NCBI GenBank assembly: GCA_001189215.1
Contig: LFCR01000004.1
Coordinates: 162,244-226,243 of the forward strand
Reading direction: 5' to 3'
DNA length: 64,000 nucleotides
From: Parcubacteria bacterium C7867-008
Lineage (GTDB): Bacteria; Patescibacteriota; Minisyncoccia; Phycocordibacterales; Phycocordibacteraceae
Part shown: piece by piece, positions 1 through 64,000 of the stretch
Layout of the letters: each line of letters starts with the position of its first letter
Position numbering within the stretch: the first letter of the stretch is position 1
Program-made: the position numbers and the translations under genes
Notes under the pieces: generated by a model
What the model saw: the letters and a program-made list of their open reading frames with translations, nothing else
What the model was told of the DNA's origin: nothing
The model's database searches: none

Positions 1-288
1 CCCATTCGAGTTCTCTATGATTTGGTCTGTGATCAAAACCAGAAAAGGCTCTCTTGTCATCAAGCGCATCTCGCTTGTCAGACGGCGTGTTAGCTCAGGC
101 GCTAATTCTGGTCTGGTTGTGCAATCGAGAATGATTACACGATAATCGTCGTGAGGAAGCATGCACAAAGCATGCGGTACCCCATCTACCACATCGTGTG
201 TGTAGCCTCCTTGAATAATCGCGCTACGAACGGTCCCCAGGTGCACCGCCTTATGGATCGGTCCCTGGTGAATTAGAAGAACTTTCAT
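1..288 (-). CDS. hypothetical protein, 5' portion only (runs off window start). Begins MKVLLIHQGPIHKAV
   Basis: Reverse-complement of 1-288 reads an uninterrupted frame. ATG at 286-288. Not in the ORF track because there is no stop in the window. Backbone-type GC. Confidence 0.4.
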   Translation of the reverse strand, partial: MKVLLIHQGPIHKAVHLGTVRSAIIQGGYTHDVVDGVPHALCMLPHDDYRVIILDCTTRPELAPELTRRLTSEMRLMTREPFLVLITDQIIENSNG

Positions 289-320
289 GTGCTTCCCCAA
301 AATCTGTTTCTAGGATCTGA

Positions 321-908
321 ATGCAGATAATCACAGAACCCAATTTGGGTCAAAAGGGGTATGGCATACTTAGAGAAATGGATGCCGTAAACAACATTGG
401 ACTGCAGGTAACAAACTTTGCTTCAAGCGGCGCAGCAAGCGCTCAGGTATGGGCAGGTAACTTCTTGGCGCTCCTCATCTTGTTCGGGATTATGATTGGG
501 TTTTCCTATAAAGCTGGGCGAGGCGGTATTATCTCGCTTCTTGTAGCGTTTTATGCTGGCTATGCGATTTACTCGCTCTTTCCCTTCACCTCAGCAATCG
601 TGAATGCTGGAGGCACTCCTATCATGAAAGCGATAATCAGTATCGTGATCTATAGCATCTGCACCTATATTCCATTCCATTTCATTCAGCGCCTTACGAC
701 CGGTGGCTTCGGGGTCCTCTCATTTGTCCCACGCTTCGTACTCTCATTCCTTGGCGCAGCATTTCTGCTCGCACTCGGCTATCACGTATTCCACGTGAGT
801 AACATCTATAGTTTCCCAGAACCACTTAATACCGTGTTTGGTCCTGACCAGTATTTCTTCTGGTGGTTCATTGCACCACTCATAGGACTTATATTCCTCG
901 TTCATTAA
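321..908 (+). CDS. polytopic membrane protein, function unknown
   Basis: 195-aa ORF with several hydrophobic helices. Backbone GC. Confidence 0.55.
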   Translation: MQIITEPNLGQKGYGILREMDAVNNIGLQVTNFASSGAASAQVWAGNFLALLILFGIMIGFSYKAGRGGIISLLVAFYAGYAIYSLFPFTSAIVNAGGTPIMKAIISIVIYSICTYIPFHFIQRLTTGGFGVLSFVPRFVLSFLGAAFLLALGYHVFHVSNIYSFPEPLNTVFGPDQYFFWWFIAPLIGLIFLVH

Positions 909-939
909 GACAGGTCTACTGTGGTATAGTCGTCCGTAT

Positions 940-2190
940 ATGGACCTTGCTCAGGAACTCACCGCACGAGGACTCGTTGAACATACTTCAGCGGATCTAA
1001 AGGAAATTCTTGGTACAAAACGTACGGTGTACTTTGGTGTAGATCCAAGCGCTGATTCGATGCAAGCCGGAAATCTTGTGGGCGTATTACTTATGAAGAG
1101 ACTTGCTGACGCAGGACACAAGATTATCTTGCTGGTTGGTGGTGGTACAGGCATGATTGGTGACCCACGAGAAAAGGGTGAACGTCATCTATTAGACCTA
1201 AAGGTTATAGACAAAAACAAAAAAGCAATTAAGGCCCAGATGCAGCAAATCATTGGAAAGAAAGTTTTGCTTGTCGATAATGCTGATTGGTTGTTAAAGG
1301 TAAAGTTGTTTGAATTCCTTCGTGACATAGGTAAGCACTTTACTGTAAACGATCTTATAAAACGAGACATCATAAAACGTCGTCTTGATACGCCAGACGA
1401 AAGTATATCTTTTACTGAATTTACATATGCATTGCTCCAAGGATATGACTACCTCATCTTGAATCAGAAATATAAGTGCGACCTGCAGATTGGTGGCACG
1501 GATCAATGGACGAATATCCTATCGGGAGTAGACCTTATTCGAAAGAAAACTGGTACACAAGCATTTGCATTCTCTACGCCACTAGTAACAGACGCAAATG
1601 GAAAAAAGTTTGGTAAGTCCGAGGGTAATGCGGTATGGCTGGATGCACGAAAAACAGCTCCGTATGCTTTCTATCAGTTCTGGCTCAATCAACCAGATGA
1701 AGTTGTCGAGCGATACTTAAAATCGTACACATTCATGCAAGTGTTAGAGATTGATGCGCTATGTGAGCTACATCGCCGCAACCCAGGACGTCGAGAAGCA
1801 CAGAAGATGCTTGCCCATCAGGTTACTGAAATCGTACATGGTAAAGATGCAGCACTTCGTTGTATTGCGGTATCTGAAGCACTATATGGAGAACGGGAAC
1901 TAAAAACTCTTTCTAAAGAAGAGCAGGCAATGGTACTTGAAGAAGCTCCGAGCCTTTCCATTTCATCTGCAGATCTTTCTTACGGATACACAGTCATTGA
2001 TGCTTTGGTAAATAGCACACTGGCAACTTCTAAATCAGAAGCACGACGTCTCATCGAGGCAAAGGGAGTGACCTTAAACGATGAAAAGATTGATTCAGTT
2101 GAGGCAAAGCTATCCGCAAGCAGCTTCCAGAATGGGTTGGCAATGCTTAAGCGCGGGAAGCAGATCTGCATCCTCACAATTGATAAATAG
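940..2190 (+). CDS. tyrS: tyrosyl-tRNA synthetase (class I). KFGKS motif and C-terminal S4-like domain. HIGH motif degenerate (QAGN)
   Basis: Colinear with bacterial TyrRS over its length (FGVDPSADS..GDP..FLRDIGKHF..LQIGG[TS]DQW..KFGKS..WLD). Confidence 0.9.
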   Translation: MDLAQELTARGLVEHTSADLKEILGTKRTVYFGVDPSADSMQAGNLVGVLLMKRLADAGHKIILLVGGGTGMIGDPREKGERHLLDLKVIDKNKKAIKAQMQQIIGKKVLLVDNADWLLKVKLFEFLRDIGKHFTVNDLIKRDIIKRRLDTPDESISFTEFTYALLQGYDYLILNQKYKCDLQIGGTDQWTNILSGVDLIRKKTGTQAFAFSTPLVTDANGKKFGKSEGNAVWLDARKTAPYAFYQFWLNQPDEVVERYLKSYTFMQVLEIDALCELHRRNPGRREAQKMLAHQVTEIVHGKDAALRCIAVSEALYGERELKTLSKEEQAMVLEEAPSLSISSADLSYGYTVIDALVNSTLATSKSEARRLIEAKGVTLNDEKIDSVEAKLSASSFQNGLAMLKRGKQICILTIDK

Positions 2191-2216
2191 AAGCCTTCCC
2201 GCTATAGTAGGGGAAT

Positions 2217-2303
2217 TGCGTCGGTGGTAGAGTGGTCAATTACAACAGGCTGTAAACCTGTCGGCTTCGGCCTACGAAGGTTCGAATCCTTCCCGGCGCA
2301 CCA
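2217..2303 (+). tRNA. tRNA-Tyr (anticodon GTA), type II with long variable arm, CCA encoded
   Basis: Acceptor gcgtcgg/ccggcgc. Anticodon loop ctGTAaa. T-arm gaagg-ttcgaat-ccttc. Long variable arm. Discriminator A then CCA. Confidence 0.85.
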
Positions 2304-2419
2304 AAAATTAATGAAGAGTGGTAAGCCAAAAGCTTGCCATTTTTCAGTTATATCCTATTATGAATAAGCGACCAGAGGGGTCGTTTTTAGTTGTTTATTT
2401 TGTTCTGGGGAGAACAGCT

Positions 2420-2962
2420 GTGAAGGATGCGTTGTATAACACCAAAGAAGGCCGGACCCGTCTGCTCGATGAACTGACGGCCATCGGCGCCAAACGTGTC
2501 GAACTCGAACGCAAGCGGGGTGAAAATCGTCAGCATACCGGAAGAGGCCATGCTGATGATGATGAGTGTGGTGACCTCGATAACCTGCTCATCTCCTGTA
2601 TCGCCAGACAGGGTGAGATCCAGGACATCTTCAGTGTGACCGGCGGCAATGTTGCTCCGCCGCCGACCAACACCCTGAGCGTCCAGCTCGGCAGTGTCGT
2701 CACGGTGAGGAGGTTTGCCAACGACAGCGACAACAAAGGGGAACTGTACACGTTCCAACTCGTTGGACACGGCGAGGGCATGGCGACCGGTAACGGAGCC
2801 GGCCTGTCTCCGAAGCTTCCGCTGATCAGCTACACTTGTCCGCAAGGTGAAGCGGTCCTGCGGAAAGAAGTTGGGGACGAAGTCGTCGTCAACGGAAAAG
2901 ATCAGGAGATTGTGGCCATACAGCTCCTGAACACCTATCAGGAGCTGCCAATGGCAGCCTGA
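2420..2962 (+). CDS. GreA/GreB-family (Rnk-like) transcription factor paralog, GC-rich foreign-looking cassette
   Basis: C-terminal pattern G..VTV...D....LVG..E....LSP...LISYTCPQGEAVLRKEVGDEVVV matches the GreA C-terminal FKBP-like domain. GTG start 7 nt after GGGGAG. GC visibly higher than neighbours. The in-frame ORF could start as early as 2318. Confidence 0.55.
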   Translation: MKDALYNTKEGRTRLLDELTAIGAKRVELERKRGENRQHTGRGHADDDECGDLDNLLISCIARQGEIQDIFSVTGGNVAPPPTNTLSVQLGSVVTVRRFANDSDNKGELYTFQLVGHGEGMATGNGAGLSPKLPLISYTCPQGEAVLRKEVGDEVVVNGKDQEIVAIQLLNTYQELPMAA

Positions 2963-2984
2963 ACCGCCCAGAAGGGCACTATGT

Positions 2985-3027
2985 GCGCCGCAGATTCGTT
3001 GGGGATCTGCGGCGTTCACTTTTTACT
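2985..3027 (+). terminator. intrinsic terminator after the GreA-like cassette
   Basis: Stem cgccgcagat/atctgcggcg followed by ttcacttttta. Confidence 0.65.
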
Positions 3028-3061
3028 CCATTCTTTATATAGCCTGTGCTATCGTAGATTC

Positions 3062-4015
3062 ATGAACGAAGACAAGCCCGTCCTCCTCTCAGGCATAAAG
3101 CCCACGGGAGAGATCCATATTGGTAACTATTTTGGTGCAATTAAACAGTTCGTTGAACTCTTGAATGATGATTCTCGTCAGGGCTTCGTCTTTATCGCGG
3201 ATTATCACGCACTTAACTTCATACAGGATGCTTCTGAAATGAAGCGTCTCACACGAGATCTTGCACGTGCATACATTGCGTGTGGTCTAGACCCTGAGAA
3301 GGTAGTGTTGTTTAAACAATCTGATGTATCTGCGCACACAGAACTTGCATGGATCTTCGATACCATCACTACCATGCCGTATCTCATGCGTGCACATGCA
3401 TTTAAAGACGCTGAAGCAAAGAATAAAGAAATCGTTGTTGGCACCTTCAACTACCCAATGCTTATGGCAGCAGACATTCTTCTATACGATGCATCGGTGG
3501 TACCGGTAGGGCAGGATCAGAAGCAGCATATTGAGTACGCACGTGATACTGCAGAGAAGTTCAATCGTATCTTTGGTGAGACATTTAGACTCCCTGAACC
3601 GCATATTCTTTCCGACGTTGCGGTAGTACCTGGTACTGATGGTCGCAAGATGAGTAAGAGTTATGGGAACACCATTCCGCTCTTTGCTTCTCGTGAACAA
3701 CTTGCCGACTGCGTCATGGGTATTGTTACAGACTCCGGCAATGATCGCCCTGAGAACGTATATGCCATTCATCGCCTCATTAAGACCGAGGAGGAACTCG
3801 CTCCTGTATACGAAGAACACAAAGGGAAGTACAAGGCATTGAAGGAAGCACTTATCGATGATCTTGATGCGTTCATTGCGCCTATGCGTGACCGTTTTGA
3901 ATCTCTAACAAACGATACAGAGATAGACGAGATCCTTGAAAAGGGTGCTCAGGTTGCGCGCAGCCACAGTGAGCATAAGATGGACACAGTCCGTCGAGCA
4001 ATCGGCGTCCGTTAG
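3062..4015 (+). CDS. trpS: tryptophanyl-tRNA synthetase
   Basis: PTGEIHIGNY and KMSKSYGN motifs. Start set at ATG 3062 (MNEDKPVLL) because the ORF-track start at 2981 lies inside the upstream terminator. Confidence 0.85.
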   Translation: MNEDKPVLLSGIKPTGEIHIGNYFGAIKQFVELLNDDSRQGFVFIADYHALNFIQDASEMKRLTRDLARAYIACGLDPEKVVLFKQSDVSAHTELAWIFDTITTMPYLMRAHAFKDAEAKNKEIVVGTFNYPMLMAADILLYDASVVPVGQDQKQHIEYARDTAEKFNRIFGETFRLPEPHILSDVAVVPGTDGRKMSKSYGNTIPLFASREQLADCVMGIVTDSGNDRPENVYAIHRLIKTEEELAPVYEEHKGKYKALKEALIDDLDAFIAPMRDRFESLTNDTEIDEILEKGAQVARSHSEHKMDTVRRAIGVR

Positions 4016-4028
4016 AAGGAGGTCTTTC

Positions 4029-4250
4029 GTGCCCCAAGAAACATTCACCGGTGAAGACCGGTACAAGCAGCTGGAGCGGTGGCGTGCCGTGATGGCAACG
4101 CGATCTGAAAAGTTCGCCATCCTCGAACACCGCAACAAAGCGGGGACAAGTGATGCTGAACCGACGGTAACCGTCGACTACTTCTTCCCTGAAGATGCCC
4201 CTGTCTCAGACATGCCCTGTCCCACGTGCGGTGGGAGACCCGAAGCCTAG
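4029..4250 (+). CDS. small GC-rich protein (74 aa) with a CPTCGG half zinc-ribbon, unknown function
   Basis: GTG start 7 nt after the strong SD AAGGAGG (4015-4021). GC-rich codons. Own terminator. Confidence 0.5.
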   Translation: MPQETFTGEDRYKQLERWRAVMATRSEKFAILEHRNKAGTSDAEPTVTVDYFFPEDAPVSDMPCPTCGGRPEA

Positions 4251-4272
4251 CGGTTTCGGGTCTTACTTTTAC
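4238..4272 (+). terminator. intrinsic terminator overlapping the stop codon of the small ORF
   Basis: Stem acccgaagcc/ggtttcgggt, loop tagc, then cttacttttac. Confidence 0.65.
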
Positions 4273-4290
4273 ATGCTATTTTAGGAATAT

Positions 4291-5622
4291 ATGGAACGAA
4301 CGCTCATAGGAGAGCTTAGTAGCTCGGCAGGAGAAACAGTCACTATCCAGGGATCGGTAGATGTGCGCCGCGATCAGGGTAAGCTCGTATTCTTTGATTT
4401 CAGAGATCGCACTGGTTCAGTACAGGGAGTGGTCCTTCCTGGGGATGAGGCACTCATGGAGATCGCTAAGTCGGTACGTAACGAGTTCATCGTTAGTGTT
4501 GATGGAATTGTTAACAAGCGTCCAGAAAAGAATATTCAAACAGACAAGCAAAATGGAGACATCGAGCTTGAAATCAAAGGCATCACGGTACTTGCTGCTG
4601 CAGAAGTACTTCCGTTTGAGCTAGACACGGAACTTAATCTCGATACCTATCTCGACTATCTCCCTCTTACTCTTCGCACCAAGCGCGCTCGCGCTATCTT
4701 CAAAGTGCAGTCTGAGATTGCCCGTGCATACCGTGCATTCCTCAATAGCGAAGGATTCACAGAATTCCAGGCACCAAAACTTATTGGTGATGATGCAGAG
4801 GGAAGCGGTGAAGTATTTGAAGTTCCATACTTCTATGGAAAGACAGCACACCTCGCAACAAGTCCCCAGCTCTATAAGCAGATTATGGTGGGTGCCCTTG
4901 AACGAGTATTTAGCATCGGTATTGTATTTCGTGCAGAGAAGCACAGCACCGCTCGCCACCTAAACGAATACACGTCGATGGATGTGGAGATGGGATACAT
5001 CACTGATCATCGAGATGTGATGAAGATGGAGAATCGTCTCATGCAGTTTATCGCTGCTGAACTTACGAAGACCTGTGCAGCAGAGTTCGCTCTTCTTGAA
5101 GCAGAAGTGCCTGTGGTTCCAGATGAAATTCCTTCTATGAAACTCCGTGCAGCACAGGAGCTTATCTTCAAAGAAACTGGGAAGGATAATCGCAATGAAC
5201 CTGATTTAGAGCCTGAAGATGAACGTTGGCTCTGCGAATGGTCTAAGAAGGAGCATGATTCTGATTTCGTGTTTGTTACGCACTACCCAGTATCCAAGCG
5301 CCCAATGTATACGATGGAAGACGAGGCGGATCCTGGCTTCACTAATGGCTTCGACCTACTCTTCCGTGGTGTTGAAATCACCACCGGTGGTCAACGTCGC
5401 CATGAGTACCAGAACCTCGTAGACGGTATCAAGATGAAGGGTCTTGATCCTGAAAAATTCTCGTACTATCTCCAAGCTTTCAAGTACGGCATTCCTCCGC
5501 ACGGCGGATGGGGTATGGGTCTTGAACGTCTTACCGCTAAATTCCTTGGTCTTGCTAACGTAAAGGAAGCAACACTCTTCCCTCGTGACATTAACCGCAT
5601 CGACACTCTACTTTCCGAATAA
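4291..5622 (+). CDS. class IIb aspartyl/asparaginyl-tRNA synthetase (AsnS / archaeal-type AspS-like)
   Basis: N-terminal OB fold. Motifs FRAEKHSTARHLNEYTSMD and GIPPHGGWGMGLERL. Confidence 0.8.
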   Translation: MERTLIGELSSSAGETVTIQGSVDVRRDQGKLVFFDFRDRTGSVQGVVLPGDEALMEIAKSVRNEFIVSVDGIVNKRPEKNIQTDKQNGDIELEIKGITVLAAAEVLPFELDTELNLDTYLDYLPLTLRTKRARAIFKVQSEIARAYRAFLNSEGFTEFQAPKLIGDDAEGSGEVFEVPYFYGKTAHLATSPQLYKQIMVGALERVFSIGIVFRAEKHSTARHLNEYTSMDVEMGYITDHRDVMKMENRLMQFIAAELTKTCAAEFALLEAEVPVVPDEIPSMKLRAAQELIFKETGKDNRNEPDLEPEDERWLCEWSKKEHDSDFVFVTHYPVSKRPMYTMEDEADPGFTNGFDLLFRGVEITTGGQRRHEYQNLVDGIKMKGLDPEKFSYYLQAFKYGIPPHGGWGMGLERLTAKFLGLANVKEATLFPRDINRIDTLLSE

Positions 5623-5625
5623 CAT

Positions 5626-7047
5626 ATGAAACTCGTCTTCTCAAAGAAATCAATAGACGGAGCTCCTAAAACACATATTCGCATTCGTCTTACAGAAGAA
5701 GCACGTGGCACTAAATGTCTCGTGCGCGAAGGAGACCTAACTATTCTTGAGATTGGTGCAGGTAAGGGAAGTGAGATGGATCTGCACAAGTTTGTGACAC
5801 TGTGTCGTGCGATTGTGAACGGAGCAAAACAGCAGAAAGCAAAGAAGATTGTTCTTCAGTTCGATCGAACGCCAGAACTATTTAAGAATCTTCACCACCT
5901 CACACCAGAACAGATCTCGCAGATCGCTGCAGAGAACTTTGAGATGGCTAACTTTGAGTTCCGTACTTTCAAAACAAAACCAAAAGAAGGATGGAGCGAT
6001 ATTGAAGAGATTCTGTTGTGTGGAAAGTCTTCACCTTCGATCGAAGCTGCTGCAAAGCGTGGTCAGGTAATAGGCCAGGAAGTAAATGGATGTCGTGCAC
6101 TCTCAAACACACCCGGAGGTAGCATGACTCCTCGTGGACTCGCTAAGGCAGCGAAACAAGCCGTAACGGATCTTCCGGTAACCGTTCAGACCATGGGACG
6201 CGCTGAAATTGAAAAGTTGGGTATGGGACTACTTGCAGGAGTGGGTGCGGGTTCAAACAATGAGCCAACCTTTACTGTCATGACATACAAGGGAGGTGCT
6301 GCATCTGCTAAGCCAATAGTTCTTGCAGGTAAGGGTATTACGTTTGATTCAGGAGGTCTCAATCTCAAATCTTCAGGAGGTATATATGAAATGCACATGG
6401 ATATGTCTGGTGCTGCATCAGTTATCCATACCGTTGCACTCGCAGCAAAACTTAAGCTGAAGAAGAACGTCATTGGTCTTATTCCTGCCGCGGAGAATAT
6501 GCTTGGAGCGAATGCAACACGCCCAGGTGATATTCATACGTCACTCTCGGGAAAGACCGTGGAGGTTACCAACACTGATGCAGAAGGACGTCTGATACTG
6601 GCTGATGCGATCACGTATGCAAAGAGACTTAAGCCAGCAATTGTAATTGACGTTGCAACCCTTACGGGTGCCGTGATGGGAGCTCTTGGGCTTTATGCCA
6701 GTGGTGTTATGACACGGGATGACAAATTGAGTGATCAATTTAGAAAGCTTGGGGAAGTAAGTGGAGACTACGTGTGGCCACTACCACTGTGGGATGAATA
6801 CGAGGCATGCGTTAAAGGGACGTTTGGTGACCTGCAAAATGTTGAGCTGGGTGGAACTGGACGATACGGTGGTGCAACAACTGCAGGTATGTTTCTGTGG
6901 CAGTTTGCAAAAGAACTTGATTGTCCGTGGGTGCATCTCGACATTGCATCTCGCATGACGAGTGCTCCAGGAGATGAGTTAGCCAAGGGAGCTGCTGGTG
7001 CTCCGGTCCGTCTCCTCATATCATTTATTGATACATGGAACCCGTAA
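5626..7047 (+). CDS. pepA: leucyl aminopeptidase, M17 family
   Basis: NTDAEGRLILADA signature. 473 aa. Confidence 0.85.
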   Translation: MKLVFSKKSIDGAPKTHIRIRLTEEARGTKCLVREGDLTILEIGAGKGSEMDLHKFVTLCRAIVNGAKQQKAKKIVLQFDRTPELFKNLHHLTPEQISQIAAENFEMANFEFRTFKTKPKEGWSDIEEILLCGKSSPSIEAAAKRGQVIGQEVNGCRALSNTPGGSMTPRGLAKAAKQAVTDLPVTVQTMGRAEIEKLGMGLLAGVGAGSNNEPTFTVMTYKGGAASAKPIVLAGKGITFDSGGLNLKSSGGIYEMHMDMSGAASVIHTVALAAKLKLKKNVIGLIPAAENMLGANATRPGDIHTSLSGKTVEVTNTDAEGRLILADAITYAKRLKPAIVIDVATLTGAVMGALGLYASGVMTRDDKLSDQFRKLGEVSGDYVWPLPLWDEYEACVKGTFGDLQNVELGGTGRYGGATTAGMFLWQFAKELDCPWVHLDIASRMTSAPGDELAKGAAGAPVRLLISFIDTWNP

Positions 7048-7775
7048 CGGATGTTCGTGCACCGTTCACCATTCAAGCTAGTGGTCATGAAGGACCTCTG
7101 GAGTTGATCCTTGAACTTATTGAGAAGCGTAAGCTGCAGGTGAATGAACTCTCACTTTCACAAGTCACGGATGACTTCATTACGTATGTCCGCTCCCATG
7201 AAGCATTCCCCATGGAGGACGCTTCAAACTTCATTGGTGTTGCAGCAACCTTACTCCTGATAAAGTCTCGTTCACTCATTCCTGAACTCGAGCTTTCGAC
7301 TGACGAAGAACAAGATGTAGATGACCTTAAACGTCGTCTTGAGCAGTACGAAAAAGCCCGTGAGGCATCTCGTGTACTTGGCCAACTATTTGGTAGAAAC
7401 GTGATGGTCTCTGCAGGGGATCGTGTGCCTGAAGTTATGTTTGCTCCAAGCCGTGACCTCACCCTTGAGGCGCTGCAGGTGGCACTTGGCAACGCACTCA
7501 ATGCACTTGAGAAAGAAGAGAAGCTACCCGAAGTACGCGTAAAACCAACTATCTCACTTGAAGACATGATGGATAGTCTGAAGCGCCGTGTTGAACATGC
7601 GATGACCATGTCTTTCAAAGAGTTCACGGGAGACAAAGCAGAACGTGTAGAGATGATCGTTTCATTCCTTGCACTACTTGAACTCGTGAAGCAGGGTCAT
7701 GTTGAAACAGAACAGTTTGGCACCTTTGGGGACATTCGTATCACTAATACCAGTTCAAACGTACCGCGGTATTAA
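7035..7775 (+). CDS. scpA: segregation and condensation protein A
   Basis: N-terminus LELILELIEKRKL..LSLSQVTDDF is typical of ScpA. Sits upstream of scpB. Confidence 0.8.
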   Translation: MEPVTDVRAPFTIQASGHEGPLELILELIEKRKLQVNELSLSQVTDDFITYVRSHEAFPMEDASNFIGVAATLLLIKSRSLIPELELSTDEEQDVDDLKRRLEQYEKAREASRVLGQLFGRNVMVSAGDRVPEVMFAPSRDLTLEALQVALGNALNALEKEEKLPEVRVKPTISLEDMMDSLKRRVEHAMTMSFKEFTGDKAERVEMIVSFLALLELVKQGHVETEQFGTFGDIRITNTSSNVPRY

Positions 7776-7822
7776 ATGAAGGTCCCGGAACTCACCGAGT
7801 TCCGGGCCTACTCCTCACATTG

Positions 7823-8071
7823 TTAGTGAGGCTTCTTAGTGATATCGGATGAAGCGGTTACTCCAGACCCAAGTTCATACACTTTCCAGCACACCACTTC
7901 TGGTTTTTCCGGGACCAGGCGCTGTGTGGAACACACAATGCCTTTGGGTGGATTTGTGGCGTCGATGACCTCCGCGTGAGGATCATCGAGACGAATGGAC
8001 ACCACCCGCCCTAGGCTTGGTGGGGTCACCACCGTAGCAGCTAGTGCAGCGGCGAGAAGGAACTGATACAT
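7823..8071 (-). CDS. small secreted protein (82 aa, signal peptide), GC-rich cassette
   Basis: N-terminal MYQFLLAAALAATVVT. SD AAGAGG on the - strand. Hairpin 7784-7806 downstream. Confidence 0.45.
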   Translation of the reverse strand: MYQFLLAAALAATVVTPPSLGRVVSIRLDDPHAEVIDATNPPKGIVCSTQRLVPEKPEVVCWKVYELGSGVTASSDITKKPH

Positions 8072-8177
8072 GATTGAACCTCTTGGATGACTTGCTGCAC
8101 TATACGTGTATACCGTGATATTTCAATGAACACAGACTGGACATTCCCCCAAAATATAGCTTTCCAGTAGGTACCGA

Positions 8178-8750
8178 GTGCGGTATTCTAAGCTCTATAT
8201 GGCGCTTTCCCCTGCAGCCACTCTGGAGGCCGTACTATTTGCGTCCGGTGAGTCCATGAGTAAACAACGTCTAGCAGGCATGCTAGGTGTTTCTCACGAT
8301 CTCCTTGAGGCAGGTCTTGCCGAGCTCACCAAAAACCTCCACGGCAGGGGTCTTGCGCTGATTGATTCTGGAGACGAGGTGGAGCTACGCACCGCTCCTG
8401 AAGCAGCAGATATCATTCGCAAGCTTCGTGAGAGTGAACTATCCCGAGATCTTGGTAAGGCAGGGTTGGAGGCACTGGCACTTATTTTGTATAAAGGTGG
8501 AGCAACACGAAGTGAAGTGGATTGGGTACGTGGCGTAAATTCAACAGCTGCTATTCGATCACTTCTCATGCGTGGACTCATTGAACGCTGTGAAGATACG
8601 AGTGATCGTCGTCGTGCACGATACACTGCAACCGTTGATGCGCTCGCACATCTCGGTATTCGTACCAAGGAAGAGCTCCCTCAGTTTGAAGAGATGCAGG
8701 CTGCCTTTGCAACGCATGAAGCTGCTCACGTTACGGAAGAGAACTCATGA
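8178..8750 (+). CDS. scpB: segregation and condensation protein B
   Basis: LEAVLFASGESMS and winged-helix ScpB pattern. Follows scpA. Confidence 0.8.
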   Translation: MRYSKLYMALSPAATLEAVLFASGESMSKQRLAGMLGVSHDLLEAGLAELTKNLHGRGLALIDSGDEVELRTAPEAADIIRKLRESELSRDLGKAGLEALALILYKGGATRSEVDWVRGVNSTAAIRSLLMRGLIERCEDTSDRRRARYTATVDALAHLGIRTKEELPQFEEMQAAFATHEAAHVTEENS

Positions 8751-9709
8751 ACCCGAACGAAACATCATTCCTCAAAAAGCATGGTGACCTCTTACAATCC
8801 GGAGGCGTGTTGCTCGTAGGGTCGGTGTTGCTATCAGGTGCTGCATTCGCCGCACTTTCGTCATTTGATGTAGTACCTGAAGAAGTACAGACGGCTATTG
8901 CCATTAATGCAATTCCCGCACCTAACGCATATGAGAACATTCGTCTCATTGGTGAATCTGCCATTGTGTATGACCTCGTAACAGGCGAGACGCTGTATGC
9001 ACAGGACGCAGATCGCGCACTTCCGCTTGCTTCTATTACCAAACTTCTCACCATGTATGCCGCTACCGGTACCCTTCAGGATGCTTCACCGGTTTCCATA
9101 ACTCCAGAAGCTCTTGCTCAAGAGGGTGAAAGCGGATTTACAGAAGGTGAGACGTTTGCCTTCAAAGACCTTGCACGCCTTACACTCGTTGCATCTTCTA
9201 ATGACGGTGCTGCGGCAATTGCAGACGCTGCAGCGATAAGTAAGAACATGGATGATGCTGAGCTCCTTCAAAGGGCAGCAGCTCTCGCAGGACTAAGTCA
9301 CACACGTGCAGAGAATGCTACTGGTCTAGATATAAGCACCACCGAAGCAGGTGCATACGGTTCAGCACGTGATGTTGCTACTCTTGCCGGGAAGTTGCTC
9401 GCAAAAGCACCAGCGATAGCCGGTAGTACCGTTGCACGATCTATTACCGTTCGCTCACAAGACGGTACCGTACACACCCTTCCTAATACCAACCAAGATG
9501 TAGTGCATGTGTCAGGTATCTTACTTTCAAAGACAGGGTACACCGATCTGGCAGGTGGCAATCTTGTCGTGATTTATGATGCGGGATTCGGACATCCGGT
9601 GGCCGTTGTAGTACTTGGCTCAAGCAAACAAGGTCGATTCATTGATGTAGAGAATCTGATACGCGCTACGGGGGCGCACTTTGCAGGCGTAAGCGATAGT
9701 TCTATCTAA
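8747..9709 (+). CDS. D-alanyl-D-alanine carboxypeptidase (serine-type, PBP5-like)
   Basis: SITKLL (SxxK), SSND (SxN) and KTGYT (KTG) motifs. Signal/TM at N-terminus. Confidence 0.75.
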   Translation: MNPNETSFLKKHGDLLQSGGVLLVGSVLLSGAAFAALSSFDVVPEEVQTAIAINAIPAPNAYENIRLIGESAIVYDLVTGETLYAQDADRALPLASITKLLTMYAATGTLQDASPVSITPEALAQEGESGFTEGETFAFKDLARLTLVASSNDGAAAIADAAAISKNMDDAELLQRAAALAGLSHTRAENATGLDISTTEAGAYGSARDVATLAGKLLAKAPAIAGSTVARSITVRSQDGTVHTLPNTNQDVVHVSGILLSKTGYTDLAGGNLVVIYDAGFGHPVAVVVLGSSKQGRFIDVENLIRATGAHFAGVSDSSI

Positions 9710-9710
9710 T

Positions 9711-10775
9711 ATGATTATCTTCGACGCAGCCCGTGTACTCATCCCATTTGTCATCTCGTTCGCCGTAGGTATAGCGGCAGCACCCCTTCTTACGCACTAT
9801 CTATATAAGTACAAGGCGTGGAAGAAGAAAGGGGGGAAAGGGAAGGGTATGGGAGATGATACCGGCACTCCACTCTTTGATGGTCTCCATAAAGAACGGG
9901 AAGTCTCAACACCACGCATGGGTGGCATCTTGGTCTGGGGAACGGTGCTCGCAACCGTACTTGGCCTTGCCATTCTTGGGTGGCTCGTACCTGAACCATT
10001 TGCTGCATTAGACTTTGTTAATCGTGGACAGACCTGGCTACCACTCTTTGCCCTTATCGTAGGAGGTCTTGCCGGTCTTGCTGATGATGTTCTTGAGGTA
10101 ACAAAGAGTGCTGGAGGTCTTTCCCTTAAGTGGCGTCTCCTTATTGTTGCGACCTTTGGTCTCTTTGCTGGTTGGTGGTTCTACGCAAAGCTCGGTGTAT
10201 CTGCAGTTGGTCTGCCGTTCGTTGGTGCGATACCGCTTGGTCTCTTCTTTATTCCATTCTTCGTGATAGTGGTACTCGCTATTTATGCGAGTGGTGTGAT
10301 TGATGGTATTGATGGCCTGGCTGGAGGCATCTTTGCCATTATCTTTATGGCGTATGCTGCTATCGCCTTTGCACAGAACCAGGTAGCACTTGCGGCACTT
10401 GCTGCCAGTATCTCTGGGGCAACCTTTGCCTTCCTTTGGTTTAATATTCCGCCTGCTCGCTTCTATCTTTCAGAGACCGGTAGCATGGCACTCACTATGA
10501 CCCTTGCCGTTATAGCGTTCTCGGCAGACGTACTTGGTGATGGTGTTGGTGTTGCCGTGCTACCAATCATTGCCTTTCCTCTTTTCATAACCGTGGTAAC
10601 AAGCATGCTTCAGGTATTCTTCAAGAAAGTATTCAAACGAAAGCTTTTCCACATTGCACCTATTCATCATCACTTTGAAGTTCTTGGGTGGCCTGCGTAT
10701 AAGGTGACGATGCGATATTGGGTTATTACCATTATCGCGAGTATATTTGGTATTGCTATCGCATTACTTAAGTAG
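9711..10775 (+). CDS. mraY: phospho-N-acetylmuramoyl-pentapeptide transferase
   Basis: Polytopic. TPRMGG motif. Adjacent to ftsW and murG. Confidence 0.85.
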   Translation: MIIFDAARVLIPFVISFAVGIAAAPLLTHYLYKYKAWKKKGGKGKGMGDDTGTPLFDGLHKEREVSTPRMGGILVWGTVLATVLGLAILGWLVPEPFAALDFVNRGQTWLPLFALIVGGLAGLADDVLEVTKSAGGLSLKWRLLIVATFGLFAGWWFYAKLGVSAVGLPFVGAIPLGLFFIPFFVIVVLAIYASGVIDGIDGLAGGIFAIIFMAYAAIAFAQNQVALAALAASISGATFAFLWFNIPPARFYLSETGSMALTMTLAVIAFSADVLGDGVGVAVLPIIAFPLFITVVTSMLQVFFKKVFKRKLFHIAPIHHHFEVLGWPAYKVTMRYWVITIIASIFGIAIALLK

Positions 10776-10813
10776 GGGATAGGGATGTTCGCACAAATGC
10801 TACAGTAGGTAGC

Positions 10814-11935
10814 ATGAAAGCACTGCGCTTTAGTCTTTCTGGTGATCGTATCTTCGCCAGCATTGTTTTGATACTCGTTGTTACGGGTATCGCTATCTTT
10901 GCCAGTGCTGCTCTCGGTCTCCTTGCTCGTGCGGGTGCCACTCCAGGCAAACTAGCGGTCACTCAGATTCTTCTTGGTTTAATACCAGGCATCATTGCAC
11001 TACTTGGTCTGCGATTTGTACCACCCAAGATGCTCTTGAAGCTCGTGGTGCCCGTGTATGTGCTCACCATTATCCTGACGCTCCTTACCTTTACACCGCT
11101 CGGTGTAACGATTAACGGTGCGCGTCGCTGGATTGAACTTGGATTCACTACGGTACAACCGGGGGAATTCCTTAAAGTATCGGTAATCCTCATGATGGCG
11201 GTATACCTTGCTCATGCAAAACAGAAGATCACTGAATATAAACATGGACTCATTCCATTTGCTGCGATCGTGGGTATACCAAGTGCGATACTTCTTCTTC
11301 AGCCAAACACCTCTACGGTTCTTATTATCGGCGCTGCCTGTGCGGTAATGTATTTCCTTGCTGGAGCTCCCTGGAGAGACTTTGCCATTATTGCAGCCTG
11401 CAGTATTGCTGCGCTAACGGCTCTTGTATTCATGCGCCCCTATCTCATGAACCGTGTTATGACATTCATGCATCCTGCACATAATGCACACACCAGTGGA
11501 TACCAGATCCAACAGTCTCTTATTGCTATTGGTTCAGGTGGACTACTGGGTAGAGGGTTTGGACAGAGTGTTCAGAAGTTTAACTACCTACCTGAACCCG
11601 TGGGTGACTCAATATTCGCCGTCTTTGGCGAAGAGTTTGGATTCCTTGGTACCGTGTTACTCATTCTATTGTTCGTTGCCTTTGCTATGCGTGGACTCAT
11701 GATTGCAGCTGAAGCCTCGACACAGTTTGGTGCACTTGCGGTTACTGGCCTTACCCTCCTCATAACCTTCTCTGCATTCCTTAACATTGGCGCCATGTTG
11801 AGTATCTTGCCCCTAACCGGTCTACCATTGCCGTTTATTAGTCATGGTGGAACGGCACTTATGTCTGCACTAGCATCGGTGGGTATTATTCTGAACGTGG
11901 CTGCGCATCGTACAAAGAAGCGTGCTGCACTATAG
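10814..11935 (+). CDS. ftsW: SEDS-family peptidoglycan glycosyltransferase FtsW/RodA
   Basis: PEPVGDSIFAVFGEEFGFLG motif. 10 TM helices. Position between mraY and murG. Confidence 0.85.
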   Translation: MKALRFSLSGDRIFASIVLILVVTGIAIFASAALGLLARAGATPGKLAVTQILLGLIPGIIALLGLRFVPPKMLLKLVVPVYVLTIILTLLTFTPLGVTINGARRWIELGFTTVQPGEFLKVSVILMMAVYLAHAKQKITEYKHGLIPFAAIVGIPSAILLLQPNTSTVLIIGAACAVMYFLAGAPWRDFAIIAACSIAALTALVFMRPYLMNRVMTFMHPAHNAHTSGYQIQQSLIAIGSGGLLGRGFGQSVQKFNYLPEPVGDSIFAVFGEEFGFLGTVLLILLFVAFAMRGLMIAAEASTQFGALAVTGLTLLITFSAFLNIGAMLSILPLTGLPLPFISHGGTALMSALASVGIILNVAAHRTKKRAAL

Positions 11936-11937
11936 CT

Positions 11938-12375
11938 ATGGAAGGTTGTCGAAAAGGAATAGATTACACGGGCATCTGCGTTGTGTTTTCTTGCCACGAT
12001 GGGAAAGGGAACTATCTGCTCTGCAAGCGCACCGAGCAATGTCGCGACGAACATGGGGCATGGGAGCCAGGTAGTGGGGCAGTGGATATTGGAGAGGATG
12101 TGGTTGAAACTCTTGAAAAAGAGATTAGGGAGGAATACGGTACTGAACCAATTGAATATGAGTTTATGGGATTCCGAGACATGCACCGTGAACATAATGG
12201 TGAACAGACGCATTGGCTCGCTATGGATTACAAAGTACTAGTGGATCCCGCAACCGTAGTTAATGGGGAACCCCACAAACATGACGAAATAGGGTGGTTC
12301 AAAATGGGAGCCTTTCCAGAACCACTGCACTCCCAATACCCAGCCTACTTGAAGAAGTACAAAGGAATCCTATAG
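11938..12375 (+). CDS. NUDIX hydrolase
   Basis: Nudix box GSGAVDIGEDVVETLEKEIREEYG. Confidence 0.7.
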   Translation: MEGCRKGIDYTGICVVFSCHDGKGNYLLCKRTEQCRDEHGAWEPGSGAVDIGEDVVETLEKEIREEYGTEPIEYEFMGFRDMHREHNGEQTHWLAMDYKVLVDPATVVNGEPHKHDEIGWFKMGAFPEPLHSQYPAYLKKYKGIL

Positions 12376-12406
12376 ACCCTATATGGTATAGTCCTTATAA
12401 CTACTT

Positions 12407-13573
12407 ATGAAAATCGTGTTTACGGGCGGAGGTACCGGCGGACATTTCTATCCTATTATTGCGGTCGCTGAAGCGGTCCAGAAGATTGTTGCAGAAGAAC
12501 GACTCCTTCCTCCGAGTCTCTATTACATCGCACCTACTCAATACGACGAGCAGGCACTCTTTGAGAACGATATTCAATTCATCAAGTGTCCAGCAGGGAA
12601 GGTTCGACGGTACTTCTCGGTATCCAATTTCACGGATGCGTTCGTAACACTCTCAGGTACCTTCAAGGCTTTTTTCACACTCCTTAAGATCTATCCGGAC
12701 GTGGTGTTCTCTAAGGGTGGTTTTGCTAGCGTACCGACCGTACTTGCGGCACACCTCCTACGAATCCCGATCATCATTCATGAGTCTGATTCAAAACCAG
12801 GGAAGGCAAACCTTCTTGCAGCAAAGTATGCCTATCGCATTGCAGTAACCTTCAACTCTTCGATACCAATGTTCCCCGAGAAGACTCGTGCAAACATCGC
12901 ACGTACGGGTATACCGATTCGTGCGGCGCTTGCTATGCCCCTACCGGCAGGAGCAGCACAAGAACTAGGACTGGACGCAAACATTCCAACTATATTCATC
13001 CTTGGAGGCTCAACCGGTTCAAAGAAGATTAATGAGGTCGTACTTCAAGCACTTCCTGACCTTACAAGCTTTGCTAATGTGATACACCAGACCGGTAAAG
13101 ATAACTTCACTGAGGTTGAAGCAACCGCAAAGGTTATTCTTGGTTCGAGCGAACATGCTAACCGATATCATGCGTTCCCATTCTTGGGACGTGATGCAAT
13201 GCGCATGGCAGCAGGTGCCGCATCACTCGTTGTGTCTCGTGCAGGCGCAACCTCTATCACAGAGATTTCTCTTTGGCACAAGCCATCTATTCTTATTCCA
13301 ATTCCTGAATCAGTGAGTCACGACCAGAGAACTAATGCATACGCGTATGCACACACTGGTGCTGCCGAGGTACTTGAGGAGCATAATATGACGCCACACA
13401 TTCTTGCGTCTGAAGCGCGTCGCATCACGAGTGATCAGAACGTATGGCAAACCATGGCAAATGCCAGTATGACCTTTGCCAATGCAGATGCTGCTGCCCT
13501 TATTGCTAAAGAACTCATTCGTATTGGTATGTCTCATAACCCCACGGAGGCAGCATCGGCTCCCATGGTATGA
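12407..13573 (+). CDS. murG: UDP-GlcNAc:undecaprenyl-PP-MurNAc-pentapeptide GlcNAc transferase
   Basis: MKIVFTGGGTGGHFYP N-terminus. Confidence 0.85.
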   Translation: MKIVFTGGGTGGHFYPIIAVAEAVQKIVAEERLLPPSLYYIAPTQYDEQALFENDIQFIKCPAGKVRRYFSVSNFTDAFVTLSGTFKAFFTLLKIYPDVVFSKGGFASVPTVLAAHLLRIPIIIHESDSKPGKANLLAAKYAYRIAVTFNSSIPMFPEKTRANIARTGIPIRAALAMPLPAGAAQELGLDANIPTIFILGGSTGSKKINEVVLQALPDLTSFANVIHQTGKDNFTEVEATAKVILGSSEHANRYHAFPFLGRDAMRMAAGAASLVVSRAGATSITEISLWHKPSILIPIPESVSHDQRTNAYAYAHTGAAEVLEEHNMTPHILASEARRITSDQNVWQTMANASMTFANADAAALIAKELIRIGMSHNPTEAASAPMV

Positions 13574-14880
13574 ACGTAAAGACTCGCATTGCACCCAGTC
13601 CCACAGGATGGCTCCATATCGGTACCGCACGTACTGCACTCTTCTGCTATCTCTATGCAAAGCACCATGGAGGAACCTTTGCGGTTCGTAGTGAAGACAC
13701 AGACCGCGTGCGTAGCCTACCAGAATATGAAGAGGAGATTCTTGCAGGTCTCAAGTGGTTAGGACTAGAACATGATGAGTTTGTTCGTCAGAGTGAGCGC
13801 GTATCTCGTCATAAAGAACTGCTTGAAACGCTTGTTGCAGAAGGAACAGCCTATATCTCTGAGGAAGAGAGCAAGAGTGAGGCAGGGAAGACAGTACAAG
13901 TCGTACGTCTCAAGAACCCAGGCAAGAGTGTAACCTTCACAGACCTCGTTCGTGGAGAGATTACCTTTGATACCGCAGATCTAGGGGACTTTGTTATTGC
14001 ACGAGCTATTGATGATCCTCTCTATCACTTTGCGGTGGTAGTAGACGACATGGATATGGAGATCACGCACGTCATTCGTGGTGAAGATCACATATCTAAT
14101 ACACCTCGTCAGATACTTATTCAGGAAGCACTTGGTGCTCCTCGTCCTAAATATGCACATCTTCCCCTTATCTTGGCAGCAGACCGTACGAAGCTTTCAA
14201 AGCGTCATGGAGCGACATCTATTGCAGACTATCGTAACGAAGGATTCCTTCCAGAAGCAATGGTTAATTTCATCGGTATGCTTGGATGGAATCCCGGTAA
14301 CGATAGGGAAGAGTACTCACTCGCAGAGTTTGTTGAAGCCTTTGAACTAGATGGCGTACAAAAGCATGGTGCTATCTGGAACCGTGAGAAGCTGTTGGAT
14401 GTTAATCAGCAATGGATGCGTAAACTGTCTGATGAAGAGTTTATTGCACAAGGAAGCCTCAGTTCTCCAGACAATTCAAAACTTCAGAAGATCGTACCTC
14501 TTCTAAAAGAGCGCGCTAAGACATTTGCAGAAGCTCGTGACATGATCACCGGAGAACTCAACTGCCTATTTACCGCACCAACGCTAGACCTTGCTTTGCT
14601 CACATCTAAATCTGATGCAACGGCAGTACACCTTCGTGCACTTCTAGAACTTCATGAAGGTCTTGCAGATGATATGACTCCTGACGAAATAAAAGCGCTA
14701 TTAATGCCCTATGCTGATGGTATTTCTAAAGAAGAGGGTGGCCGTGGCGCTGCACTATGGCCTCTACGCTACGCACTTTCGGGTGAAGAACGATCACCAG
14801 ACCCGTTTACACTCATTTCTATACTTGGTCTAGAAGAAAGCCGCGTGCGCATACAAAACGCCCTTGATATACTAGGGTAA
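13570..14880 (+). CDS. gltX: glutamyl-tRNA synthetase
   Basis: PSPTGWLHIGTARTALF and KLSKR motifs. Confidence 0.9.
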   Translation: MNVKTRIAPSPTGWLHIGTARTALFCYLYAKHHGGTFAVRSEDTDRVRSLPEYEEEILAGLKWLGLEHDEFVRQSERVSRHKELLETLVAEGTAYISEEESKSEAGKTVQVVRLKNPGKSVTFTDLVRGEITFDTADLGDFVIARAIDDPLYHFAVVVDDMDMEITHVIRGEDHISNTPRQILIQEALGAPRPKYAHLPLILAADRTKLSKRHGATSIADYRNEGFLPEAMVNFIGMLGWNPGNDREEYSLAEFVEAFELDGVQKHGAIWNREKLLDVNQQWMRKLSDEEFIAQGSLSSPDNSKLQKIVPLLKERAKTFAEARDMITGELNCLFTAPTLDLALLTSKSDATAVHLRALLELHEGLADDMTPDEIKALLMPYADGISKEEGGRGAALWPLRYALSGEERSPDPFTLISILGLEESRVRIQNALDILG

Positions 14881-16250
14881 TGAGTTCCTTAGGCGATATC
14901 CTCTCAAAAAAGAATATTAGCCGTGGCATTATTGCCACATTATGTTTGCTCGTACTTGCGAGTGCTGCGCCAGAACATCCTGCATTTGCCCAGACTGCGG
15001 TTGAAGTACAAGCACAGATTGATGAGCATAATGCAAAAATCAAAGCACTCGATGCTGAGATTGCTGCCTATCAACAACAGTTGAATGTACTGGGTGGTCA
15101 GAAGCAAACACTTACTTCTGCTATTAAAACGATTGATGTCTCACGCCAGCAGACCAGTACACAGGTGAAAGTAACGGAGAACAAGATTGGCGCGACCGAT
15201 CTTGAACTCTCACAAATCCGTAGGGACATCGCTACTAAACAAGATCTAATTGAACTTGATCGTGATGCCGTTGCTCGAGCTATACGTAACCTACAAATGG
15301 CAAATGAGACAACGCTTGTGGAGCAGATCTTTGCTGCAGATACCCTTACTGACGCATGGACGGATGTTGATCGTTCCGCCAGCATCACTGATGCACTGCG
15401 CGCACAAGTAGATGCGCTGTCTGGGGCTAAAATTGCACTCGCAGGTCAGGAGAACACCGCAGCATCAACACGAGACAAACTTGCTTCTCTTCAGAAGGAG
15501 CTTGTGACACAGCAGAAAGCACTTGATGCAAACAAAGCAGCAAAGGCAGCACTGCTTGCACAAACCAAGAATCAGGAGGGAACGTATCAGAGCCTTATCG
15601 CAAAAAAACGTGCAGAGCAGAAAGCGTTCGAATCTGAACTCTCTGCACTGGAAGACAGTTTGAAGGTTACCGTTAACACCGGAAGTATTCCACACGTAGG
15701 AAGTGGTGTGCTTGCATGGCCATTCTCTTCAACCTTCGCACAGAGTTGTCTCGGGAAGGCAGGAGTACTTGGCAATAACTTCTGTATTACACAGTACTTT
15801 GGTACAACGCCTTTCTCAACGGCTAACCCACAGGTATATAATGGCTCTGGTCACAACGCGATTGATATTGGTATGCCTAGTGGAACACCCGTGCTTGCCG
15901 CACTATCCGGTACAGTTCTTGGTACTGGCAACACTGATGCAGTTCCTGGTTGCTACTCCTTTGGTAAGTGGGTATTGGTACAACATGCGAACGGTTTGGA
16001 TACCCTATATTCTCACTTGTCTCAAATTTCTGTATCACCGGGCCAGGGAGTCTCAACAGGGGACGCTGTTGGGTATTCTGGTATGACTGGCTATGCAACC
16101 GGTCCACATCTTCACTTTGGTGTGTATGTATCTCAAGCAACACAGATTATGACGCTTCAAGCGTATCGTGGTGCAACCTCACCATGTGCAAATGCTCGTA
16201 TGCCTGTGGCACCAAAGGATGCGTATCTAAACCCGATGTCGTATCTATAG
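14880..16250 (+). CDS. M23 (LytM) peptidase with N-terminal signal and coiled coil (EnvC-like)
   Basis: Coiled-coil region then GHNAIDIG..HLHFGVY M23 motifs. Confidence 0.75.
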   Translation: MSSLGDILSKKNISRGIIATLCLLVLASAAPEHPAFAQTAVEVQAQIDEHNAKIKALDAEIAAYQQQLNVLGGQKQTLTSAIKTIDVSRQQTSTQVKVTENKIGATDLELSQIRRDIATKQDLIELDRDAVARAIRNLQMANETTLVEQIFAADTLTDAWTDVDRSASITDALRAQVDALSGAKIALAGQENTAASTRDKLASLQKELVTQQKALDANKAAKAALLAQTKNQEGTYQSLIAKKRAEQKAFESELSALEDSLKVTVNTGSIPHVGSGVLAWPFSSTFAQSCLGKAGVLGNNFCITQYFGTTPFSTANPQVYNGSGHNAIDIGMPSGTPVLAALSGTVLGTGNTDAVPGCYSFGKWVLVQHANGLDTLYSHLSQISVSPGQGVSTGDAVGYSGMTGYATGPHLHFGVYVSQATQIMTLQAYRGATSPCANARMPVAPKDAYLNPMSYL

Positions 16251-16254
16251 AATT

Positions 16255-16899
16255 ATGACTACCGATGATTCTGCAAAAAAGATCTGGGAGTATATGCAGC
16301 TTCATCATGAGCTTGAGAAAGCAGATGCCCTCTTTGTGCTTGGGAGTAGCGACCTTCGTGTTGCAGAATACGCTGCCGACTTATATCTAGCTGGGTGGGC
16401 ACCACTCATTATATTTTCTGGAAAGGAGGGTCGAGCGAAGACTACACGTGAGTGGACCGGTCTTACCGAGGCTGAAAAGTTTGGTGAAATTGCACTCGAA
16501 CGAGGTGTACCTGAAGATGCAATTCTTCTTGAAAAGGAAGCAACCAATACCGGAGAGAACATTATTTATACAAAACGATTACTAGAAGAAAGTAACATAG
16601 CACCAAAGAAACTTATCTTACTGCAGAAGCCGTACATGGAGCGTCGCACCTATGCGTCTTTTATGAAGCAGTGGCCAGGTATGGATTTTATCGTTAGCTC
16701 TCCGAATCTTACCTTTGAAGAATATCCCTTTGGGACAAAGACTAAAGAATATTTGATCAATATGATGGTTGGGGATCTCCAACGAATTAAAGAATACCCA
16801 GCTCTTGGGTTCCAAATCGAGCAAGAAATTCCAAGTGGTGTTTGGGAAGCATATGAGCAATTAGTTGCAGAAGGGTATACGAGCCACTTGATCCACTAG
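16255..16899 (+). CDS. DUF218/YdcF (ElyC-like) family protein
   Basis: ALFVLGSSD...TNTGENI pattern. Confidence 0.6.
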   Translation: MTTDDSAKKIWEYMQLHHELEKADALFVLGSSDLRVAEYAADLYLAGWAPLIIFSGKEGRAKTTREWTGLTEAEKFGEIALERGVPEDAILLEKEATNTGENIIYTKRLLEESNIAPKKLILLQKPYMERRTYASFMKQWPGMDFIVSSPNLTFEEYPFGTKTKEYLINMMVGDLQRIKEYPALGFQIEQEIPSGVWEAYEQLVAEGYTSHLIH

Positions 16900-16956
16900 A
16901 TAAAAAGGTAGGGGACCGACGCTCGGACGAAATAGTATCGTCGTTGCGTCGGTCCC
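16899..16956 (-). terminator. intrinsic terminator for the - strand cassette
   Basis: Perfect stem gggaccgacgc/gcgtcggtccc. A-run on + strand upstream gives a T-run on the - strand. Confidence 0.65.
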
Positions 16957-16964
16957 GTGTCGGC

Positions 16965-17204
16965 CTATTCGGCCGTGTGCCAGACGATGGTCGCGTCCTC
17001 GAGGTCGAGGAAGCCGCCGACCATGCTGTTGAAGTTCATCATCCTGCTGGGGTCGATCTCGATCTCGTAGACGAGGTCGACCTTGGTGAACCTGATCGCC
17101 TCCGAGCACTGGAGGGCCTCCAGGTTCTTCGGCAGCTGCCCGTTGGGCTTGGTCAGGGTCAGGGTGACCTTGGTCCAGGGCTTGGTGGCGGTTTGCGTGT
17201 TCAT
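16965..17204 (-). CDS. 79-aa GC-rich protein of unknown function
   Basis: ATG preceded by AGGAG on the - strand. GC visibly high in 16900-17210. Terminator immediately downstream. Confidence 0.5.
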   Translation of the reverse strand: MNTQTATKPWTKVTLTLTKPNGQLPKNLEALQCSEAIRFTKVDLVYEIEIDPSRMMNFNSMVGGFLDLEDATIVWHTAE

Positions 17205-17306
17205 CAGAACTGCTCCTCTGCTTGCGTTCTGGATATACTAATAACATAGTATAGTTATTTTGTCAATATCAGGGGATTTTAGCCCAATCTGTGGATACCT
17301 CTGATC

Positions 17307-17888
17307 TTGTATACTCAACGTATGCGAACCACGAAGTATACCCGTGCACTCAAACATCTTGAGTGGGATGCAATCATCATCGTTTTCAGCGTCCTCCTTG
17401 CACTCTTCTTAGTTGAGATTGGGGCCTTTGAACGATTCCTAAACTTTGCCCAAGGAATTGATCTTGTTGCAGCATTCATTGCGGGTATTTTCTTCACCTC
17501 AACGTTCACCATTGCACCTGCGTCCATTGCCTTCGTTGAAATAGGGAATGCAAGCAATATGATTCAGGTTGCCGTTGCAGGAGCACTCGGTGCGGTGTGT
17601 GGAGACATGATTCTCTTCTTTTTTATACGCGACACAATCATGGAAGACTTGAAGACCGTGCTTCGGAAAAAGAACTACCACAAGATCATTGCGTTTACAC
17701 ACGGAGGAATTATGCGCTGGCTGTCACCCGTAATAGGTGCACTTATCATTGCTTCTCCACTACCTGATGAAGTTGGTCTTACGATCATGGGCATGTCTAA
17801 GATACGTTCAACGTATCTTATACCTATTGCCTTTGTTATGAACTTCCTAGGTATCTGGGCAATTATTTCTATTGCCGTTGCACTTTAA
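17307..17888 (+). CDS. membrane protein (193 aa)
   Basis: Hydrophobic. Backbone GC. Confidence 0.55.
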   Translation: MYTQRMRTTKYTRALKHLEWDAIIIVFSVLLALFLVEIGAFERFLNFAQGIDLVAAFIAGIFFTSTFTIAPASIAFVEIGNASNMIQVAVAGALGAVCGDMILFFFIRDTIMEDLKTVLRKKNYHKIIAFTHGGIMRWLSPVIGALIIASPLPDEVGLTIMGMSKIRSTYLIPIAFVMNFLGIWAIISIAVAL

Positions 17889-18532
17889 GTTTTAGTGTCT
17901 CGAACTCGCCAAAGCACTCTGCTTGCGAAGGTACGATGCGGAGACCATTTAGCTGCAATAATTTCTAATTCTTTTATGGGTACGTCTTTAGGGAGATTGT
18001 AGAGTTGCTCAATAGAACGACGTAGGCCGAGATCACCGGGAGAGAACACGTCCTCTCGTTCAAGAGCGAACATGAGAAACATCTCAGCAGTCCAGCGGCC
18101 AATACCCCATACAGAACTTAGGGCAGCTATTGCTTCTTCTTCGGGAATATTTTTTAACTTCTCCAGCTTTAATTCACCAGAGAGTATCGCCTTAGAGAGT
18201 TCCTTAAGAGATTTTGCCTTTGCTGCAGATAGTCCCGCTTTGCGTAGAGTGGGGGTGCGGAGCTTGGTAATAGCTTCCGGAGTAACCTCACCACCGCAGG
18301 TAGTTTTAAGGCGTTCCCATATAGTATCTGCTGCTTTGGTGGAGAGCTGTTGGCCCACAATTGCTCCTGCCAGCGCTTCAAATAGCTTCTTATACGAACG
18401 ACGATGGCCCTTTCGATTCAGGATCTCCTGCGCATGTGGTAGGGAAGCTGCATAGAGTATCGGGTCAACCTTTCGTAGGTGCAGAAGTGGGATGGCTTCC
18501 TTTTCCCCCACACGTGCTTTCACAGGCTTCAT
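17885..18532 (-). CDS. HhH-GPD base-excision DNA glycosylase (AlkA-like)
   Basis: LAGAIVGQQLS and WGIGRWTAEMFLMFAL...GDLGL motifs. Confidence 0.75.
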   Translation of the reverse strand: MKPVKARVGEKEAIPLLHLRKVDPILYAASLPHAQEILNRKGHRRSYKKLFEALAGAIVGQQLSTKAADTIWERLKTTCGGEVTPEAITKLRTPTLRKAGLSAAKAKSLKELSKAILSGELKLEKLKNIPEEEAIAALSSVWGIGRWTAEMFLMFALEREDVFSPGDLGLRRSIEQLYNLPKDVPIKELEIIAAKWSPHRTFASRVLWRVRDTKT

Positions 18533-18764
18533 GGGGCCAGTATACTGGTATTTATATGGTACGTCTTATTGTCTGGATTGTTGTGGGGCTACTCGCCTTA
18601 TCGTTCTTCGGGGTATCTCTACGCAATCTTGTTGATTCTCCAACAAACCAGGAGAATATTTCCTTTCTCTCACAACTTCTCCAGCAGGGCTGGGGATCTA
18701 TTAGTATGTGGCTCCATGGGGTGATTGATCCGATCATGAAGCTATTACACTTGCCGATGTAAGT

Positions 18765-19013
18765 ATGGAGGAACGACCTATTTCAATCACCATACCGAGA
18801 GACGCACACCCTTCTTTCTCTAATGCTACCCAAGTAACGGTTTCCGATGATTCGGTGATCTTGCAGTTTGCATACGTGCGCCCAGACCACACCACGGGAC
18901 AACTCATTTCTGAAGTGGTGCTTTCTCCTAAGCATGCGATCGATTTCAGTCGAGCCCTTGATGCAACCATCAAACAACATTTCACGAGACACTTGAAGGA
19001 TTTGGGGATGTAG
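18765..19013 (+). CDS. hypothetical protein (82 aa)
   Basis: Backbone-type codon usage. Preferred over the overlapping antisense ORF 18734-19195. Confidence 0.4.
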   Translation: MEERPISITIPRDAHPSFSNATQVTVSDDSVILQFAYVRPDHTTGQLISEVVLSPKHAIDFSRALDATIKQHFTRHLKDLGM

Positions 19014-19113
19014 TGAGGCCGTTTCTGGTCTTCATGAAATACACAGCCCGTATTAGGTATAAGGTATGTAGTCAGTAGCAACTCACTGACACTCATTAAC
19101 CTTACTGATAGAT

Positions 19114-19347
19114 ATGAAAACGCTACTTTTCGGTGCAGTCGCATTAGCTGCCGTGGTCGCCGTCCCGGGCGTCTCCCTCGCGCAGACCTATGCATACGTT
19201 AACCAGAGCGGAGAAGTGATGACCACGGATGCACCCAATGCAAACCAGGCCATTATGACCGCTCCAAATATCGGCCTACATAGCGGAGTAATGCTGCTCC
19301 AAGACAGCTCTGATCCCGTTGTGGGCGATACGGTGAACGGCGTCTAG
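19114..19347 (+). CDS. small secreted protein (77 aa, signal peptide), GC-rich cassette
   Basis: N-terminal MKTLLFGAVALAAVVAVPGVSLA. Perfect 14-bp terminator downstream. Confidence 0.5.
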   Translation: MKTLLFGAVALAAVVAVPGVSLAQTYAYVNQSGEVMTTDAPNANQAIMTAPNIGLHSGVMLLQDSSDPVVGDTVNGV

Positions 19348-19367
19348 CTCTTTGCTCTTTCGTTCAG

Positions 19368-19410
19368 CATACAGGGACGGCTTTCGCCGTCCCTGTATGC
19401 ATTTACTTCA
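19368..19410 (+). terminator. intrinsic terminator
   Basis: Stem catacagggacggc/gccgtccctgtatg, loop tttc, T-rich tail. Confidence 0.65.
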
Positions 19411-19457
19411 TGAAGAAAATGTTTCCTTATTTGCACACCTTGATACACTTATACTTA

Positions 19458-20533
19458 TGAAATATGCACCTTCACTTCTCATAGCACTGATGCTTGTCGT
19501 ACCGTTTAGTACGCATGCGGCATCCAAAAAACCATCTTGTGATTTAAGTGTCATGACCACACGTGGTGAAACTTCTTTTAGTAAGAGTGGTACTATCTTC
19601 GCTCTAGAAGGAGAAGATGTAACTCTTAGTTGGGAAAGTTCTAATGCCACAAAAGCAAAGAACATAGATGGTGATTCACTCTCACTATCTGGATCGAAAC
19701 ATGTCTTTCCTAAAGAAAATACCACCTATTCCTATACCTTCACGTCAGGAAGTAAAAAGGTAGTGTGTAAGGTTGATGTAGTTATCGCAAACGTAGCAAT
19801 TGATACGAGCTCGCTTTCAAATGCAAGTACAAAGCCAACTATTACTGGTACTGCATCAGGTACTAAGGTGGTGCGTGTAGTTATTAGTGACAAGAATGGT
19901 GACGATACGATCTTCACCAGCAAGGATGTAAAGGTGAAGGGAGGGAAGTGGTCTCTAAAACTTACAAAGAGTCTTGATACGGGCACCTATTCCATAGCTG
20001 TGTATGGCGAAAAACGATACAAGCTGAATATGCTTGCAAAAGGAACGCTTGGTGTAGGGGTGAAAGGTTCATCTGGAACAGTGAGCGGTACAAGTACTAT
20101 TTCTGCTTCGATGCTTCCACTTCTCACAGGAGGCTCAACGGGACCTACAAGCTCCGTGCCCGTAGCCTATCTGAAATTGGTTAATACTGGCAGTGCACCC
20201 GCAACACTTTCTGGTGTGTCATTGAGACAGAATGGTAGTGCTCCAACAGCAAGTGTTGTTGGGTTTACCACCGTGGATGATAAAGCACTTAATCGCACAA
20301 CGGTTGGTGGCACTGAAGGCAGCGCGGTGTTTAAGAATGGTCTTGCGTACGTACCACTCACCGGAACCATTGCACCAGGCCAGATCCGTATTTACACCGT
20401 AAAAGCATTACTTTCACGTACTTTGGTTGCAGGATCTACCCTTATGCTTGATGTGCAGTCTGTGGATACTTCAAGCACGGTGAATGGAGCACTCCCAATT
20501 CGGGGTGTTACCTGGTATCTCCGTGCATATTAG
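19458..20533 (+). CDS. secreted protein, probably with Ig-like/beta-sandwich repeats
   Basis: Start taken at MKYAPSLLIALMLVVPFSTHA (signal peptide) downstream of the terminator. The ORF-track start at 19352 overlaps the terminator. Confidence 0.55.
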
Positions 20534-20600
20534 GCGTTGTACGGAGTGCGATTAGGATTTATCCTATAGGTACACATTACTCATCGCTAGCTCTTTACTC

Positions 20601-21845
20601 ATGACTCGTACTAGTATTTCTTCTGCAGCAGGCATCATGTTCTTTACGATTGCTGCTGTGGTATCGGCACCAACCGGTGCACAGGCAGCAACCAGCTGCA
20701 CATTCTCACGTGATCTCTCCGTTGGCACAGAAGGAGAAGATGTGCGCTGTCTTCAGAAGTATCTGAACGAGACAGGATTCACTATCGCTGCAAGTGGCGT
20801 AGGTTCTGCAGGTCATGAGACAACACAACTGAAAGATCTAACGGTGAAGGCACTCATGAAGTGGCAGGAAGCAAATAGTATTTCTCCGGCAACGGGTGCT
20901 TTTGGTCCAAAGTCACGTGCAGCATATGCAGCCCTCAAGGGTGGGGCACCTAATCCTCCCACCTCAACACCCGCTCCTTCTACCGGAGCTGATGCAGATG
21001 CCAAAGCCAAGCTTGAAACACTCCTTCTACAGCTAAAGGCGCTTCAAGCTGCACAGGGCAATACCGGAAACACGTCTACCACACCAAAACCAACCACGAG
21101 CTCAAACAGCACTAGTGTACAGCGTACGATTCTCGAGACACTTGAGATGATCGATGATGCAGAGGATCAGATAAGTGATACCGGAAGTGATACCGTCAAC
21201 GCTAAAGAAGAACTTGCTGATGCAAAGCAAGATCTCTTTGACGCTATTAAGGCGTATTTCCGTGGTGATACGGCACGTGCAGCAAAGGATGCAGAGAACG
21301 CACTAGATAATGCACGTGATGCCTTTAAGGATGCAGGGGGTAAGACTAAAGACGATAAGGTAGAGGGTCAGCTCGATGCGGCTCAAGATCTTATTGATAA
21401 CGTGGATGACGATATCGAAGACGCTGCAGATGACGGTAAAACTGTTACTGAGGCCCGTAAAATACTTAAAAAAGCACAGGCTACCCTTGATAAAGGATTC
21501 GAAGCCTTTGACGATGAGGACTTTGACAATGCGAAAGAGCTAGCTGCGGACGCAAAGGACTTTGCAAATGATGCAAAGGATGAAATCGGCAGTGGTTCAG
21601 GAGATAAGACAGATGCAAAGGATGAAATCCGCAATGCAAAGGATGCAATCAGCAACCTTGAAGATGATATTGATGAGGCAGAAAATGACGATGATGATAT
21701 CGGGGATGCCAAGTCATTCCTAAGCAAGGCAAAGAAAGCACTCACCAAGGCTGAGGATAGCTATGACGACGAAGAATATGACGACGCCATCGAATCTGCA
21801 CAGGATGCACAGGACTATGTCGATGATGCAGAAGACGAACTTTAG
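20601..21845 (+). CDS. secreted peptidoglycan-binding-domain protein with long acidic D/A/K-rich repetitive C-terminus
   Basis: Signal peptide. PG_binding_1-like motif (DVRCLQKYLNETGF...GAFGPKSRAAY). Tandem DAKDEI-type repeats. Confidence 0.6.
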   Translation: MTRTSISSAAGIMFFTIAAVVSAPTGAQAATSCTFSRDLSVGTEGEDVRCLQKYLNETGFTIAASGVGSAGHETTQLKDLTVKALMKWQEANSISPATGAFGPKSRAAYAALKGGAPNPPTSTPAPSTGADADAKAKLETLLLQLKALQAAQGNTGNTSTTPKPTTSSNSTSVQRTILETLEMIDDAEDQISDTGSDTVNAKEELADAKQDLFDAIKAYFRGDTARAAKDAENALDNARDAFKDAGGKTKDDKVEGQLDAAQDLIDNVDDDIEDAADDGKTVTEARKILKKAQATLDKGFEAFDDEDFDNAKELAADAKDFANDAKDEIGSGSGDKTDAKDEIRNAKDAISNLEDDIDEAENDDDDIGDAKSFLSKAKKALTKAEDSYDDEEYDDAIESAQDAQDYVDDAEDEL

Positions 21846-21859
21846 AGTATGCTGGACTA

Positions 21860-22069
21860 ATGCCAGAAGTGGTCCACAACGTGGTGAGTGAATACCGTGC
21901 TAAAACAAACGTAACCCAGGAAGAACTGGCAGTGGCTGTTGGCGTAAGTCGTCAGACAATCATTGCTATTGAGAGGGGTAACTACACACCATCGGTATTA
22001 CTTGCACTTAAGATCGCTGCATACTTTAAGAAACCGGTTGAAACCATATTCACTCTCCACCATGCCTAA
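21860..22069 (+). CDS. XRE-family helix-turn-helix transcriptional regulator
   Basis: TQEELAVAVGVSRQTIIAIERG is a Cro/C1 HTH. Confidence 0.75.
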   Translation: MPEVVHNVVSEYRAKTNVTQEELAVAVGVSRQTIIAIERGNYTPSVLLALKIAAYFKKPVETIFTLHHA

Positions 22070-22427
22070 TGCCATGACACTGCAACTAATTTCTAGCCTT
22101 GTTCTCGTTGCGCTCGGAATTATATTCCTCAATCCGCTTCATCTCTGGATGACGACTATGGCACATATGGTGATCCTCGGATTCATTGTTGCTGCCTTTG
22201 GTGTATTTGCTGCACTCTTACTGCGTGAGCAATCTGGCGACGAACGAGAAACCATACACCGTATGCTCGCAGGGCGTGCAGCCTTTCTAACGGGTGCCAC
22301 CATTCTGCTTGTTGGTATTGTCTGGCAGGCATTCACAGGCACAGTAGACGCATGGCTCATTCTTACGCTTTGCGGCATGGTTCTGGCGAAAACAGCCATT
22401 CGGTTCTACGGAGAACACCGAATGTAG
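22062..22427 (+). CDS. small membrane protein translationally coupled to the HTH gene
   Basis: ATGCCTAA start/stop overlap. Three or four TM helices. Confidence 0.55.
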   Translation: MPNAMTLQLISSLVLVALGIIFLNPLHLWMTTMAHMVILGFIVAAFGVFAALLLREQSGDERETIHRMLAGRAAFLTGATILLVGIVWQAFTGTVDAWLILTLCGMVLAKTAIRFYGEHRM

Positions 22428-22438
22428 CTGTGGATAAG

Positions 22439-22460
22439 CATGTAAAGTGCACTTTACATG
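22439..22460. promoter_or_regulatory. 22-bp perfect palindrome (putative operator) over a promoter-like AT box
   Basis: CATGTAAAGTGCACTTTACATG. Followed by tatcatatatt 45 nt before the Met-rich ORF. Confidence 0.5.
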
Positions 22461-22506
22461 TCGTGGTAAAGGGATATCATATATTCATTAGCTACTAAGC
22501 AATTTT

Positions 22507-22788
22507 ATGATGAACAAGCACGCAGTGTGGATCGCAGTGATTATTGTCGTTCTTCTAGCAGGTGGAGCAGCATACGCTATGAATGAGAACTCCAAGATGG
22601 AAAAGATGGAGGCAGACAAAATGATGATGGAAAACAAGGACGCAATGATGAAGGGCGACGATAAGATGATGCAGCCTGGTGACTCTATGATGAAGGCCGA
22701 AGACACCATGATGAAAGGAGAAGACAAAATGATGAAGGATGACGGCGCCATGATGAAGGCAGAGGGCGGTGCAATGATGGCTCAGTAA
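22507..22788 (+). CDS. Met-rich small exported protein (putative Cu(I)/Ag(I)-binding)
   Basis: N-terminal anchor then repeated D/E-K-MM-K units. 26 Met in 93 aa. Confidence 0.6.
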   Translation: MMNKHAVWIAVIIVVLLAGGAAYAMNENSKMEKMEADKMMMENKDAMMKGDDKMMQPGDSMMKAEDTMMKGEDKMMKDDGAMMKAEGGAMMAQ

Positions 22789-22792
22789 TACC

Positions 22793-24532
22793 ATGACGCT
22801 TCTCTTCATATCGTTTATAGCGGGGTTGCTTACGGTGCTCGCACCTTGCATTCTTCCGCTCTTGCCGGTAGTGGTGGGAAGCTCAGCAGCAGGGCGTAGC
22901 CGCCTCACCCCCTTCGTGGTGGTGGGGTCGCTCGCTGTATCCGTGATCTTATTCACGTATCTGCTTAAGGTATCAACTGCATTCATCACCATTCCTCCCT
23001 ACGTATGGACGGTGATATCAGGTGGTGTGCTGGTATTCTTCGGTCTTACCCTTGTGTTTCCTGCACTATGGGAAAAGATTCCTGGTGTTGCGAAACTGTC
23101 TATCGAAGGTAACAAGTTAGCAGGGAAGGGGTACCAGAAAAAGAGCTTTGCGGGAGACATTCTCATCGGTGCAGCTCTTGGCCCCGTATTCTCTAGCTGC
23201 TCGCCAACATACTTCGTAATTCTTGCATCAGTGCTTCCTGCAAGCTTCGCGCTCGGTTCTCTCTACTTACTCGCGTATGTTGTTGGTCTATCGATCTCGC
23301 TCCTTGCCATTGCAATGCTTGGACAACGGTTCGCCGATAAACTCACCGGTGTAGCGGATCCTAAGTCTTGGATAAAGCGAAGTATTGGTATCCTGTTCAT
23401 CGTATTAGGGGTCTTGATTATTTCAGGTCTCGAGAAAAAGATTGAGGCAGGTATTCTAACCGGTGGATTCTTCGATGTAACAAAGGTTGAGCAATACCTA
23501 CTTCAGTCTTCAGACGGTATGGGTATGGCCAACAATGGCTTGTCTATTGGCATGCTTACTGAAACAGAGAAGGCTATGAGATACCAGAAAGAACCTGAGC
23601 TGGTTACTCCTGACGCATACTTAAACACTAATGGTGAGGCAATTAATCTTGCACAGTACAAAGGCAAGAATGTTGTTCTTCTAGACTTCTGGACATACAG
23701 CTGTATTAATTGCCAGCGCACACTTCCGTACATCACTAAATGGTATGGGAAGTATAAGGATCAAGGGTTGGTGATCATTGGGGTGCATACTCCTGAGTTT
23801 GCCTTTGAGCATAAGCAGGAAAATGTGCAGAAAGCTCTAAAAGAATTTGGTATTGAGTATCCCGTGGTACTCGATAACGAATATAAGACCTGGAATGCCT
23901 TTGGAAATCGATTCTGGCCACATAAGTATCTGATCGATATTGATGGCTATATTGTCTATGACCACGCAGGGGAAGGGGAGTACGACGTGACAGAGAAGGC
24001 TATACAAGCTGCTCTTGCAGAACGAGCTACTCGTCTTGGTGAATCAACCGATGGTATTAGGTCAGATACTGTATCAATTGATACTCAAGATTCTGAAGCA
24101 CGTAGTCCAGAAACATACTTTGGTAGTGCACGTAATCAGTACCTCGGTAACGGGGCGCCGAAGAAGCAGGGGATACAGACACTCACCTTTCCCAAGAGTC
24201 TTGTACTGAATACACTCTACCTGCAGGGAACATGGAACTTCTCTTCTGAGTACGCAACAGCAGCAAATGAGGCTCGCATCCGATATACGTACAATGCGAA
24301 AGATATATACTTTGTCGCCAGCGCAGCACAACCGGTGACGATAACCGTCTTGCGTGACGGTGAACCAGTTGGACGTTTTGCTGGTAGCGATGTGGATCCG
24401 AAAACTTCCACAGTCACGGTTAGTCGAGATGGCTTATACAAACTCATCCATGACGACTCAGCGGGAGTACACACTATTGAGCTCATTATTAAAGGGGACG
24501 GCTTAAACGCATTCACCTTCACGTTTGGATAA
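22793..24532 (+). CDS. CcdA/DsbD-type transmembrane electron transporter fused to a TlpA/ResA-like thioredoxin domain and a C-terminal domain
   Basis: APCILPLLP (CcdA Cys motif). Thioredoxin LDFWTYSCINCQRTLP (CxxC). Confidence 0.75.
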   Translation: MTLLFISFIAGLLTVLAPCILPLLPVVVGSSAAGRSRLTPFVVVGSLAVSVILFTYLLKVSTAFITIPPYVWTVISGGVLVFFGLTLVFPALWEKIPGVAKLSIEGNKLAGKGYQKKSFAGDILIGAALGPVFSSCSPTYFVILASVLPASFALGSLYLLAYVVGLSISLLAIAMLGQRFADKLTGVADPKSWIKRSIGILFIVLGVLIISGLEKKIEAGILTGGFFDVTKVEQYLLQSSDGMGMANNGLSIGMLTETEKAMRYQKEPELVTPDAYLNTNGEAINLAQYKGKNVVLLDFWTYSCINCQRTLPYITKWYGKYKDQGLVIIGVHTPEFAFEHKQENVQKALKEFGIEYPVVLDNEYKTWNAFGNRFWPHKYLIDIDGYIVYDHAGEGEYDVTEKAIQAALAERATRLGESTDGIRSDTVSIDTQDSEARSPETYFGSARNQYLGNGAPKKQGIQTLTFPKSLVLNTLYLQGTWNFSSEYATAANEARIRYTYNAKDIYFVASAAQPVTITVLRDGEPVGRFAGSDVDPKTSTVTVSRDGLYKLIHDDSAGVHTIELIIKGDGLNAFTFTFG

Positions 24533-24602
24533 CACTGTTTGGTCCTGACTTTGTACACACCGCGCCTCAGGGCGTGGTGTGTACATGCTATAGAATGAGA
24601 CT

Positions 24603-24842
24603 ATGAAGAACACTAAACGGAAAGAAAACCGTACTGCAACGATGTTGAAGAGGTTGGTTTCCCCAAAGACTCCCCTTGGTGGCGCACTTGTGGGCGGGGC
24701 CTGCGTATTTCTATTATTTATATCGTATTCACTTATCAGTGGTCAGACACCCGAACAATCTCGTACCCGATTTGTTGAAAAGTATCAATCGGTTAATCAG
24801 ACCGCATACCGTGTTCCGGTGAAAGCAAAGAACACTCGCTAA
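24603..24842 (+). CDS. small membrane protein (79 aa)
   Basis: Single TM. Directly upstream of the pilin gene. Confidence 0.35.
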   Translation: MKNTKRKENRTATMLKRLVSPKTPLGGALVGGACVFLLFISYSLISGQTPEQSRTRFVEKYQSVNQTAYRVPVKAKNTR

Positions 24843-24846
24843 TTCT

Positions 24847-25584
24847 ATGAAAACAAAATTACAGACAAAGCGTGGCTTCACTCTCATTGAGTTGCTTGTG
24901 GTGATTGCAATCGTTTCCTTGGTATCCAGTCTTACCTACGCAAATATCGCTAGCGCTCGAACAAAGGGTCTTGACTCGCGCAAGAAGGCTGACCTTTCAT
25001 CGGTTCGTACTGCTATTCAATCCTATACGCTTGATAAAGGTCGTCCTCCGCATAACTATGACTGTTCTGGTGGCTGTGTTGTGAATGATTCACGCACAAC
25101 ACTCGCTATTGAAGATGCGCCTGGTACAGCACCAACAGAAAGTGGTAAGGCATATAACGCATCCATGCAGGAGCTTGTTGCTGGTAAGTATCTCCCTGCA
25201 GTTCCTCGTTCTCCTGGTGGAGCTGGCTACGCATACTACAACTATGGTGCAGGCACTGCTGCAGGTGCAATTATTGGAACCTCACTTGATGCAGAAAAAT
25301 CTAGTGCCACTGGATCAACTGGAACCTGCCGTCCATTCCCAGGTGGAAGCGGTGGTGATTCTGGCGGTGGAGAAATTGGTGGCGGAGGAGGCGGTCTACT
25401 TGATGTATTTGATCTTGGTGGGGGTGCTGGCCCTGGAGGTGTTGGTGTGTGGTTAAACTGCACCTATGTTGATGCTGGTGGCCTGACCTACGAGGCGCCG
25501 TGTCCTCCAGGATTTGATGGAGATACGCCAACCCTTTGTTCCGCAAGCGACTCAAAAGACTTCTGCTTCTGCAGTCCGTACTAA
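24847..25584 (+). CDS. type IV pilin / pseudopilin with prepilin N-terminal methylation motif
   Basis: KRGFTLIELLVVIAIVS. Gly/Cys-rich C-terminus. Confidence 0.8.
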   Translation: MKTKLQTKRGFTLIELLVVIAIVSLVSSLTYANIASARTKGLDSRKKADLSSVRTAIQSYTLDKGRPPHNYDCSGGCVVNDSRTTLAIEDAPGTAPTESGKAYNASMQELVAGKYLPAVPRSPGGAGYAYYNYGAGTAAGAIIGTSLDAEKSSATGSTGTCRPFPGGSGGDSGGGEIGGGGGGLLDVFDLGGGAGPGGVGVWLNCTYVDAGGLTYEAPCPPGFDGDTPTLCSASDSKDFCFCSPY

Positions 25585-25600
25585 AGAAGATTCTGTAAGA

Positions 25601-25640
25601 AGAAAGACCTGACGTACGTCAGGTCTTTCTGTTTTTGTTC
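25601..25640 (+). terminator. intrinsic terminator after the pilin gene
   Basis: 30-bp perfect palindrome agaaagacctgacgt/acgtcaggtctttct then gtttttgtt. Confidence 0.7.
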
Positions 25641-25865
25641 CCATGATCTGCTATGGCATACTCTAATACTTTTGGATAGGAATTTTCATGTCCACCAGCC
25701 GGAGACGGCGTCCATATTGACTCATTAGGAATTTACTGACAGGCTCTTTTTAGATACCCAGTAGTGAGCAGCTGTATGTGCCTGATGTTGTTCAGACGTA
25801 TACAGCTGCTTAAGGCAGCTACTGTAAGGATGTTCCTTACGGTGCACTCCTCAAGGGAGAGCGAG

Positions 25866-26336
25866 ATGAAACGACCGATTACCCTTACCCGTGGACAGCT
25901 GACGGGAATGATCTCAGCCCAGAACGCGGTCTCGTACATGCTCCTAGACACCCAAGATGGGAAAGTCGTGGGAGCCACCCGGAGACAGGTCTGCTGGGTA
26001 GAGCTAAAGATCAGACGCTTTGACGACGTCGCCATGGACCAGAGCGTCCATCACAAACATGTGATGCGCGGCACGATGGCGTATCAGGAACCCGACGGCA
26101 CGTCCATCGAGTTTCGGGTCCTTTCCATCTACACCACCCAGAATCCAACCGGAAAAGGACGGCGTCACAACTGTCCAACGAGTCTGCGGGTTCGAATCAC
26201 CTCACCCTTCGGCAAGCCGGTGGAACGAGGTTTCGAAGCGGGAATGGTCGAAATTTTCAGGACCGGACGCAACTACGAACAGCATCTCGCTGAAGTCCGG
26301 GACATGAGACCCACACCCGAACCAGATAGCTATTAG
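25866..26336 (+). CDS. 156-aa GC-rich protein of unknown function
   Basis: SD AAGGGAGAG before the ATG (MKRPITLTRGQL). GC-rich codons. Terminator 110 nt downstream. Confidence 0.5.
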   Translation: MKRPITLTRGQLTGMISAQNAVSYMLLDTQDGKVVGATRRQVCWVELKIRRFDDVAMDQSVHHKHVMRGTMAYQEPDGTSIEFRVLSIYTTQNPTGKGRRHNCPTSLRVRITSPFGKPVERGFEAGMVEIFRTGRNYEQHLAEVRDMRPTPEPDSY

Positions 26337-26445
26337 ACTACTAAACCGCAGAAAAGGTCCGATCCCTTCCTGCGATTGAGCAAGAAGAATTGCATCTAAC
26401 TGTTCAACCCCAAGGACAAAAGTCCGGGCACTTAATCCCAAACTG

Positions 26446-26480
26446 GCACCGCCCACAAGGCGGTGTCTTTATTATTTACT
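26446..26480 (+). terminator. intrinsic terminator
   Basis: caccgcc-cacaa-ggcggtg then tctttattattt. Confidence 0.55.
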
Positions 26481-27022
26481 CTTTAAAATTGCAGTACTCA
26501 CTGTGGCCCAAAACAGGGAAGTAACCTCCCCTGTCCGAGATAAAATATGGCCCACTATATAAGTAGAATTAAGAGGGGAGCTGATCTCGGATAGACGTTC
26601 CGTGCATGAATACAAATAGACTTGATAGGATTGATACATTAAGCGAAGGAAGAATAAGTCGTGGGGAACACATACCCAAAGACAACAATCTGGAGCGATC
26701 AATTCAGCCCCAATACATGGTTTGCTATATGTATAAGTCGTAAAAGATATATTGTACGACGTACTAGTATCAAAGGCCCCTACTGATTCAACAAAGAAAT
26801 TCACTCCGAACAACTTGTCTACTTTGGATCCTTCTCTTCCCTCTTAATGGATGCGACTATCCAGACTCGCTCGCTCCTATACCTGCAGAAATTATTTCTC
26901 CAGTACTAATTTTAGGAAATGGACCACTTCCCCGAAAATCACTTTTTATCGATGGGGAACACCTTATGGGTACTTTATCTATAAATGAAGAAAGGGGCTC
27001 CGGCCCCTTTTCTTCCCTGCTC

Positions 27023-27460
27023 TTATTCGTGAAATAGTTTTCCTTGAACGAATCCTTCGATTAACTTCTTGTGTCCAATGAAAAGTGGTTCGGGTAGTGC
27101 ATCTAAGGTAAACCATTCCCAGCTGTAGCACTTGTCTGGTTCAGTATTCACGACTTCTCCTTTTACATCTTCAGCACGGAATCCAAAGTGCACATAATGA
27201 TTCCCGTCATCACGAGGATCATTCTCTGCGATAACAAAGGTCATGGATCCTGCATCAAGATTTGTTTCTTCTTTAAGTTCACGCGTTGCGGCTTCCATCA
27301 TCATCTCTCCATGTTCAAGATGTCCTCCTGGAAGTCCCCATTCACTATCGTGGTAGCTAGACTTACGCTTTCCTAACAAAAGCTTTCCGTCTCGAATAAC
27401 AAAGACATTAATACCGGCCGGAAATTGTGGTCGGGTGCTGTTGATGTTTTGATTTTCCAT
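27023..27460 (-). CDS. NUDIX hydrolase
   Basis: Nudix box GGHLEHGEMMMEAATRELKEETNL. Confidence 0.75.
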   Translation of the reverse strand: MENQNINSTRPQFPAGINVFVIRDGKLLLGKRKSSYHDSEWGLPGGHLEHGEMMMEAATRELKEETNLDAGSMTFVIAENDPRDDGNHYVHFGFRAEDVKGEVVNTEPDKCYSWEWFTLDALPEPLFIGHKKLIEGFVQGKLFHE

Positions 27461-27462
27461 AG

Positions 27463-28254
27463 TTAGCAGCTCGTAACGTTCTTCTGAATGTACGCCATCG
27501 CATCATCCACACTATCCGTGAGATAGTAGAGATCTAGATCAGCTGCATCGATAGCACCGTGCTCTGCAAGAAGCTTTGTCTTGAAGAACTCAATAAGTGG
27601 CTGCCAATACTCAACCCCAAAGAGAACTATTGGAATAGGTCGAATCTTCTTAGTCTGCACGAGAGTTATGATCTCGGTGAACTCATCAAGGGTTCCATAT
27701 CCTCCTGGGAAGAAGATGTATACGTCTGAAGAGTATGCGAGCATCACCTTACGCACGAAAAAGTGATCAAAGGAGACACTGTCGGTGAGGTACTGATTCA
27801 GTCCCTGCTTCATACCAAGATTGATGTTGAGACCAACAGAAGCGCCTCCTCCATCGTGGGCACCTTTATTAGCAGCCTCCATGATGCCTGCACTTCCACC
27901 AGTGATAACGGCATATCCCGCCTTGGCGAGACGACTCGCTAGGTCTGTTGCTGCTTCATAGAACACCGGTTCAAAGGTCTGACGAGCGGTACCGAAGAAG
28001 CTTGCTGCAAGACCATACTTTCCAATGAGTTCGAAACCACTTACGAACTCCGCCATGATCTTAAAGACTCTCCAGCTCTCAAGCTGTGCCGGCTTACACA
28101 CCAACGGCTGATGTACCTCAGGTACTTCCCTCTTCCCTGTTTGAATTGCTTGTATAAGTTTCTGCCCCATCACTTCGTGATGTTCTTCAAGCAACGGTAA
28201 AACAGGCGGAACGACGCTCGGCTGCGTTTGTTCAGGAACTAGGTGGTCGTCCAT
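27463..28254 (-). CDS. LOG-family (TIGR00730) nucleotide hydrolase with N-terminal extension
   Basis: GGSAGIMEAANKGA and PGGYGTLDEFTE motifs. Confidence 0.75.
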   Translation of the reverse strand: MDDHLVPEQTQPSVVPPVLPLLEEHHEVMGQKLIQAIQTGKREVPEVHQPLVCKPAQLESWRVFKIMAEFVSGFELIGKYGLAASFFGTARQTFEPVFYEAATDLASRLAKAGYAVITGGSAGIMEAANKGAHDGGGASVGLNINLGMKQGLNQYLTDSVSFDHFFVRKVMLAYSSDVYIFFPGGYGTLDEFTEIITLVQTKKIRPIPIVLFGVEYWQPLIEFFKTKLLAEHGAIDAADLDLYYLTDSVDDAMAYIQKNVTSC

Positions 28255-28835
28255 GGTATCGAATACGTTTCAAACTCCGGTAATAGAGTTTTAGTATACG
28301 CCATACGTGAGAACACTTCGGCATGGGATAACGCACCAGTGAGTGCATTGTGTGGTTTTGGTTCTTCAGGGATACCACAGTACTTAAGTACCGCATCTAA
28401 ATTAAGTGCTGAGTGATTATGCGCCATTGGAGGTACGCTTCCTGTTAACGTCATATGCATCCAGGCGAGGGTGTGTACGTCGAGTGTACGCTGCGCAAAA
28501 GCAGACTCTACCCCAGCTCGACTAGCAGCCGCACGAATGAAGGAGGCATCGAAAGCAACATTCTGTGCTAGAAGTGTTCGATTCTCTGGCCTATCCATCG
28601 CCCATGAGATAAAAGCAGTAATGAGTTCTGCTTCAGATTTCTTGGAAGGGTCAGTTGCTTCTTCTTTAGTAAATCCATTCACTGCAAGTGCTTCGTCTGT
28701 TATGTGAGCACCATCCCATATACGACACTCGTCGTAGAACTGATTAGACGGGTTATCGGTATCAACGGCTCCGATAGATAGAATGGATGCCTTGGCAGGG
28801 TCAATGCCGCTTCCTTCAATATCAACGGCGATCAT
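28239..28835 (-). CDS. DEDD-type 3'-5' exonuclease (DnaQ-like)
   Basis: MIAVDIEGSGIDP Exo I motif. Later H/D motifs. Confidence 0.65.
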   Translation of the reverse strand: MIAVDIEGSGIDPAKASILSIGAVDTDNPSNQFYDECRIWDGAHITDEALAVNGFTKEEATDPSKKSEAELITAFISWAMDRPENRTLLAQNVAFDASFIRAAASRAGVESAFAQRTLDVHTLAWMHMTLTGSVPPMAHNHSALNLDAVLKYCGIPEEPKPHNALTGALSHAEVFSRMAYTKTLLPEFETYSIPWTTT

Positions 28836-28856
28836 GCCATCAGTATACCAATCCCT

Positions 28857-29348
28857 CTAGAGTCCTTTGCAATTCTTAGCTGCTCGATATCCGGCTGCTT
28901 CAGCTTCCGCACGTGACGTGAACGATACAAGTTTTTCAGGAGTGATCCGTTTTGCTGCTGTACAGGTTGGCAGGTAGTAGACCTCCCCTGTTTTGGAAGC
29001 CACCACAATCCCATCTACGGGAGTAGTCGGTACCTTAGGAGTTATGGCAGTCGCCGCTGCTGCAGCTTGGTTTGAGACCTGGATCGCGGCTGCAGGGGTT
29101 GGCACTATTCCCTGCTGTTCTGAGGTTAGATTTTCGATCCAAAGTTGATCCTGCGGAGTCTTATTTTCTCTTTCAATGAGGACTCCCAGACCAATACCGC
29201 ATAGAACCCCTAGAATAAGGGCCACACCCCAAAAGGCATCCCTAGGTATCATATGGACTGTCTCCCCTACCCTCTCAGCCAGGGAGACCTTTGAACCCTT
29301 GTCTGGTACCGTTGGTTCTGCTATAGTCATGAGACTAAAGAATAGCAT
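28857..29348 (-). CDS. membrane-anchored protein with Cys-containing C-terminal domain
   Basis: N-terminal TM. C-terminal YYLPTC...AAGYRAAKNC. Confidence 0.45.
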   Translation of the reverse strand: MLFFSLMTIAEPTVPDKGSKVSLAERVGETVHMIPRDAFWGVALILGVLCGIGLGVLIERENKTPQDQLWIENLTSEQQGIVPTPAAAIQVSNQAAAAATAITPKVPTTPVDGIVVASKTGEVYYLPTCTAAKRITPEKLVSFTSRAEAEAAGYRAAKNCKGL

Positions 29349-29350
29349 CT

Positions 29351-29632
29351 ATGGCACATACAAAGGCTGGAGGATCAACAAAGAACGGACGCGACTCAAA
29401 CCCTAAATTCCTAGGAGTGAAGCTTGCTGCGGGCCAGGCAGCACGTCCAGGCATGGTTCTCGTACGTCAGCGCGGTACCAAGGTTATGGCAGGTCAGAAC
29501 GTTAAGGTCGGAAAAGACCATACACTTTACTCGATGGTTTCGGGAATCGTCTCGTTCCGTGACAAGCGAAAGACCAATTTTGATGGTCGTGTTGTACGCC
29601 GTAAGGTGGTAGACGTAGTTGCTGCAGCATAA
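29351..29632 (+). CDS. rpmA: 50S ribosomal protein L27
   Basis: MAHTKAGGSTKNGRDS N-terminus. Confidence 0.9.
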   Translation: MAHTKAGGSTKNGRDSNPKFLGVKLAAGQAARPGMVLVRQRGTKVMAGQNVKVGKDHTLYSMVSGIVSFRDKRKTNFDGRVVRRKVVDVVAAA

Positions 29633-29656
29633 GGAAAAGCTGGAGTTTTGGTCAAA

Positions 29657-29700
29657 AAGGGCCCTGTCTCAATACGAGACAGGGCCCTTGACCTTTTGTC
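29657..29700 (+). terminator. intrinsic terminator after rpmA
   Basis: aagggccctgtctc/gagacagggccctt then gaccttttgtc. Confidence 0.7.
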
Positions 29701-29778
29701 AAGTATGTGATACTGTGTGTCCGGAACCCGGAATGTGCGATTCCGCGGTACTTCTTTCAAACCGAATAGGTGTTTGTG

Positions 29779-30999
29779 ATGGAAAAGATACTGAACTGGA
29801 TGAAGTTGGCACCCTGCCTACTCATCCTCGCTCTGACGGTCCTTGTGGCCACAGGCGCTCAGGCCAAGGACCTCGGTCCCAATGGCCTGACCAACGCCTG
29901 CACCATCGGGCTGCGGACGCAACTGAACCTCTCCGAGGAACAGGCGCGACAACTGCCCGACGGCTTCGCCGGGAAATACCTCGGCTACGACTTCACGCTC
30001 GGCAAGACACCACCCACCACGTTGTGGGGGTTCTGCGAGATCCTCGTCAAAGATGGGAGATTCTCGCAGGCCAACGTCGGACAGACTTCCGAGCCTGCTC
30101 CGACTCCGGAACCTGCAGCTGCCCTTGAGGCTGCTGCACCGGCTGCCGACCCGCCTGCTCCGGCACCTGAGGTGAAAGCCCCAGCTGCTGAAGCGAAGAG
30201 TGGTGGGGTGACCGTCGAGCTCGAACGGCGTGATCCGGCTCCCGTCTACGGGAAGCCAAACATCTTCGACAAGATGTGGTTTGCCACGCGGGACTTCTTC
30301 GGGTGGGCACGCAACGTGATCGTCAAGCACGAGGTGGTCAGTTCGCTGATTGCCACTCTGATCGCGGTTGCGATCGTGATCATGCTGCTCGCTCTTCGGC
30401 GACCTACGGCACAGTCCGACAATGACGAGCCCGAACCACAAGAAGACAAAGCTGATGGGCAATCCGGACCGATTCCGGCGCGCATCAGCGCTCCAGGCAG
30501 GTTCGCTGGCTTCAGCTACGATGACCTGGCCAGCTATGGCAAACGGTTCAAGAACGTCAAGCCGAAGGGCTTGTTCGAATCCTACGAAAGTCACCTGCGC
30601 CGTCTTCAAGCTGCCGGCCTCGACGTCTCTCACCTCCTCGACGAGGAAGAAGACGGAGATGATGATGCCGACGAGCAACCGCAGGACGATCCCGCTCCCA
30701 CCGCGAGCGACGCTGATCAAGCGCCTCCGGAAGAACCCGGACCCGCAGCACCTGCCACCGCGGCAGATGTACCCGACATGGTAGTGCCACCACTTCCGAT
30801 CGGGCGCCGCTCCAACCTTCCGCTGAGCTCTGAAGATGCAAAAGCGATCAAGGAGCTGAAGGCTATCCATGCCCAGCTGCAAGGCGAGAGCGACCGAGCC
30901 TACACAAACCGTCTTCGGGCGTTGGGTGTCGGCACCGGCCCTCTGGTGGGTACCCACGTCGCGGAACAAATTTCCGACGCCAAGACCTACCGTCCATGA
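29779..30999 (+). CDS. 406-aa GC-rich exported bitopic protein (signal peptide, Pro/Ala-rich linker, one TM, acidic cytoplasmic tail)
   Basis: AGGTG 7 nt before the ATG (MEKILNWMKL). The ORF-track start at 29770 is GTG. GC-rich throughout. Terminator follows. Confidence 0.5.
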   Translation: MEKILNWMKLAPCLLILALTVLVATGAQAKDLGPNGLTNACTIGLRTQLNLSEEQARQLPDGFAGKYLGYDFTLGKTPPTTLWGFCEILVKDGRFSQANVGQTSEPAPTPEPAAALEAAAPAADPPAPAPEVKAPAAEAKSGGVTVELERRDPAPVYGKPNIFDKMWFATRDFFGWARNVIVKHEVVSSLIATLIAVAIVIMLLALRRPTAQSDNDEPEPQEDKADGQSGPIPARISAPGRFAGFSYDDLASYGKRFKNVKPKGLFESYESHLRRLQAAGLDVSHLLDEEEDGDDDADEQPQDDPAPTASDADQAPPEEPGPAAPATAADVPDMVVPPLPIGRRSNLPLSSEDAKAIKELKAIHAQLQGESDRAYTNRLRALGVGTGPLVGTHVAEQISDAKTYRP

Positions 31000-31058
31000 G
31001 CCCTGGCTCATCACACACCCTATTCTGTAGCTGAATAAGCTGCATTCGCACATACAAG

Positions 31059-31100
31059 AAGGCGCCGCTCCCCCGTGGGACGGCGCCTTTTCTTATTGTC
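31059..31100 (+). terminator. intrinsic terminator (also sits downstream of the convergent rplI)
   Basis: aaggcgccg...cggcgcctt with inner tccc/ggga, then ttcttattg. Confidence 0.65.
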
Positions 31101-31109
31101 TTGTGAAGC

Positions 31110-31535
31110 TTATTCGGCCTCTACTGAAATGGTGATGGAACCAAAGTTCTCACCGTATGCCACAGGAATCTGGAATGCACCGAGTTCCTTGATTGGCTTC
31201 TCAAGCTTGATTGCTTCAAGAGGAAGCTTTGCCTCTTCAGCGATCTCCTTAGCATCAACCGCATCGTATAGGTGACCCTGCTCGTTAGCCTTCTTGATGA
31301 TTGAGATACGAGTCTCAGCAAGTGCTGAAAGGCGCTCCTCAATGAGCTTTGCTTCAACAGAACGTTTCTCATCAGACTGCTGCTTCATACCTTCAGCGCG
31401 CTTAATAGCCGTAGGGGTAGCAAGTACGGCAAGACCGCGTGGGATAAGCATGTTAAGACCGTGTCCATCAGACACGTCTAGTACAGTTCCTGCACGGCCC
31501 ATATCACGAACATCTTTCAGTAGGACAACTTTCAT
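31110..31535 (-). CDS. rplI: 50S ribosomal protein L9
   Basis: MKVVLLKDV..G..G.V..V..GY..N.LIP pattern. Confidence 0.85.
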   Translation of the reverse strand: MKVVLLKDVRDMGRAGTVLDVSDGHGLNMLIPRGLAVLATPTAIKRAEGMKQQSDEKRSVEAKLIEERLSALAETRISIIKKANEQGHLYDAVDAKEIAEEAKLPLEAIKLEKPIKELGAFQIPVAYGENFGSITISVEAE

Positions 31536-31655
31536 ATAGAGCTATCCTAGCCTGTTATGCCTCATATCGCAACCAGGTCTTTTTGACATTATATATTTAT
31601 ATACTACTATTCTTTTGAAGTTCGTAAGTTCAATTCTTTGGGAGAAACCGCAGGG

Positions 31656-31877
31656 ATGTTCATCGCTACCCTGCTAGCTTCCCCGGTTGACTTGATTATC
31701 CTCGTGAATCGAGGGGCGACTGAGCAGAAAGAGCGCGAGCAGAAAACAGCCTTCTTTGTGGAGCGAGCCTGCAACACGGTCCCGCTCAGCATCTGTCGGG
31801 TGAGGCCACCGTCTTCAATCGCAGAAACGGCGCAGAGCAGTACTACCGCGTCGCAAATGCACGTTTGTACCGCATGA
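31656..31877 (+). CDS. 73-aa GC-rich ORF (unknown function), first of a coupled pair
   Basis: ATG after gggag..gcaggg. Its stop overlaps the next ATG as ATGA. Confidence 0.35.
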   Translation: MFIATLLASPVDLIILVNRGATEQKEREQKTAFFVERACNTVPLSICRVRPPSSIAETAQSSTTASQMHVCTA

Positions 31878-31978
31878 ATACCGATGGCACGATCACAGGA
31901 GAACCAGCGACACTTCCAGCAGGATGCTTCAACGGACAACTCTTCTGCTCGAGCGAATTCAATCCGTTTGATCTGTGA
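31874..31978 (+). CDS. 34-aa GC-rich ORF coupled by an ATGA overlap
   Basis: ATGA start/stop overlap. Terminator 25 nt downstream. Confidence 0.3.
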   Translation: MNTDGTITGEPATLPAGCFNGQLFCSSEFNPFDL

Positions 31979-32006
31979 CGAGAGTCGGCATGATAAATAC
32001 GGAGTG

Positions 32007-32038
32007 GGGGCGGCCTTTTATGGGGCCGCCCTTTCTCG
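32007..32038 (+). terminator. intrinsic terminator
   Basis: gggcggcc-ttttatgg-ggccgccc then tttctcgtat. Confidence 0.65.
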
Positions 32039-32042
32039 TATC

Positions 32043-33356
32043 TTATGATCCTGTCGTTAGGAATTGAATCGCGCGATCCATCTGGGGATCTTTCTTAGCA
32101 ATGAAGTCTTCTTGTGTGCGATCGGCCTTAATATCTGGCTGTACGCCGTCATTGGAAATTGAGCGACCGGATGGTGTGAGCCAACGCGCCACAGTAACCT
32201 TGAGTGATGCTTTGCCAATCTTAACGAGCTCCTGTACGGAACCCTTTCCGAATGATCGTGTGCCAATGATAGTAGCCACTTTCTCATCCTGAAGTGCTCC
32301 TGCAAGAATTTCTGATGCTGAAGCTGATCCCTGATTCATGAGAACCACGGTCTGAAGACCAGCAGGGATCCCACCTGACCCACTACTCTTGTGTACGATG
32401 TTCTCCTCATTACCCTTATAGTCTTCAGTAACAATAGCGGTACCGCTTGGAAGGAAGTGGCTACCAATCGCTACGGCGGCATCAAGATAGCCACCGGGAT
32501 TGCCACGTAGGTCGATGATGAGCTTCTTTGCTCCCTTAGCACGCATCTCTTCAAGTGCATCATCAAACAGATCTGCAGAGTTAGCGGTGAATGTATAGAG
32601 CGCGATGGTAAAGATACCGGTCTTTGTATCGTACTCAGTATTGATGGTTGGTACGTTGATAACATCTCGCACCACGGGTATCTCAAGGGTCTTTTCACCA
32701 CGATAGATCGTGAAGGTTACGGTGGTACCCTTCTTGCCACGAATTTGCTGCACTGCCTCTTCAACAGAAATGTTCTCCGTTGATTTGCCATTAATACTAA
32801 GGATAAGATCTCCCGGTACTAGACCTGCGCGTTCTGCTGGAGACTCCTTGAGTGGTGCTATGACCGTAAGAATAGCGTCTTTGGTTAGACCGATCTCCGC
32901 ACCAATACCATCAAAGTTTCCAGCAATGTCTTCCTGAAAGACCTTTGCTTCTTCTGGCGGAAAGAAAGTGGTGTATGGGTCACCGTATGCAGAAGTGAGA
33001 CCTTGAATAGCGCTCCATACAATTTCCTGCTTCGTTGGAGGACTACTTGTTGAGTGTGTTTGTACGAATCGCGTATTGAGTACGTTGTATGCCTTCCAGA
33101 AATCAGCGAAATCTAGCGATTCATCAGGTTCTGCACTGAGTCCGTCTCCGATAAGGGGGATATTCGAGAACACACGAGTGCCACCAGACGCACCCACGGT
33201 GAGACCCGCAGCAAAACCTACTCCAAGAATAAGTACAAAGATAAATGCACGCTGCATCGTACGCGTGAATTTCTTTTGTGCTACTGGAGCAGCATCGAAG
33301 GCAGATTCGTCTTCGGTAAACGGCACTTCATCCATAGCGGCAATGGTAGCATGCAA
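32043..33356 (-). CDS. ctpA: S41 carboxyl-terminal processing protease with PDZ domain
   Basis: PDZ followed by the S41 catalytic region (GNPGG...). Confidence 0.8.
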   Translation of the reverse strand: MHATIAAMDEVPFTEDESAFDAAPVAQKKFTRTMQRAFIFVLILGVGFAAGLTVGASGGTRVFSNIPLIGDGLSAEPDESLDFADFWKAYNVLNTRFVQTHSTSSPPTKQEIVWSAIQGLTSAYGDPYTTFFPPEEAKVFQEDIAGNFDGIGAEIGLTKDAILTVIAPLKESPAERAGLVPGDLILSINGKSTENISVEEAVQQIRGKKGTTVTFTIYRGEKTLEIPVVRDVINVPTINTEYDTKTGIFTIALYTFTANSADLFDDALEEMRAKGAKKLIIDLRGNPGGYLDAAVAIGSHFLPSGTAIVTEDYKGNEENIVHKSSGSGGIPAGLQTVVLMNQGSASASEILAGALQDEKVATIIGTRSFGKGSVQELVKIGKASLKVTVARWLTPSGRSISNDGVQPDIKADRTQEDFIAKKDPQMDRAIQFLTTGS

Positions 33357-33416
33357 CTAACCAAATCGTGTGTGAATTGAGTCCGCACATTTACAGACAC
33401 GAGCTATACTAGAAAC

Positions 33417-34334
33417 ATGCTTACTCGTCACACACGCAACGGCGTCATCTGGGTGGATCTGGAATCCCCCACACGTCAGGAGTTGCAGAGCGTGGTCTCA
33501 GAGTTTGATATTGATACTCGTATTGAAGAGGAGATCATAACCCCTACCGCATATCCCCTTATTGTTGCGTCAGAGAAATATGTGTATCTCATCCTCCACT
33601 TCCCCACTATGGATCCGCGTGGTGGTGCTAAGAATCAGGAGATCGATTTCATTGTTGGAAAGGACTTCATGGTTACCGCGCGGTATGAAGTTATTGATTC
33701 CATTCATAACCTTCAGAAGGTATTTGAGTCTGAGGAACTCCTTGGTCTTCCTGAGAAGCATGTAAATGCGGAGAGTCTCCTTGAACGCGTGCTTCGTCAC
33801 CTGTATGCAGCACTGGGTGAAGAGACAGAACAGGTAGCACGTATGCTTGAACGTATTGAACAGGACATCTATTCAGGAAAGGAGCGACAGACAGTGCTGA
33901 ACCTTTCTAAGGTGAGTCGTATTCTCTTGCGTTTCGATACGGCTCTTGCACGCCACGAAGATGCACTTGCGAGTTTCTTAAGTGAACTCACCGCACCTGC
34001 ATTCTTTGGTAAAGGATTTAAGGAACACATCAATCATATTGAAGCTGAGCGTATGCATGCAGCAGGATTGGTTGGAAACTATCGTGCCGTTACCACAGAA
34101 CTTCGTCTTACGAACGACTCGCTCCTTTCTACTAAGCAAAACGATATTATTACGCGTCTCACCATTATGGCGTTTGCAACCTTCCCGCTCACGGTTATTG
34201 CCGGTATTTTCGGCATGAACACACCAAATATGCCTCTCGTTGAATCTCCGTACGGTTTCTGGATGATATTGGGAATCATGGCACTTACGGTACTTGGGTT
34301 TGTTTCCTTCTTTAGGTTTAGAAAGTGGCTGTAG
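33417..34334 (+). CDS. corA: CorA-family Mg2+/Co2+ transporter
   Basis: C-terminal two TM helices with the GMN motif (IFGMNTPNMP). Confidence 0.8.
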   Translation: MLTRHTRNGVIWVDLESPTRQELQSVVSEFDIDTRIEEEIITPTAYPLIVASEKYVYLILHFPTMDPRGGAKNQEIDFIVGKDFMVTARYEVIDSIHNLQKVFESEELLGLPEKHVNAESLLERVLRHLYAALGEETEQVARMLERIEQDIYSGKERQTVLNLSKVSRILLRFDTALARHEDALASFLSELTAPAFFGKGFKEHINHIEAERMHAAGLVGNYRAVTTELRLTNDSLLSTKQNDIITRLTIMAFATFPLTVIAGIFGMNTPNMPLVESPYGFWMILGIMALTVLGFVSFFRFRKWL

Positions 34335-35017
34335 GCATGAGTAAGAAAGTAGTGTGGATAATTGGTATCGCTATTGCGGTAATAGGTCTTCTTTTTTGCA
34401 TTGAGCAGTTCTTAGCAGCAAGTTATGTAGTGAAGACAGGTTTGAAAATAATGCTCTTCTTAGTTTTGCCGCTTATATGGGCACTTAGGTATGAACGTAC
34501 ACAAATAGCAACAATCCTCGGATTGAAAGGATTTACGTACAAAGGTCTTGTTCCGGGAGTGCTTATCGGTGCCGGTTCATTTCTAATAATTCTCGCCGCA
34601 TATGCAATACTCGGAACATTTATTGATTTTCCAGCAATCGCACATAACCTCCAGTCTAAGTTAGGAATAACACCAGCAAACTTCTTGTGGGTTGGGTTAT
34701 ATGTAATTGGTATCAACTCATTACTTGAAGAATTCTTCTTTAGAGGATTCGTCTTTCTAAACCTGCGAGGTAATACTCCCGTGTGGTTTGCTTATGTATT
34801 CTCTGCTGGATCATTCGCGCTCTACCATATGGCGATCATTGCCGGATGGTTTAACCCAATACTTATGACGTTGGCTCTCACCTCCTTGTTTGTGGTGGGT
34901 CTCGTATTCAATATGCTTAATAGGAAGTCTGGTCATTTCCTTAACTCATGGGTCGCACACGCTATGGCAGACAGTGCCATTATTCTCGTCGGTTGCAGAG
35001 TGTTTAATATTCTCTAA
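34325..35017 (+). CDS. CPBP-family (CAAX) intramembrane metalloprotease
   Basis: LLEEFFFRGF motif. Polytopic. Confidence 0.7.
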   Translation: MAVGMSKKVVWIIGIAIAVIGLLFCIEQFLAASYVVKTGLKIMLFLVLPLIWALRYERTQIATILGLKGFTYKGLVPGVLIGAGSFLIILAAYAILGTFIDFPAIAHNLQSKLGITPANFLWVGLYVIGINSLLEEFFFRGFVFLNLRGNTPVWFAYVFSAGSFALYHMAIIAGWFNPILMTLALTSLFVVGLVFNMLNRKSGHFLNSWVAHAMADSAIILVGCRVFNIL

Positions 35018-35124
35018 GAGCGAGAAATTGACATTTTAGCAAATCATGATTATATAGCATTGCGTCAATGATGGCGCTCTATGACCTGACTTCGTAACCC
35101 GAAGCAGAGTGAAAGGACCGCTCT

Positions 35125-35586
35125 ATGAAAATTATGCGTTTGAGTGCCACCGATGGCTCGCCATGTGGGGTGATCAATCTGGCTTTCGTACTGGACAACG
35201 TCGATCTGCAAGACGGTCAATACGTCCTGAGTATGCGAGATGAATACCCTTTGGCCTACGTTTCCTACAAAGACGGGACTAAGGCCCATGGTGAAATCTT
35301 CGGGAGTTTCTCCCTGCGCGATGCCCGCGCTCGTCTGCGACCCACGGTTCATAAGGACGGCAGACACATGGTGGAGATCGGGGTCGAAAGCCCGAATGTT
35401 CCTGACTTCCTCGCCCTGTCTGCCAAGATCTATGGTGAGGTTCTTCGGATCCCGATCAGGACCTTCGAGAAGGACCAGGAATTCCCCGGAAACCTAACCT
35501 TCATCGACGGTATCCGGAACGCTCTGGGTCGACTCCGTCGCTACATCGCGGAGCAACTCAAACGCATGCGGCTCATCAGAGCCTAA
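35125..35586 (+). CDS. 153-aa GC-rich protein of unknown function
   Basis: SD AAAGGA 8 nt before the ATG. GC-rich. Own terminator. Confidence 0.5.
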   Translation: MKIMRLSATDGSPCGVINLAFVLDNVDLQDGQYVLSMRDEYPLAYVSYKDGTKAHGEIFGSFSLRDARARLRPTVHKDGRHMVEIGVESPNVPDFLALSAKIYGEVLRIPIRTFEKDQEFPGNLTFIDGIRNALGRLRRYIAEQLKRMRLIRA

Positions 35587-35601
35587 CGCCATCCAACGGA
35601 G

Positions 35602-35638
35602 AGCCGCCCGCTCCCCCGCGGGTGGCTTTTCGTTTTTA
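35602..35638 (+). terminator. intrinsic terminator
   Basis: agccgcccgc-tccccc-gcgggtggct then tttcgttttta. Confidence 0.65.
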
Positions 35639-35666
35639 CCCCTAGCACATATGATACGGTGTATCT

Positions 35667-37148
35667 ATGTGGCCATTTCGTTCAGGTAAGGAGCGTTCTC
35701 TGCTTGAGACACCCATCTTTTTCACAAACACACTCAGTGGCAAGAAGGAACTCTTCGCTCCCCTTCGCCCAGGAAACGTAACAATGTATTCCTGTGGACC
35801 AACGGTATATAACCGTGCGCACATTGGTAACCTTCGTCCCTACGTATTCTCTGATCTTATTGCTCGTGTTCTTGAACAGCGGGGCTTTCGAGTACGTCGT
35901 GTAATAAACATTACTGATGTGGGTCATTTGGTTTCTGATGCAGACGATGGCGAAGACAAGATGGAGAAGAGTGCCCGTGAGACCGGAGAATCTGCAGAAG
36001 ATATTGCTGCAAAATATACGACTCTCTTTCAGGACGATATTACTGCACTCAATATTGATGCACCGAATATTCTGTTTCCACGCGCAACACAGTACATCCC
36101 AGAACAGATCGCTATCATCCAAACGCTTGAACAGAAAGGTCTTACCTATCGTATTGCTGACGGTATCTATTTCGATACGAGTAAGTTCCATGGATACGGG
36201 AAGCTCGGTGGTATTCCCGTCTCACATATAAAGGATGGCTCCGCAGCCTCACTTGAAGATCGTATTGACCTGGCATCTCGCGGACGTATTGCAAAGAATG
36301 ACCAGAAGCGTAACCCTGCAGACTTTGCACTATGGAAGTCATCACCTGCCGGTATGCAGCGTAGACAGCAAGAGTGGTCGAGTCCATGGGGCGTTGGGTT
36401 CCCAGGTTGGCATATTGAGTGTTCTGCAATGAGCAAGGCACTGCTGGGTGAACAGATAGATATTCATACCGGTGGTATGGATCATATACCGATCCATCAC
36501 AACAATGAGATCGCGCAGTCTGAAGCAGCAAGCGGACGATCATTTGCGCGCTTCTGGATGCATAATGCATTTCTCACCATGGAACATGAGAAGGTTTCAA
36601 AGTCCTTAGGAAATGTTATCTATCTCTCAGAAATTATTGAGCGCGGATATGACCCTCTAGCGCTTAGATACCTATTCCTTCAGGCGCATTATCGTAGTCC
36701 TGTTTCCTTCACATGGGATTCTCTGACCGCGTCTAACGAAGCATTGATACGTCTTCGTAAGGGAGTTGCTGAATTAAAAGAAGCAGCAAAGGGTGTGAGC
36801 GTACATTCTGATATTCAAGATCGCGTCATTACACTTCTCCGTGATGATCTCGCTACCCCACAAGCACTTGCCCTTCTCTGGGAGACCGTACGCGATGAAG
36901 ACCTCCCACCTAAGCAAGCATGGGGAGTGGTTGAGGCTGCAGATGCGGTTCTTGGACTTAATCTCATTGAAGGCGGCAATACGCAAATTATTCCCGAGGA
37001 AATCAAAGATTTAGCTCAAAAGCGCCTACATGCACGCCTTTCCGGTGATTATGCTGAAGCAGACCGTATTCGTATCCACATAGAGAACAGTGGATATCTT
37101 GTGGATGACACCCCTTCTGGGCCGGTGTTGACGAAGAAGCTCCGGTGA
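35667..37148 (+). CDS. cysS: cysteinyl-tRNA synthetase
   Basis: MYSCGPTVYNRAHIGN and KVSKSLGN motifs. True start may be slightly downstream of 35667. Confidence 0.85.
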   Translation: MWPFRSGKERSLLETPIFFTNTLSGKKELFAPLRPGNVTMYSCGPTVYNRAHIGNLRPYVFSDLIARVLEQRGFRVRRVINITDVGHLVSDADDGEDKMEKSARETGESAEDIAAKYTTLFQDDITALNIDAPNILFPRATQYIPEQIAIIQTLEQKGLTYRIADGIYFDTSKFHGYGKLGGIPVSHIKDGSAASLEDRIDLASRGRIAKNDQKRNPADFALWKSSPAGMQRRQQEWSSPWGVGFPGWHIECSAMSKALLGEQIDIHTGGMDHIPIHHNNEIAQSEAASGRSFARFWMHNAFLTMEHEKVSKSLGNVIYLSEIIERGYDPLALRYLFLQAHYRSPVSFTWDSLTASNEALIRLRKGVAELKEAAKGVSVHSDIQDRVITLLRDDLATPQALALLWETVRDEDLPPKQAWGVVEAADAVLGLNLIEGGNTQIIPEEIKDLAQKRLHARLSGDYAEADRIRIHIENSGYLVDDTPSGPVLTKKLR

Positions 37149-37160
37149 TAGAATGAGGTA

Positions 37161-38522
37161 ATGCCCGACCACCTCGTACGCATCCCGCCCCAAAGCCTCG
37201 ATGCAGAACGAGGTCTCCTTGGCTCCCTTCTCCTCAAGCCTGACGCAATTCATGATGTCTCGGACATCGTTAAATATGATTCTTTTTATGCAGAGAAACA
37301 CCGCATCATCTTTGAAGCGATGCGCGAGCTCTCTGATCGTGGAGATCCGATAGATATTCTTTCGCTATCAGAACGACTTGTTGCAAAGAGCGCACTAGAA
37401 CGTGCTGGTGGACGTGCATACATCGCAGAGCTTGCGAACAATGCACCGGCTCCTGGCAACTACTCGCACTATGCAGAGCTTGTTTCAAAGAAGCATGTCA
37501 TGCGTGCTCTTATTGATACCGCACATGAGATCACTGAAGCCGCGTATGACGAGGGCCAGGAGACAGCACAGGTTCTTGATAACGCAGAGAAAGCTATCTA
37601 TGCGATTGGTAACTCATCCTCCGCACATAAGTTCGTAGCGATTGCTGATAAGTTGGATGCAACCTGGGAACGTATTGAAACACTGTCTAAGAGTGATGGT
37701 GCTATACGTGGTACCCCAACTGGATTCCCAGAGCTTGATAATCTTCTCTCGGGTCTTCATCCGTCAGATCTCATTATTCTTGCAGCACGTCCTTCCGTTG
37801 GTAAGACGACACTCGCACTTGATATCGCACGCAACACCGCGATACGTCATGGTACGCCCGTTGGTATCTTCTCTCTTGAAATGAGCTCTGAGCAACTTAT
37901 TGATCGTATGCTTTCTGCGGAGTCGTACGTTAATGCATGGAAGATTCGTACCGGTACCGTTAAAGCAGAGGAAGACTTTGCACGTATTCGTGACGCTCTC
38001 GAAGCACTTTCAAAAGCACCTATCTATATTGATGACAAAGCTGGTAACAACATCCTTTCTATGCGAGCCGTTGCACGACGTCTGAAACGCGAACGTGGTA
38101 TTGGTCTCATTGTGGTGGATTACCTTCAGCTCATGGCACCAACCAATACCAGAAACTCAGATTCTATGGTGCAGCAAGTTACAGAAATCTCTCGTTCCTT
38201 GAAGTCTCTCGCACGAGAACTTGAAGTACCGGTGCTTGCCCTCTCACAGCTCTCTCGTGCTGTGGAACAGCGTGGTGGCAAGCCTCGTCTTTCAGACCTT
38301 CGAGATTCCGGTTCTATTGAGCAGGACGCAGACGTTGTTATGTTCATTCATCGTGAAGACAAGACGAATAAAGACAGCGACCGACCAGGTATCGCTGAGA
38401 TTCTGGTTGAAAAGCATCGTAATGGTCCAACCGGTATGGTGGAGCTCTTCTTTGATGACAAGCGTTCAACCTTCCAATCTATTGATAAGTCTGGATACGG
38501 AGAGTTTGCGAACGAATTCTAG
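37161..38522 (+). CDS. dnaB: replicative DNA helicase
   Basis: N-terminal DnaB domain (PPQSLDAERGLLGSLL). Walker A GKTT. RecA-like C-terminal region. Confidence 0.9.
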   Translation: MPDHLVRIPPQSLDAERGLLGSLLLKPDAIHDVSDIVKYDSFYAEKHRIIFEAMRELSDRGDPIDILSLSERLVAKSALERAGGRAYIAELANNAPAPGNYSHYAELVSKKHVMRALIDTAHEITEAAYDEGQETAQVLDNAEKAIYAIGNSSSAHKFVAIADKLDATWERIETLSKSDGAIRGTPTGFPELDNLLSGLHPSDLIILAARPSVGKTTLALDIARNTAIRHGTPVGIFSLEMSSEQLIDRMLSAESYVNAWKIRTGTVKAEEDFARIRDALEALSKAPIYIDDKAGNNILSMRAVARRLKRERGIGLIVVDYLQLMAPTNTRNSDSMVQQVTEISRSLKSLARELEVPVLALSQLSRAVEQRGGKPRLSDLRDSGSIEQDADVVMFIHREDKTNKDSDRPGIAEILVEKHRNGPTGMVELFFDDKRSTFQSIDKSGYGEFANEF

Positions 38523-38523
38523 T

Positions 38524-39123
38524 ATGGATAGAGTTGATGATCTTGCACGTGCCTTCGAGCGATTCCCGGGTATTGGCCCCCGGCAAGCTAAGCGCTTTGT
38601 ATATCACCTGCTCAGCACGAATGTGAATGATCGTAATCGATTAGCAGATCTTATCGCTCGTATAGGAGACAGCGTTGCCCAGTGTCAGGAGTGCATGCGG
38701 TACTGGAGTGGGTCAGGTGACCTCTGTATTTATTGTGCAGATCGTTCTCGTGACGACTCCATACTTATGGTGGTGGAGAAGGATCAGGATCTTGCAGCTA
38801 TTGAACGTACCGGCGCATATCGTGGGCGCTATTTTGTACTTGGTGGTGTACTTACTCTTTCAGGCAAAGGAGCAATACGTGAAGCTGATCTTATTCAGCG
38901 TGTAGAGCGACGAAGTCATGAGGGACTACAGGAAATCATTCTTGCACTCTCTGCTACCAGTGAAGGCGAGCATACTGCAGATCATCTACGGGAACGACTC
39001 TCACCACTACGTGAGCATGTGAAGTTAACGGTGCTTGGTCGGGGTCTCGCTACCGGTTCTGAGCTTGAATACGCAGACTCTCCTACCCTCTCAAGTGCGT
39101 TACAGAATCGTAAGGAAACCTAG
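38524..39123 (+). CDS. recR: recombination protein RecR
   Basis: FERFPGIGPRQAKR HhH. C4 zinc finger CQECMRY..CIYC. Toprim. Confidence 0.85.
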   Translation: MDRVDDLARAFERFPGIGPRQAKRFVYHLLSTNVNDRNRLADLIARIGDSVAQCQECMRYWSGSGDLCIYCADRSRDDSILMVVEKDQDLAAIERTGAYRGRYFVLGGVLTLSGKGAIREADLIQRVERRSHEGLQEIILALSATSEGEHTADHLRERLSPLREHVKLTVLGRGLATGSELEYADSPTLSSALQNRKET

Positions 39124-40007
39124 TGGCGAGTAGGAAACTGCTCGCGTGTTTGATTAAAGATTTCTAGACGCACCGGATCATCTATAAGTCCTCGAGGTGG
39201 TATGCCTTGTTTCTCAACCTGTACTCGTTGAATAGCTGCATACGCTTGTTTGTATACCTGAGCTGTTTCAAATTTCCCAAGATGGACCGCGTATTGTTGC
39301 ATTCTGAATAACTGGAAACCAATCTGATCAACAATAGCTCGTTGCACAGGATGTATGCCAAGCGCTTTATTATTGTTGGCCATCCAGAGTCCTGCTAACT
39401 CCTCCACTACGGGTTGGCCAATACCTACCACCGTTCGTGCAACATTTAGCCGAGGAGCCAGGTCCGTTGAATCCTGATTTCGGTAGTAATCAATAGAGCC
39501 TAACTTGCCTCGTTCTATTTCATTTCGTATAGCAGTTATCTTCTTATCTATTCCGCTGGTACCAAATGTAACGTCCACAGCGAGAGCAAGTACTTCTGAA
39601 TCTTGGCCTGGCATATTCCACTCCACAACCATATCTACCTTGTTTACGAAGTCATCGTAGCGTGCACTACGCAGCGTGCTCGCGTTACTCCCCAACCACT
39701 CGCCCAGTTCTGACTGCATAAGCATAATTGCCTCAAAGGTATCCGCAATCTTCTTAGAATTAGCTTCGGTAACAGATCGTTCACTATTGAATTTGCGTTC
39801 AAGACGATCGGCGAGTGCAATATCACTTTGTACACGCGCTGTACCATACTTCTGTATGAAATCTTTCTCCTGAATTACATATTCGGGGCTAGTTAGGACT
39901 TCTGCTTGCGCACGCTCATAGGCGCTTTCCATGAGTGGAGAAAGTTCAACGCGTCGCTCGCGTTTAGCATCAATTGCATGTATGAGCCTAGCCTCAGGGT
40001 TATACAT
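39120..40007 (-). CDS. hypothetical protein (about 295 aa)
   Basis: Start moved to MYNPEARL because the ORF-track start overlaps the rplU terminator. Confidence 0.45.
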   Translation of the reverse strand: MYNPEARLIHAIDAKRERRVELSPLMESAYERAQAEVLTSPEYVIQEKDFIQKYGTARVQSDIALADRLERKFNSERSVTEANSKKIADTFEAIMLMQSELGEWLGSNASTLRSARYDDFVNKVDMVVEWNMPGQDSEVLALAVDVTFGTSGIDKKITAIRNEIERGKLGSIDYYRNQDSTDLAPRLNVARTVVGIGQPVVEELAGLWMANNNKALGIHPVQRAIVDQIGFQLFRMQQYAVHLGKFETAQVYKQAYAAIQRVQVEKQGIPPRGLIDDPVRLEIFNQTREQFPTRH

Positions 40008-40026
40008 GGTTGTAGTATACGGCACA

Positions 40027-40064
40027 AAGAAAGAAGCCCGCATCTCGCGGGCTTCTTTCTTTTA
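40027..40064 (-). terminator. intrinsic terminator after rplU (bidirectional-looking)
   Basis: agaaagaagcccgc-atctc-gcgggcttctttct flanked by T/A runs. Confidence 0.65.
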
Positions 40065-40065
40065 A

Positions 40066-40392
40066 TTATCCGATCGAATCGATCTTAACTTTCACGTGTG
40101 GCTGACGATGACCACGACGCTTGAGGTATCGACTCTTTGCCTTGTATTTCACGACGTCTACTTTCTTTGCGCGTCCTACTACGGAAACGGTTCCTGTTAC
40201 AGAAGCACCCTTTACGAGTGGTGCACCGACGTTCGTAGTCTTACCATCATCCGTAAGGAGGACCTGGTCGAATACGATAGAATCGCCTTTCTTGGTATCT
40301 ACCGGTCCACGGGCAAGCTTCTCAATGGTAATGACGGAGCCTGGGGCAACGACATACTGCTTCCCTCCGGTCTTAATAACGGCGTACTGCAT
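40066..40392 (-). CDS. rplU: 50S ribosomal protein L21
   Basis: MQYAVIKTGGKQY N-terminus. Confidence 0.9.
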   Translation of the reverse strand: MQYAVIKTGGKQYVVAPGSVITIEKLARGPVDTKKGDSIVFDQVLLTDDGKTTNVGAPLVKGASVTGTVSVVGRAKKVDVVKYKAKSRYLKRRGHRQPHVKVKIDSIG

Positions 40393-40418
40393 ATAAAGGC
40401 CATACTAGGCTATTTTCC

Positions 40419-40452
40419 ATAAAACGCAAGGCCGCCCGGGAACCGGGCGGCC
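40419..40452 (-). terminator. intrinsic terminator
   Basis: ggccgcccgg-gaa-ccgggcggcc with a T-run on the - strand. Confidence 0.6.
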
Positions 40453-40461
40453 AATCAGGCC

Positions 40462-40674
40462 TTAGGCGAGCTTGCAGACATGGATTCGGTAGCAAGAGGT
40501 GGGCGAAACCTGAATAACCGGCCTATCTAAAGCGCGTATAGGGTGTACTTCCTGGGAGACATGGGGATGCGGTGGTCCCATTTTAACCAGCAGGAAGATG
40601 AGGCACACGGCCCCTAAAGCAAGGGCCAGGACCGTAAGTAGCGGCGTGAAGTCACGCCTTACTTTTTTGATCAT
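40462..40674 (-). CDS. 70-aa small membrane protein, moderately GC-rich
   Basis: GGAG 9 nt upstream of ATG (MIKKVRRDFTPLLTVLALALGAV). The ORF-track version is extended upstream. Confidence 0.35.
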   Translation of the reverse strand: MIKKVRRDFTPLLTVLALALGAVCLIFLLVKMGPPHPHVSQEVHPIRALDRPVIQVSPTSCYRIHVCKLA

Positions 40675-40753
40675 GACGAGGTACTCCAACTTGAGACGCG
40701 GCAAGCCGCAGACACTCCCTTCTTCCTTAACTGTATACCCCTTTGAACTATGT

Positions 40754-41818
40754 TCAATCCTCGTCGGTGCCTGGCTTATCAAGTACGAGTGGCTCCAACC
40801 CTATCTTTACACCATCTATTCTAAATACATCTTTCTCTATCTTTCCAAGTTCCTTAGAACCGGCGTTGTAATGGGAGACAGCAGTACCCAGTGCGTTACC
40901 AAGCTTCTTATAGAATTCCTCGTACGAACCAATGTGCTTACCGAGCTCACCCACACGCTTCTGAATCTCTACTGCTTTTTGTTCGATCTCTAGAGCTTTA
41001 AGTCCTTGAAGTACGGTCTGAAGATACGCAAGGAATGATGTTGGAGAAACAATGATGACCTTGTATTTGGACGCGGCGCGTTGAATGAGATTCTCTTCAT
41101 CTCCCCCTCCAACACTGTTAACCAGGAGATCGTAATAGATACCTTCTGATGGAATGAACATAAAGGCAAAATCCATAGTTCCCTCTGCGGGGCGAATGTA
41201 TTTAGCCGTCTCCGTGATACGAAGCTTGAGATCATTCACAAAGGCTTTTTCAAGATTGATACGCTCGGTACTTCCCTCTTTGGCATGGATGAAACGGTTG
41301 TAATTCTCAAGAGAGAATTTTGAGTCTACCGGCACTATCTTGTCGTTTACGAAAATAACGGCATCTACGATCTCACCATTTGCAAATGGATACTGAATCT
41401 TATACATACCTGGTGCCATCACATTCTTGAGCACTGCTTCAAGATAGTACTCACCGAGCACACCACGCTGCTTTGGATTCTTGAGCACATCTTGAAGAGA
41501 TTGAAGCTGCTCTGCAAAGCTCTGAGTTTGTCGTCCGATCTCCTTTACTGAAGTGATCTCCTCAGTGATTTCACGTATGAGTTTGGAAGATTCTCCGAGC
41601 TGTACACGCATAGTCTCATGTACCTGCTTAGAAGATTCATTCATGCGCGCATCAAGGGTACGTTCCATCTTCTCAAGTTGGTTCTGAAGAAGGAGCATGC
41701 CAGAGGTGTCATCTTTTGGAAGACGATTCTTTTCGTTCTGACGCATGCTGAGCCAGAGTCCGATTCCTTGGATAAATACGAGCGCGAGCACAATGAGGCC
41801 AATAGCGAGTGGGTCCAT
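40754..41818 (-). CDS. rmuC: DNA recombination protein RmuC
   Basis: N-terminal TM. Long coiled coil. C-terminal FMFIPSEGIYYDLL motif. Confidence 0.75.
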   Translation of the reverse strand: MDPLAIGLIVLALVFIQGIGLWLSMRQNEKNRLPKDDTSGMLLLQNQLEKMERTLDARMNESSKQVHETMRVQLGESSKLIREITEEITSVKEIGRQTQSFAEQLQSLQDVLKNPKQRGVLGEYYLEAVLKNVMAPGMYKIQYPFANGEIVDAVIFVNDKIVPVDSKFSLENYNRFIHAKEGSTERINLEKAFVNDLKLRITETAKYIRPAEGTMDFAFMFIPSEGIYYDLLVNSVGGGDEENLIQRAASKYKVIIVSPTSFLAYLQTVLQGLKALEIEQKAVEIQKRVGELGKHIGSYEEFYKKLGNALGTAVSHYNAGSKELGKIEKDVFRIDGVKIGLEPLVLDKPGTDED

Positions 41819-41884
41819 GGAGTAATTATACGATGGTGTCCCTAGAGTACGCTATCGAACAGGTGGCTATGCTACACTCTCCCC

Positions 41885-42340
41885 ATGACCCTCCACGAAA
41901 CACTTAAAAAAGGTATTCCTGATGCACTTCGCGCTAAGGACGAAGTACGCCTCCGTACCCTTCGTTCTGTTGTTACCCTTATGACCAACGAAGTGGTTGC
42001 GAAGAAGCGTAAGCCAGATGAATTTCTTACTGATGAGGAAGCCCTTACCGTACTGAAGCGTGCAGCAAACCAGCGTAAGGATTCTATTGAGCAGTTCACG
42101 GCAGGTGGACGTACCGAACTTGCTGAGCCTGAGATAGCAGAACTTGAAGTGATCAACTCATTTCTCCCCACCCTCATGACTCGTGAGGAGATCGAACCGA
42201 TTGTAAAAGCAAAGATTGCTGAGCTAGGAGTATCTGATAAATCAGGTGCAGGAAAACTCACTGGTTCCCTTATGCAGGAACTTAAAGGTAAAGCAGACGG
42301 TGGTGATGTGAAGGCAGTGGTAGACGCACTCCTTTCATAA
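41885..42340 (+). CDS. GatB/YqeY-domain protein
   Basis: Length and pattern of the YqeY family. Confidence 0.65.
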   Translation: MTLHETLKKGIPDALRAKDEVRLRTLRSVVTLMTNEVVAKKRKPDEFLTDEEALTVLKRAANQRKDSIEQFTAGGRTELAEPEIAELEVINSFLPTLMTREEIEPIVKAKIAELGVSDKSGAGKLTGSLMQELKGKADGGDVKAVVDALLS

Positions 42341-42406
42341 TCCTTTGACTTTCAGTGCACGGGCACTATGATACCGACAGGTACCCACAGTAATGGAGAG
42401 TGAAGG

Positions 42407-42778
42407 GTGACCAGGTTCATTTCGTTCAATGAAGTCGCTCGATACGAGATTCAAGTTGGCATCAAACACGCAAGCACAAGGCATCGTCTGTTATTTAGCT
42501 TGGACGAAGACAAAGTCCGCAGAATCGCGAACCGAGCCGGCAAGAACATGCACGACAGGCACTGGGAGGCCAGACGTGCAATACCGGAAGCGATTGAAGC
42601 AGTACTGGCACCTGAATCACGCCGTGGTGCATATGCAACCGCATATAGCTCCGCCGTGTCGAAGATCTTCAGTGATAGGAGCGCAAAAGCGCGAAGACAG
42701 GCTGCACAGCGGCGACGGGAAGCCAACATGCCTGTTCGACCCGCACAACAACTCCACTTCCGATTCGTTCTGGACTGA
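42407..42778 (+). CDS. 123-aa basic GC-rich protein of unknown function (GTG start)
   Basis: GGAGAG upstream of GTG. Arg-rich. Terminator follows. Confidence 0.4.
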   Translation: MTRFISFNEVARYEIQVGIKHASTRHRLLFSLDEDKVRRIANRAGKNMHDRHWEARRAIPEAIEAVLAPESRRGAYATAYSSAVSKIFSDRSAKARRQAAQRRREANMPVRPAQQLHFRFVLD

Positions 42779-42798
42779 CGCATGCGAGGGGAGAATTG

Positions 42799-42833
42799 AG
42801 GGCCGCTGTCTTTTGGACGGCGGCCTTTCTCGT
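42799..42833 (+). terminator. intrinsic terminator
   Basis: ggccgctgtc-ttttg-gacggcggcc then tttctcgt. Confidence 0.6.
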
Positions 42834-42847
42834 ACTAGAGTGGAGTA

Positions 42848-43663
42848 ATGCAGAAGTATGTAGTGCTAAATAAGAAGATTGGGCAAACCCCACTTGAAAC
42901 CATTCAGGCGTGGAAGATGTCTAATCCTACCTATATAGATACCCCAGCAACCTATGCTGGTCGCCTGGACCCTATGGCAAGTGGTCTCCTATTGGTTCTT
43001 TTTGGAGATGAGTGCAAGAAGAAAGATGCATACCTAGGACTCGATAAGGAGTACGAAGTAGAGATTGTTCTTGACCTCTCTAGTGACACAGGAGATGTGC
43101 TCGGTCTTATCTCTGAGACTGATACATACACCACTCCGTCATCTGTAGAAGTACAGGCTTCATGTGCAAAAGAGATTGGTGCACACACCCTTCCCTACCC
43201 CTCATACTCTTCCAAAACTGTAGACGGAGTTCCTCTGTTTCTCCATGCACTGCGAGACACATTGAACACCATTGATATCCCTACCCATACAGAAACTATT
43301 CATTCCATAAAACTGAAATCTGTTTCAACTATCTCAAGCGTAGACTTACATAAACGAATTAAGGAAATACTTACTGCTGCACCTCATTCAGATGAACCAT
43401 CTAAAGAACTGGGCGCTGATTTCCGGATTCATGCCGTACGGAATTCTTGGGGTACGGTATTCGTTAAACCTGAAAGATCGTTCACAGTGATTCATTTGCG
43501 TGTGGTTTGTGGATCAGGTGCATATATGCGTACTCTCGCTGAACGCATTGGCACTTCATTGGGTACACACGCCCTAGCACTTTCTATACATCGCACTAGT
43601 GTTGGTATCTATAAAAAGATTGGCCCCCTAGCATTTTGGACAAAGAACTTCAAACTTCCCTAG
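42848..43663 (+). CDS. truB: tRNA pseudouridine(55) synthase
   Basis: GRLDPMASGLL catalytic motif. Confidence 0.85.
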   Translation: MQKYVVLNKKIGQTPLETIQAWKMSNPTYIDTPATYAGRLDPMASGLLLVLFGDECKKKDAYLGLDKEYEVEIVLDLSSDTGDVLGLISETDTYTTPSSVEVQASCAKEIGAHTLPYPSYSSKTVDGVPLFLHALRDTLNTIDIPTHTETIHSIKLKSVSTISSVDLHKRIKEILTAAPHSDEPSKELGADFRIHAVRNSWGTVFVKPERSFTVIHLRVVCGSGAYMRTLAERIGTSLGTHALALSIHRTSVGIYKKIGPLAFWTKNFKLP

Positions 43664-43728
43664 TATTGACAATTTAAGTAATTGTTGTTAATATAGTTTC
43701 AGAATATTCCTCCTGTAGAAAGAACCGT

Positions 43729-43884
43729 CATGAGCATAGTGCCTCAAGGAATGGTTTCTCTCGACGACTGGCTGACGCGATTCATTATCGCAATTGGCTG
43801 CATCGCCCTCGTGTGGACTCCAATATATCTATGGGGTGCATACAAAGAATATCGAGAGCGTGTTCGAAAGAGACCCTCGAAGAA
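43729..43884 (+). CDS. 51-aa single-TM micro-protein (below ORF-track cutoff)
   Basis: MSIVPQGMVSLDDWLTRFIIAIGCIALVWTPIYLWGAYKEYRERVRKRPSKKL. Own terminator. Confidence 0.35.
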
Positions 43885-43900
43885 ACTCTAACCGCCCACC

Positions 43901-43938
43901 GCCCCCGGACATCTGTCTGGGGGTTATCGTTTGTCTTT
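43901..43938 (+). terminator. intrinsic terminator
   Basis: cccccgga-catctg-tctggggg then ttatcgtttgtctttt. Confidence 0.6.
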
Positions 43939-43965
43939 TGACCAACCATACAAATAATTGTATAT
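43937..43965 (+). promoter_or_regulatory. sigma70-like promoter: TTGACC, 17 nt spacer, TATATT
   Basis: Consensus-like -35 and -10 with ideal spacing. SD GAGGA 8 nt before ATG 44004. Confidence 0.55.
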
Positions 43966-44003
43966 TCACAGCGGACGTTTTTCACAACCAGAGGATATGG
44001 TCC

Positions 44004-45875
44004 ATGAGACTCATAGCAATCATCGTGATGCTTCTGTCCATGGTCAACGTGGATGTGAGCTGGGCAAAAGACAAGCCAATCGGCGGCCTCTGTGGAGGCG
44101 CCTATGTCGGCTCCAACACCTGCGTATGGAATGAGGACACTCATGAGTGGACCGAAACATACGTGGGCTGGGACAACTGGGAGTGGCAGACTATCGCCAA
44201 CCAGCCAGAACTTGCTCCGGCTATCCGTCGGATGCATCTCCCCCGGCAGGTGCCGGTTGAGAAGAGATACTCGATCAGTCTGAATACCAAAGCGTGTTTG
44301 AAGCCGGAGTATCATCTCCTTCTCGGCGCTGCGGTTATGCCTTCGAACCGAAAGCCAATTGCGACCACGCGTCGTGTGGTGATCATAAATGTTGAAGGCG
44401 GAGACTGGCCTGAAGAATCCCGCATCTGGCCGCATCTGGGTATCAATTACGTGGGGACGGTCGCAAAACAGGAAGGCTTCGACGTCGTTCTGTACGACGA
44501 GCTTATTCAGAGGCGCAAGCCGCTGGAAGAACTTATTCGTCCCGGCGACATCGTCGGCCTCAGCCTTGTCAGCACCGGCATCGAACGTGGCGTCCTCGTC
44601 GCGCAAGAAGCTAAGGCACTTGGTGCCCGCTACGTTATCGCTGGAAACGACTCGGCGATGTTCCGTGCCCGGCAGCTCCTCGAGCTTCCTGACCGGCCCA
44701 TCGACGCCGTCTTCACCAGCAACAGCGTCGTGACACTCCGGGAGTTCTTCCGAAATGCAGACGCGGTGATCGCAGGTTCGATGCAGATCGAGCAAGTGGC
44801 AACCGCACCTGAACAAGTGCCGTACGTCTCCAACGAACACGCAGGTGTTGCGGTGGAGCGTAAGGCATACACCGAAGAAGACTTCTTCTTGGTCCCAAAC
44901 CTCTCACTCTTCAGCGACGAGTACTGGGAGCTGGTTCGAACTGCGTATCGTTCGCAGTTCGGACACAAGCACCAAGACCCTGCCAACGTCCGTAATGCCA
45001 TCGCGCTTCTTGCGCAAGGCTGTGGACGCGCCGGAATGGGCGATATCTGCGACTACTGCACCATCCGCCATGTGGCGAATGTGGTGCAGCCGCCCCCGGG
45101 GTATCTAGAGGAGACTCTCGCCACCTATCGGGCACAGGGTGTGAATACCTTCTTCAATGTGACGGACTCAGCCTTTGAGATGGGAGTGCTCGCAAAACAG
45201 CTCGAAGAAGCTGGTCCGGTGGACACACTCATCATCTACGGTAGAGCGCAGGCAATCGCGCAGCGTCCAGACCTCCTTGAACGGTGGAAAGGATGTGTGA
45301 CCGAACGTCTGCTCATCAATTGCGGTATGGACTCAGGAAGTGAGCGTATCCTGCAAACCGGCATCAATAAGTCCGGAAGTAAGGTGGGTTCAAGGCTTGA
45401 AGAGAACTATCGGGCGCTGGCCAACATCAAGGCGGCGGGCCCCAAGGTTCACTTGCACTTCTCTGTTATCTTCGGTTCACCGGGAGAGACGCATGAGTCG
45501 TGCGAGGCTACACTGCATTTCGTGCAGCATGCGATCGACACGCTCGGTGAGCAGCTCGACGTCGTCGAGGGCGATATTTTCTGGGTTAACTTCGGAGCAC
45601 CGTGCAGTGAGATCTTCACGGACTACAAAGCAGCACAGAAGCGCGCTCTGCTTGCTGGGAAGAGTATATCCCGGGACGAGTGGCACCAGTACTTCGCCCG
45701 TCACGCTGATGAGCTTGCCGTGCCGGAGGAATCCCAGCACGCCTGGTACACCTTCTTTACGAGCATCACCATCAAAGAGGCGTGGGCGTACAATGCTCAG
45801 GTCCGTGGCATGCTCGAACAACTACCTGGCCACATCACCGGTCGGAACTATGCGTTCAAGCCACCTACGGTGTGA
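44004..45875 (+). CDS. B12-binding-domain radical-SAM-like protein with N-terminal hydrophobic/Trp-Cys-rich extension
   Basis: Rossmann-like B12-binding region (RRVVIINVEGGDWPE..GDIVGLSLVS). Cys cluster CGRAGMGDICDYC (CX8CX2C). GC-rich. Start set after the internal terminator and promoter, not at 43794. Confidence 0.55.
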   Translation: MRLIAIIVMLLSMVNVDVSWAKDKPIGGLCGGAYVGSNTCVWNEDTHEWTETYVGWDNWEWQTIANQPELAPAIRRMHLPRQVPVEKRYSISLNTKACLKPEYHLLLGAAVMPSNRKPIATTRRVVIINVEGGDWPEESRIWPHLGINYVGTVAKQEGFDVVLYDELIQRRKPLEELIRPGDIVGLSLVSTGIERGVLVAQEAKALGARYVIAGNDSAMFRARQLLELPDRPIDAVFTSNSVVTLREFFRNADAVIAGSMQIEQVATAPEQVPYVSNEHAGVAVERKAYTEEDFFLVPNLSLFSDEYWELVRTAYRSQFGHKHQDPANVRNAIALLAQGCGRAGMGDICDYCTIRHVANVVQPPPGYLEETLATYRAQGVNTFFNVTDSAFEMGVLAKQLEEAGPVDTLIIYGRAQAIAQRPDLLERWKGCVTERLLINCGMDSGSERILQTGINKSGSKVGSRLEENYRALANIKAAGPKVHLHFSVIFGSPGETHESCEATLHFVQHAIDTLGEQLDVVEGDIFWVNFGAPCSEIFTDYKAAQKRALLAGKSISRDEWHQYFARHADELAVPEESQHAWYTFFTSITIKEAWAYNAQVRGMLEQLPGHITGRNYAFKPPTV

Positions 45876-45898
45876 TTCGATTCTCTATTAGTTCCTTG

Positions 45899-45932
45899 TC
45901 CCGCGTCTACATGGCGCGGGATTTTCTTTTTA
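45899..45932 (+). terminator. intrinsic terminator
   Basis: tcccgcg-tctacatgg-cgcggga then ttttctttttat. Confidence 0.65.
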
Positions 45933-45940
45933 TACTGAAC

Positions 45941-45967
45941 GCAAAAACCGCCTTTCGGCGGTTTTGC
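45941..45967 (-). terminator. hairpin terminating tRNA-Glu transcription
   Basis: gcaaaaaccgcc-tttc-ggcggttttgc immediately 3' of the tRNA on the - strand. Confidence 0.55.
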
Positions 45968-45972
45968 TCGTG

Positions 45973-46044
45973 TGACCCTACGGGGAATCGAACCCCGATT
46001 TCCTGCGTGAGAGGCGGGCGTCCTAACCGTTAGACGATAGGGCC
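45973..46044 (-). tRNA. tRNA-Glu (anticodon CTC), no encoded CCA
   Basis: Cloverleaf GGCCCTA..TCGATTCC..TAGGGTCA. Anticodon loop ctCTCac. One C-A mismatch in the anticodon stem. Confidence 0.75.
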
Positions 46045-46070
46045 ATGCCTATGGTTATACCAGAGATGAG

Positions 46071-46108
46071 GGTACAAGAAAAGCGACGCGCTCCCGGGCG
46101 CGTCGCTT
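46071..46108 (-). terminator. intrinsic terminator
   Basis: aagcgacgcgc-tcccgg-gcgcgtcgctt with a T-run on the - strand. Confidence 0.65.
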
Positions 46109-46128
46109 ACATCTCCTCAAATTGGTGT

Positions 46129-46437
46129 CTAGTTAATCTTGACCACCTGGATGGGCGATACAAAGTACGGGAATCCTTCGAGCCGTAAGGTCCAGGTAGA
46201 AGTTACTTCCAGGATCTTGTGGTTGGTATCTGGCTTTCCCTCGAACGCCACCAGATCCCCAACAGCAAGAGCCTTTCTAATAACGGCGTTATGCCGCTTC
46301 TCATCCGAGGAATCCCCAATGAAGTGTTTGGGAACATTTGCTGCACGCACAACGCTCGTGTGCACTTTCAAACCGAAATTGTGCGATCGACCATTGTCTC
46401 TTCGTACTCTTCGTGCGCCAGAACTCCAGCCTGCCAT
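46129..46437 (-). CDS. 102-aa protein of unknown function, moderately GC-rich
   Basis: AGGGGAG before the ATG (MAGWSSGARR). Terminator downstream. Confidence 0.45.
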   Translation of the reverse strand: MAGWSSGARRVRRDNGRSHNFGLKVHTSVVRAANVPKHFIGDSSDEKRHNAVIRKALAVGDLVAFEGKPDTNHKILEVTSTWTLRLEGFPYFVSPIQVVKIN

Positions 46438-46500
46438 TGTGAAATTCTCCCCTACTAACCTAAAGCGCACTATACTCCCCTTTTTCTGTTTGTATAGAAG

Positions 46501-47793
46501 TTATCTACTCTTCCATTGCAGGCTCTGACGAACCAACAGTTCCTGATCTTCAGGTGCACTTAGGAGTGCTTCAGTGATGCGTTCCGTACGAATAGACTGA
46601 GATCCCTTAATGAGGACTGCATCACCCTTACCAATGAGTTCAGTGAGGGCGGTAGCAGCTTCCTCTGACGTACTAAATTGTTGAATGGAGGTTTCGGACA
46701 TTCCTGCCTCTAGTGCTGCTGCTGCAATGCCACGTGCACGAATACCCACCGTCACAAGAAGATCTGTCTGGCGAGCAGCTAGGGTGCCAATGCGCTCATG
46801 CTCTTCGTGTGAGTAGCGACCAAGTTCGAGCATATCTCCGAGTATGGCAATACGGCGTAGGTTTTGTTCACCTGCAACGAGATTAAGCGATGCAAGTGCT
46901 TCAACGGTTGCCGTTGGTGATGAGTTATAGGAATCATCGATTAGGACAGCACCATCCTTACCACTTAAAATACGTGCACGACCAGGAGGTGGTGCAAAGG
47001 CCTTCAATCCTTCAAGCGCGTCTTCAACAGAAAGCCCGAGCGCTACCGCTGTTGCAACTGCCGCAGCTGGTGCATAGAGTGCTGGTTGTCCGACGGTGTC
47101 ATATACCGTAAGTGGAGATTCTTCGTCTGAGACTTTTAGTATCGCTTGCATACCTGACACACGACCACCTTCTACAAACACCTTTGGGTGTGTGATCCGA
47201 ACATCCGCTTGTTCGCCCACGCCAAACGTAAACGTACGCGCCGTGAGACGCGCACTCATAGCAATAGCATATTCATCTTCTGCATTCATGATGAGTGGCA
47301 TGCCTTCATCAAGTGCATACGCTGGATAGAACTCTTCTTCACGTACGGCTGCTGGTGTTGGATACGCTTCAACATGTACGGGCACTTCAGGAAGCTTTGT
47401 TACCACCACCGCGTCTGGTAGTGCGATCTTCATAATCTTAGCCAAATCACCAGGACGGTCGGCTCCCACCTCAAGTACCAGAAGATTTGGATAGTGGGTT
47501 GGGAAAAACCGTACTGCAAATGCTTCACCAAATACTCTAAGCCATGCAGCGGGGCTTGCCCACGGACTACCCACACCAATTATCGTGAGAGGAACACCAA
47601 ATTCACTGTTAAAACTCTTTTCACTTCTGCGGACATAATAGCCAGTTGAAAGAGCTGCAGCCACCGCATCTTTCGTAGAGGTCTTTCCCACACTTCCCGT
47701 CACCATCACAATCTTCGGCTTGTACTTCCGCACTATGCCAGCAGCAAGCCAGCCAAGTACTAGTGCGAAGAGGGTGCGGAGAAGTGATTTCAT
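46501..47793 (-). CDS. murF: UDP-MurNAc-tripeptide D-Ala-D-Ala ligase
   Basis: VTGSVGKTSTKD P-loop. Mur ligase domains. Confidence 0.85.
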   Translation of the reverse strand: MKSLLRTLFALVLGWLAAGIVRKYKPKIVMVTGSVGKTSTKDAVAAALSTGYYVRRSEKSFNSEFGVPLTIIGVGSPWASPAAWLRVFGEAFAVRFFPTHYPNLLVLEVGADRPGDLAKIMKIALPDAVVVTKLPEVPVHVEAYPTPAAVREEEFYPAYALDEGMPLIMNAEDEYAIAMSARLTARTFTFGVGEQADVRITHPKVFVEGGRVSGMQAILKVSDEESPLTVYDTVGQPALYAPAAAVATAVALGLSVEDALEGLKAFAPPPGRARILSGKDGAVLIDDSYNSSPTATVEALASLNLVAGEQNLRRIAILGDMLELGRYSHEEHERIGTLAARQTDLLVTVGIRARGIAAAALEAGMSETSIQQFSTSEEAATALTELIGKGDAVLIKGSQSIRTERITEALLSAPEDQELLVRQSLQWKSR

Positions 47794-47799
47794 AAATAG

Positions 47800-49527
47800 T
47801 TATCGAGTGTATGTTGCCCGATCTGGTGGCACATCATAATAATTGATCAAGAAGTGCGTAAGATCAATGAAGGGGTGGGTGAGAGTTTCAGATGCATACT
47901 GCACACCTTGAGGCTTTTTCGTATAGAGTAGAATGATGTACTTAGGATCTGAGGCTGGGAAATATCCGAAGAATGAGTGGAAATAGAGATTTTCGTAGTA
48001 TTTTCCATCAGGTCCTGCAATCTGTGCGGTACCCGTCTTTGCGGCTACGCTCATCTCAGGAATCTTCACGGTGCCGTTTCCAAGCTTATCGTCCACCACT
48101 TTCACCAGCATGCGAGTAGTGTCATCCACCGCAGTGGCACTAAAAACTTGCTGAGCATCACCCCACGAAAGTTTCTTGATCACCCCAGACTCCAATCGTA
48201 TACCGGTTGCGAGATGCGGGGTAACAATCTTTCCATGGTTTGCGAGTGCCCCCAAGCCTCGAATCGTCTCCACGGGCGTGGTCGCAATACCCTGCCCGAA
48301 GGAGGCCGTATCATACTCCACATCGCGAGGACTTTCCAAGTTATGGATATCACCCCGAATCTCACTAGGTAAGTCTATGCCTGTTTCAGTACCAAAGCCA
48401 AGTTTGGTGAAATAGGTCCGGAATCCAGAGTGCCCTACCTTAGTAGCAATAAACGAAGCACCGACGTTAAGGGACTGGGAGAGGATCTCCTGCATTGGTA
48501 TGGTACCGCGCGCCTTGAGGTCGTAGTTACAAATACGCTTCTTGTTCACTTCAATACACCCCGTATCGTTATACACCGTCTCTGGGGTTATTACTCCGGC
48601 GTCCAGACCAGACGCCATGGTGAGTGCTTTGAATATAGAACCAAACTCATAACGACTCTCTACCAAGTGATTACTAAAATGATTACTATCCTCCCCTTGG
48701 AAGTTATTGGGATCAAATGATGGATACACATCCATAGCAATGATCTCTCCGGTGGCAGGGTCCATGATGATGCCACCCGTTTCCTCACTTCCATACTGAT
48801 CATTAATTGCCTTAAGAGTCTGGTCTAGTTTCTCTAGCACAATTGGCTCAATCGATGTGATGACATCTCCCTGCCGTGCGGTCTTAGGATCTGATACGAC
48901 GCTATCAAGGTTTGCAAAGAGTTCAGCAAAGAAGTTGCCGAAGGCACCATCTCCCTGCTGATGAAGTACATCATCGTAGTACCGCTCAAGCCCGAATCGT
49001 CCTGCGATGGTGTTGTCGTCAAGGTATCCCGTGAAGCCAATAGACTGTGCTGCTTTCTCTTTTGCGGGATAGGTACGCCAACGCTCACGTTCAACGATTA
49101 CACCTGGAATATCTTTGGCAGAGAGTGCACGTCCCACTTCATCATCCACATGGTGCCCGATAACTTCATAGGGATCTTCCTTCTTCTGTGCCGAAGCAAA
49201 GAACTCATCTCTATTTGCATCCGGTACTGCTTCAAGAATTGCAGCATAGGCTGCTTCTGGATCCTTAAGGTGTGATGGATCAATAGCAACCAGGAAACCT
49301 GTTGCGACAGTCGCTGCTGAAAGATAGGTACCATCCTTACGAGTAAAGAGAATAGAGCCGCGATCATAGAGTTCCTGACTCGAGCTCACATACTGACGCT
49401 CTGCACGAAGAGAATATTCCTGAGCGTGTACGATCTGTACGAAATAGAGGCGCAGTACGAGAAAGAGCGCCAAGAAAATGATGACGCCAGAGACGATACG
49501 TAATCGCAATCTGAACGCCCTTCGCAT
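47800..49527 (-). CDS. ftsI: class B penicillin-binding transpeptidase (FtsI-like)
   Basis: SIFK (SxxK), SLN and KTGTA motifs. dcw-cluster position. Confidence 0.8.
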   Translation of the reverse strand: MRRAFRLRLRIVSGVIIFLALFLVLRLYFVQIVHAQEYSLRAERQYVSSSQELYDRGSILFTRKDGTYLSAATVATGFLVAIDPSHLKDPEAAYAAILEAVPDANRDEFFASAQKKEDPYEVIGHHVDDEVGRALSAKDIPGVIVERERWRTYPAKEKAAQSIGFTGYLDDNTIAGRFGLERYYDDVLHQQGDGAFGNFFAELFANLDSVVSDPKTARQGDVITSIEPIVLEKLDQTLKAINDQYGSEETGGIIMDPATGEIIAMDVYPSFDPNNFQGEDSNHFSNHLVESRYEFGSIFKALTMASGLDAGVITPETVYNDTGCIEVNKKRICNYDLKARGTIPMQEILSQSLNVGASFIATKVGHSGFRTYFTKLGFGTETGIDLPSEIRGDIHNLESPRDVEYDTASFGQGIATTPVETIRGLGALANHGKIVTPHLATGIRLESGVIKKLSWGDAQQVFSATAVDDTTRMLVKVVDDKLGNGTVKIPEMSVAAKTGTAQIAGPDGKYYENLYFHSFFGYFPASDPKYIILLYTKKPQGVQYASETLTHPFIDLTHFLINYYDVPPDRATYTR

Positions 49528-49528
49528 A

Positions 49529-49822
49529 TTAGCGGCCAGCGAACGTCAGCCCGTCTGGAAGGTTTGCTGCAGCTACATATTGCACATGTGCAGGACGTAC
49601 GAATCCAAGAGAATAGGGGTTCGTGGAATCAAGAGTACTGATTGATGCATAATACTTGGTTTCAAGCGTACCAATTGCTGCCTGCGCATCACGAATGGAA
49701 CTCAGTGCCTGTGTTTGCCAGGTGGCAAAGAGGATCGTAGTGACGATCAGTCCCAGATAGACCATCACCAACGCGCCGGCAGAAACGGTAAGGACAGGAA
49801 TGAAACGAGTTGGCATGGTCAT
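49529..49822 (-). CDS. ftsL: cell division protein FtsL-like (small bitopic)
   Basis: 97 aa. Single TM. Between rsmH and ftsI. Confidence 0.55.
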   Translation of the reverse strand: MTMPTRFIPVLTVSAGALVMVYLGLIVTTILFATWQTQALSSIRDAQAAIGTLETKYYASISTLDSTNPYSLGFVRPAHVQYVAAANLPDGLTFAGR

Positions 49823-49827
49823 ACAGG

Positions 49828-50775
49828 TTATACAAGTGATAATGCGGATCGATCGAACGCTTCAGTGCAGGCAGCTTGTCCGTTGCAGCGTTCAAAGACA
49901 CGGAGCTTCGCACTGCGTGAGCGCGGATTCTTCGTCATCTCTGCAGTGGTTGGTACGAGTGGTTTCTTGTTAACGAGCTTCCCAGTTCCCTGGTACACCG
50001 CATCACGGAACATTCCCTTTACGATGCGGTCTTCAATGCTATGGAAGGTAATAACAGCAATACGACCACCAGGAGCGAGATGTGTGAGTGCACCAGTGAG
50101 CCCAGCGCGCAGTGCACCAAGCTCATCGTTCACAGCAATACGAAGTGCCTGGAAGGTTTTTGTTGCAGGGTGTAGGCGGCGATGCTGATACCAGCTTGGT
50201 GTTCCTGCAGTTACTGCCTCTGCAAGTTCAGATGTGGTGAGGATAGGGCTGTTCTTACGGGTCGTCACAATAGAACGAGCAATACCTCGTGAGAACCGTT
50301 CTTCGCCGTACGTAAAGATAATGTCTGAGAGTTCTTCCTCAGTTGCTGAATTAACAAGGTCGGCTGCAGTCTTCCCTTCTTCAGGAGAACCGTAGGTCAT
50401 GTAGAGAGGCTCTTCTGCTTTAAATGAGAAACCTCTGCCAGCAGTTAAGTGGAAGCTACTCCACCCAAGATCAAAGAGTGCTTTGTCTATAGTCTCAATA
50501 CCTTCGTGCTCAAGAATAGCTTCCAGGTTTCGGAAGTTGTCGTGAGCAAGTATGGTGCGTGGACCTTCTGAATCTTGTACAACGAGAGCTGCTCGTTTGA
50601 TTGCGTCTTCATCTGCATCAATACCAATAAGGGTGCCTTCTGCACCAAGGCGACTGCGTAGTTCACGGAAGTGCCCTGCTCCACCAATGGTTCCATCTAC
50701 AACAACGTCATCAGCCTGTATATCAAGACTTTCGAGACACTCGTTCAATAGAACACTTTCGTGGACCTGTTCCAT
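49828..50775 (-). CDS. rsmH: 16S rRNA (cytosine1402-N4)-methyltransferase
   Basis: HESVLLNE..VDGTIGGAGH N-terminus. Confidence 0.85.
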   Translation of the reverse strand: MEQVHESVLLNECLESLDIQADDVVVDGTIGGAGHFRELRSRLGAEGTLIGIDADEDAIKRAALVVQDSEGPRTILAHDNFRNLEAILEHEGIETIDKALFDLGWSSFHLTAGRGFSFKAEEPLYMTYGSPEEGKTAADLVNSATEEELSDIIFTYGEERFSRGIARSIVTTRKNSPILTTSELAEAVTAGTPSWYQHRRLHPATKTFQALRIAVNDELGALRAGLTGALTHLAPGGRIAVITFHSIEDRIVKGMFRDAVYQGTGKLVNKKPLVPTTAEMTKNPRSRSAKLRVFERCNGQAACTEAFDRSALSLV

Positions 50776-50777
50776 AC

Positions 50778-51197
50778 CTATGCAAGCGTTTCCGCTAGTT
50801 CGTCAGCAGTGCTTTCAATCTCCTTTGTGTAGGACTCCCATGCGGCTTCGTCCCAAATCTCAACACGCTCGTTCACTCCAGCAATAACACTCTTCACACC
50901 GAGCGTTGCAAAGCTCTTGAGATAATCCGGAACAAGAATGCGTCCTGCAGAATCAACATCTGCTTCGTTAGCACCGGCAAGCATGAGGCGGGAGAGTCCG
51001 CGTCCTGCCTTACTGCCAGTAGAGTGTGCTGCCAACTTCGCTGCTTCTTTCTTCCATGCTGTTTTTGGATAGACAAACAGACAGTGATCAAGACCGCGTG
51101 TAACGATAACGGAGCCACCAAGTTCCTTCCGAAACTTAGCCGGAAGTGATATGCGATTCTTCGCATCAAAGGTGTGACGGTATTCTCCGATGAACAT
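50778..51197 (-). CDS. mraZ: transcriptional regulator MraZ
   Basis: Two tandem MraZ repeats (DAKNRISLP... / DSAGRILVP...). Confidence 0.85.
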   Translation of the reverse strand: MFIGEYRHTFDAKNRISLPAKFRKELGGSVIVTRGLDHCLFVYPKTAWKKEAAKLAAHSTGSKAGRGLSRLMLAGANEADVDSAGRILVPDYLKSFATLGVKSVIAGVNERVEIWDEAAWESYTKEIESTADELAETLA

Positions 51198-51321
51198 TAG
51201 TGAGTGGCAGCGGTTTGAGAGGAATGTGATTCATTCCCACTTCATCCCACTAGTTAGTAAGTATATGACACAACTTCCCACCATGCCCTATTTATCCCCA
51301 CAACTAAGGGTTATTTGTCCT

Positions 51322-51351
51322 TTGACAGGTACGCTTCATACCCTGTATGCT
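51322..51351 (+). promoter_or_regulatory. candidate sigma70 promoter (TTGACA, 18 nt spacer, TATGCT) upstream of an orphan hairpin
   Basis: Reads + strand in the mraZ-upstream spacer. No ORF follows before the hairpin. Confidence 0.25.
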
Positions 51352-51467
51352 TGGAGGACATGGTTTCTTACGTCCGCTACTTTATCTTCAAGCATATCTT
51401 CGGCCTTACCCCGGTCGAGGTTTCGATTGAGATTTCTAAGTAGCAGGACTTCCCCACAGAAATTTGA

Positions 51468-51508
51468 ATCGAGGCTTTGACCGGTAGTCAAAGCCTCGAT
51501 TTTCGTTT
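51468..51508 (+). terminator. orphan intrinsic terminator-like hairpin
   Basis: atcgaggctttgac-cggta-gtcaaagcctcgat then tttcgttt. No + strand CDS upstream. Confidence 0.45.
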
Positions 51509-51540
51509 AGTCCTTTCACTGTAGAAGAAGAGGGAGAGAT

Positions 51541-52032
51541 ATGCGTACGTCTATGAAAGTTTCCTACGGCGTTTTCCCGGGAGATACCTACGCCGTCAAT
51601 GCGCTTACACGACTCCGTGAACTGATCAGCACAGGAACCAGCGAAGGCTCTGCTGCACATCTGTCGGAGTGTCTCATCACAGATTCCGACGACGTCACCC
51701 CAGATATGGTGGTCTTCCTGACACCGAAGAAGCTGGAATTTGCGGGACGATATTTCCGTGTCCTGCAGCTTGCAAACAAGCAATCACAGAATCGGGGACG
51801 ATTCCTGGACCTCGTCCCTGAACACGCACATATAGCAACACGGTTCGTCTTCGTGAACCAGGGAGCCAATCAACTGCAACGCGATCAGCGGACAGGCACC
51901 CTGAAGGCAGATATAGCACTCATGGGTGTTCATGGGACCTTCGGGGGATGCCAGTTGCGACGATCAGCAGTAGCGTCAATGGTAAAGGGTCAACACGACC
52001 GCATGCGACCTCCCTATTTCGTAAGCGTCTGA
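51541..52032 (+). CDS. 163-aa moderately GC-rich protein of unknown function
   Basis: AGGGAGAG before the ATG. Own terminator. Confidence 0.45.
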   Translation: MRTSMKVSYGVFPGDTYAVNALTRLRELISTGTSEGSAAHLSECLITDSDDVTPDMVVFLTPKKLEFAGRYFRVLQLANKQSQNRGRFLDLVPEHAHIATRFVFVNQGANQLQRDQRTGTLKADIALMGVHGTFGGCQLRRSAVASMVKGQHDRMRPPYFVSV

Positions 52033-52051
52033 TTCGTACACGCTTCAAAGC

Positions 52052-52088
52052 GATGGCGCCCCTTGTGGGCGCCATCTTCTTTTATATT
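52052..52088 (+). terminator. intrinsic terminator (between convergent genes)
   Basis: gatggcgccc-cttgt-gggcgccatc then ttcttttatatt. Confidence 0.65.
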
Positions 52089-53556
52089 AGTCAGTACGAG
52101 GCCGCATGAGTGGGAAGATCTGTCCCTCTCGGATTGAAACTCCTTCCATAACACTGAAGAGTCTTTCTGAGACACCAAAACCAAATGCTGGTGGCATACC
52201 ATACTCAAGTGCCTCTACATATGAGGTGTCATTCATCTGCGCTTCGTCATCTCCTTGATCACGCAGTTCTTGCTGGTGCGCAAAGCGTCCTGCTTGATCG
52301 ATTGGATCATTGAGTTCGGTAAAACCCTTACCCATCTCTGAACCTCCGAGGATCACTTGGAAGCGCTCCACCACTCGGTTGTCTTCTTTGCTACGCTTAG
52401 CCAGCGGCTCCATGTATGCAGGAACCCCAATGAGGAAACCAGGTCCAGAGAGTCCTTTGCGAATCTGCTTCCAGAGAAGATCAATACCGCGTTCTTTATT
52501 AAATCCATCTTCTGGTACTGGAATATGTGCCTTCTCCATTGCCTTAGCAACTGCATCTGCATCTGTCTCAAGAGGATCAACACCGTATGCCTCCTTGATG
52601 AGTGAGCAGTAGTCATAGGTGTGCCATGCAGCACCGAAGTCTACTTCTACATCCTTGATCATGAATACACGAGTGCCGTACACCTCGTCGGCAATGGTGC
52701 GGTACATATCAGTGATCATGTTCATACCGTGACGATAATCTTCGAATGCTTCGTAGAACTCGAGTTGTGTGTAGTCCTGCGCGTGCTCGAAAGACATTCC
52801 TTCATTACGGAAGATACGACCGATCTCAAACACCTTAGGGAGACCAGCAACCATGAGTCTCTTCTGCCATAATTCTCCTGCTGAGATGCGAAGATATACA
52901 TCGATATCCAGTGCGTTGTGATGGGTTACGAACGGACGTGCGTCTGCACCTCCCGTGGTAGTTTCAAGTACTGGTGTCTCAACTTCAATAAATCCTTTCT
53001 TCAGGAGGTACGTACGGATGACATTCCAGAACATTGATCGGCGACGAATACGATCTGCAGTTTCTTTCGAAAGAAGAATATCCAAGTATCGCTTACGGAA
53101 GCGCTCGTCCTCATCTTTGATGCCATAGAATTCATCGGGTACCGGCGTGAGGGATTTGGCGAGCATGCGCCATCCTGCTGCTTGGAGTGAGCGCATACCG
53201 CGCTTGGTGGTAAATGCGAAGCCCGGCACCTCAATGATGTCTCCGGTATCTACGGCCTGTTTGAAGAGATCAAACAATTCCTGCTTCAGATCTGCATCCT
53301 GCTGGAATACCACTTGTGCCTTTTCAGTACCATCAAAGAGATCCACGAACATAACTCCTCCTTGATCACGAATGCTCATGATACGCCCGGCAAGGTTTAT
53401 AAGCGCATGTTCACGTTCAAGCGCTTGATGCTTAAACATGAAATCACTGATCGTATGTGACCGATTACTCTGCGCTGGATATGCTTCCATACCTGCCTCT
53501 TTGAGTATTTCTATCTTAGCGAGCCGCTCTTTGCGGATCGTTTCTACATCTGCCAT
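52087..53556 (-). CDS. lysS: lysyl-tRNA synthetase, class II
   Basis: N-terminal OB fold. Class II motifs (..FRNEG.S..H..EFT.LE.., GGxGxGIDR). Confidence 0.9.
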   Translation of the reverse strand: MADVETIRKERLAKIEILKEAGMEAYPAQSNRSHTISDFMFKHQALEREHALINLAGRIMSIRDQGGVMFVDLFDGTEKAQVVFQQDADLKQELFDLFKQAVDTGDIIEVPGFAFTTKRGMRSLQAAGWRMLAKSLTPVPDEFYGIKDEDERFRKRYLDILLSKETADRIRRRSMFWNVIRTYLLKKGFIEVETPVLETTTGGADARPFVTHHNALDIDVYLRISAGELWQKRLMVAGLPKVFEIGRIFRNEGMSFEHAQDYTQLEFYEAFEDYRHGMNMITDMYRTIADEVYGTRVFMIKDVEVDFGAAWHTYDYCSLIKEAYGVDPLETDADAVAKAMEKAHIPVPEDGFNKERGIDLLWKQIRKGLSGPGFLIGVPAYMEPLAKRSKEDNRVVERFQVILGGSEMGKGFTELNDPIDQAGRFAHQQELRDQGDDEAQMNDTSYVEALEYGMPPAFGFGVSERLFSVMEGVSIREGQIFPLMRPRTD

Positions 53557-53648
53557 ATGTCCCTACATTACCACATATTGCTCTTTGAAGGTTTAGTAGT
53601 ATGGTGCGAATAGGATGTGGTATCACACCACACAAACGCGGGAGCAAT

Positions 53649-53834
53649 GCCATGCTTGTGGTGTCCTTTTGTCTTTCAACGATTCTGATGTTCGGGTCAC
53701 TCGCAATGTGGATATACACCTCTTTTGCGGACCCTGATCATCCGAACTCATACTGGATAGCGATGCTCAGCTTCGCAGCCATAACCTTCGTACTATCAGT
53801 TGCGCTGAGTCTTCGACGGGGCAGGCGCGCTTGA
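53649..53834 (+). CDS. small membrane protein (about 61 aa)
   Basis: Two hydrophobic helices. Hairpin plus T-run at about 53855-53895. Confidence 0.3.
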   Translation, partial: AMLVVSFCLSTILMFGSLAMWIYTSFADPDHPNSYWIAMLSFAAITFVLSVALSLRRGRRA

Positions 53835-53891
53835 TGATGGCGGTCCGAAAGAAAAACCTCCGCGGCGACGCGGAGGACTTTCTATTTCTAC

Positions 53892-54365
53892 TTACGCTAC
53901 CTTCTCTACGTGATACGTTTGTTTTCCGTTTGGCGTTTCAAAGGTGAAGCTATCTCCCTTCCTCTTTCCCATAAGTGCAGCACCAAGTGGTGATACATGT
54001 GAGAGTTTGTGTGCACGCATGTCTGCTTCTTCAGAGCCGACAATCATGTACTCGTGCATATCAGAACCACCATCTTTCTTGATGACTACTGAAGAACCGA
54101 ATCCCACAACATCCTTCTTCTTACCGTCAGTGACGATCTTTGCACGCTTTACGAGCTCTTCGAGTTTACGAATACGTTCTTCTGTTGCCGCTTGGAGATC
54201 GCGCGCCTCCTGATACTCTGCGTTCTCAGAGAGATCTCCAAGTGAACGAGCGTATTCAAGATTTTTTGCAATTTCAGTACGACGAACGGTCTTAAGGTTT
54301 TCGAGTTCCTTAACCATCTCGTCGAACTTCTCTTGGCTGACCATTGTTTCTTGTTCAGTCATCAT
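53892..54365 (-). CDS. greA: transcription elongation factor GreA (backbone copy)
   Basis: Canonical GreA N-terminal coiled coil (GDLSENAEY) and C-terminal domain. Backbone codon usage. Confidence 0.85.
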   Translation of the reverse strand: MMTEQETMVSQEKFDEMVKELENLKTVRRTEIAKNLEYARSLGDLSENAEYQEARDLQAATEERIRKLEELVKRAKIVTDGKKKDVVGFGSSVVIKKDGGSDMHEYMIVGSEEADMRAHKLSHVSPLGAALMGKRKGDSFTFETPNGKQTYHVEKVA

Positions 54366-54420
54366 GTGAAATTAATATGAAAGTACCCGTATTGTACGTG
54401 GCGCAGCTGGCGCGTCAACA

Positions 54421-54456
54421 AGTGAAAAAGAGGGCCCCCATGCTTGCGCATGGGGG
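54421..54456 (-). terminator. intrinsic terminator
   Basis: gcccccatgc-ttgc-gcatgggggc with a T-run on the - strand. Confidence 0.65.
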
Positions 54457-54475
54457 CGAGATAATCCGGATTCTA

Positions 54476-55183
54476 TTATTGAGGGTTGGCGAAGGCCAGC
54501 AGCTTCCGCTCGTCGAGGTTTCGAACGACGAAAGTCATATCGTCGGGACCAATCGGTCCCGTGCCGGCAATCTTCTTCACGATAATATTCCATTTCCCTT
54601 CGTAGGGTCGGAGAATGCCGATACAGTCTTCATCCTTCCCTGTGTCGAGAAAGAAGTACGTCGGCTCGTCCGTCGTGTTGATCGAGAGAGGCAGGTCGCC
54701 GGTCAGAGCATGCAATGCCATCGCTTCGGCTTGCGCGAGCGTGAGCGTATAGCCGAGAGCTCGCACCGTCTGTCCAAACGGCATATGAAAGGAAAGCTCT
54801 CGAAACCCGGGAAGCTGTTCGGCGATCTGACGAAGATTGGATCTCTCCGTCAGACGCAACTTTGTGCCGATGCAGACGTTTGAACTCGACTGGCGTCCAG
54901 AGAACTGGGTTGCGGAAATCGATCGCTGCAGCCATGAATCTCCCACGCAGCATTCGGCGGTGTCCTTCTCCACGGTGTCAGGAATATAGAAACATCCCTG
55001 AGTCGTGAAGCGAGACGGTTCACGATATTTCTCGATCAGCCGTTCGAGCTCCACATCGAAGCCGTTCTTCCTTCGGCGAATGTGGTCCCCTTGGCGTTTG
55101 TTCAGGCCCTTGAGAAGTTTGGTCAGGGTGTCATGAAGCTCGCGCTTCGTGTTTCCGGACGCATTAACCTTACGTTCAAGCAT
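54476..55183 (-). CDS. 235-aa GC-rich protein of unknown function
   Basis: GGAG 9 nt before the ATG. GC-rich. Terminator downstream. Structured leader upstream. Confidence 0.5.
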   Translation of the reverse strand: MLERKVNASGNTKRELHDTLTKLLKGLNKRQGDHIRRRKNGFDVELERLIEKYREPSRFTTQGCFYIPDTVEKDTAECCVGDSWLQRSISATQFSGRQSSSNVCIGTKLRLTERSNLRQIAEQLPGFRELSFHMPFGQTVRALGYTLTLAQAEAMALHALTGDLPLSINTTDEPTYFFLDTGKDEDCIGILRPYEGKWNIIVKKIAGTGPIGPDDMTFVVRNLDERKLLAFANPQ

Positions 55184-55236
55184 GGTAGTCTCCAGCCCGG
55201 TTATTTAACGGCAGGGCGCGCCTTCTCCCCTCTCTG

Positions 55237-55285
55237 TGAGGTGAGCTCTCTAGCGCCTAGATAAGGCGCCACAGAGCTCACCTCA
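55237..55285. repeat. nested inverted repeat (13-bp outer stem, 5-bp inner stem) in the leader of the GC-rich gene / 3' of mrdA
   Basis: tgaggtgagctct...gcgcc..ggcgc...agagctcacctca. Confidence 0.5.
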
Positions 55286-55350
55286 AGAATCCATAATCAA
55301 AGAGCAGCAAGTACTATAATACATATATTACGGTATTTGTCAATTTGTCG

Positions 55351-57015
55351 TTACTGAAAGAATTCAGGTTTTGTTGCGTGGAGGTTGGTGAAGAAGTGGT
55401 GCATAGCATAGATACCTCCGATACTTGTTCCTGCAGGGCCCTTCTCCATCACCACGGTGTATACATACTTCGGATTATCGTACGGGAAAAATCCAACAGC
55501 CCAGGTGTTATAGAACTCGTTATGGAACCCGAGCTGTGCAGTACCGGTCTTTCCTGCAATCTTTGTGAAAGAAAGATCATTGAGCCCAAGAGAGGTACCT
55601 TCGGTGGCACCTATGCGCATACCTTCGCGTGCAACCTGTAGTGCTGCCTGACTTACAGGAATACTCTGTCCTGCAAGTGGTGGATCTTTTATGAGGGTTG
55701 GCTTCACTAACTTGCCACCGTTAGCAATAGCAGCAATGGCCCGAGCAGCTTCAAGGGGCGTTATCTGCACTGCGTACTGTCCGATACCCGTATGATACGT
55801 GTCGCCGATACGCCATGGCTCTTTAATGGTTTGTTCTTTCCATGCGGGTGATGGTACAAACCCACTCTTCTCACCGGCTAATTCAATACCGGTTGCTTTA
55901 GTTAATCCATAGGTCTCATACCAGTACTTAAGACGTTCGATACCCAGTCCTTTCTGACCACCGAAGCCACCTGTCACGGTATAGAAATAGACGTCTGAAG
56001 ACCACGCAATAGCGTGGCGCATATCCATAGCACCAAGTGCCTTCCAGTCTTTGAAAATGCTTGGATGTTCAGGATCGTATGGGTTTGGAAGTGAGATTGA
56101 ACCACTGGAGTATATGGTAGTTTCAGGTGCAATGATGCCATCGGTCATGACACCGGTTGCGATAAGTGGCTTCACTATGGATCCAGGTGTGTACAGACCA
56201 TTCACGGGACGATCGAGGTATGGCTGACGGGTGTCTTGAGAATAGCTGCCAATGATATCTGATGGACCGCCACTTGAAAGAACATTGGGGTCATATTCAG
56301 GATATGAAACCAGTGCAATCACTTCACCCGTGTTCACGTCCATTATTACTCCTGCCCCACCTTGATACGGAACCTTATCTGCTGTTTCCTTTATTGCGTC
56401 ATACAGTGCTTTTTGTGCAGCTGCATCGATAGAGAGAGTCAGTGACTGTCCATTCTGTGCAGGCTTCACACTTCCCTGACTCTGCACATGTCCAAGCGCA
56501 TCTTCTTCAACAAGAAGCGTACCGTTTGTACCTGAGAGTGTTTCATTAAATGCTGATTCAACACCGGCAAGACCCGTGATAACGGTGTCGTAATAGCGTC
56601 CAGCAGAATCTTTCTTTGGATACGATACATATCCGAGCAGGTGTCCGAAACCTGGAGATGCATAGGTGCGCTTCACTGAACCATCTTCGGTTTCAATGTT
56701 AGAAACAAGCGGTGTGCCTGTACGGTCAAGAATGGCTCCCCGTTGCGCAAACAATACTTCTGGACGCAGACGATTACGCTCACTCTGATTTGCAAATGTT
56801 GTTCCTTGAAGGAGTTCGAGATTCGCTGCCTGAGCAACAAGAGCACCAAATATAAGAAATGATACGAGAAAGAGTCCGAAGTATGTGGAACGTCCTATCG
56901 GCTTTTCGAGACGACCTTCAAGACTATTCTGATTAAACTCAGGTAAGTTAGAGGCATCCAGGAAGATGTCATCCGGATTGAGTTCTGGATCCTTGTATCG
57001 TCGTTTGCCGAACAT
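55351..57015 (-). CDS. mrdA: penicillin-binding protein 2 (elongasome transpeptidase)
   Basis: SIVKP (SxxK), SSD and KTGTA motifs. Downstream of mreBCD. Confidence 0.85.
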   Translation of the reverse strand: MFGKRRYKDPELNPDDIFLDASNLPEFNQNSLEGRLEKPIGRSTYFGLFLVSFLIFGALVAQAANLELLQGTTFANQSERNRLRPEVLFAQRGAILDRTGTPLVSNIETEDGSVKRTYASPGFGHLLGYVSYPKKDSAGRYYDTVITGLAGVESAFNETLSGTNGTLLVEEDALGHVQSQGSVKPAQNGQSLTLSIDAAAQKALYDAIKETADKVPYQGGAGVIMDVNTGEVIALVSYPEYDPNVLSSGGPSDIIGSYSQDTRQPYLDRPVNGLYTPGSIVKPLIATGVMTDGIIAPETTIYSSGSISLPNPYDPEHPSIFKDWKALGAMDMRHAIAWSSDVYFYTVTGGFGGQKGLGIERLKYWYETYGLTKATGIELAGEKSGFVPSPAWKEQTIKEPWRIGDTYHTGIGQYAVQITPLEAARAIAAIANGGKLVKPTLIKDPPLAGQSIPVSQAALQVAREGMRIGATEGTSLGLNDLSFTKIAGKTGTAQLGFHNEFYNTWAVGFFPYDNPKYVYTVVMEKGPAGTSIGGIYAMHHFFTNLHATKPEFFQ

Positions 57016-57017
57016 GC

Positions 57018-57278
57018 TTACATAATACGTGTTTTCACAAAGGTACGCACGAGTGCGGCAACAATACACAATACTAAGCCAATTATGCTCCCTATCGGTA
57101 GGTATCCGCTTGGTTCATAGAGTAAATCGGTAAGCATTCCTATGGCAATGGCTATAGGCGGAAATATAAATGCTGCACCAAATGCGAGTACCACCGTTAT
57201 GGCCGCAGGAAAAATGAAGGGCGAAACACAGGCAAGGAGAATAATGCCAACACGTGTAGACAGTGGCAGTTGGATCAT
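57018..57278 (-). CDS. mreD: rod shape-determining protein MreD (small polytopic)
   Basis: Hydrophobic 86-95 aa between mreC and mrdA. Confidence 0.55.
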   Translation of the reverse strand: MIQLPLSTRVGIILLACVSPFIFPAAITVVLAFGAAFIFPPIAIAIGMLTDLLYEPSGYLPIGSIIGLVLCIVAALVRTFVKTRIM

Positions 57279-58078
57279 GGATTTGATCGAGACACCGTTA
57301 CCCAAACAAGTGAGAAAGGATTTACATACGGATGAACATGAAGCACAACGTTTGGAGATGATGGGTCACTATCGATACGCGCCACCGACCCAATAGGAAG
57401 AGCCCCCGCTCCCGCAATGTATACTCCCTGTCCTTCTGTTACTCCTGCTGCTTTAGGAAGTTCAGCGGTAAAGGCACCTGAGCCTGATCCTTTTACCATG
57501 ACGGGTGTACGTGCTTCACCTACCCATGCAGCAGTCTCAAGACCGGGATTTGAATAAAGAGTGATGCGAGAAGATTTAGCAGCAACGCTTGCAACCGTGC
57601 CCACTGGTGTTCCACCCGGACCATAGGCGGTTGATCCAAGACTTACTCCAGATTCAGTACCCTGATCAATAATAAGAACATCGTATGGTGCTACCGGCGG
57701 TCGAGCGAGTACCGCAGCAAGAATACCGGGTGCTGCTTCTGTGCGTGAACCAAGTAGTGCTTCGAGATCATGTATGCGAGTGCTTAGCCTCAAATTATCT
57801 GCTTGAAGCACTACGTTTTCGGTAACAAGCTGATCACGCTCATTCGCAACAATGACGGAATTCTTAAATCCCTTAGTAACATATTCAATACCGTTACCAA
57901 CAAGTGAGCCTGTTCCCCATAGTGGTGATGCAATAGCTATAAATACCCCAGGTGCTGCAAACCGTATGATTGCAAGCACGATCATTATAAAAATAAGTAC
58001 GCCGGCAATAGCTTGCCCTGGCGTTATAAGCGCATTACGAGTGCGTGCACTAGTTCTGTGTAAGTACGGCCTCTTCAT
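57275..58078 (-). CDS. mreC: rod shape-determining protein MreC
   Basis: N-terminal TM. Coiled coil. C-terminal beta domain. Follows mreB. Confidence 0.7.
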   Translation of the reverse strand: MKRPYLHRTSARTRNALITPGQAIAGVLIFIMIVLAIIRFAAPGVFIAIASPLWGTGSLVGNGIEYVTKGFKNSVIVANERDQLVTENVVLQADNLRLSTRIHDLEALLGSRTEAAPGILAAVLARPPVAPYDVLIIDQGTESGVSLGSTAYGPGGTPVGTVASVAAKSSRITLYSNPGLETAAWVGEARTPVMVKGSGSGAFTAELPKAAGVTEGQGVYIAGAGALPIGSVARIDSDPSSPNVVLHVHPYVNPFSLVWVTVSRSNP

Positions 58079-59105
58079 GCATGAATGATTCCTGCCACGC
58101 ACGCGGATTCTCGGTAACAATACCGGTACCACGGACCACAGCAGTAAGTGGGTCGTCTGCAACGAACACAGGTACTCCAAGCATCTTTGCAAGAAGTTCA
58201 GGAAGTCCGCGCAGGAGTGCACCTCCTCCGAACACGGTTACTCCTCGCTCCAGCACATCAGAAAGAAGTTCTGGCGGAGTCCGTTCAATCACATCCTTCA
58301 TGGCTTCCATAAGACTATCCATGGATGGTGCGAGTGCTTCACGAACATGTGCGTCAGTGAGAATAACCTCGCGTGGTAGACCGGTAGCAAGGTCACGTCC
58401 ACGAATCGGTCGCTCAAGTACTTCATCAAGAGGTAGTACGGCACCAATGGCTATTTTGGCATCTTCTGCGGTGCGTTCACCAATGGCGAGCGAGAACTCA
58501 CTACGTACAAAATCAATGATGTTCTCATTCAAGCGATCACCTGCTATTTGAGAACTCTTTCCGGCAACCGTACCACCAAGTGAAATTACGGCGATGTCTG
58601 TGGTGCCCGCACCAATATCAAGAACCATGGTACCAATCGCTTCGTTGATAGGAAGCTTTGAACCAATTGCACCTGCCATCGGTTCTTCAAGAATGTATAC
58701 CTCACGGGCACCGCTAGTGAGTGCAGCGTCACGTACCGCACGACTCTCGACGTTAGTAACACCGGTTGGGACACCCACCACCACACGGGGACCAAATAAT
58801 CGGGTACGACCACTCTGTGCCTTATGGATGAGATAGGAGAGCAATTCTTGAGTAACTTCAAAGTCTGAAATCACCCCATGAGAAAGGGGGCGGACAGCCT
58901 TGATATGTCCTGGCGTTTTCCCAAGCATTGCCTTAGCAGCATTACCGACTGCTACGACCTGACCGGTCTTTTCGTTCACGGTTACCACCGATGGTTCATT
59001 GATCACAATTCCACGACCACGCACATACACAAGTGTGTTGCCGGTGCCGAGATCGATACCAATATCGCTCGAGAAAAGTGAACTAGTGCTAAAACGATTT
59101 GCCAT
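58050..59105 (-). CDS. mreB: rod shape-determining protein MreB
   Basis: DIGIDLGTGNTLVYV actin-fold N-terminus. Confidence 0.9.
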   Translation of the reverse strand: MANRFSTSSLFSSDIGIDLGTGNTLVYVRGRGIVINEPSVVTVNEKTGQVVAVGNAAKAMLGKTPGHIKAVRPLSHGVISDFEVTQELLSYLIHKAQSGRTRLFGPRVVVGVPTGVTNVESRAVRDAALTSGAREVYILEEPMAGAIGSKLPINEAIGTMVLDIGAGTTDIAVISLGGTVAGKSSQIAGDRLNENIIDFVRSEFSLAIGERTAEDAKIAIGAVLPLDEVLERPIRGRDLATGLPREVILTDAHVREALAPSMDSLMEAMKDVIERTPPELLSDVLERGVTVFGGGALLRGLPELLAKMLGVPVFVADDPLTAVVRGTGIVTENPRAWQESFMHEEAVLTQN

Positions 59106-59110
59106 ACGTA

Positions 59111-60373
59111 TTATTGAGAAACGGAGCCCATATGCGCCACTAGATCTGCACGGGAGACTTTCTTCACTTCCCCCGTAGCGCGATCTACCACCTCAACAAG
59201 ACCAGTTGAAATTGTATCTTTTCCAATAAGAATACGTGTTGGAATACCAATGAGATCACTGTCTGCAAGCTTCTCTCCTGCTCGTGCATCACGGTCGTCA
59301 TAGAGCACTTCTACCCCAAGCGCTGTTAGTTCTTCGTAGAGAGAGTCTGCATACGCAACGATAACCTCGTCATTTGATACCAGCGAAAGGAGGTGAATAC
59401 CAAATGGAGCAACCGATGCAGGCCACACTATACCCTTCTCATCAGAAAGGAGCTCAACGATTGTTCCCATCAAGCGACCGATACCAATACCGTAGGCACC
59501 AAAGACTGCTGGTTTATCAATACCATCCTCATCCTTGAAGGTTACGCCAAGTTCCTTGGTATAGCGTGTTCCATACTTGAAGATGTTTCCAACCTCTATA
59601 GACTTTGCTTCTCGTAGCGTCTCCCGAGTAACCCCAAGCCCTTCAAGAATGTCATCTTTGAGTACTTCCTCATTTACGGCGATATTCTTCGCATCATCAA
59701 TATAGACAATATCTTCGCCAGCATCACAAACAGTCTGGAACTCGTGACTGAATTGAGAGAACATGCCGCCTGAAGCGAATGTGACAAATGTCTTATCTCC
59801 AATACCTGCACGATCGTAGACATTCTTGTATGCCTGAATTGCTTTTTCGTAGAAGGCATCGAGTTCTTCTTCAGTACGATTGAAAGAATACATGTCCTTC
59901 ATCATGAATTCGCGACCGCGCATGATACCACTCTTCGCACGTAGTTCATTGCGGAACTTTGTCTGGAACTGATAGGTATATTTTGGAAGATCACGATATG
60001 AGTTCACGTGATCACGCATCATGCGTGCCATCGGTTCTTCATGGGTGCATCCAAGACCAAGTTCCGTATCATTCTTGAGTTTAGTCTTAAACCATACATC
60101 CACTTTCTCGTCGTCCCAACGATCTGTTTGCTTCCAGATCTCTGGGTCCTGCAGTGCTGTAAGTGACACCTCCTGACCACCTATTGCATTCATTTCCTCA
60201 CGAATAATGCCCTTGATCTTATCGATGACACGGAGACCCAGTGGTAGATAATCGTAGGCACCTGCCATTTCCTTGTGCACATATCCTGCACGGATTAAGA
60301 GCTGGGCGTTTTTAGAGACTTCATCAGCGGGAGCCTCTCGACGAGTCTTTGTAAAAAGGTGGGTTTGTCGCAT
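59111..60373 (-). CDS. proS: prolyl-tRNA synthetase (short, archaeal/eukaryote-like type)
   Basis: Class II motifs and C-terminal domain. Start set at MRQTHLF. Confidence 0.8.
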   Translation of the reverse strand: MRQTHLFTKTRREAPADEVSKNAQLLIRAGYVHKEMAGAYDYLPLGLRVIDKIKGIIREEMNAIGGQEVSLTALQDPEIWKQTDRWDDEKVDVWFKTKLKNDTELGLGCTHEEPMARMMRDHVNSYRDLPKYTYQFQTKFRNELRAKSGIMRGREFMMKDMYSFNRTEEELDAFYEKAIQAYKNVYDRAGIGDKTFVTFASGGMFSQFSHEFQTVCDAGEDIVYIDDAKNIAVNEEVLKDDILEGLGVTRETLREAKSIEVGNIFKYGTRYTKELGVTFKDEDGIDKPAVFGAYGIGIGRLMGTIVELLSDEKGIVWPASVAPFGIHLLSLVSNDEVIVAYADSLYEELTALGVEVLYDDRDARAGEKLADSDLIGIPTRILIGKDTISTGLVEVVDRATGEVKKVSRADLVAHMGSVSQ

Positions 60374-60439
60374 TCCCCCCAGTATACGGCTCTTGCTTCC
60401 CTTCGCAAAAGCTATTTGCAAAAGTTAAGAAATAAGTTC

Positions 60440-61531
60440 TTATGCGAACAACTTAAAGACATCGTGTGTGCTGACAATGATCATAAGGAGAATAAGGAAC
60501 GCGAATCCAACCGTGTTTACCGTCCTTCCTACTGCAGCATTAATTCGTCTTCGGGTTATTGCTTCAATAAGGACAAATAGTAGACGACCACCATCAAGTG
60601 CAGGGATTGGTATGAGGTTTATGAGCGCTAGGTTAATAGAAATGATTGCCGTTATGGTCAGCAAAGAGGTAAAGCCATTATCTGCCGCACTCCCTATCGC
60701 TCCCGCAATACCGATTGGCCCGGTCACCTGTGCAAGATCAGTTGAGAGCGTGAAGATACCTCCAAAGAAGTGCGCGAGTCCGATGGCTGTTTGTTTGGTG
60801 AGTTCCCACGTGAGTTCTGCTGCTTGGACAGGAGCCTCATACCAAGACACGGGAATAGTACCCACAGACGATACCGCTATACCAAGTCCAATGCGCCAAG
60901 GCTCTGCTGCAATAACACCACTCTTAGGCGTTGCAACAATTGTTATGTCTTCATTGTTTCGCTCAACCTTGAACGTGAGTGGCGTAAGCGTACGATCGTC
61001 CCCCACGAAGGTAGTGAAGCTATCCGTTCCAGCACCTGTGAATGTTCCATTCTTGCCCTCCACTGAATGGATCAGATCACCTGGCATGAAGCCGGCCTCT
61101 GCTGCGGGGCTTCCTGGAAGAACATTTGCTACCGCTATAACCGCATCGGGATCACGCGTTGCTTCTGCGTCGGTGAGAGCACGCTGCGTGCCAATACCAA
61201 GTGCCACAGTAATAAGGACGTATGCAAAGAGCAGGTTCATAACAATACCCGCTACCAAGGTTAGTGCCTGGAGTATCTTAGGACGTGAGCTGAATGCATC
61301 TTTTCCTGACGCATCAGTTTCATCTTCTCCATAGATACGCACAAATCCACCAAACGGAAGCCAATTCAAGGTGTACTCGGTTCCTCCTTTCTTAAAACCC
61401 CAGGCACGTGGAGGATACCCAACACCAAACTCGTCCACACGCATACCAGAAAGCTTTGCGACGATAAAGTGCCCAAACTCATGGGCCACAATGAGTGCCA
61501 CGAGTACGATTATGAAAAGGATTGCTGACAT
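60440..61531 (-). CDS. rseP: RseP-type site-2 zinc metalloprotease (M50)
   Basis: HEFGHFIVAK (HExxH). PDZ domain. Four TM helices. Confidence 0.85.
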   Translation of the reverse strand: MSAILFIIVLVALIVAHEFGHFIVAKLSGMRVDEFGVGYPPRAWGFKKGGTEYTLNWLPFGGFVRIYGEDETDASGKDAFSSRPKILQALTLVAGIVMNLLFAYVLITVALGIGTQRALTDAEATRDPDAVIAVANVLPGSPAAEAGFMPGDLIHSVEGKNGTFTGAGTDSFTTFVGDDRTLTPLTFKVERNNEDITIVATPKSGVIAAEPWRIGLGIAVSSVGTIPVSWYEAPVQAAELTWELTKQTAIGLAHFFGGIFTLSTDLAQVTGPIGIAGAIGSAADNGFTSLLTITAIISINLALINLIPIPALDGGRLLFVLIEAITRRRINAAVGRTVNTVGFAFLILLMIIVSTHDVFKLFA

Positions 61532-61543
61532 TTCTTTAGTGTA

Positions 61544-62095
61544 CTACAGCGCGATCTCGTCTTGCTTTCGTTTCATCTGCGCCTCTAGCGTCTCAACACC
61601 TTTATCAATAAACTTCTGTACCTCTTCTTTGAGACGCTTGAGATCATCGGTACCCATACCCCCTTCCTTTTCAGCAGCATCAAGTTCTTTAAGTGCATCG
61701 GTTCGGTGACCTCGTAGGGTAACTTTTGCTTGTTCAGACTTCTCACCTGCAAGCTTCTGAAGAAGGGTGCGGCGTTCTGCAGTAAGCATGGGGAAGATAA
61801 CGCGAAGTCCCCCGTCATCAACAGCAACAGAGACGCCAAGGTCAGCATCATTAATCGCTCGCTCAATATCCTTAGTTATTGATTTATCCCAGGGCACAAT
61901 ACGAAGAGTTCGAGCATCTTCAATAGTCACGCTCGCAACAGATGGGATCGGGGTTCGAGATCCATAAATCTCAGGCTTTATCGAGTCAAGGAGGGTTGGT
62001 GTTGCGCGGCCAGTGCGAATGTTAGACATCTCCCGTTGAAGCCATTCCTCGGTCTCCTGAATATTCGCTTTTAGCGTTGAAAAGTCATATGCCAT
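61544..62095 (-). CDS. frr: ribosome recycling factor
   Basis: 183-aa RRF pattern (..RTGRATP.LLD.I.....P..Q.A.V.......). Confidence 0.85.
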   Translation of the reverse strand: MAYDFSTLKANIQETEEWLQREMSNIRTGRATPTLLDSIKPEIYGSRTPIPSVASVTIEDARTLRIVPWDKSITKDIERAINDADLGVSVAVDDGGLRVIFPMLTAERRTLLQKLAGEKSEQAKVTLRGHRTDALKELDAAEKEGGMGTDDLKRLKEEVQKFIDKGVETLEAQMKRKQDEIAL

Positions 62096-62305
62096 ATAGG
62101 AGGAGTGTATCAGATGGATTGTTGGTACAAAAGGCTGAAATGGCACATCAAATTCTTCTGGATACGACATGCGGAAACACTGTTGATACTTTACGGTCTC
62201 TCATGCAAAGCGTACCTTTTATGAAGGTATCTTCATGAAGCCTTCATGCCCAAACAAGGATACTTCGTGGACATTACCCGCACACCGTAGTAATTCCAGA
62301 ACTGT

Positions 62306-62983
62306 ATGAGAATACTCATTGTTGAAGACGAAGCTAAACTTGCAGAAGCCTTGAAGAAGGGCCTTGAATTGAAGGGCTACACCGTAGACTGGCTTTCAGA
62401 CAGCGAGAAGGCACGTACACGTATAATGTTATACCGCGATGAGTATGATCTCATTCTCCTTGATCTTATGCTTCCAGGAATTGATGGAGCAACTATTTGT
62501 AAGGATGTCCGCGCTGAAGGTGTTACTACTCCTATTATTATCCTCACCGCACGTGATGAGACTGAACAGAAGATCAATCTCCTAAACCTGGGTGCAGACG
62601 ACTATATTGCAAAGCCATTCTCCTTCGATGAAGTGGTGGCGCGCATGAATGCGGTTATGCGTCGCCCAACAGAAACACTTCCAACCACGCTTAGCGTTCG
62701 TGATATCGAACTTGATCCCGGAAAGCATACCGTTACCAAAGGAGGCAAACCGGTTGCTCTTACTCTTAAAGAATTCTCACTCCTTGAATTCTTTATGCGT
62801 CACCCAAATGAAGCATTGAAGCGTGAGCAGGTACTGGATCACGTGTGGAGTTTCGACTTCCCCGCATTCAGTAACGTACTCGATGTACATATGAAGAACC
62901 TCCGTAAGAAACTCGACGACTATGCAAATGCCGACCCCCTCTTCGAAACGATTCGAGGTATTGGGTACCGACTTAACGGATAA
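62306..62983 (+). CDS. OmpR/PhoB-family response regulator
   Basis: Receiver domain (DLILLDLMLPGIDG). Winged-helix C-terminal region. Confidence 0.85.
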   Translation: MRILIVEDEAKLAEALKKGLELKGYTVDWLSDSEKARTRIMLYRDEYDLILLDLMLPGIDGATICKDVRAEGVTTPIIILTARDETEQKINLLNLGADDYIAKPFSFDEVVARMNAVMRRPTETLPTTLSVRDIELDPGKHTVTKGGKPVALTLKEFSLLEFFMRHPNEALKREQVLDHVWSFDFPAFSNVLDVHMKNLRKKLDDYANADPLFETIRGIGYRLNG

Positions 62984-63014
62984 GTACCGAAACAATCCGT
63001 ACGTAAAAAGTACG

Positions 63015-64000
63015 GTGCACATAATTGCCCTTCAGATTGTTCTTACCATCCTAACGATTGCGGTCTTTGGTTGGGGTTTGCAGTACTCGCAGACACAAAT
63101 TGTTGGGTCTATTAGTGAACACATAGCAGAAGCAATGCGTGGTGGCATCACTAATAGCAATACACTCAGTCATACAATAACTGAGGTCCGTACAGACACG
63201 ATTGCGTATGTATTCGTGATACTTATCCTATTGACCGTTGTGTTCGGCTTCCTAGCTGCACGCTTCGCACTACGTCCTACACGAGATTCACTTCAATTCC
63301 AGAAACGTTTCATTGGCAATGTTGCTCACGAGATTCGTACACCGCTTGCCATAATTAAAACAAGTACTGAAGTTGCATTGATGGATCCTCGTGTATCTAC
63401 AGATATTCGAGAGACTCTTACACAAACCATTACTGAACTCGATAGGATTTCTGAGACTATCAATAATCTCCTTTCCTTCGATAACCTTATACGGCCTGGT
63501 CGGATAAAGTCTGAGTGTGTTGATGTGGCTAGTCTTATACGCACGGTCTCCGAAAGACATCACGCACTCGCAGACTCTAGAGGCGTTATGTTACGCATAC
63601 ATATTCCCGATGGCGAGTATATGGTGTTGGGTAACGCGGTTGCACTTGATCAAGTACTCACCAACCTTATTAAAAATGCCATCAACTATACACCAGAAAA
63701 TAAAGGTGGCTCTGTATCGGTATCAATAGAAGCGGATTATCGTGGACGAATTATTATATCAATCGTAGATACCGGTATTGGTATTGCACAAAAGGATCTG
63801 TATCACATATTTGAACCATTTTATCGTGCAGAAACATCACGCAATCGCGGCGTGGGCGGTGGAACTTCTGGACTTGGACTTGCAATTGTAAACGAAATCG
63901 TACGGTTACATCGTGGCACCATCACCGTTCGCAGTGCGGTAGGCCACGGGACAACCATGGAGCTATGTTTTCCAAATGTTAATGATCCATCAAATAAACG
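63015..64000 (+). CDS. sensor histidine kinase, 3'-truncated at the window edge
   Basis: Two TM helices. HisKA H-box NVAHEIRTPLAII. HATPase N/G boxes. No in-frame ATG near the start, so 63015 (GTG) is a guess. No stop in the window. Confidence 0.65.
   Translation, partial: MHIIALQIVLTILTIAVFGWGLQYSQTQIVGSISEHIAEAMRGGITNSNTLSHTITEVRTDTIAYVFVILILLTVVFGFLAARFALRPTRDSLQFQKRFIGNVAHEIRTPLAIIKTSTEVALMDPRVSTDIRETLTQTITELDRISETINNLLSFDNLIRPGRIKSECVDVASLIRTVSERHHALADSRGVMLRIHIPDGEYMVLGNAVALDQVLTNLIKNAINYTPENKGGSVSVSIEADYRGRIIISIVDTGIGIAQKDLYHIFEPFYRAETSRNRGVGGGTSGLGLAIVNEIVRLHRGTITVRSAVGHGTTMELCFPNVNDPSNK

Follow-up and report, generated by a model that had tools for sequence, protein, structure and literature searches.

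The locus between truB and murF is probably a closely packed series of independent transcription units in a variable slot around tRNA-Glu, and not a mobile cassette. Its main unit would encode a working radical SAM enzyme of class-B architecture, belonging to a family that is conserved across the CPR/Patescibacteria. The order of genes at the locus is truB, a 53-aa ORF, the radical SAM gene (623 aa), the tRNA gene, a 102-aa ORF and murF. The block is organized as four separate transcription units rather than one (Table 1; "window" denotes the whole 64-kb stretch of DNA that was analysed, from Parcubacteria bacterium C7867-008). Fold, invariant residues, family distribution, synteny and composition pattern are treated as findings.

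Table 1 Features of the truB-murF locus, with positions in the window
Feature	Position	Strand	Remarks
Sigma70-like promoter of the small ORF	43666..43694	+	TTGACA-17-TAATAT, TG-extended -10; 10/12 matches
53-aa orphan ORF	43730..43891	+	One hydrophobic helix (FIIAIGCIALVWTPIYLWG) between a short N-tail and a basic C-tail
Intrinsic terminator hairpin of the small ORF	43901..43924	+	-19.8 kcal/mol, z -2.95
Sigma70-like promoter of the radical SAM gene	43938..43966	+	TTGACC-17-TATATT; 10/12 matches
Short 5' UTR of the radical SAM gene	43967..44003	+	Shine-Dalgarno GAGGA
ORF of the 623-aa radical SAM protein, class-B architecture	44004..45875	+	AB203_01245, annotated 'hypothetical protein'
N-terminal family-specific domain	44004..44369 (aa 1 to about 110-122)	+	Signal-anchor-like helix, then small alpha/beta domain
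Rossmann/B12-binding-like domain	approx. aa 123-260
Radical SAM barrel	approx. aa 325-525
CX8CX2C loop (C340, C349, C352)	45021..45059	+	Presumed [4Fe-4S]/SAM cluster ligands
C-terminal domain	approx. aa 530-623		Helical, Trp-rich
Intrinsic terminator of the radical SAM gene	45898..45922	+	-19.0 kcal/mol, z -6.2
Hairpin downstream of tRNA-Glu	45943..45966	-	AAAACCGCC-GAAA-GGCGGTTTT; z -3.7; kept in C7867-007
tRNA-Glu (anticodon CTC)	45972..46044	-	ARAGORN; Rfam 58 bits
Intrinsic terminator after the 102-aa ORF	46081..46108	-	-22.9 kcal/mol, z -3.65
102-aa orphan ORF, downstream of murF	46129..46437	-	AB203_01255

The main unit is predicted to consist of a promoter, a short leader, the 623-aa gene and a terminator. 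An initial annotation of this DNA had described a near-consensus promoter ahead of this gene, four terminators in the block, a tRNA-Glu(CTC) on the opposite strand with its own hairpin and a 102-aa minus-strand ORF with its own terminator, all of which are present. Its statement that this was the only block with an explicit promoter did not hold, because the whole window contains 15 promoter-like sites with at least 10/12 matches and the promoter of the small ORF is of equal quality. Within the 5-kb region, 9 terminator-like and 10 promoter-like sites were counted, compared with 3.7 ± 1.9 and 4.4 ± 2.3, respectively, in shuffles. A palindrome, ATACAAATAATTGTAT, extends over positions 43948-43963 in the spacer and the -10 element of the radical SAM gene promoter. 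Between and including the -35 element and the Shine-Dalgarno sequence, this region matches the sister genome C7867-007 almost base for base; it differs only in the part of the spacer that directly follows the -35 hexamer. The same genome carries TTGACA-17-TATAAT at the equivalent place of the small-ORF promoter, and the terminator hairpin of the small ORF is kept there. A riboswitch was not indicated in the 5' UTR of the radical SAM gene, which folded no better than shuffled sequences (z -0.65) and had no match in Rfam. The tRNA-Glu(CTC) is identical in C7867-007 and adjoins murF in every examined relative with a detected tRNA at this position; the hairpin downstream of it is likely the tRNA terminator, possibly acting in both directions.

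The domain content of the 623-aa ORF, a Rossmann/B12-binding-like domain together with a radical SAM barrel, supports its assignment as class-B-like. Homologues favoured the ATG at 44004 as start over an upstream TTG. Both domains, as proposed initially for the core of the protein, were recovered in the AlphaFold2 model (pLDDT 92.4). The Rossmann part has five predicted strands (residues 124-130, 160-165, 183-188, 210-214 and 235-237), as in the published description of class I B12-dependent radical SAM enzymes (PMC12931638), and the barrel shows the partial TIM-barrel radical SAM fold. Profile searches of 44004-45875 pointed to the same families with scores under the gathering cut-offs, namely Pfam B12-binding with an E value of 6.6e-6 and Radical_SAM (PF04055) with 19.7 bits (E 1e-3; cut-off 29.5); precomputed PF04055 matches are present in several homologues. 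The best NCBIfam matches were all models of B12-dependent radical SAM proteins or methylthiotransferases, headed by TIGR04013 with 21.3 bits against a cut-off of 251 and all others lower, so that the protein falls short of the equivalog and subfamily cut-offs of the curated class-B families. Searches of PDB sequences with profiles of 20 and 96 sequences detected no chain and gave nothing under E 0.3.

In place of the canonical CX3CX2C motif the protein has C340-X8-C349-X2-C352, located after the predicted barrel strand 331-334. All three cysteines are invariant in 96 of 96 aligned family members. They are among 50 invariant columns, which also include the FGSPGET motif and NCGMDSG, and with C500 they are the only invariant cysteines of the family; the Rossmann domain has none. 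The CX8CX2C loop, an AGNDS motif replacing the usual GGxH of B12-binding domains and an N-terminal domain of 110 aa that contains a signal-anchor-like helix are distinctive to the family, which thereby offers radical SAM enzymology a class-B scaffold with a naturally occurring CX8CX2C cluster loop. The unusual cysteine spacing, the sub-threshold Radical_SAM score in Pfam and the unusual N-terminus would also fit a descendant without catalysis or with a different one, such as a sensor or structural protein that binds Fe-S or corrinoid and no longer forms a 5'-deoxyadenosyl radical, and TsrM is a class-B scaffold that works without radical SAM cleavage (PMC12931638). Such a descendant is unlikely, however, considering that besides the three cysteines the equivalents of the SAM-binding elements, TDSA.E, GMDSG and FGSPGET, are invariant or nearly so in the 96 sequences. 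Moreover, bona fide radical SAM clusters include extended CXnCX2C loops, CX8CX2C among them (PMC9477430), and the canonical spacing is therefore not strictly required.

The top fold match was AprD4 (PDB 6FD2), the radical SAM enzyme that acts as 1,2-diol dehydratase in apramycin biosynthesis, which has the same layout of an N-terminal Rossmann-like domain akin to the B12-binding domain, a radical SAM barrel and a C-terminal domain. AprD4 has about 455 aa and belongs to an aminoglycoside gene cluster, whereas the 623-aa protein stands alone and differs by its extra N-terminal domain and the CX8CX2C loop; sequence similarity between the two was undetectable (PDB profile search E 1.8). The class I cobalamin-dependent enzymes MgmA/QCMT (9CCB), TsrM (6WTE), CysS (9N1B), TokK (7KDX) and OxsB (5UL2) share the five-strand Rossmann domain N-terminal to the barrel, and the core motifs G.PGET and G.(D/E)SG of the clade of B12-dependent radical SAM proteins and methylthiotransferases are present as well. 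All NCBIfam scores are far under the family cut-offs (at most 21 bits vs 251-650), and class I enzymes have the canonical CXXXCXXC (PMC12931638), whereas the family described here has CX8CX2C, GNDS for GGxH and no pathway context. RimO (4JC0) and MiaB (7MJV) resemble the protein in combining a flavodoxin-like N-terminal domain with a following radical SAM barrel and in being encoded by stand-alone housekeeping genes; the only sequence-level traces in the PDB were to RimO and TM_1862, in the G.PGET region. Methylthiotransferases possess an auxiliary cluster on three N-domain cysteines and a TRAM domain at the C-terminus, whereas the 623-aa protein has no conserved cysteine in residues 123-260 and no TRAM match in Pfam. 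The next tier in the representative-library search was a group annotated 'radical SAM protein', about 500 aa long and with a loop of the CX6CX2C type, for instance WP_125824533.1 from plasmid p1 of Streptomyces sp. W1SF4 (26% identity over residues 142-604, E 4e-27). This group shares PH.G, G(N/D)D.A, YR.QFGH.H, GC...C.YC(S/T)I, F.V.DS and G.PGE with the family, but has no N-terminal domain, a cluster loop shorter by two residues and a distribution outside the CPR; the Streptomyces gene is flanked by an XRE regulator and a LeuE-type exporter.

To our knowledge, corrinoid synthesis is usually absent from CPR genomes, and the family offers a way to see if a B12-binding-like domain really takes up cobalamin in cells regarded as incapable of its synthesis. 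No sequence signature is universal for cobalamin binding. The replacement of GGxH by GNDS makes cobalamin binding uncertain, and no Rfam match to a cobalamin riboswitch was obtained upstream of the gene. Both observations, like the usual lack of corrinoid synthesis, count against a cobalamin-dependent methyltransferase (true class B). The Pfam B12-binding match argues for such an enzyme, which is possible but doubtful. The best fold match, AprD4, is cobalamin-free, yet similarity networks group it with B12-dependent radical SAM enzymes (PMC12931638).

From the features of the protein we infer its catalysis, cofactor, membrane location and substrate class. C340, C349 and C352 would hold a [4Fe-4S] cluster which binds SAM and cleaves it reductively to a 5'-deoxyadenosyl radical. 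The radical would then take a hydrogen atom from a substrate placed between the barrel and the N-terminal Rossmann-like domain, where the latter may either carry cobalamin in base-off form for methyl transfer, like TsrM, TokK and QCMT, or function without cobalamin, like AprD4. The hydrophobic helix at aa 3-21 (Kyte-Doolittle mean 2.08) suggests that the enzyme works at the membrane; the N-terminal 110-aa domain had no relative in a PDB fold search. The gene is monocistronic and lacks a conserved partner gene, which suggests a substrate found in every cell, such as a macromolecule or a constituent of the membrane or envelope, rather than an intermediate of a dedicated pathway. An N-terminus that looks like a signal peptide is unusual in Fe-S enzymes, and its role may differ from that of a membrane anchor.

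The family of the 623-aa protein comprises at least 212 clusters at 90% identity, annotated only as hypothetical. Every taxon-named cluster belongs to the Patescibacteria, with members in Paceibacteria, Microgenomates, Berkelbacteria and Uhrbacteria, and pairwise identities range from 43 to 88% across classes. The search of the representative library yielded 31 matches at E < 1e-30. To judge from these sequences, the gene is a real member of a radical SAM family conserved across the CPR/Patescibacteria and without prior characterization; no description of the family was found in the literature on Patescibacteria and radical SAM enzymes. Homologues with 75-78% identity were located in unrelated contexts, each with its own promoter, analogous to that in the window (TTGAC-17-TGTATATT), Shine-Dalgarno sequence and terminator. 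Across about 50 loci, no gene recurred as neighbour except a divergently transcribed TrmB-like regulator in 11 of them, of which the window contains no homologue. Metabolism in the CPR/Patescibacteria is minimal, and the majority of the lineage-specific proteins that they conserve are without known function. A family that remains at least 43% identical across several CPR classes, is transcribed from its own predicted promoter, is covered by no curated model and has no solved relative detectable by sequence is therefore a concrete, clonable target for the chemistry that these ultra-small cells still do themselves. A more specific proposal is that this CPR/Patescibacteria-restricted family, with its CX8CX2C loop and membrane-anchoring N-terminal domain, is under strong purifying selection for a lineage-specific modification of the membrane or envelope (e.g. 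of scavenged lipids or cell-surface material) and moves between or within genomes as a promoter-gene-terminator unit. Such mobility, if true, could account for the variable location, although the proposal as a whole is speculative and somewhat unlikely.

The block had been interpreted initially as a foreign island integrated at the tRNA gene, with the small ORF, the radical SAM gene and the 102-aa ORF as horizontally acquired cargo. The gene is indeed GC-rich, as claimed (GC 0.569), and its GC3 of 0.663 exceeds the mean of about 0.44 for the window's other ORFs; the window is GC-rich at other places as well, e.g. at 30-31 kb (GC 0.615). Expression-linked codon bias is an unlikely cause, because the ribosomal protein genes L27, L9 and L21 have a GC3 of only 0.44-0.50. 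Comparison of the truB-murF junction gave a divided result. The content of the tRNA-Glu/truB slot varies between relatives: in RYN_391, the next relative, it is occupied by a 187-aa ORF and a Nudix-like gene instead of the radical SAM gene, and more distant relatives have other genes there, the replacement extending to L013, L014 and L016. The absence from the RYN_391 slot and the occurrence of the closest homologues in other contexts mean that relocation or lateral transfer among CPR bacteria has taken place, and they leave some probability to a foreign origin. In C7867-007, by contrast, the gene order is the same, promoter and 5' UTR are near-identical, and the radical SAM protein is 88% identical, in line with its neighbours (72-97%), which was counted for inheritance at the locus. 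Neither the ORF list nor Pfam contained an integrase, recombinase or transposase in the block, no direct repeat of tRNA-Glu or its 3' end was found at the borders, and 45972-46044 belongs to no repeat family. Neither PADLOC nor PHROGs gave defence or phage signals, tblastn found no phage match, and the only plasmid match was the distant Streptomyces relative. Furthermore, the tRNA separates the radical SAM gene from the 102-aa ORF, and the two belong to different transcription units. The GC3 of the radical SAM gene exceeded that of the flanking ORFs in 27 of 31 genomes (Wilcoxon p 1.6e-6) and tracked it (r 0.66), indicating that the composition is a trait of the gene family and does not point to recent acquisition here. 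An acquired island is thus quite unlikely, and for annotation practice the case illustrates that high GC3 beside a tRNA gene is insufficient for an island call.

The two small ORFs, compared with databases and relatives, appear as fast-evolving orphans. The first had been described as a 51-aa TM peptide with its own terminator; the hydrophobic helix (Kyte-Doolittle mean 1.95 in a 19-residue window) and the terminator were confirmed and the length corrected to 53 aa. Nothing in Pfam, NCBIfam, PADLOC or PHROGs passed the threshold, and the 65-aa ORF at the corresponding place in C7867-007 shares the architecture but shows no detectable similarity. Its position immediately upstream of a class-B-like radical SAM gene is reminiscent of a RiPP-like cassette, in which the 53-aa product would be a precursor peptide modified by the adjacent enzyme; some of the radical SAM enzymes that depend on B12 are RiPP methyltransferases, and rSAM_ocin_1 is among the nearest NCBIfam neighbours of distant relatives. 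This reading is highly improbable and was rejected, given that the small ORF is served by its own promoter and followed by a strong terminator ahead of the radical SAM gene promoter, that even the sister genome, with an 88% identical enzyme, does not conserve the sequence of the small ORF, and that no comparable small ORF lies beside the enzyme in about 50 other loci. In addition, the product has the look of a membrane protein with a single pass and not of a leader-plus-core peptide. The 102-aa ORF matched only itself among 5.8 billion proteins; it shares 29% identity (E 1e-5) with a 101-aa positional counterpart in C7867-007 and no similarity with a 102-aa ORF at the same place in RYN_391. 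More distant relatives lack this ORF, and the tRNA there follows about 40-55 bp after murF.

The large ORF encodes a 623-aa protein that matched AB203_01245 of Parcubacteria bacterium C7867-008 at 100% identity, which places the window in a genome of the CPR/Patescibacteria. HMM searches matched it to both families named in the initial annotation, B12-binding (E 6.6e-6; 26.4 bits, cut-off 32.1) and Radical_SAM (E 1e-3; 19.7 bits, cut-off 29.5), each match lying below the Pfam cut-off. NCBIfam returned only faint matches, all of them to models of cobalamin-dependent radical SAM enzymes (B12-rSAMs) or methylthiotransferases, and profile searches with the family yielded no match below E 0.3 among the PDB sequences. 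These comparisons point weakly but consistently to a class-B radical SAM enzyme. The confident AlphaFold2 model, calculated from 96 homologues (pLDDT 92.4, pTM 0.80), argues strongly for a radical SAM class-B fold, and on this structural basis the class-B-like architecture guessed initially, a B12-binding-like domain with a radical SAM barrel, was right. The values listed with the model were 27.0 for AprD4, 26.0 for MgmA/QCMT, 24.1 for TsrM, 23.7 for RimO, 22.7 for CysS, 21.7 for MiaB, 18.3 for TokK and 14.3 for OxsB. The Rossmann part of the modelled protein comprises five strands, the number given for class I B12-rSAMs in the literature (PMC12931638).

A word-index search revealed homologues in at least 212 clusters, and all taxon-named matches were Patescibacteria (CPR), affiliated with Parcubacteria/Paceibacterota, Microgenomates, Berkelbacteria and Uhrbacteria. 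The best 120 of these clusters were 43-88% identical to the 623-aa protein; most covered the full length, while a minority lacked the N-terminal ~110 residues. Homologues are named 'hypothetical protein' or carry a generic COG label in the databases. The fold class is already known; the family itself is uncharacterised and covered by no curated model. Its alignment of 96 sequences contained 50 invariant columns, including the cysteines C340, C349, C352 and C500, H144 in the conserved motif WPHLG, G214-N215-D216 in the conserved motif AGNDS, K322-H323, D388, S389, E392, N439, G441 and the motif FGSPGET.

The family differs from characterised class-B enzymes in the cluster loop, the Rossmann motif and an additional N-terminal domain. 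The cluster loop is CX8CX2C instead of CX3CX2C. Accepted radical SAM clusters with similarly extended loops have been described (PMC9477430). Descent of the family from the radical SAM fold with loss of the radical chemistry appears unlikely. The first element of the family-specific N-terminal domain (residues 1-110) is a hydrophobic helix, whose Kyte-Doolittle mean is 2.08 in a window of 19 residues, followed by an alpha/beta unit that was also modelled confidently (pLDDT 87). A cysteine pair at aa 29-40 (44088-44123) brackets a short inserted loop (GLCGGAYVGSNTCVW) in this domain; in alignments A1 and A6 it was confined to the closest relatives of the C7867 clade, and it could represent a disulfide or a metal site.

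In the mechanism proposed for this enzyme, C340, C349 and C352 would ligate the only [4Fe-4S] cluster, which would bind SAM and cleave it reductively. The 5'-deoxyadenosyl radical would then attack a substrate held where the barrel faces the Rossmann domain. Tentatively, the Rossmann domain may carry base-off cobalamin and the reaction may be a methyl transfer; alternatively, the domain would lack cobalamin, like that of AprD4, and another radical transformation would be catalysed. Because the gene stands alone and is widely conserved in minimal genomes, the substrate is probably one that is ubiquitous in cells, and the N-terminal helix suggests that the enzyme acts at the membrane.

An exhaustive HMM search separated the compact core family from a tier of ~500-aa relatives at roughly 20-26% identity. 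These relatives lack the N-terminal domain and have a CX6CX2C loop. One of them, a 498-aa protein with this loop, is encoded on plasmid p1 of Streptomyces sp. W1SF4 (locus L063, 9929-12120), with an XRE regulator upstream and a LeuE/RhtB-type exporter directly downstream. The pairing with an exporter may hint at a small-molecule product in the non-CPR branch.

The features listed in the initial annotation were present at the locus, and the observation was confirmed with three corrections. The membrane-protein-like small ORF encodes 53 aa, not 51 aa, and it is preceded by a promoter of its own that is equal in quality. The promoter of the radical SAM gene is not the only explicit one, since 15 promoter sites in the window reach at least 10/12 matches. 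All four hairpins of the locus were far more stable than shuffled sequence (z-scores -2.95 to -6.2), and both terminator-like sites (9 vs. 3.7 in shuffles) and promoter-like sites (10 vs. 4.4) were enriched. A palindrome with perfect arms (ATACAA-ATAA-TTGTAT, 43948-43963) overlaps the spacer and the -10 element of the radical SAM gene promoter. It is retained in the sister genome C7867-007, is missing from the promoters of the homologues in loci L017 and L018, and could be an operator.

Features of the truB-murF region (window positions)
Feature	Position	Strand	Remark
truB	42848-43663	+	
promoter-like TTGACA-17-TAATAT	43666-43694	+	for small ORF
53-aa ORF	43730-43891	+	
hairpin terminator	43901-43924	+	
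promoter-like TTGACC-17-TATATT	43938-43966	+	for radical SAM gene
623-aa ORF	44004-45875	+	
terminator	45898-45922	+	
hairpin	~45943-45966	-	
tRNA-Glu(CTC)	45972-46044	-	
terminator	46108-46081	-	
102-aa ORF	46129-46437	-	
murF	46501-47793	-	

The region had been interpreted as an island integrated at the tRNA gene. The block contained no integrase and no phage or defence signal, and the search for tRNA-Glu direct repeats at its borders found none; the locus thus lacks the features typical of integration into a tRNA gene. Comparison of the truB-murF junction spoke against an island in one respect: gene order in C7867-007 was identical (rmuC, yqeY, orf123, truB, small ORF, radical SAM gene, tRNA-Glu, ~100-aa ORF, murF, pbp). 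The radical SAM proteins of the two genomes were 88% identical, a value inside the 72-97% span of the flanking genes. The ~105 nt upstream of the radical SAM gene, which begin at the terminator hairpin and end with the Shine-Dalgarno sequence, were almost identical; the few differing bases lie in the loop of the hairpin and in the part of the spacer next to the -35 element. The DNA of the small ORF was barely alignable. In the other respect the comparison fitted an island, as further loci anchored on murF kept the backbone pbp, murF, tRNA-Glu ... yqeY, rmuC but differed in the slot between tRNA-Glu and truB. In the next relative, RYN_391 (murF 72% identical), no radical SAM gene lies in this slot, which holds a 187-aa ORF and a Nudix-like gene. 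In three genomes of more distant relatives the slot contains a 291-aa ORF, and the locus has neither truB nor a ~100-aa ORF. A tRNA island is improbable. The nearest homologues of the radical SAM gene (78%, 75% and 65-69% identical) reside in neighbourhoods unrelated to the window locus, each with its own promoter of the TTGAC-17-TGTATATT type, Shine-Dalgarno sequence and terminator. Together with the differing slots this indicates that the gene relocates as an independent unit and that the content of the slot beside the tRNA varies. In RYN_391 the 187-aa ORF is overlapped by the gene for a ~199-aa Nudix-box protein (GGVFELGEDPESSARREIREEAG; L010, 9880-10944).

The small ORF and the 65-aa ORF that corresponds to it in C7867-007 both have strong promoters and share an architecture of N-tail, one transmembrane-like helix and basic tail, without detectable sequence similarity. 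The 102-aa ORF matched only itself among 5.8 billion proteins, was 29% identical to its 101-aa counterpart in C7867-007 and showed no relationship to the ORF, likewise of 102 aa, at the equivalent position in RYN_391. Both ORFs behave like rapidly evolving orphans that keep their position, and the data gathered revealed no functional link between either and the enzyme. Between yqeY and truB, a 123-aa ORF (42407-42778, +) with its own promoter-like site (42345-42372) had no match in the family search; its conservation in C7867-007 (67%) and RYN_391 (36%) identifies it as a lineage-specific backbone gene.

GC at third codon positions (GC3) of the radical SAM gene was 0.663, compared to a mean of 0.44 (SD 0.08) for the other ORFs of the window. 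Expression-linked codon bias is an unlikely cause, since GC3 is not raised in ribosomal protein genes (0.44-0.50). The family member exceeded its flanking ORFs in GC3 at 27 of 31 distinct loci (mean excess +0.115, Wilcoxon p 1.6e-6), and its GC3 tracked that of the flanks across these loci (r 0.66). The GC3 anomaly thus characterises the family as a whole and is not evidence for a recent acquisition by the C7867-008 genome. Other GC3-rich ORFs (0.63-0.65) are located at 2360-2962 (+), 25776-26336 (+), 35125-35586 (+) and 54476-55183 (-); one contains a GreA/GreB C-terminal domain and the rest had no Pfam match. Strong promoters directly precede some of them (2334-2361; 55343-55316, 11/12 matches), and GC3-rich genes with individual promoters and without assigned function may form a class in this genome. 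The GC peak at 30-31 kb (0.615) is due to a 409-aa ORF (29770-30999, +) whose Pro-, Ala- and Glu-rich product contains low-complexity sequence as well as hydrophobic segments; the antisense 411-aa ORF looks spurious.

Neighbouring ORFs were clustered across ~50 loci after removal of shadow ORFs. No biosynthetic partner, precursor peptide or transporter recurred with the CPR family in these loci, and a role of the enzyme in a RiPP cassette is highly improbable. A single neighbour recurred, a ~260-aa regulator of the TrmB family at 11 loci (L007, L008, L022-L027, L044, L050 and L061), divergently transcribed 74-465 bp upstream of the radical SAM homologue; the 64-kb window contains no TrmB homologue. 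At most of the 11 loci, a palindrome of the TGTTGTCGGAAAAAGTCAACA type lies between the two genes, beside a TTGACA promoter, and this arrangement suggests that expression of the enzyme is ligand-controlled in some lineages. DUF1761 genes lie near the radical SAM homologue in both L002 and L004. The CPR contig L002 also carries adjacent genes for ThsA-Macro and ThsB-TIR (9139-10502), a Thoeris-like defence pair that adjoins a LexA-like gene and a DUF2188 gene.

Follow-up and report, generated by a model that had tools for sequence, protein, structure and literature searches.

Radical SAM enzymes with a B12-binding-type domain, such as TsrM, TokK, CysS, MgmA, Mmp10 and AprD4, share a common plan consisting of a Rossmann domain, a partial TIM barrel and a C-terminal substrate domain, and their cluster motif is CX3CX2C. 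AprD4 possesses the B12-type domain and does not use cobalamin. In QueE, long insertions are found between Cys1 and Cys2 while the CX2C part is kept, and in viperin an N-terminal hydrophobic or amphipathic helix localises a cytoplasmic radical SAM enzyme to the membrane. Enzyme-substrate fusions are known from the borosin-type systems. As for the spacing of the cluster cysteines, the megaclusters of RadicalSAM.org include spacings from CX4 to CX11, CX8CX2C among them, with CX2C retained (PMC9477430), and in the B12-domain radical SAM enzymes of the PoyC/PoyB type, which are RiPP C-methyltransferases, the loop between Cys1 and Cys2 is expanded, to CX7CX2C in the PoyC-type enzymes (PMC5682303).

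The same plan is predicted for the product of gene AB203_01245 of Parcubacteria bacterium C7867-008, located in a stretch of 64,000 nucleotides which is referred to here as the window. AB203_01245 is probably an uncharacterised radical SAM enzyme specific to the CPR/Patescibacteria, with an N-terminal B12-binding-type Rossmann domain preceded by an accessory domain on the cytoplasmic side. It is unusual, but it represents a variant within a known enzyme class and not a new kind of system.

More than 200 homologues sharing the B12-like Rossmann domain and the radical SAM barrel make up its family. All those carrying a name belong to CPR lineages, except MAG records generically titled 'uncultured Gammaproteobacteria'. 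The mean column identity of the family alignment is 51%, and about 45-50% identity is kept across CPR phyla; since CPR genomes are minimal, a 620-residue radical SAM enzyme conserved to this extent is probably important there. The family is unnamed, and neither a curated model nor a solved relative of it exists. Against PDB sequences, a profile search returned RimO TM_1862 alone (E 0.65), the cluster look-up of remote homologues returned the single name 'radical SAM protein [Nanoarchaeota archaeon]', and nothing on the family was found in the literature on CPR/Patescibacteria radical SAM proteins or on radical SAM proteins with signal peptides. Among 47 non-redundant loci (the window and homologous loci), no gene neighbourhood is conserved, and no cobalamin or SAM riboswitch was found upstream of the gene, either in the window or in eight homologous loci. 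The enzyme probably acts on a conserved component of the cell, since its gene is solitary and strongly conserved among the CPR phyla.

The gene and the signals around it are as follows:

43901 to 43924: terminator-like hairpin upstream of AB203_01245, the promoter-like site coming directly after it
43938 to 43966, + strand: promoter-like site, TTGACC, 17-nt spacer and TATATT, a consensus match only, from a consensus scan
43990 to 43995, + strand: Shine-Dalgarno-like AGAGGA, read from the sequence, with the ATG 8 nt further on
44004 to 45875, + strand: coding sequence of the 623-residue B12-like-domain radical SAM family protein AB203_01245, a 100% match to entry P0001 of Parcubacteria bacterium C7867-008
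45898 to 45922, + strand: terminator-like hairpin beyond the stop codon

The upstream promoter-like site and the hairpin after the stop codon suggest that AB203_01245 forms a monocistronic unit. Its 623-residue translation, which opens with MRLIAIIVMLLSMVNVDVSWA and carries GGLCGGAYVGSNTCVWNEDTHEWTETYVGWDNWEWQ further on, is identical to the protein quoted in the first-pass annotation. That annotation had described an unexpected N-terminal extension, fused in frame to the enzyme, and had considered that it might stem from a mis-called start, the real protein beginning at an internal ATG. In-frame ATGs are indeed present at codons 77 and 112 (the latter at 44337), and the natural short forms of the family begin near codon 112. 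However, the equivalent Met, followed by K/R, is the start in more than 100 orthologues, in which the N-terminal codons are kept; the first 122 codons show a dN/dS of 0.17 against the sister genome, and this part of the protein is folded confidently by AF2. It is before 44004, and not before the internal ATGs, that the Shine-Dalgarno-like and promoter-like signals are located; no Shine-Dalgarno-like sequence is apparent before codons 77 and 112. Translation thus starts at 44004, the extension is real and in frame, and an internal start with non-coding DNA upstream of it can be virtually dismissed. A more distal TTG at 43794, which opens the long mechanical ORF, was also rejected: this ORF crosses the upstream terminator-like hairpin and the promoter-like site, and the orthologues have no counterpart to it.

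Within the coding sequence, the following parts were distinguished:

44004 to 44066, + strand: signal-peptide-like N-terminus, residues 1-21 (hydropathy, AF2)
44067 to 44369, + strand: Trp-rich accessory domain, residues 22-122 (AF2, dN/dS, conservation)
44370 to 44789, + strand: Rossmann-type B12-binding-like domain, residues 123-262 (Pfam PF02310, invariant columns, Foldseek matches to AprD4, TsrM and MgmA)
44991 to 45578, + strand: radical SAM barrel, residues ~330-525 (Pfam PF04055, motif alignment, fold match)
45021 to 45059, + strand: cluster-binding loop C340-X8-C349-X2-C352 (invariant Cys, alignment to canonical Cys1-3)
45579 to 45872, + strand: helical, aromatic-rich C-terminal domain, residues 526-623 (invariant columns, AF2)

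The identification of the core as a B12-domain radical SAM-like protein was upheld by both the predicted fold and the motifs. All Pfam and NCBIfam matches of AB203_01245 are under the curated cut-offs: PF02310 scores 26.4 bits (E 6.6e-6) for a gathering cut-off of 32.1, and PF04055 19.7 bits (E 1e-3) for a cut-off of 29.5, while precomputed PF04055 matches exist on many orthologues. The AF2 model (pLDDT 92.6) retrieved AprD4 (2e-15), TsrM, MgmA, MiaB, TokK and CysS by Foldseek, with E values from 2e-15 to 1e-8. The Rossmann region, with its motifs RRVVIINVE...WPHLG...GT...DE...GLS...GND...DAVFTSNS, aligns with canonical class-B relatives, the agreement in fold and motifs being clear. In the barrel, which according to the model and the motif alignment is a partial TIM barrel with SAM-binding motifs (GGE-like, ribose and GxIxGxxE-like), NVTDS, GMDSG and IFGSPGET each line up with their counterparts in these relatives; judged from the alignment, the core motifs TDS, GMDSG and IFGSPGET are intact. 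The C-terminal domain, with invariant W527, W560, F564, W581, F585 and T586, presumably binds the substrate.

Compared with the described B12-domain enzymes, to which its core motifs align, AB203_01245 shares only 12-16% identity, has CX8CX2C instead of CX3CX2C, and adds an N-terminal domain of about 120 residues and C500, a fourth invariant Cys located in the barrel. Sequence matches to the MiaB/RimO methylthiotransferases are weak and cover the GSPGET region, and MiaB (7mjx) is a fold match with an E value of 1e-10; however, AB203_01245 lacks their N-terminal three-Cys auxiliary cluster motif and their TRAM domain, and, unlike typical RNA-binding enzymes, it is an acidic protein (core pI 5.4).

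The motif C340-GRAGMGDI-C349-DY-C352 is the sole C..C..C-type motif of the protein, and no canonical CxxxCxxC was found anywhere in AB203_01245, as the first-pass annotation had noticed. C340, C349 and C352 are invariant in 105 out of 105 aligned family members. In the close set, CX8CX2C is present in 126 of 136 sequences, five have X6 or X7, and five have no motif match. The alignment with class-B enzymes proposed at the time (MAFFT with canonical relatives) puts the three residues on canonical Cys1, Cys2 and Cys3, column for column, with a five-residue insertion between Cys1 and Cys2 relative to CX3CX2C, and so identifies them as the homologues of the canonical cysteines at the level of sequence. 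The spacing is noncanonical, but less exceptional than the first-pass annotation had implied. Among the relatives it is graded (X3, X4, X6, X7, X8, X9 and X12), expanded loops of X6-X9 predominate in the remote ones, and spacings such as CX8CX2C and CX7CX2C have been described in the superfamily before (PMC9477430, PMC5682303). The CX8CX2C groups of PMC9477430 belong to megacluster 4 (biotin/thiazole-synthase-like) and not to the B12-domain group. With its series from X3 to X12, the family offers natural material on how well the cluster loop of radical SAM enzymes accommodates inserted residues.

We infer that the three cysteines hold a [4Fe-4S] cluster. Reductive cleavage of SAM at this cluster would yield a 5'-deoxyadenosyl radical, which would attack the substrate, and the Rossmann domain would either carry cobalamin for methyl transfer or be cofactor-free, as in AprD4.

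Concerning the region in front of this core, residues 1-21 comprise M-R, a hydrophobic helix of 12 residues and NVDVSWA, and residues 22-122 end in a low-confidence linker (112-122). Together, residues 1-122 hold six of the 14 Trp and three of the 10 Cys of the protein. The first-pass annotation had called this module Trp- and Cys-rich. The Trp part of the description stood family-wide (4.1% in the module vs. 2.0% in the core), but the Cys richness did not: it amounts to one clade-specific pair, C30/C40, found in the nearest relatives. The module is genuine coding sequence; it is conserved, and the comparison with the sister genome indicates purifying selection (dN/dS 0.13). It evolves fast, faster than the enzyme.

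As to structure, a folded domain of the alpha/beta type is predicted for the module. AF2 run on the N-domain alone gave a pLDDT of 89.9, a value which by itself is no measure of packing, and the predicted order of elements is a hydrophobic helix (2-11), a long amphipathic strand starting at residue 14, a beta-hairpin, two helices, a strand and a helix. The long strand (14-25) alternates polar and hydrophobic residues (R/K15, V16, D/E17, V18, x, Y20). No fold neighbour of the N-domain was found in the PDB, and a Pfam scan of 46 N-domains showed no recurring family and gave no match for the AB203_01245 module. The module would represent a new small domain. A local N-domain HMM scores 105-122 bits on the long forms. 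Searches of a 5.8-billion-protein index with the N-domain profile and with a single consensus-like N-domain sequence gave nothing and were uninformative, since the family itself was not recovered. Covariation by mutual information with APC correction over 92 N-domains flagged the pair 30/40; clade signal dominates this analysis, which makes it unusable for the packing of helix 1.

The module is present in about 80-85% of the family members and has been lost independently at least eight times. Among the 41 loci in species-representative genomes of the GTDB collection, it is absent from seven or eight. At four loci without it (L001, L003, L008 and L009), in-frame stops occur upstream and only 160-290 bp of intergenic DNA is left. 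The short forms are nested among long ones, their nearest neighbours being long forms with 72-89% core identity, and their N-termini are hydrophilic and basic. Because it has been lost many times, the module is dispensable and not needed for catalysis.

These losses also bear on the proposal that the module represents a RiPP-like leader and core peptide which is fused to the enzyme and modified by the radical SAM domain in cis or in trans. In favour of such a fusion, the module changes more quickly than the enzyme does, PoyC-type enzymes likewise have an expanded loop (CX7CX2C; PMC5682303), and several remote relatives have TIGR03975 (rSAM_ocin_1) as their best NCBIfam model (e.g. P0165, E 1.5e-26), all of these hits being far under the cut-off. 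AB203_01245 itself has no TIGR03975 match at E <= 1, however, its loop is one residue longer than that of PoyC, and its family lacks a precursor-peptide or RiPP gene context: proteases, transporters and other RiPP-type neighbours are not conserved. A short unstructured peptide accompanied by tailoring neighbours is not what was found; the module is predicted as a folded domain of about 100 residues and was repeatedly lost while the enzyme remained strongly constrained. Homologues in which the N-terminal module forms a small ORF of its own had been suggested as a check, but the N-domain was never found as a separate ORF, whether nearby, elsewhere in the window or at the homologous loci. Nor would a gene that different CPR phyla have conserved be likely to encode a single-turnover enzyme-substrate fusion. 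Taken with the absence of a second hydrophobic segment and the cytoplasmic nature of the module-less orthologues, which make export and a fused RiPP substrate unlikely, this leaves the RiPP reading extremely improbable.

The N-terminus does have the n- and h-regions of a Sec signal, M-R being followed by 12 hydrophobic residues, where such signals have an h-region of about 7-15. Its hydropathy (KD19, Kyte-Doolittle in a 19-residue window) is 2.08, for a family median of 1.83, and KD19 reaches at least 1.6 in 83% of the long forms. Family-wide, the n-region has a net charge of +1.3, K/R occupies position 2 in 70 of about 88 sequences, the h-region has a median of 12 residues, and the hydrophobic stretch of the long forms measures 12-13 residues. 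In AB203_01245, S-W-A precedes K22. A true Sec signal cleaved after S-W-A21, with the module and the whole enzyme exported or anchored outside, would fit this n-, h- and c-region architecture. It would also fit the AXA-type sites of the AB203_01245 clade and of a sister clade, exactly the two clades in which invariant Cys pairs surround hypervariable loops. Cys pairs bracketing such loops are typical of disulfide-bonded extracytoplasmic domains. The fast evolution of the N-domain (dN/dS 0.41 for residues 1-21, against the sister genome) and the lipobox-like MKKILAILLVLGC at the N-terminus of the divergent homologue L026 point in the same direction; a lipobox ([LVI][ASTVI][GAS]C at the end of the h-region) is absent from AB203_01245 and was seen in L026 only.

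Against a cleaved signal stands the passenger, a [4Fe-4S]/SAM enzyme which export hardly suits. No stop-transfer segment follows: the linker helix has a median KD19 of 0.44 and never reaches 1.6 in the family, and export of the module would therefore carry the [4Fe-4S]/SAM-dependent domain out of the cell as well. A membrane hairpin with the N-domain outside and the enzyme inside was rejected on the same ground, the linker helix being too weakly hydrophobic in every member. Export in the folded state by the Tat route has no twin-arginine motif (S/T-R-R-x-F-L-K) to rely on, either in the MRLIAII N-terminus or in those of the family, and SAM as well as low-potential reductants are cytoplasmic. 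Orthologues with 72-89% identical cores have no signal at all, and from their sequences these short forms without module are plainly expected to be cytoplasmic. Concerning the cleavage site, most family members lack small residues at -3/-1 (VDVQY|NK, VDIVY|TG), the site would lie inside the conserved amphipathic strand, and the would-be mature end, KDKP, is basic at +1 and +3. Basic residues at these positions disfavour Sec export. The N-terminus of AB203_01245 is thus unlikely to be a cleaved export signal, and a true Sec signal in the above sense is quite improbable. Genuine export of the module, or even of the complete enzyme, is a variant that the Cys pairs and AXA sites keep alive, at a very slim likelihood.

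Most likely, the module serves as a dispensable accessory or tethering domain on the cytoplasmic side, where it would position or tether the enzyme or recruit its substrate. Its all-hydrophobic first helix may either be packed into the core of the domain or dip into the membrane; it might hold the enzyme on the inner membrane surface, and membrane anchoring of AB203_01245 is possible. Viperin serves as an analogy for this tethering idea only: it is eukaryotic and unrelated in sequence, its helix is amphipathic, and it has neither a B12-like domain nor an intervening folded domain. More tentatively, the helix and the N-domain may tether the enzyme to the inner membrane face for the modification of a membrane or envelope component, e.g. 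host-scavenged lipids, with the tether-less lineages having placed the gene beside a TrmB-type regulator. CPR bacteria are thought to be unable to make their own lipids, and tethering, if true, would imply that bacteria incapable of building their own membranes remodel lipids or the envelope. By sequence rules, a signal peptide would be called here on an enzyme expected to be cytoplasmic, which advises caution in CPR secretome predictions.

AB203_01245, annotated as a hypothetical protein of Parcubacteria bacterium C7867-008, represents an uncharacterised CPR-specific subfamily of a known enzyme class, in which the cluster loop is expanded and a new N-terminal domain is optional. Its gene is a long + strand ORF ending at 45875 of the window; translation from the ATG at 44004 gave 623 residues, identical to this entry and reproducing the protein of the first-pass annotation. 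The ATG has good start signals, and the following features flank the gene:

43901-43924, terminator-like hairpin ending the upstream unit
43938-43966, promoter-like site upstream of the gene
8 nt before ATG 44004, + strand, AGAGGA start signal
45898-45922, second terminator-like hairpin, after the gene's stop codon
45972-46044, - strand (opposite to the radical SAM gene), tRNA-Glu(CTC) gene

A longer ORF from TTG 43794, obtained by mechanical extension, was rejected, since it crosses the hairpin and the promoter-like site and has no counterpart in orthologues.

Pfam placed B12-binding at residues 141-235 (E 6.6e-6) and Radical_SAM at residues 343-507 (E 1e-3), both below threshold; NCBIfam matches were weak and partial only, and a family profile search found no solved relative except RimO (E 0.65). 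The AlphaFold2 (AF2) model, built from 105 family sequences, is confident (pLDDT 92.6, pTM 0.80), with AprD4 (2e-15), TsrM, MgmA, MiaB, TokK and CysS as Foldseek neighbours; judging from these matches, the predicted fold is that of radical SAM enzymes with a Rossmann-type B12-binding domain. As for the family, 212 proteins were found by a word-indexed search (E <= 1e-3) and 112 cluster representatives by an exhaustive one. The named close matches all belong to the CPR (Parcubacteria/Paceibacteria, Uhrbacteria, Berkelbacteria, Microgenomates, Kerfeldbacteria, Doudnabacteria and others), and databases annotate the family as 'hypothetical protein' or, generically, as 'YgiQ'. With a mean column identity of 51% over 105 sequences, it is strongly conserved.

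The first-pass annotation had rightly pointed to a non-canonical cluster: CxxxCxxC is absent throughout the 623 residues, and the sole motif of the C..C..C type is C340-X8-C349-X2-C352, whose three cysteines are invariant in 105/105 aligned members. Of 136 close-set sequences, 126 have the X8 spacing and five X6 or X7, and the remaining five have no motif match. In a MAFFT alignment with remote relatives carrying the canonical motif, C340 pairs with Cys1 of 'RGCP..C.FC', C349 with Cys2 and C352 with Cys3, the cluster loop having an insertion of five residues, and NVTDS, GMDSG and IFGSPGET align with the usual SAM-binding motifs. Expanded loops are the rule among remote relatives at 25-33% identity (X6 in 38, X7 in 9, X8 in 8 and X9 in 8, vs. 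X3 in only 13). Variant spacings, including CX8CX2C in another megacluster, have already been listed (PMC9477430), as has CX7CX2C in PoyB/PoyC (PMC5682303). Because of the column match, the common expanded loops and the published spacings, the motif is best read as a homologous cluster site with a longer loop, and as no argument against radical SAM chemistry. The beta-6 motif ends in GSPGETxESC, with a fourth cysteine, C500 (window codon 45501-45503). This residue, which may have a catalytic or redox role, is invariant in 105/105 members and is shared by the nearest outliers P0127 and P0130, whereas relatives further away lack it.

The N-terminal module, which the first-pass annotation had described as a Trp- and Cys-rich extension, is real and conserved, being present in ca. 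85% of family members. It starts with M, K/R, 12-13 hydrophobic residues, (R/K/N/Q)-V-(D/E)-h-x-Y and a conserved Pro, in many cases with LWGNP..I.YD...HVW.N.N...E.W after it; next come a variable stretch, VPVKK and then a strand, an amphipathic helix, and RR-F-V-L-I-N-V-E at the beginning of the Rossmann domain. In a comparison with the sister genome (L010), residues 22-122 have a dN/dS of 0.13 and residues 1-21 one of 0.41, against 0.057 in the core. Whether modelled within the whole protein or as an isolated domain (pLDDT 89.9), the module is predicted by AF2 to fold in one and the same way: helix 2-11, strand 14-25, hairpin 38-43/48-53, helices 58-77, strand 81-93 and helix 95-111. The Trp-rich character held, with a twofold enrichment over the core; the Cys-rich character is no family feature, the C30/C40 pair being confined to the window protein's clade. 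That the start was mis-called, another option raised initially, is scarcely credible in view of the conservation and dN/dS of the N-terminal part and of the start signals at 44004.

The 41 loci taken from species-representative genomes have the module in the same ORF in ca. 33 cases and lack it in 7-8; the separate small N-terminal ORF that the first-pass annotation had proposed to look for was never found. The DNA of four short forms (L001, L003, L008 and L009) was inspected: each gene has in-frame stops immediately before it, and the gap to the preceding gene is only 160-290 bp. A local HMM of the module, scoring 105-122 bits on long forms, had no match in the short-form loci, whatever the frame, and revealed no further copy within the 64-kb window. 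Partial, eroded modules occur in P0029, P0037 and L013. Short forms are scattered in the tree, most having long forms as nearest neighbours (core identities of 81% for P0100, 84% for P0067, 72% for P0013 and 75% for P0023), and are much less similar to one another; this distribution implies at least eight independent losses. The module is dispensable. A fused RiPP-type substrate, as also suggested at first, is very improbable, given the predicted fold, the repeated loss and the absence of RiPP context.

The signal-peptide-like start of this optional domain is a real puzzle. The family N-terminus resembles a Sec signal, with a positive n-region, an h-region of 12-13 residues and a 19-residue-window Kyte-Doolittle hydropathy (KD19) >= 1.6 in 83% of long forms. 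Small residues at -3 and -1 are found in two clades, that of the window protein and a sister clade, the same two that carry invariant Cys pairs (C-x7-12-C and W-C-x2-14-C; both in L012) around loops hypervariable in length and sequence:

44091-44123, Cys-pair region C30...C40, with equivalents in P0002-P0012, P0014-P0028 and L012

These pairs look typical of disulfide-closed loops, a pattern that is surprising in a domain assigned here to the cytoplasm. One homologue, L026, has a divergent, shorter module (1483-1800) beginning MKKILAILLVLGC, which fits the lipoprotein lipobox pattern. All these traits would favour export of the whole protein, which nevertheless appears unlikely. There is no second hydrophobic segment, the linker helix (KD19 median 0.44, always below 1.6) not being hydrophobic enough for an enzyme inside with its module outside, and a twin-arginine motif is absent. 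A [4Fe-4S]/SAM enzyme requires cytoplasmic cofactors and reductants, and the N-termini of orthologues whose cores are 72-89% identical are hydrophilic; from their sequences, these short forms must be cytoplasmic. Moreover, a plausible cleavage site is missing in most members, a conserved amphipathic strand (R/K15-V16-D/E17-V18-x-Y20) takes the place of the would-be c-region, and the window protein has Lys at +1 and +3 of the would-be mature end, which would hinder Sec export. On these grounds, we assign the catalytic domain to the cytoplasm and the module to the cytoplasmic side, helix 2-12 either being buried as the core of the small domain or dipping into the membrane.

Concerning the mechanism, ordinary radical SAM chemistry would apply: the putative C340/C349/C352 cluster would cleave SAM to a 5'-deoxyadenosyl radical, which would attack the substrate by abstracting hydrogen. 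Either a cobalamin-bound methyl group would be delivered by the Rossmann domain or this domain would be cofactor-free, like that of AprD4; the C-terminal domain, rich in aromatic residues, would hold the substrate, and the N-terminal module could recruit it or position the enzyme. An RNA substrate is mildly disfavoured by the acidic core (pI 5.4).

The radical SAM gene stands alone among typical CPR housekeeping genes (TruB, YqeY, RmuC, L21 and, on the opposite strand, MurF, FtsI and RsmH). In the window, as in L010 and L028, it lies convergent to MurF, an orientation that rules out co-transcription; tRNA-Glu(CTC) separates it in the window from the MurF cluster:

46501-50775, - strand, MurF-FtsI-FtsL-like-RsmH division/cell-wall cluster, MurF side at the distal end

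No riboswitch was found upstream of the gene, and no neighbouring gene family is common to more than 15 of the 47 non-redundant loci (window and homologous loci). The most widely shared (15 loci) is a TrmB-like regulator family (PF01978). A divergently transcribed TrmB-like gene 40-180 bp upstream, from at least three distinct TrmB lineages, is usual for genes without the module, occurring in 9/12 short or partial loci (L001, L008, L009, L013, L029, L038, L041, L043 and L047) vs. 1/35 long-form loci (L011; Fisher p 1.5e-6).

Upstream in the window, a 53-codon + strand ORF (43730-43891) encodes one hydrophobic segment and comes with a promoter-like site of its own (43666-43694) and the terminator-like hairpin at 43901-43924; it may not be a gene, since it has no Pfam match and no tblastn match in L010. 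Three nearby ORFs are also without Pfam match: 39120-40043 (-, 307 codons), 42407-42778 (+, 123 codons) and 46129-46470 (-, 113 codons). Elsewhere, a LOOT RNA (Rfam RF03000, 76 bits) lies at 10126-10243 (+) of L019, ca. 400 nt downstream of the radical SAM gene; L019 and L049 come from the same Paceibacteria MAG, MBR_H10.111, and hold two long-form paralogues on different contigs. Finally, L047 carries a 729-residue XerC/D-type tyrosine recombinase ORF (4850-7036, +), which, from a reading of the sequence alone, appears interrupted by an intein-like insertion ending ...HN/SFATD.

Follow-up and report, generated by a model that had tools for sequence, protein, structure and literature searches.

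A predicted structured 5' leader RNA ahead of a divergent DGR variable-protein homologue in Parcubacteria bacterium C7867-008

The insert between mrdA and greA

On the minus strand of the window, the whole 64-kb stretch of Parcubacteria bacterium C7867-008 DNA analyzed here, the genes run in the order mreB, mreC, PBP2/mrdA, a 235-aa ORF, greA and lysS. The ORF belongs to a lineage-specific insert of ~930 nt (54422..55350, minus strand) with its own promoter, leader, ORF and terminator, which extends from the mrdA stop codon (55351-55353, minus strand), its border, to the greA promoter (TTGACG, a 16-nt spacer and TACAAT; 54391..54418, minus strand), which is kept in the insert-free relative and marks the right-hand end. 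These ~930 nt are regarded as an insert because homology to the nearest relative, C7867-007 (L003), ends at the mrdA stop codon and restarts at TTGTTGACGCGC (54421 downward). Specifically, the mrdA-greA gap of C7867-007 measures 63 nt, with 6 nt where the insert would be and 9 nt from the mrdA stop codon to the greA -35 hexamer. Eighty loci of related genomes were collected with a PBP2 query, after which greA was located; the gap has a median of ~70 nt (76 loci), and the insert is absent from C7867-007 and from most of these 80 genomes. The same junction carries other inserts in ~20 other lineages, including MazF/PemK toxins, an SPFH protein, a trypsin-like peptidase, PPDK and unknown ORFs, and the mrdA-greA junction is a recurrent landing site.

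With its predicted promoter, ~120-nt leader, ORF and terminator, the insert is, as annotated here, a complete and self-contained transcription unit. The predicted sigma-70-type promoter (TTGACA, a 16-nt spacer and TATTAT; 55316..55343, minus strand) agrees with the consensus at 11 of 12 positions and places the transcription start near 55309, and an equivalent -35/-10 pair is found at the same distance in four homologous loci (L087, L094, L100 and L089). At the other end, a terminator-like hairpin (GCCCCCAUGC-GCAA-GCAUGGGGGC, then CCUCUUUUU; 54425..54457, minus strand) with a 10-bp stem at 54434-54457 and a GCAA loop begins 19 nt past the ORF stop codon and has a T run, the hairpin being followed on the minus strand by CCTCTTTTT (54457-54425 in all). 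Homologues carry equivalent ACCCC...GGGGU hairpins with T-rich tails after their stop codons. The cassette locus is, furthermore, also present in a JGI metagenome and a Logan assembly. The preliminary description of this DNA had called the cassette GC-rich, which is correct in direction and modest in size (54.5% GC in the ORF vs 48.4% window-wide); the contrast is clearer in GC3, at 64% in the ORF vs 40-46% in greA, mrdA, lysS and mreB.

The 235-aa gene and its DGR family

The minus-strand gene at 54476..55183, with its ATG start codon at 55181-55183, encodes 235 aa, as first described, and is a divergent member of a Patescibacteria family of DGR variable proteins. The predicted architecture of the protein consists of an N-terminal helical hairpin and a C-type-lectin-like domain. 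An identical protein is listed as a hypothetical protein of Parcubacteria bacterium C7867-008 and is the only close copy among 5.8 billion proteins, and searches of Pfam, NCBIfam, PADLOC and PHROGs returned no matches for the ORF. An exhaustive HMMER scan of 1.8 billion representatives yielded a handful of proteins of ~200-240 aa (E = 4e-6 to 6e-4), together with a repeat-protein match that was discarded as spurious. Searches with phmmer and with profiles tie the window ORF to P0003-P0023, a family of ~20 members after profile search, and single-sequence matches to VR-bearing homologues, all within one profile, reach E = 1e-5 to 1e-6. The family alignment contains 7-8 invariant and ~16-24 nearly invariant columns, and the shared motifs include GYTMTLAQAE, GNFFFVE and LVRNLD. 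A metagenome scan added five loci. A scan of viral contigs found no family members, so that a phage origin is not supported by the viral collection scanned. The variable-protein family is previously unannotated.

The assignment to DGRs derives from the relatives of the window gene. An RVT_1 reverse transcriptase (RT) lies 0.3-0.8 kb downstream of the family gene in L087, L088, L094, L095 and L098. A second copy of the final ~115 nt of the gene lies ~390 nt downstream in L087 and L088, with 86% and 81% identity, respectively, and the VR/TR mismatches fall at TR adenines in 16/16 cases (L087) and 21/21 cases (L088); the VRs are those of P0012 (L087, 6550-6666) and P0019 (L088, 907-1018). Because members thereby combine a VR, a TR that differs at adenines only and an RT, the family is one of DGR variable proteins. 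A retron reading of the RT-linked homologues was abandoned once the mismatches were seen to be confined to TR adenines. DGRs are very common in bacteria of the candidate phyla radiation (CPR). The family RTs belong to a very large Patescibacteria clade, and a CPR-restricted DGR clade described before agrees with this placement (PMC8144416).

The window ORF is similar in size and architecture to C-type-lectin DGR variable proteins such as Bordetella phage Mtd, Treponema denticola TvpA and the 'unknown VR' targets of CPR bacteria, and its predicted fold resembles CLec/FGE domains, including that of TvpA. Protein alignment to P0012 and P0019 places the VR-equivalent region at 54515..54630 (minus strand), an assignment by homology only because no template repeat copy of this region is found in the 64-kb window, which covers part of a 378-kb contig. 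A tblastn search of the same window with two family-linked RTs gave nothing better than E = 2, and C7867-008 does not appear among the named entries within the best 120 of more than 8000 related RTs. Remote targets have been documented for other DGRs (PMC5758913). The window gene is best filed as an apparently stand-alone, highly divergent homologue of DGR variable proteins, with TR/RT pairing demonstrated for its relatives only, and the highly divergent protein may no longer be a DGR target.

The leader and its hairpin P1

The region between promoter and ORF matches a structured 5' leader RNA, here termed 'group A' and composed of P0, P1 and P2'/P2 (55191..55307, minus strand; E = 2.5e-22 with the covariance model R1), and the predicted leader is ~120-125 nt long in the window. 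Its central element is P1 (55237..55285, minus strand), the 49-nt inverted repeat, which lies where the preliminary description had placed it. The two 22-nt arms (55237-55258 and 55264-55285) are 91% complementary and lie 5 nt apart; the outer 13 bp are perfect, as first described, with one mismatch among the inner 8 positions and a second at the junction. In the sense (minus-strand) RNA the inner mismatch becomes a G-U pair, so that 21/22 positions of the 22-bp stem are paired and P1 has helices of 13 bp and 8 bp on either side of one G-G mismatch, with UAUCU as its loop. P1 begins ~24 nt past the predicted transcript start and ends 54 nt before the ATG, with a GGAG Shine-Dalgarno sequence in between.

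P1 is far more stable than shuffled sequence: the 49-nt sense RNA folds at -41.8 kcal/mol vs -15.6 +/- 2.7 for the shuffles (z = -9.7), and a 167-nt leader fold reaches z = -5.0. When every 60-nt window on both strands of the 64-kb window was folded, P1 ranked first at -44.2 kcal/mol; the runner-up reached -35.8, and the overall mean was -11.8 (sd 4.6).

Leaders homologous to that of the window are found ahead of family genes in L087, L094, L100 and L089, which represent different organisms and samples, and those of L087, L094 and L100 can be aligned with the window leader end to end. The elements of group A follow one order, namely the -35/-10 pair, GUUCUUUGA, a long hairpin starting with CUUGAGRYGAGC, GGAGGRG, GCC-GCGCCC-GGC, GUUAUAAC, CGGGCUGG and the RBS, and the motif set is complete in the window (GUUCUUUGA, the CUUGAGRYGAGC hairpin, the GCC-GCGCCC-GGC hairpin and CGGGCUGG(AG) before the start codon). 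R1 was built from four leaders, and the window leader matches it at all 142 positions (103 bits). L089, which was not in the training set, is recovered with 67 bits (E = 2e-13), and the gene downstream of it shares the N-terminal domain only. R1 has no match in the ~1 Mb that the 80 related mrdA loci comprise, and none in the remainder of the window. The preliminary description had named a unique and non-conserved repeat as a refuting outcome; P1 is unique in the window, and it is conserved in the family-gene leaders of other organisms.

The leader is, furthermore, conserved more strongly than the protein encoded behind it. The window leader is 67-73% identical to those of the other group A members, which share 65-79% among themselves, whereas the window protein is 19-23% identical to the family, whose other members share 54-67%. 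The window protein is put at four times more divergent than its partners in the leader comparison, yet its leader is equally close to theirs. Pairing in P1 is preserved across this divergence. Group A comprises five sequences only, which limits the covariation statistics, and alignment A9 was fitted to the model; within this sample, compensatory changes affect 10/25 P1 pairs with 94% of cells paired in the five-sequence alignment, and double changes affect 7/25 pairs with 95% of cells able to pair in a four-sequence alignment. The five-sequence level of covariation and pairing was reached by 0/500 shuffles, and pairing falls to 36-49% when the register is slid. The loci differ at the distal end of P1, where the window has a loop of 5 nt and the other group A members have an insert of 27-35 nt that forms a mini-hairpin of its own. 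The G-U pairs of P1 fall on the sense strand; of the five group A loci, four have the stabler hairpin in sense orientation and one, L087, has it in antisense orientation. Covariation alone is compatible with an RNA hairpin as well as with a DNA cruciform.

The segments around P1 contribute further candidate helices. GUUCUUUGA, located at the predicted 5' end, hardly varies within group A and occurs in L083 as well. The 5' pyrimidine tract GCUCUUU (55299..55305, minus strand) is the candidate 5' strand of P0. Its predicted partner, the candidate 3' strand, is CAGAGAGGGGAGA (55224..55236, minus strand), a purine-rich, SD-like tract that follows P1 on its 3' side and is kept as GGAGGRG in L087, L094 and L100. 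P0 is predicted by both RNAalifold and the single-sequence fold and would close the 5' end of the transcript; it is retained as a tentative helix, since its variation consists of G-U or one-sided changes with no compensatory change. The small hairpin P2' (GGCG-CGCCC-UGCC; 55210..55222, minus strand) holds the GGCGCGCC palindrome (55215-55222) that had been noted earlier near the large repeat and that thereby turns out to belong to a second conserved hairpin. The homologues read GCCG-CGCCC-UGGC, so that the window shows one compensatory flip from C-G to G-C, and MFE folding yields P2' for the window as well as for L087 and L089. An alternative helix between GCCC (55214-55217) and GGGC (55195-55198) is uninformative because its sequence never varies among group A leaders. 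Additionally, an invariant segment, CCGGGCUGGAG (55190..55200, minus strand), includes the Shine-Dalgarno GGAG (55190-55193), and the accessibility of the SD and AUG, calculated from base-pair probabilities, shows no clear on/off or SD-sequestering pattern.

An Rfam scan, which the preliminary description had recommended, gave no match near a gathering score. Specifically, at E <= 10 the window region matched microRNA-precursor models only (20.7 bits vs a threshold of 230), and a scan of ten family loci at the gathering score returned no leader match, only group I introns that are unrelated to the leader. Rfam 15 contains no family for the group A leader or for the group B and C leaders of other subgroups, and no description of such a leader was found in the DGR literature searched.

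Candidate roles of the leader

The hairpin is probably P1 of a cis-acting 5' leader RNA that belongs to the predicted mRNA of the 235-aa gene. This reading is the best supported because the element is conserved, gene-specific, promoter-proximal and maintained by compensatory change, and an action in cis at the RNA level is the most likely one because the leader is better conserved than the protein and carries compensatory substitutions. Of the options named in the preliminary description, a regulatory RNA structure is thereby the one that is favored, P1 being located between a near-consensus promoter and the RBS with compensatory changes in the homologous leaders.

In the favored model, horizontal transfer brought the whole cassette, from promoter and leader to ORF and terminator, to its site between mrdA and greA, the leader being kept as a module with its gene family. 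Transcription from the cassette promoter would make the leader part of the mRNA that encodes the 235-aa protein. P1, with its base closed by pairing of the 5' pyrimidine tract and the purine tract, would lock the 5' end of the transcript, and the locked end may in turn set the stability of the mRNA. In other bacteria, a 5' end buried in a stable stem protects the mRNA from 5'-end-dependent decay, and structured 5' UTRs with stabilizing stem-loops are known from the E. coli ompA 5' UTR and the B. subtilis aprE and ermC leaders. Like P1, these are gene-specific and place a stable stem-loop near the 5' end of the mRNA and before the RBS; unlike them, the group A leader is a multi-helix family with invariant single-stranded segments that is linked to a hypervariable-protein gene family. 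P2' and the invariant segment beside the Shine-Dalgarno sequence might, additionally, set or gate translation initiation of the variable protein.

An unlikely alternative is that the leader is a processing or sensor RNA. Either RNase III would cleave P1 and thereby control the mRNA, or binding of a ligand or protein (e.g., a DGR component or the variable protein) to the leader would switch expression. RNase III cuts near-perfect duplexes of 22-25 bp, and P1, at about two helical turns, falls into this size class. The invariant unpaired segments GUUCUUUGA, CGCCC, GUUAUAAC and CGGGCUGGAG exceed the needs of a simple stabilizer, and conservation of the leader far beyond that of the protein points in the same direction. 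Against a switch, the folds show no obvious alternative pairing, no Rfam riboswitch or leader model matches, no ligand or partner is pointed to by the analysis, and the leader occurs in family loci with or without an adjacent RT. That the leader constitutes a sensor or recruitment RNA (riboswitch-like or protein-binding) for hypervariable-protein genes of Patescibacteria, coupling their expression or diversification to a signal, is quite unlikely; if it were so, the recognizer might be a DGR component or RNase III, and stand-alone 'remote' targets would keep the same control after horizontal transfer.

A DNA-level element, extruded as a cruciform or bound by protein and acting as a recombination or insertion signal or as an accessory DGR retrohoming site, is improbable. 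The cassette is an insertion with TTGAC at both of its junctions, covariation in a palindrome suits a cruciform equally well, the antisense strand folds better in L087, and DGR targets are known to need a DNA hairpin or cruciform (PMC3240598). The position of P1 nonetheless speaks against a recombination site or border element, as suggested in the preliminary description, for the hairpin lies 66 nt inside the insert, with the cassette promoter between it and the mrdA stop codon, rather than at the junction. It is also single-copy, with chance matches at 2 mismatches only in the 64-kb window and no partner at the other end of the insert; the search for the same repeat at other cassette borders that had been proposed showed it to recur neither within the window nor across ~1 Mb of related loci, and the insert contains no recombinase or transposase gene. 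A dimeric operator, the protein-binding option raised earlier, is at odds with an arm spacing that varies from 5 to ~35 nt among homologues, and the variable loop length fits a stem-loop and not an operator of fixed spacing. G-U pairs and conserved flanking single-stranded motifs likewise favor the sense RNA.

Two classes of known DNA elements deserve a closer comparison. In known DGR targets, a hairpin or cruciform that functions at the DNA level lies directly 3' of the VR/IMH (Guo et al. 2011, PMC3240598). P1 resembles it in that a short inverted repeat accompanies a DGR target gene and stem structure outweighs stem sequence, but differs in being longer (22-25 bp) and in lying 5' of the gene, ~700 nt from the VR-equivalent region; P1 was rejected as such an element on account of its position upstream of the start codon and not directly downstream of a VR/IMH. 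The hairpin at 54434-54457 is a better positional analogue, yet it looks like a plain terminator. P1 resembles integron attC sites, REP elements and MITEs in that an imperfect inverted repeat adjoins a small 'cassette' gene close to a promoter. It differs from them in its location on the 5' side of the ORF and off the junction and in that the window and 1 Mb of related sequence hold no second copy. This assignment was likewise rejected, because P1 is unique in the window at <=2 mismatches and lies ahead of the ORF, 66 nt within the insert.

It is very improbable that P1 acts as a terminator or insulator without a U tract, at which the mreBCD-mrdA transcript would stop so that read-through reaches neither the cassette nor greA. 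As a very stable, GC-containing intergenic hairpin 66 nt past the stop codon of a gene on the same strand, P1 does share features with Rho-independent terminators. It differs from them in lacking a U tract, in following a promoter and in being conserved elsewhere as a gene leader. As the preliminary description had correctly stated, no T/U run follows P1 on either strand (the 3' flank reads CACAGAGAGG on the minus and AGAATCCATA on the plus strand) and the hairpin is not a standard terminator, whereas the ordinary terminators of this genome, after the ORF and after greA, consist of a stem and a T run; a terminator scan called 54434-54457 and 53857-53876 but not P1. Insert-free relatives have no hairpin between mrdA and greA, whose -35 hexamer lies 9 nt past the stop codon, which indicates that mrdA needs no terminator here. 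A terminator at this position would also block the cassette's own transcript because P1 is located downstream of the cassette promoter. Finally, the hairpin travels with the family gene into unrelated contexts, where the pair is found after a HIT-family gene, Fic, RNase J and others.

It is scarcely credible that P1 is a chance or decaying palindrome that has no function and sits in what is left of a dying DGR target. No family member is more divergent than the window protein, and TR and RT are absent from the window; however, the ORF, near-consensus promoter, RBS and terminator are all intact, compensatory changes preserve pairing at a leader identity of 67-73%, and the hairpin is the stablest fold in 64 kb.

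A cis-acting leader RNA at this locus would be of interest beyond its annotation. To our knowledge, almost nothing is known about the expression of DGR target genes or the function of the targets. The leader motif is new, although its general kind is familiar; what is new, as far as these sequence comparisons reach, is its tie to a hypervariable-protein family and a conservation that exceeds that of the coding sequence. A module of promoter, leader, target and terminator has moved alone into a neighborhood of core cell-shape and transcription genes. Should the leader be a regulatory RNA, its 120 nt, for which the compensatory mutations to design are clear, would offer a testable handle on the control of hypervariable proteins in unculturable organisms and extend the catalogue of bacterial cis-regulatory RNAs by a new motif; if P1 is a mere stabilizer hairpin, the result would be a useful annotation without surprise.

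The other subgroups of the family have different leaders that are, judging by their predicted folds, of an analogous two-hairpin design. Specifically, the group B leaders (eight sequences) open at the predicted 5' end with a three-part hairpin; their second hairpin, GCGCC, has three covarying pairs and is analogous to P2'. The group C leaders (L083 and L092) combine a long GCCACAGCAG hairpin with a second hairpin.

The mrdA-greA junction as an insertion site

Among the mrdA loci of related genomes (L003-L082), the usual spacing between mrdA and greA is 24-100 nt. The same junction carries unrelated inserts in about 20 related lineages; in Paceibacteria it appears to be a hotspot where insertions recur. 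Among other products, the inserts encode MazF/PemK toxins (L009 and L013), an SPFH protein (L035), a trypsin-like peptidase (L073), PPDK (L055) and unknown ORFs (L021 and L050). The insert in the window, which comprises the promoter, leader, 235-aa ORF and terminator of the cassette (54422-55350, - strand), carries TTGAC at both ends, namely at 55338-55343, where it forms the cassette -35 element, and at 54413-54418, where it forms that of greA. The insertion may have used this pair as microhomology, or the pair may simply reflect two promoters; no other terminal repeats are present at the ends of the insert.

Template repeats, apparent modules and possible mobility in homologous loci

The 235-aa ORF belongs to a family of Patescibacteria DGR variable proteins, and loci encoding its homologues give further views of how such systems are arranged. 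In L087 (7052-7095) and L088 (1408-1450), a hairpin (CUCCCGCC...GCGGGAG) followed by a T run lies immediately after the template repeat (TR), which suggests that the TR RNA is terminated separately from the target gene and the reverse transcriptase. In L094, a TR-like 3' flank (GTCTGAAACAAGTCT...CTCCCGCC, 4680-4740) is found at the end of the family gene, whose product, P0007, breaks off at '...RLMV'. This is either an assembly artefact, in which the variable repeat (VR) was collapsed onto the TR, or a genuine VR-TR deletion.

The structured group A leader of the window gene also precedes a second gene in L089 (135-920), which encodes about 217-224 aa and is followed directly by a canonical member of the family. 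Its product shares the N-terminal 'SG.KQR' helical domain with the family, its C-terminal domain is unrelated to the family's and has no Pfam match. The group A leader and the N-domain thus appear to form one modular unit. L097 (2083-3699) and L099 (612-2228) are multi-target arrangements in which two family genes lie in tandem and each has a separate promoter, terminator hairpin and leader of the analogous two-hairpin type (group B). Additionally, a large serine recombinase (Resolvase/Recombinase/Zn_ribbon_recom) adjoins the DGR on one contig (L098, 4024-5343), a hint that mobile elements may carry some of these DGRs.

Other structured elements

Local hairpins of high stability or long, imperfect repeats in inverted orientation, with folding energies of -34 to -36 kcal/mol, also lie elsewhere in the window at 31030-31118, 29635-29694, 29843-29902 and 19343-19402, and the arms of the inverted repeat at 31030/31081 are 38 nt long. 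Two DGR-bearing Patescibacteria contigs furthermore contain group I intron matches near gatCA (L087, 2987-3200; L088, 5256-5456), which score 54 and 52 bits, respectively, slightly over the Rfam gathering score.
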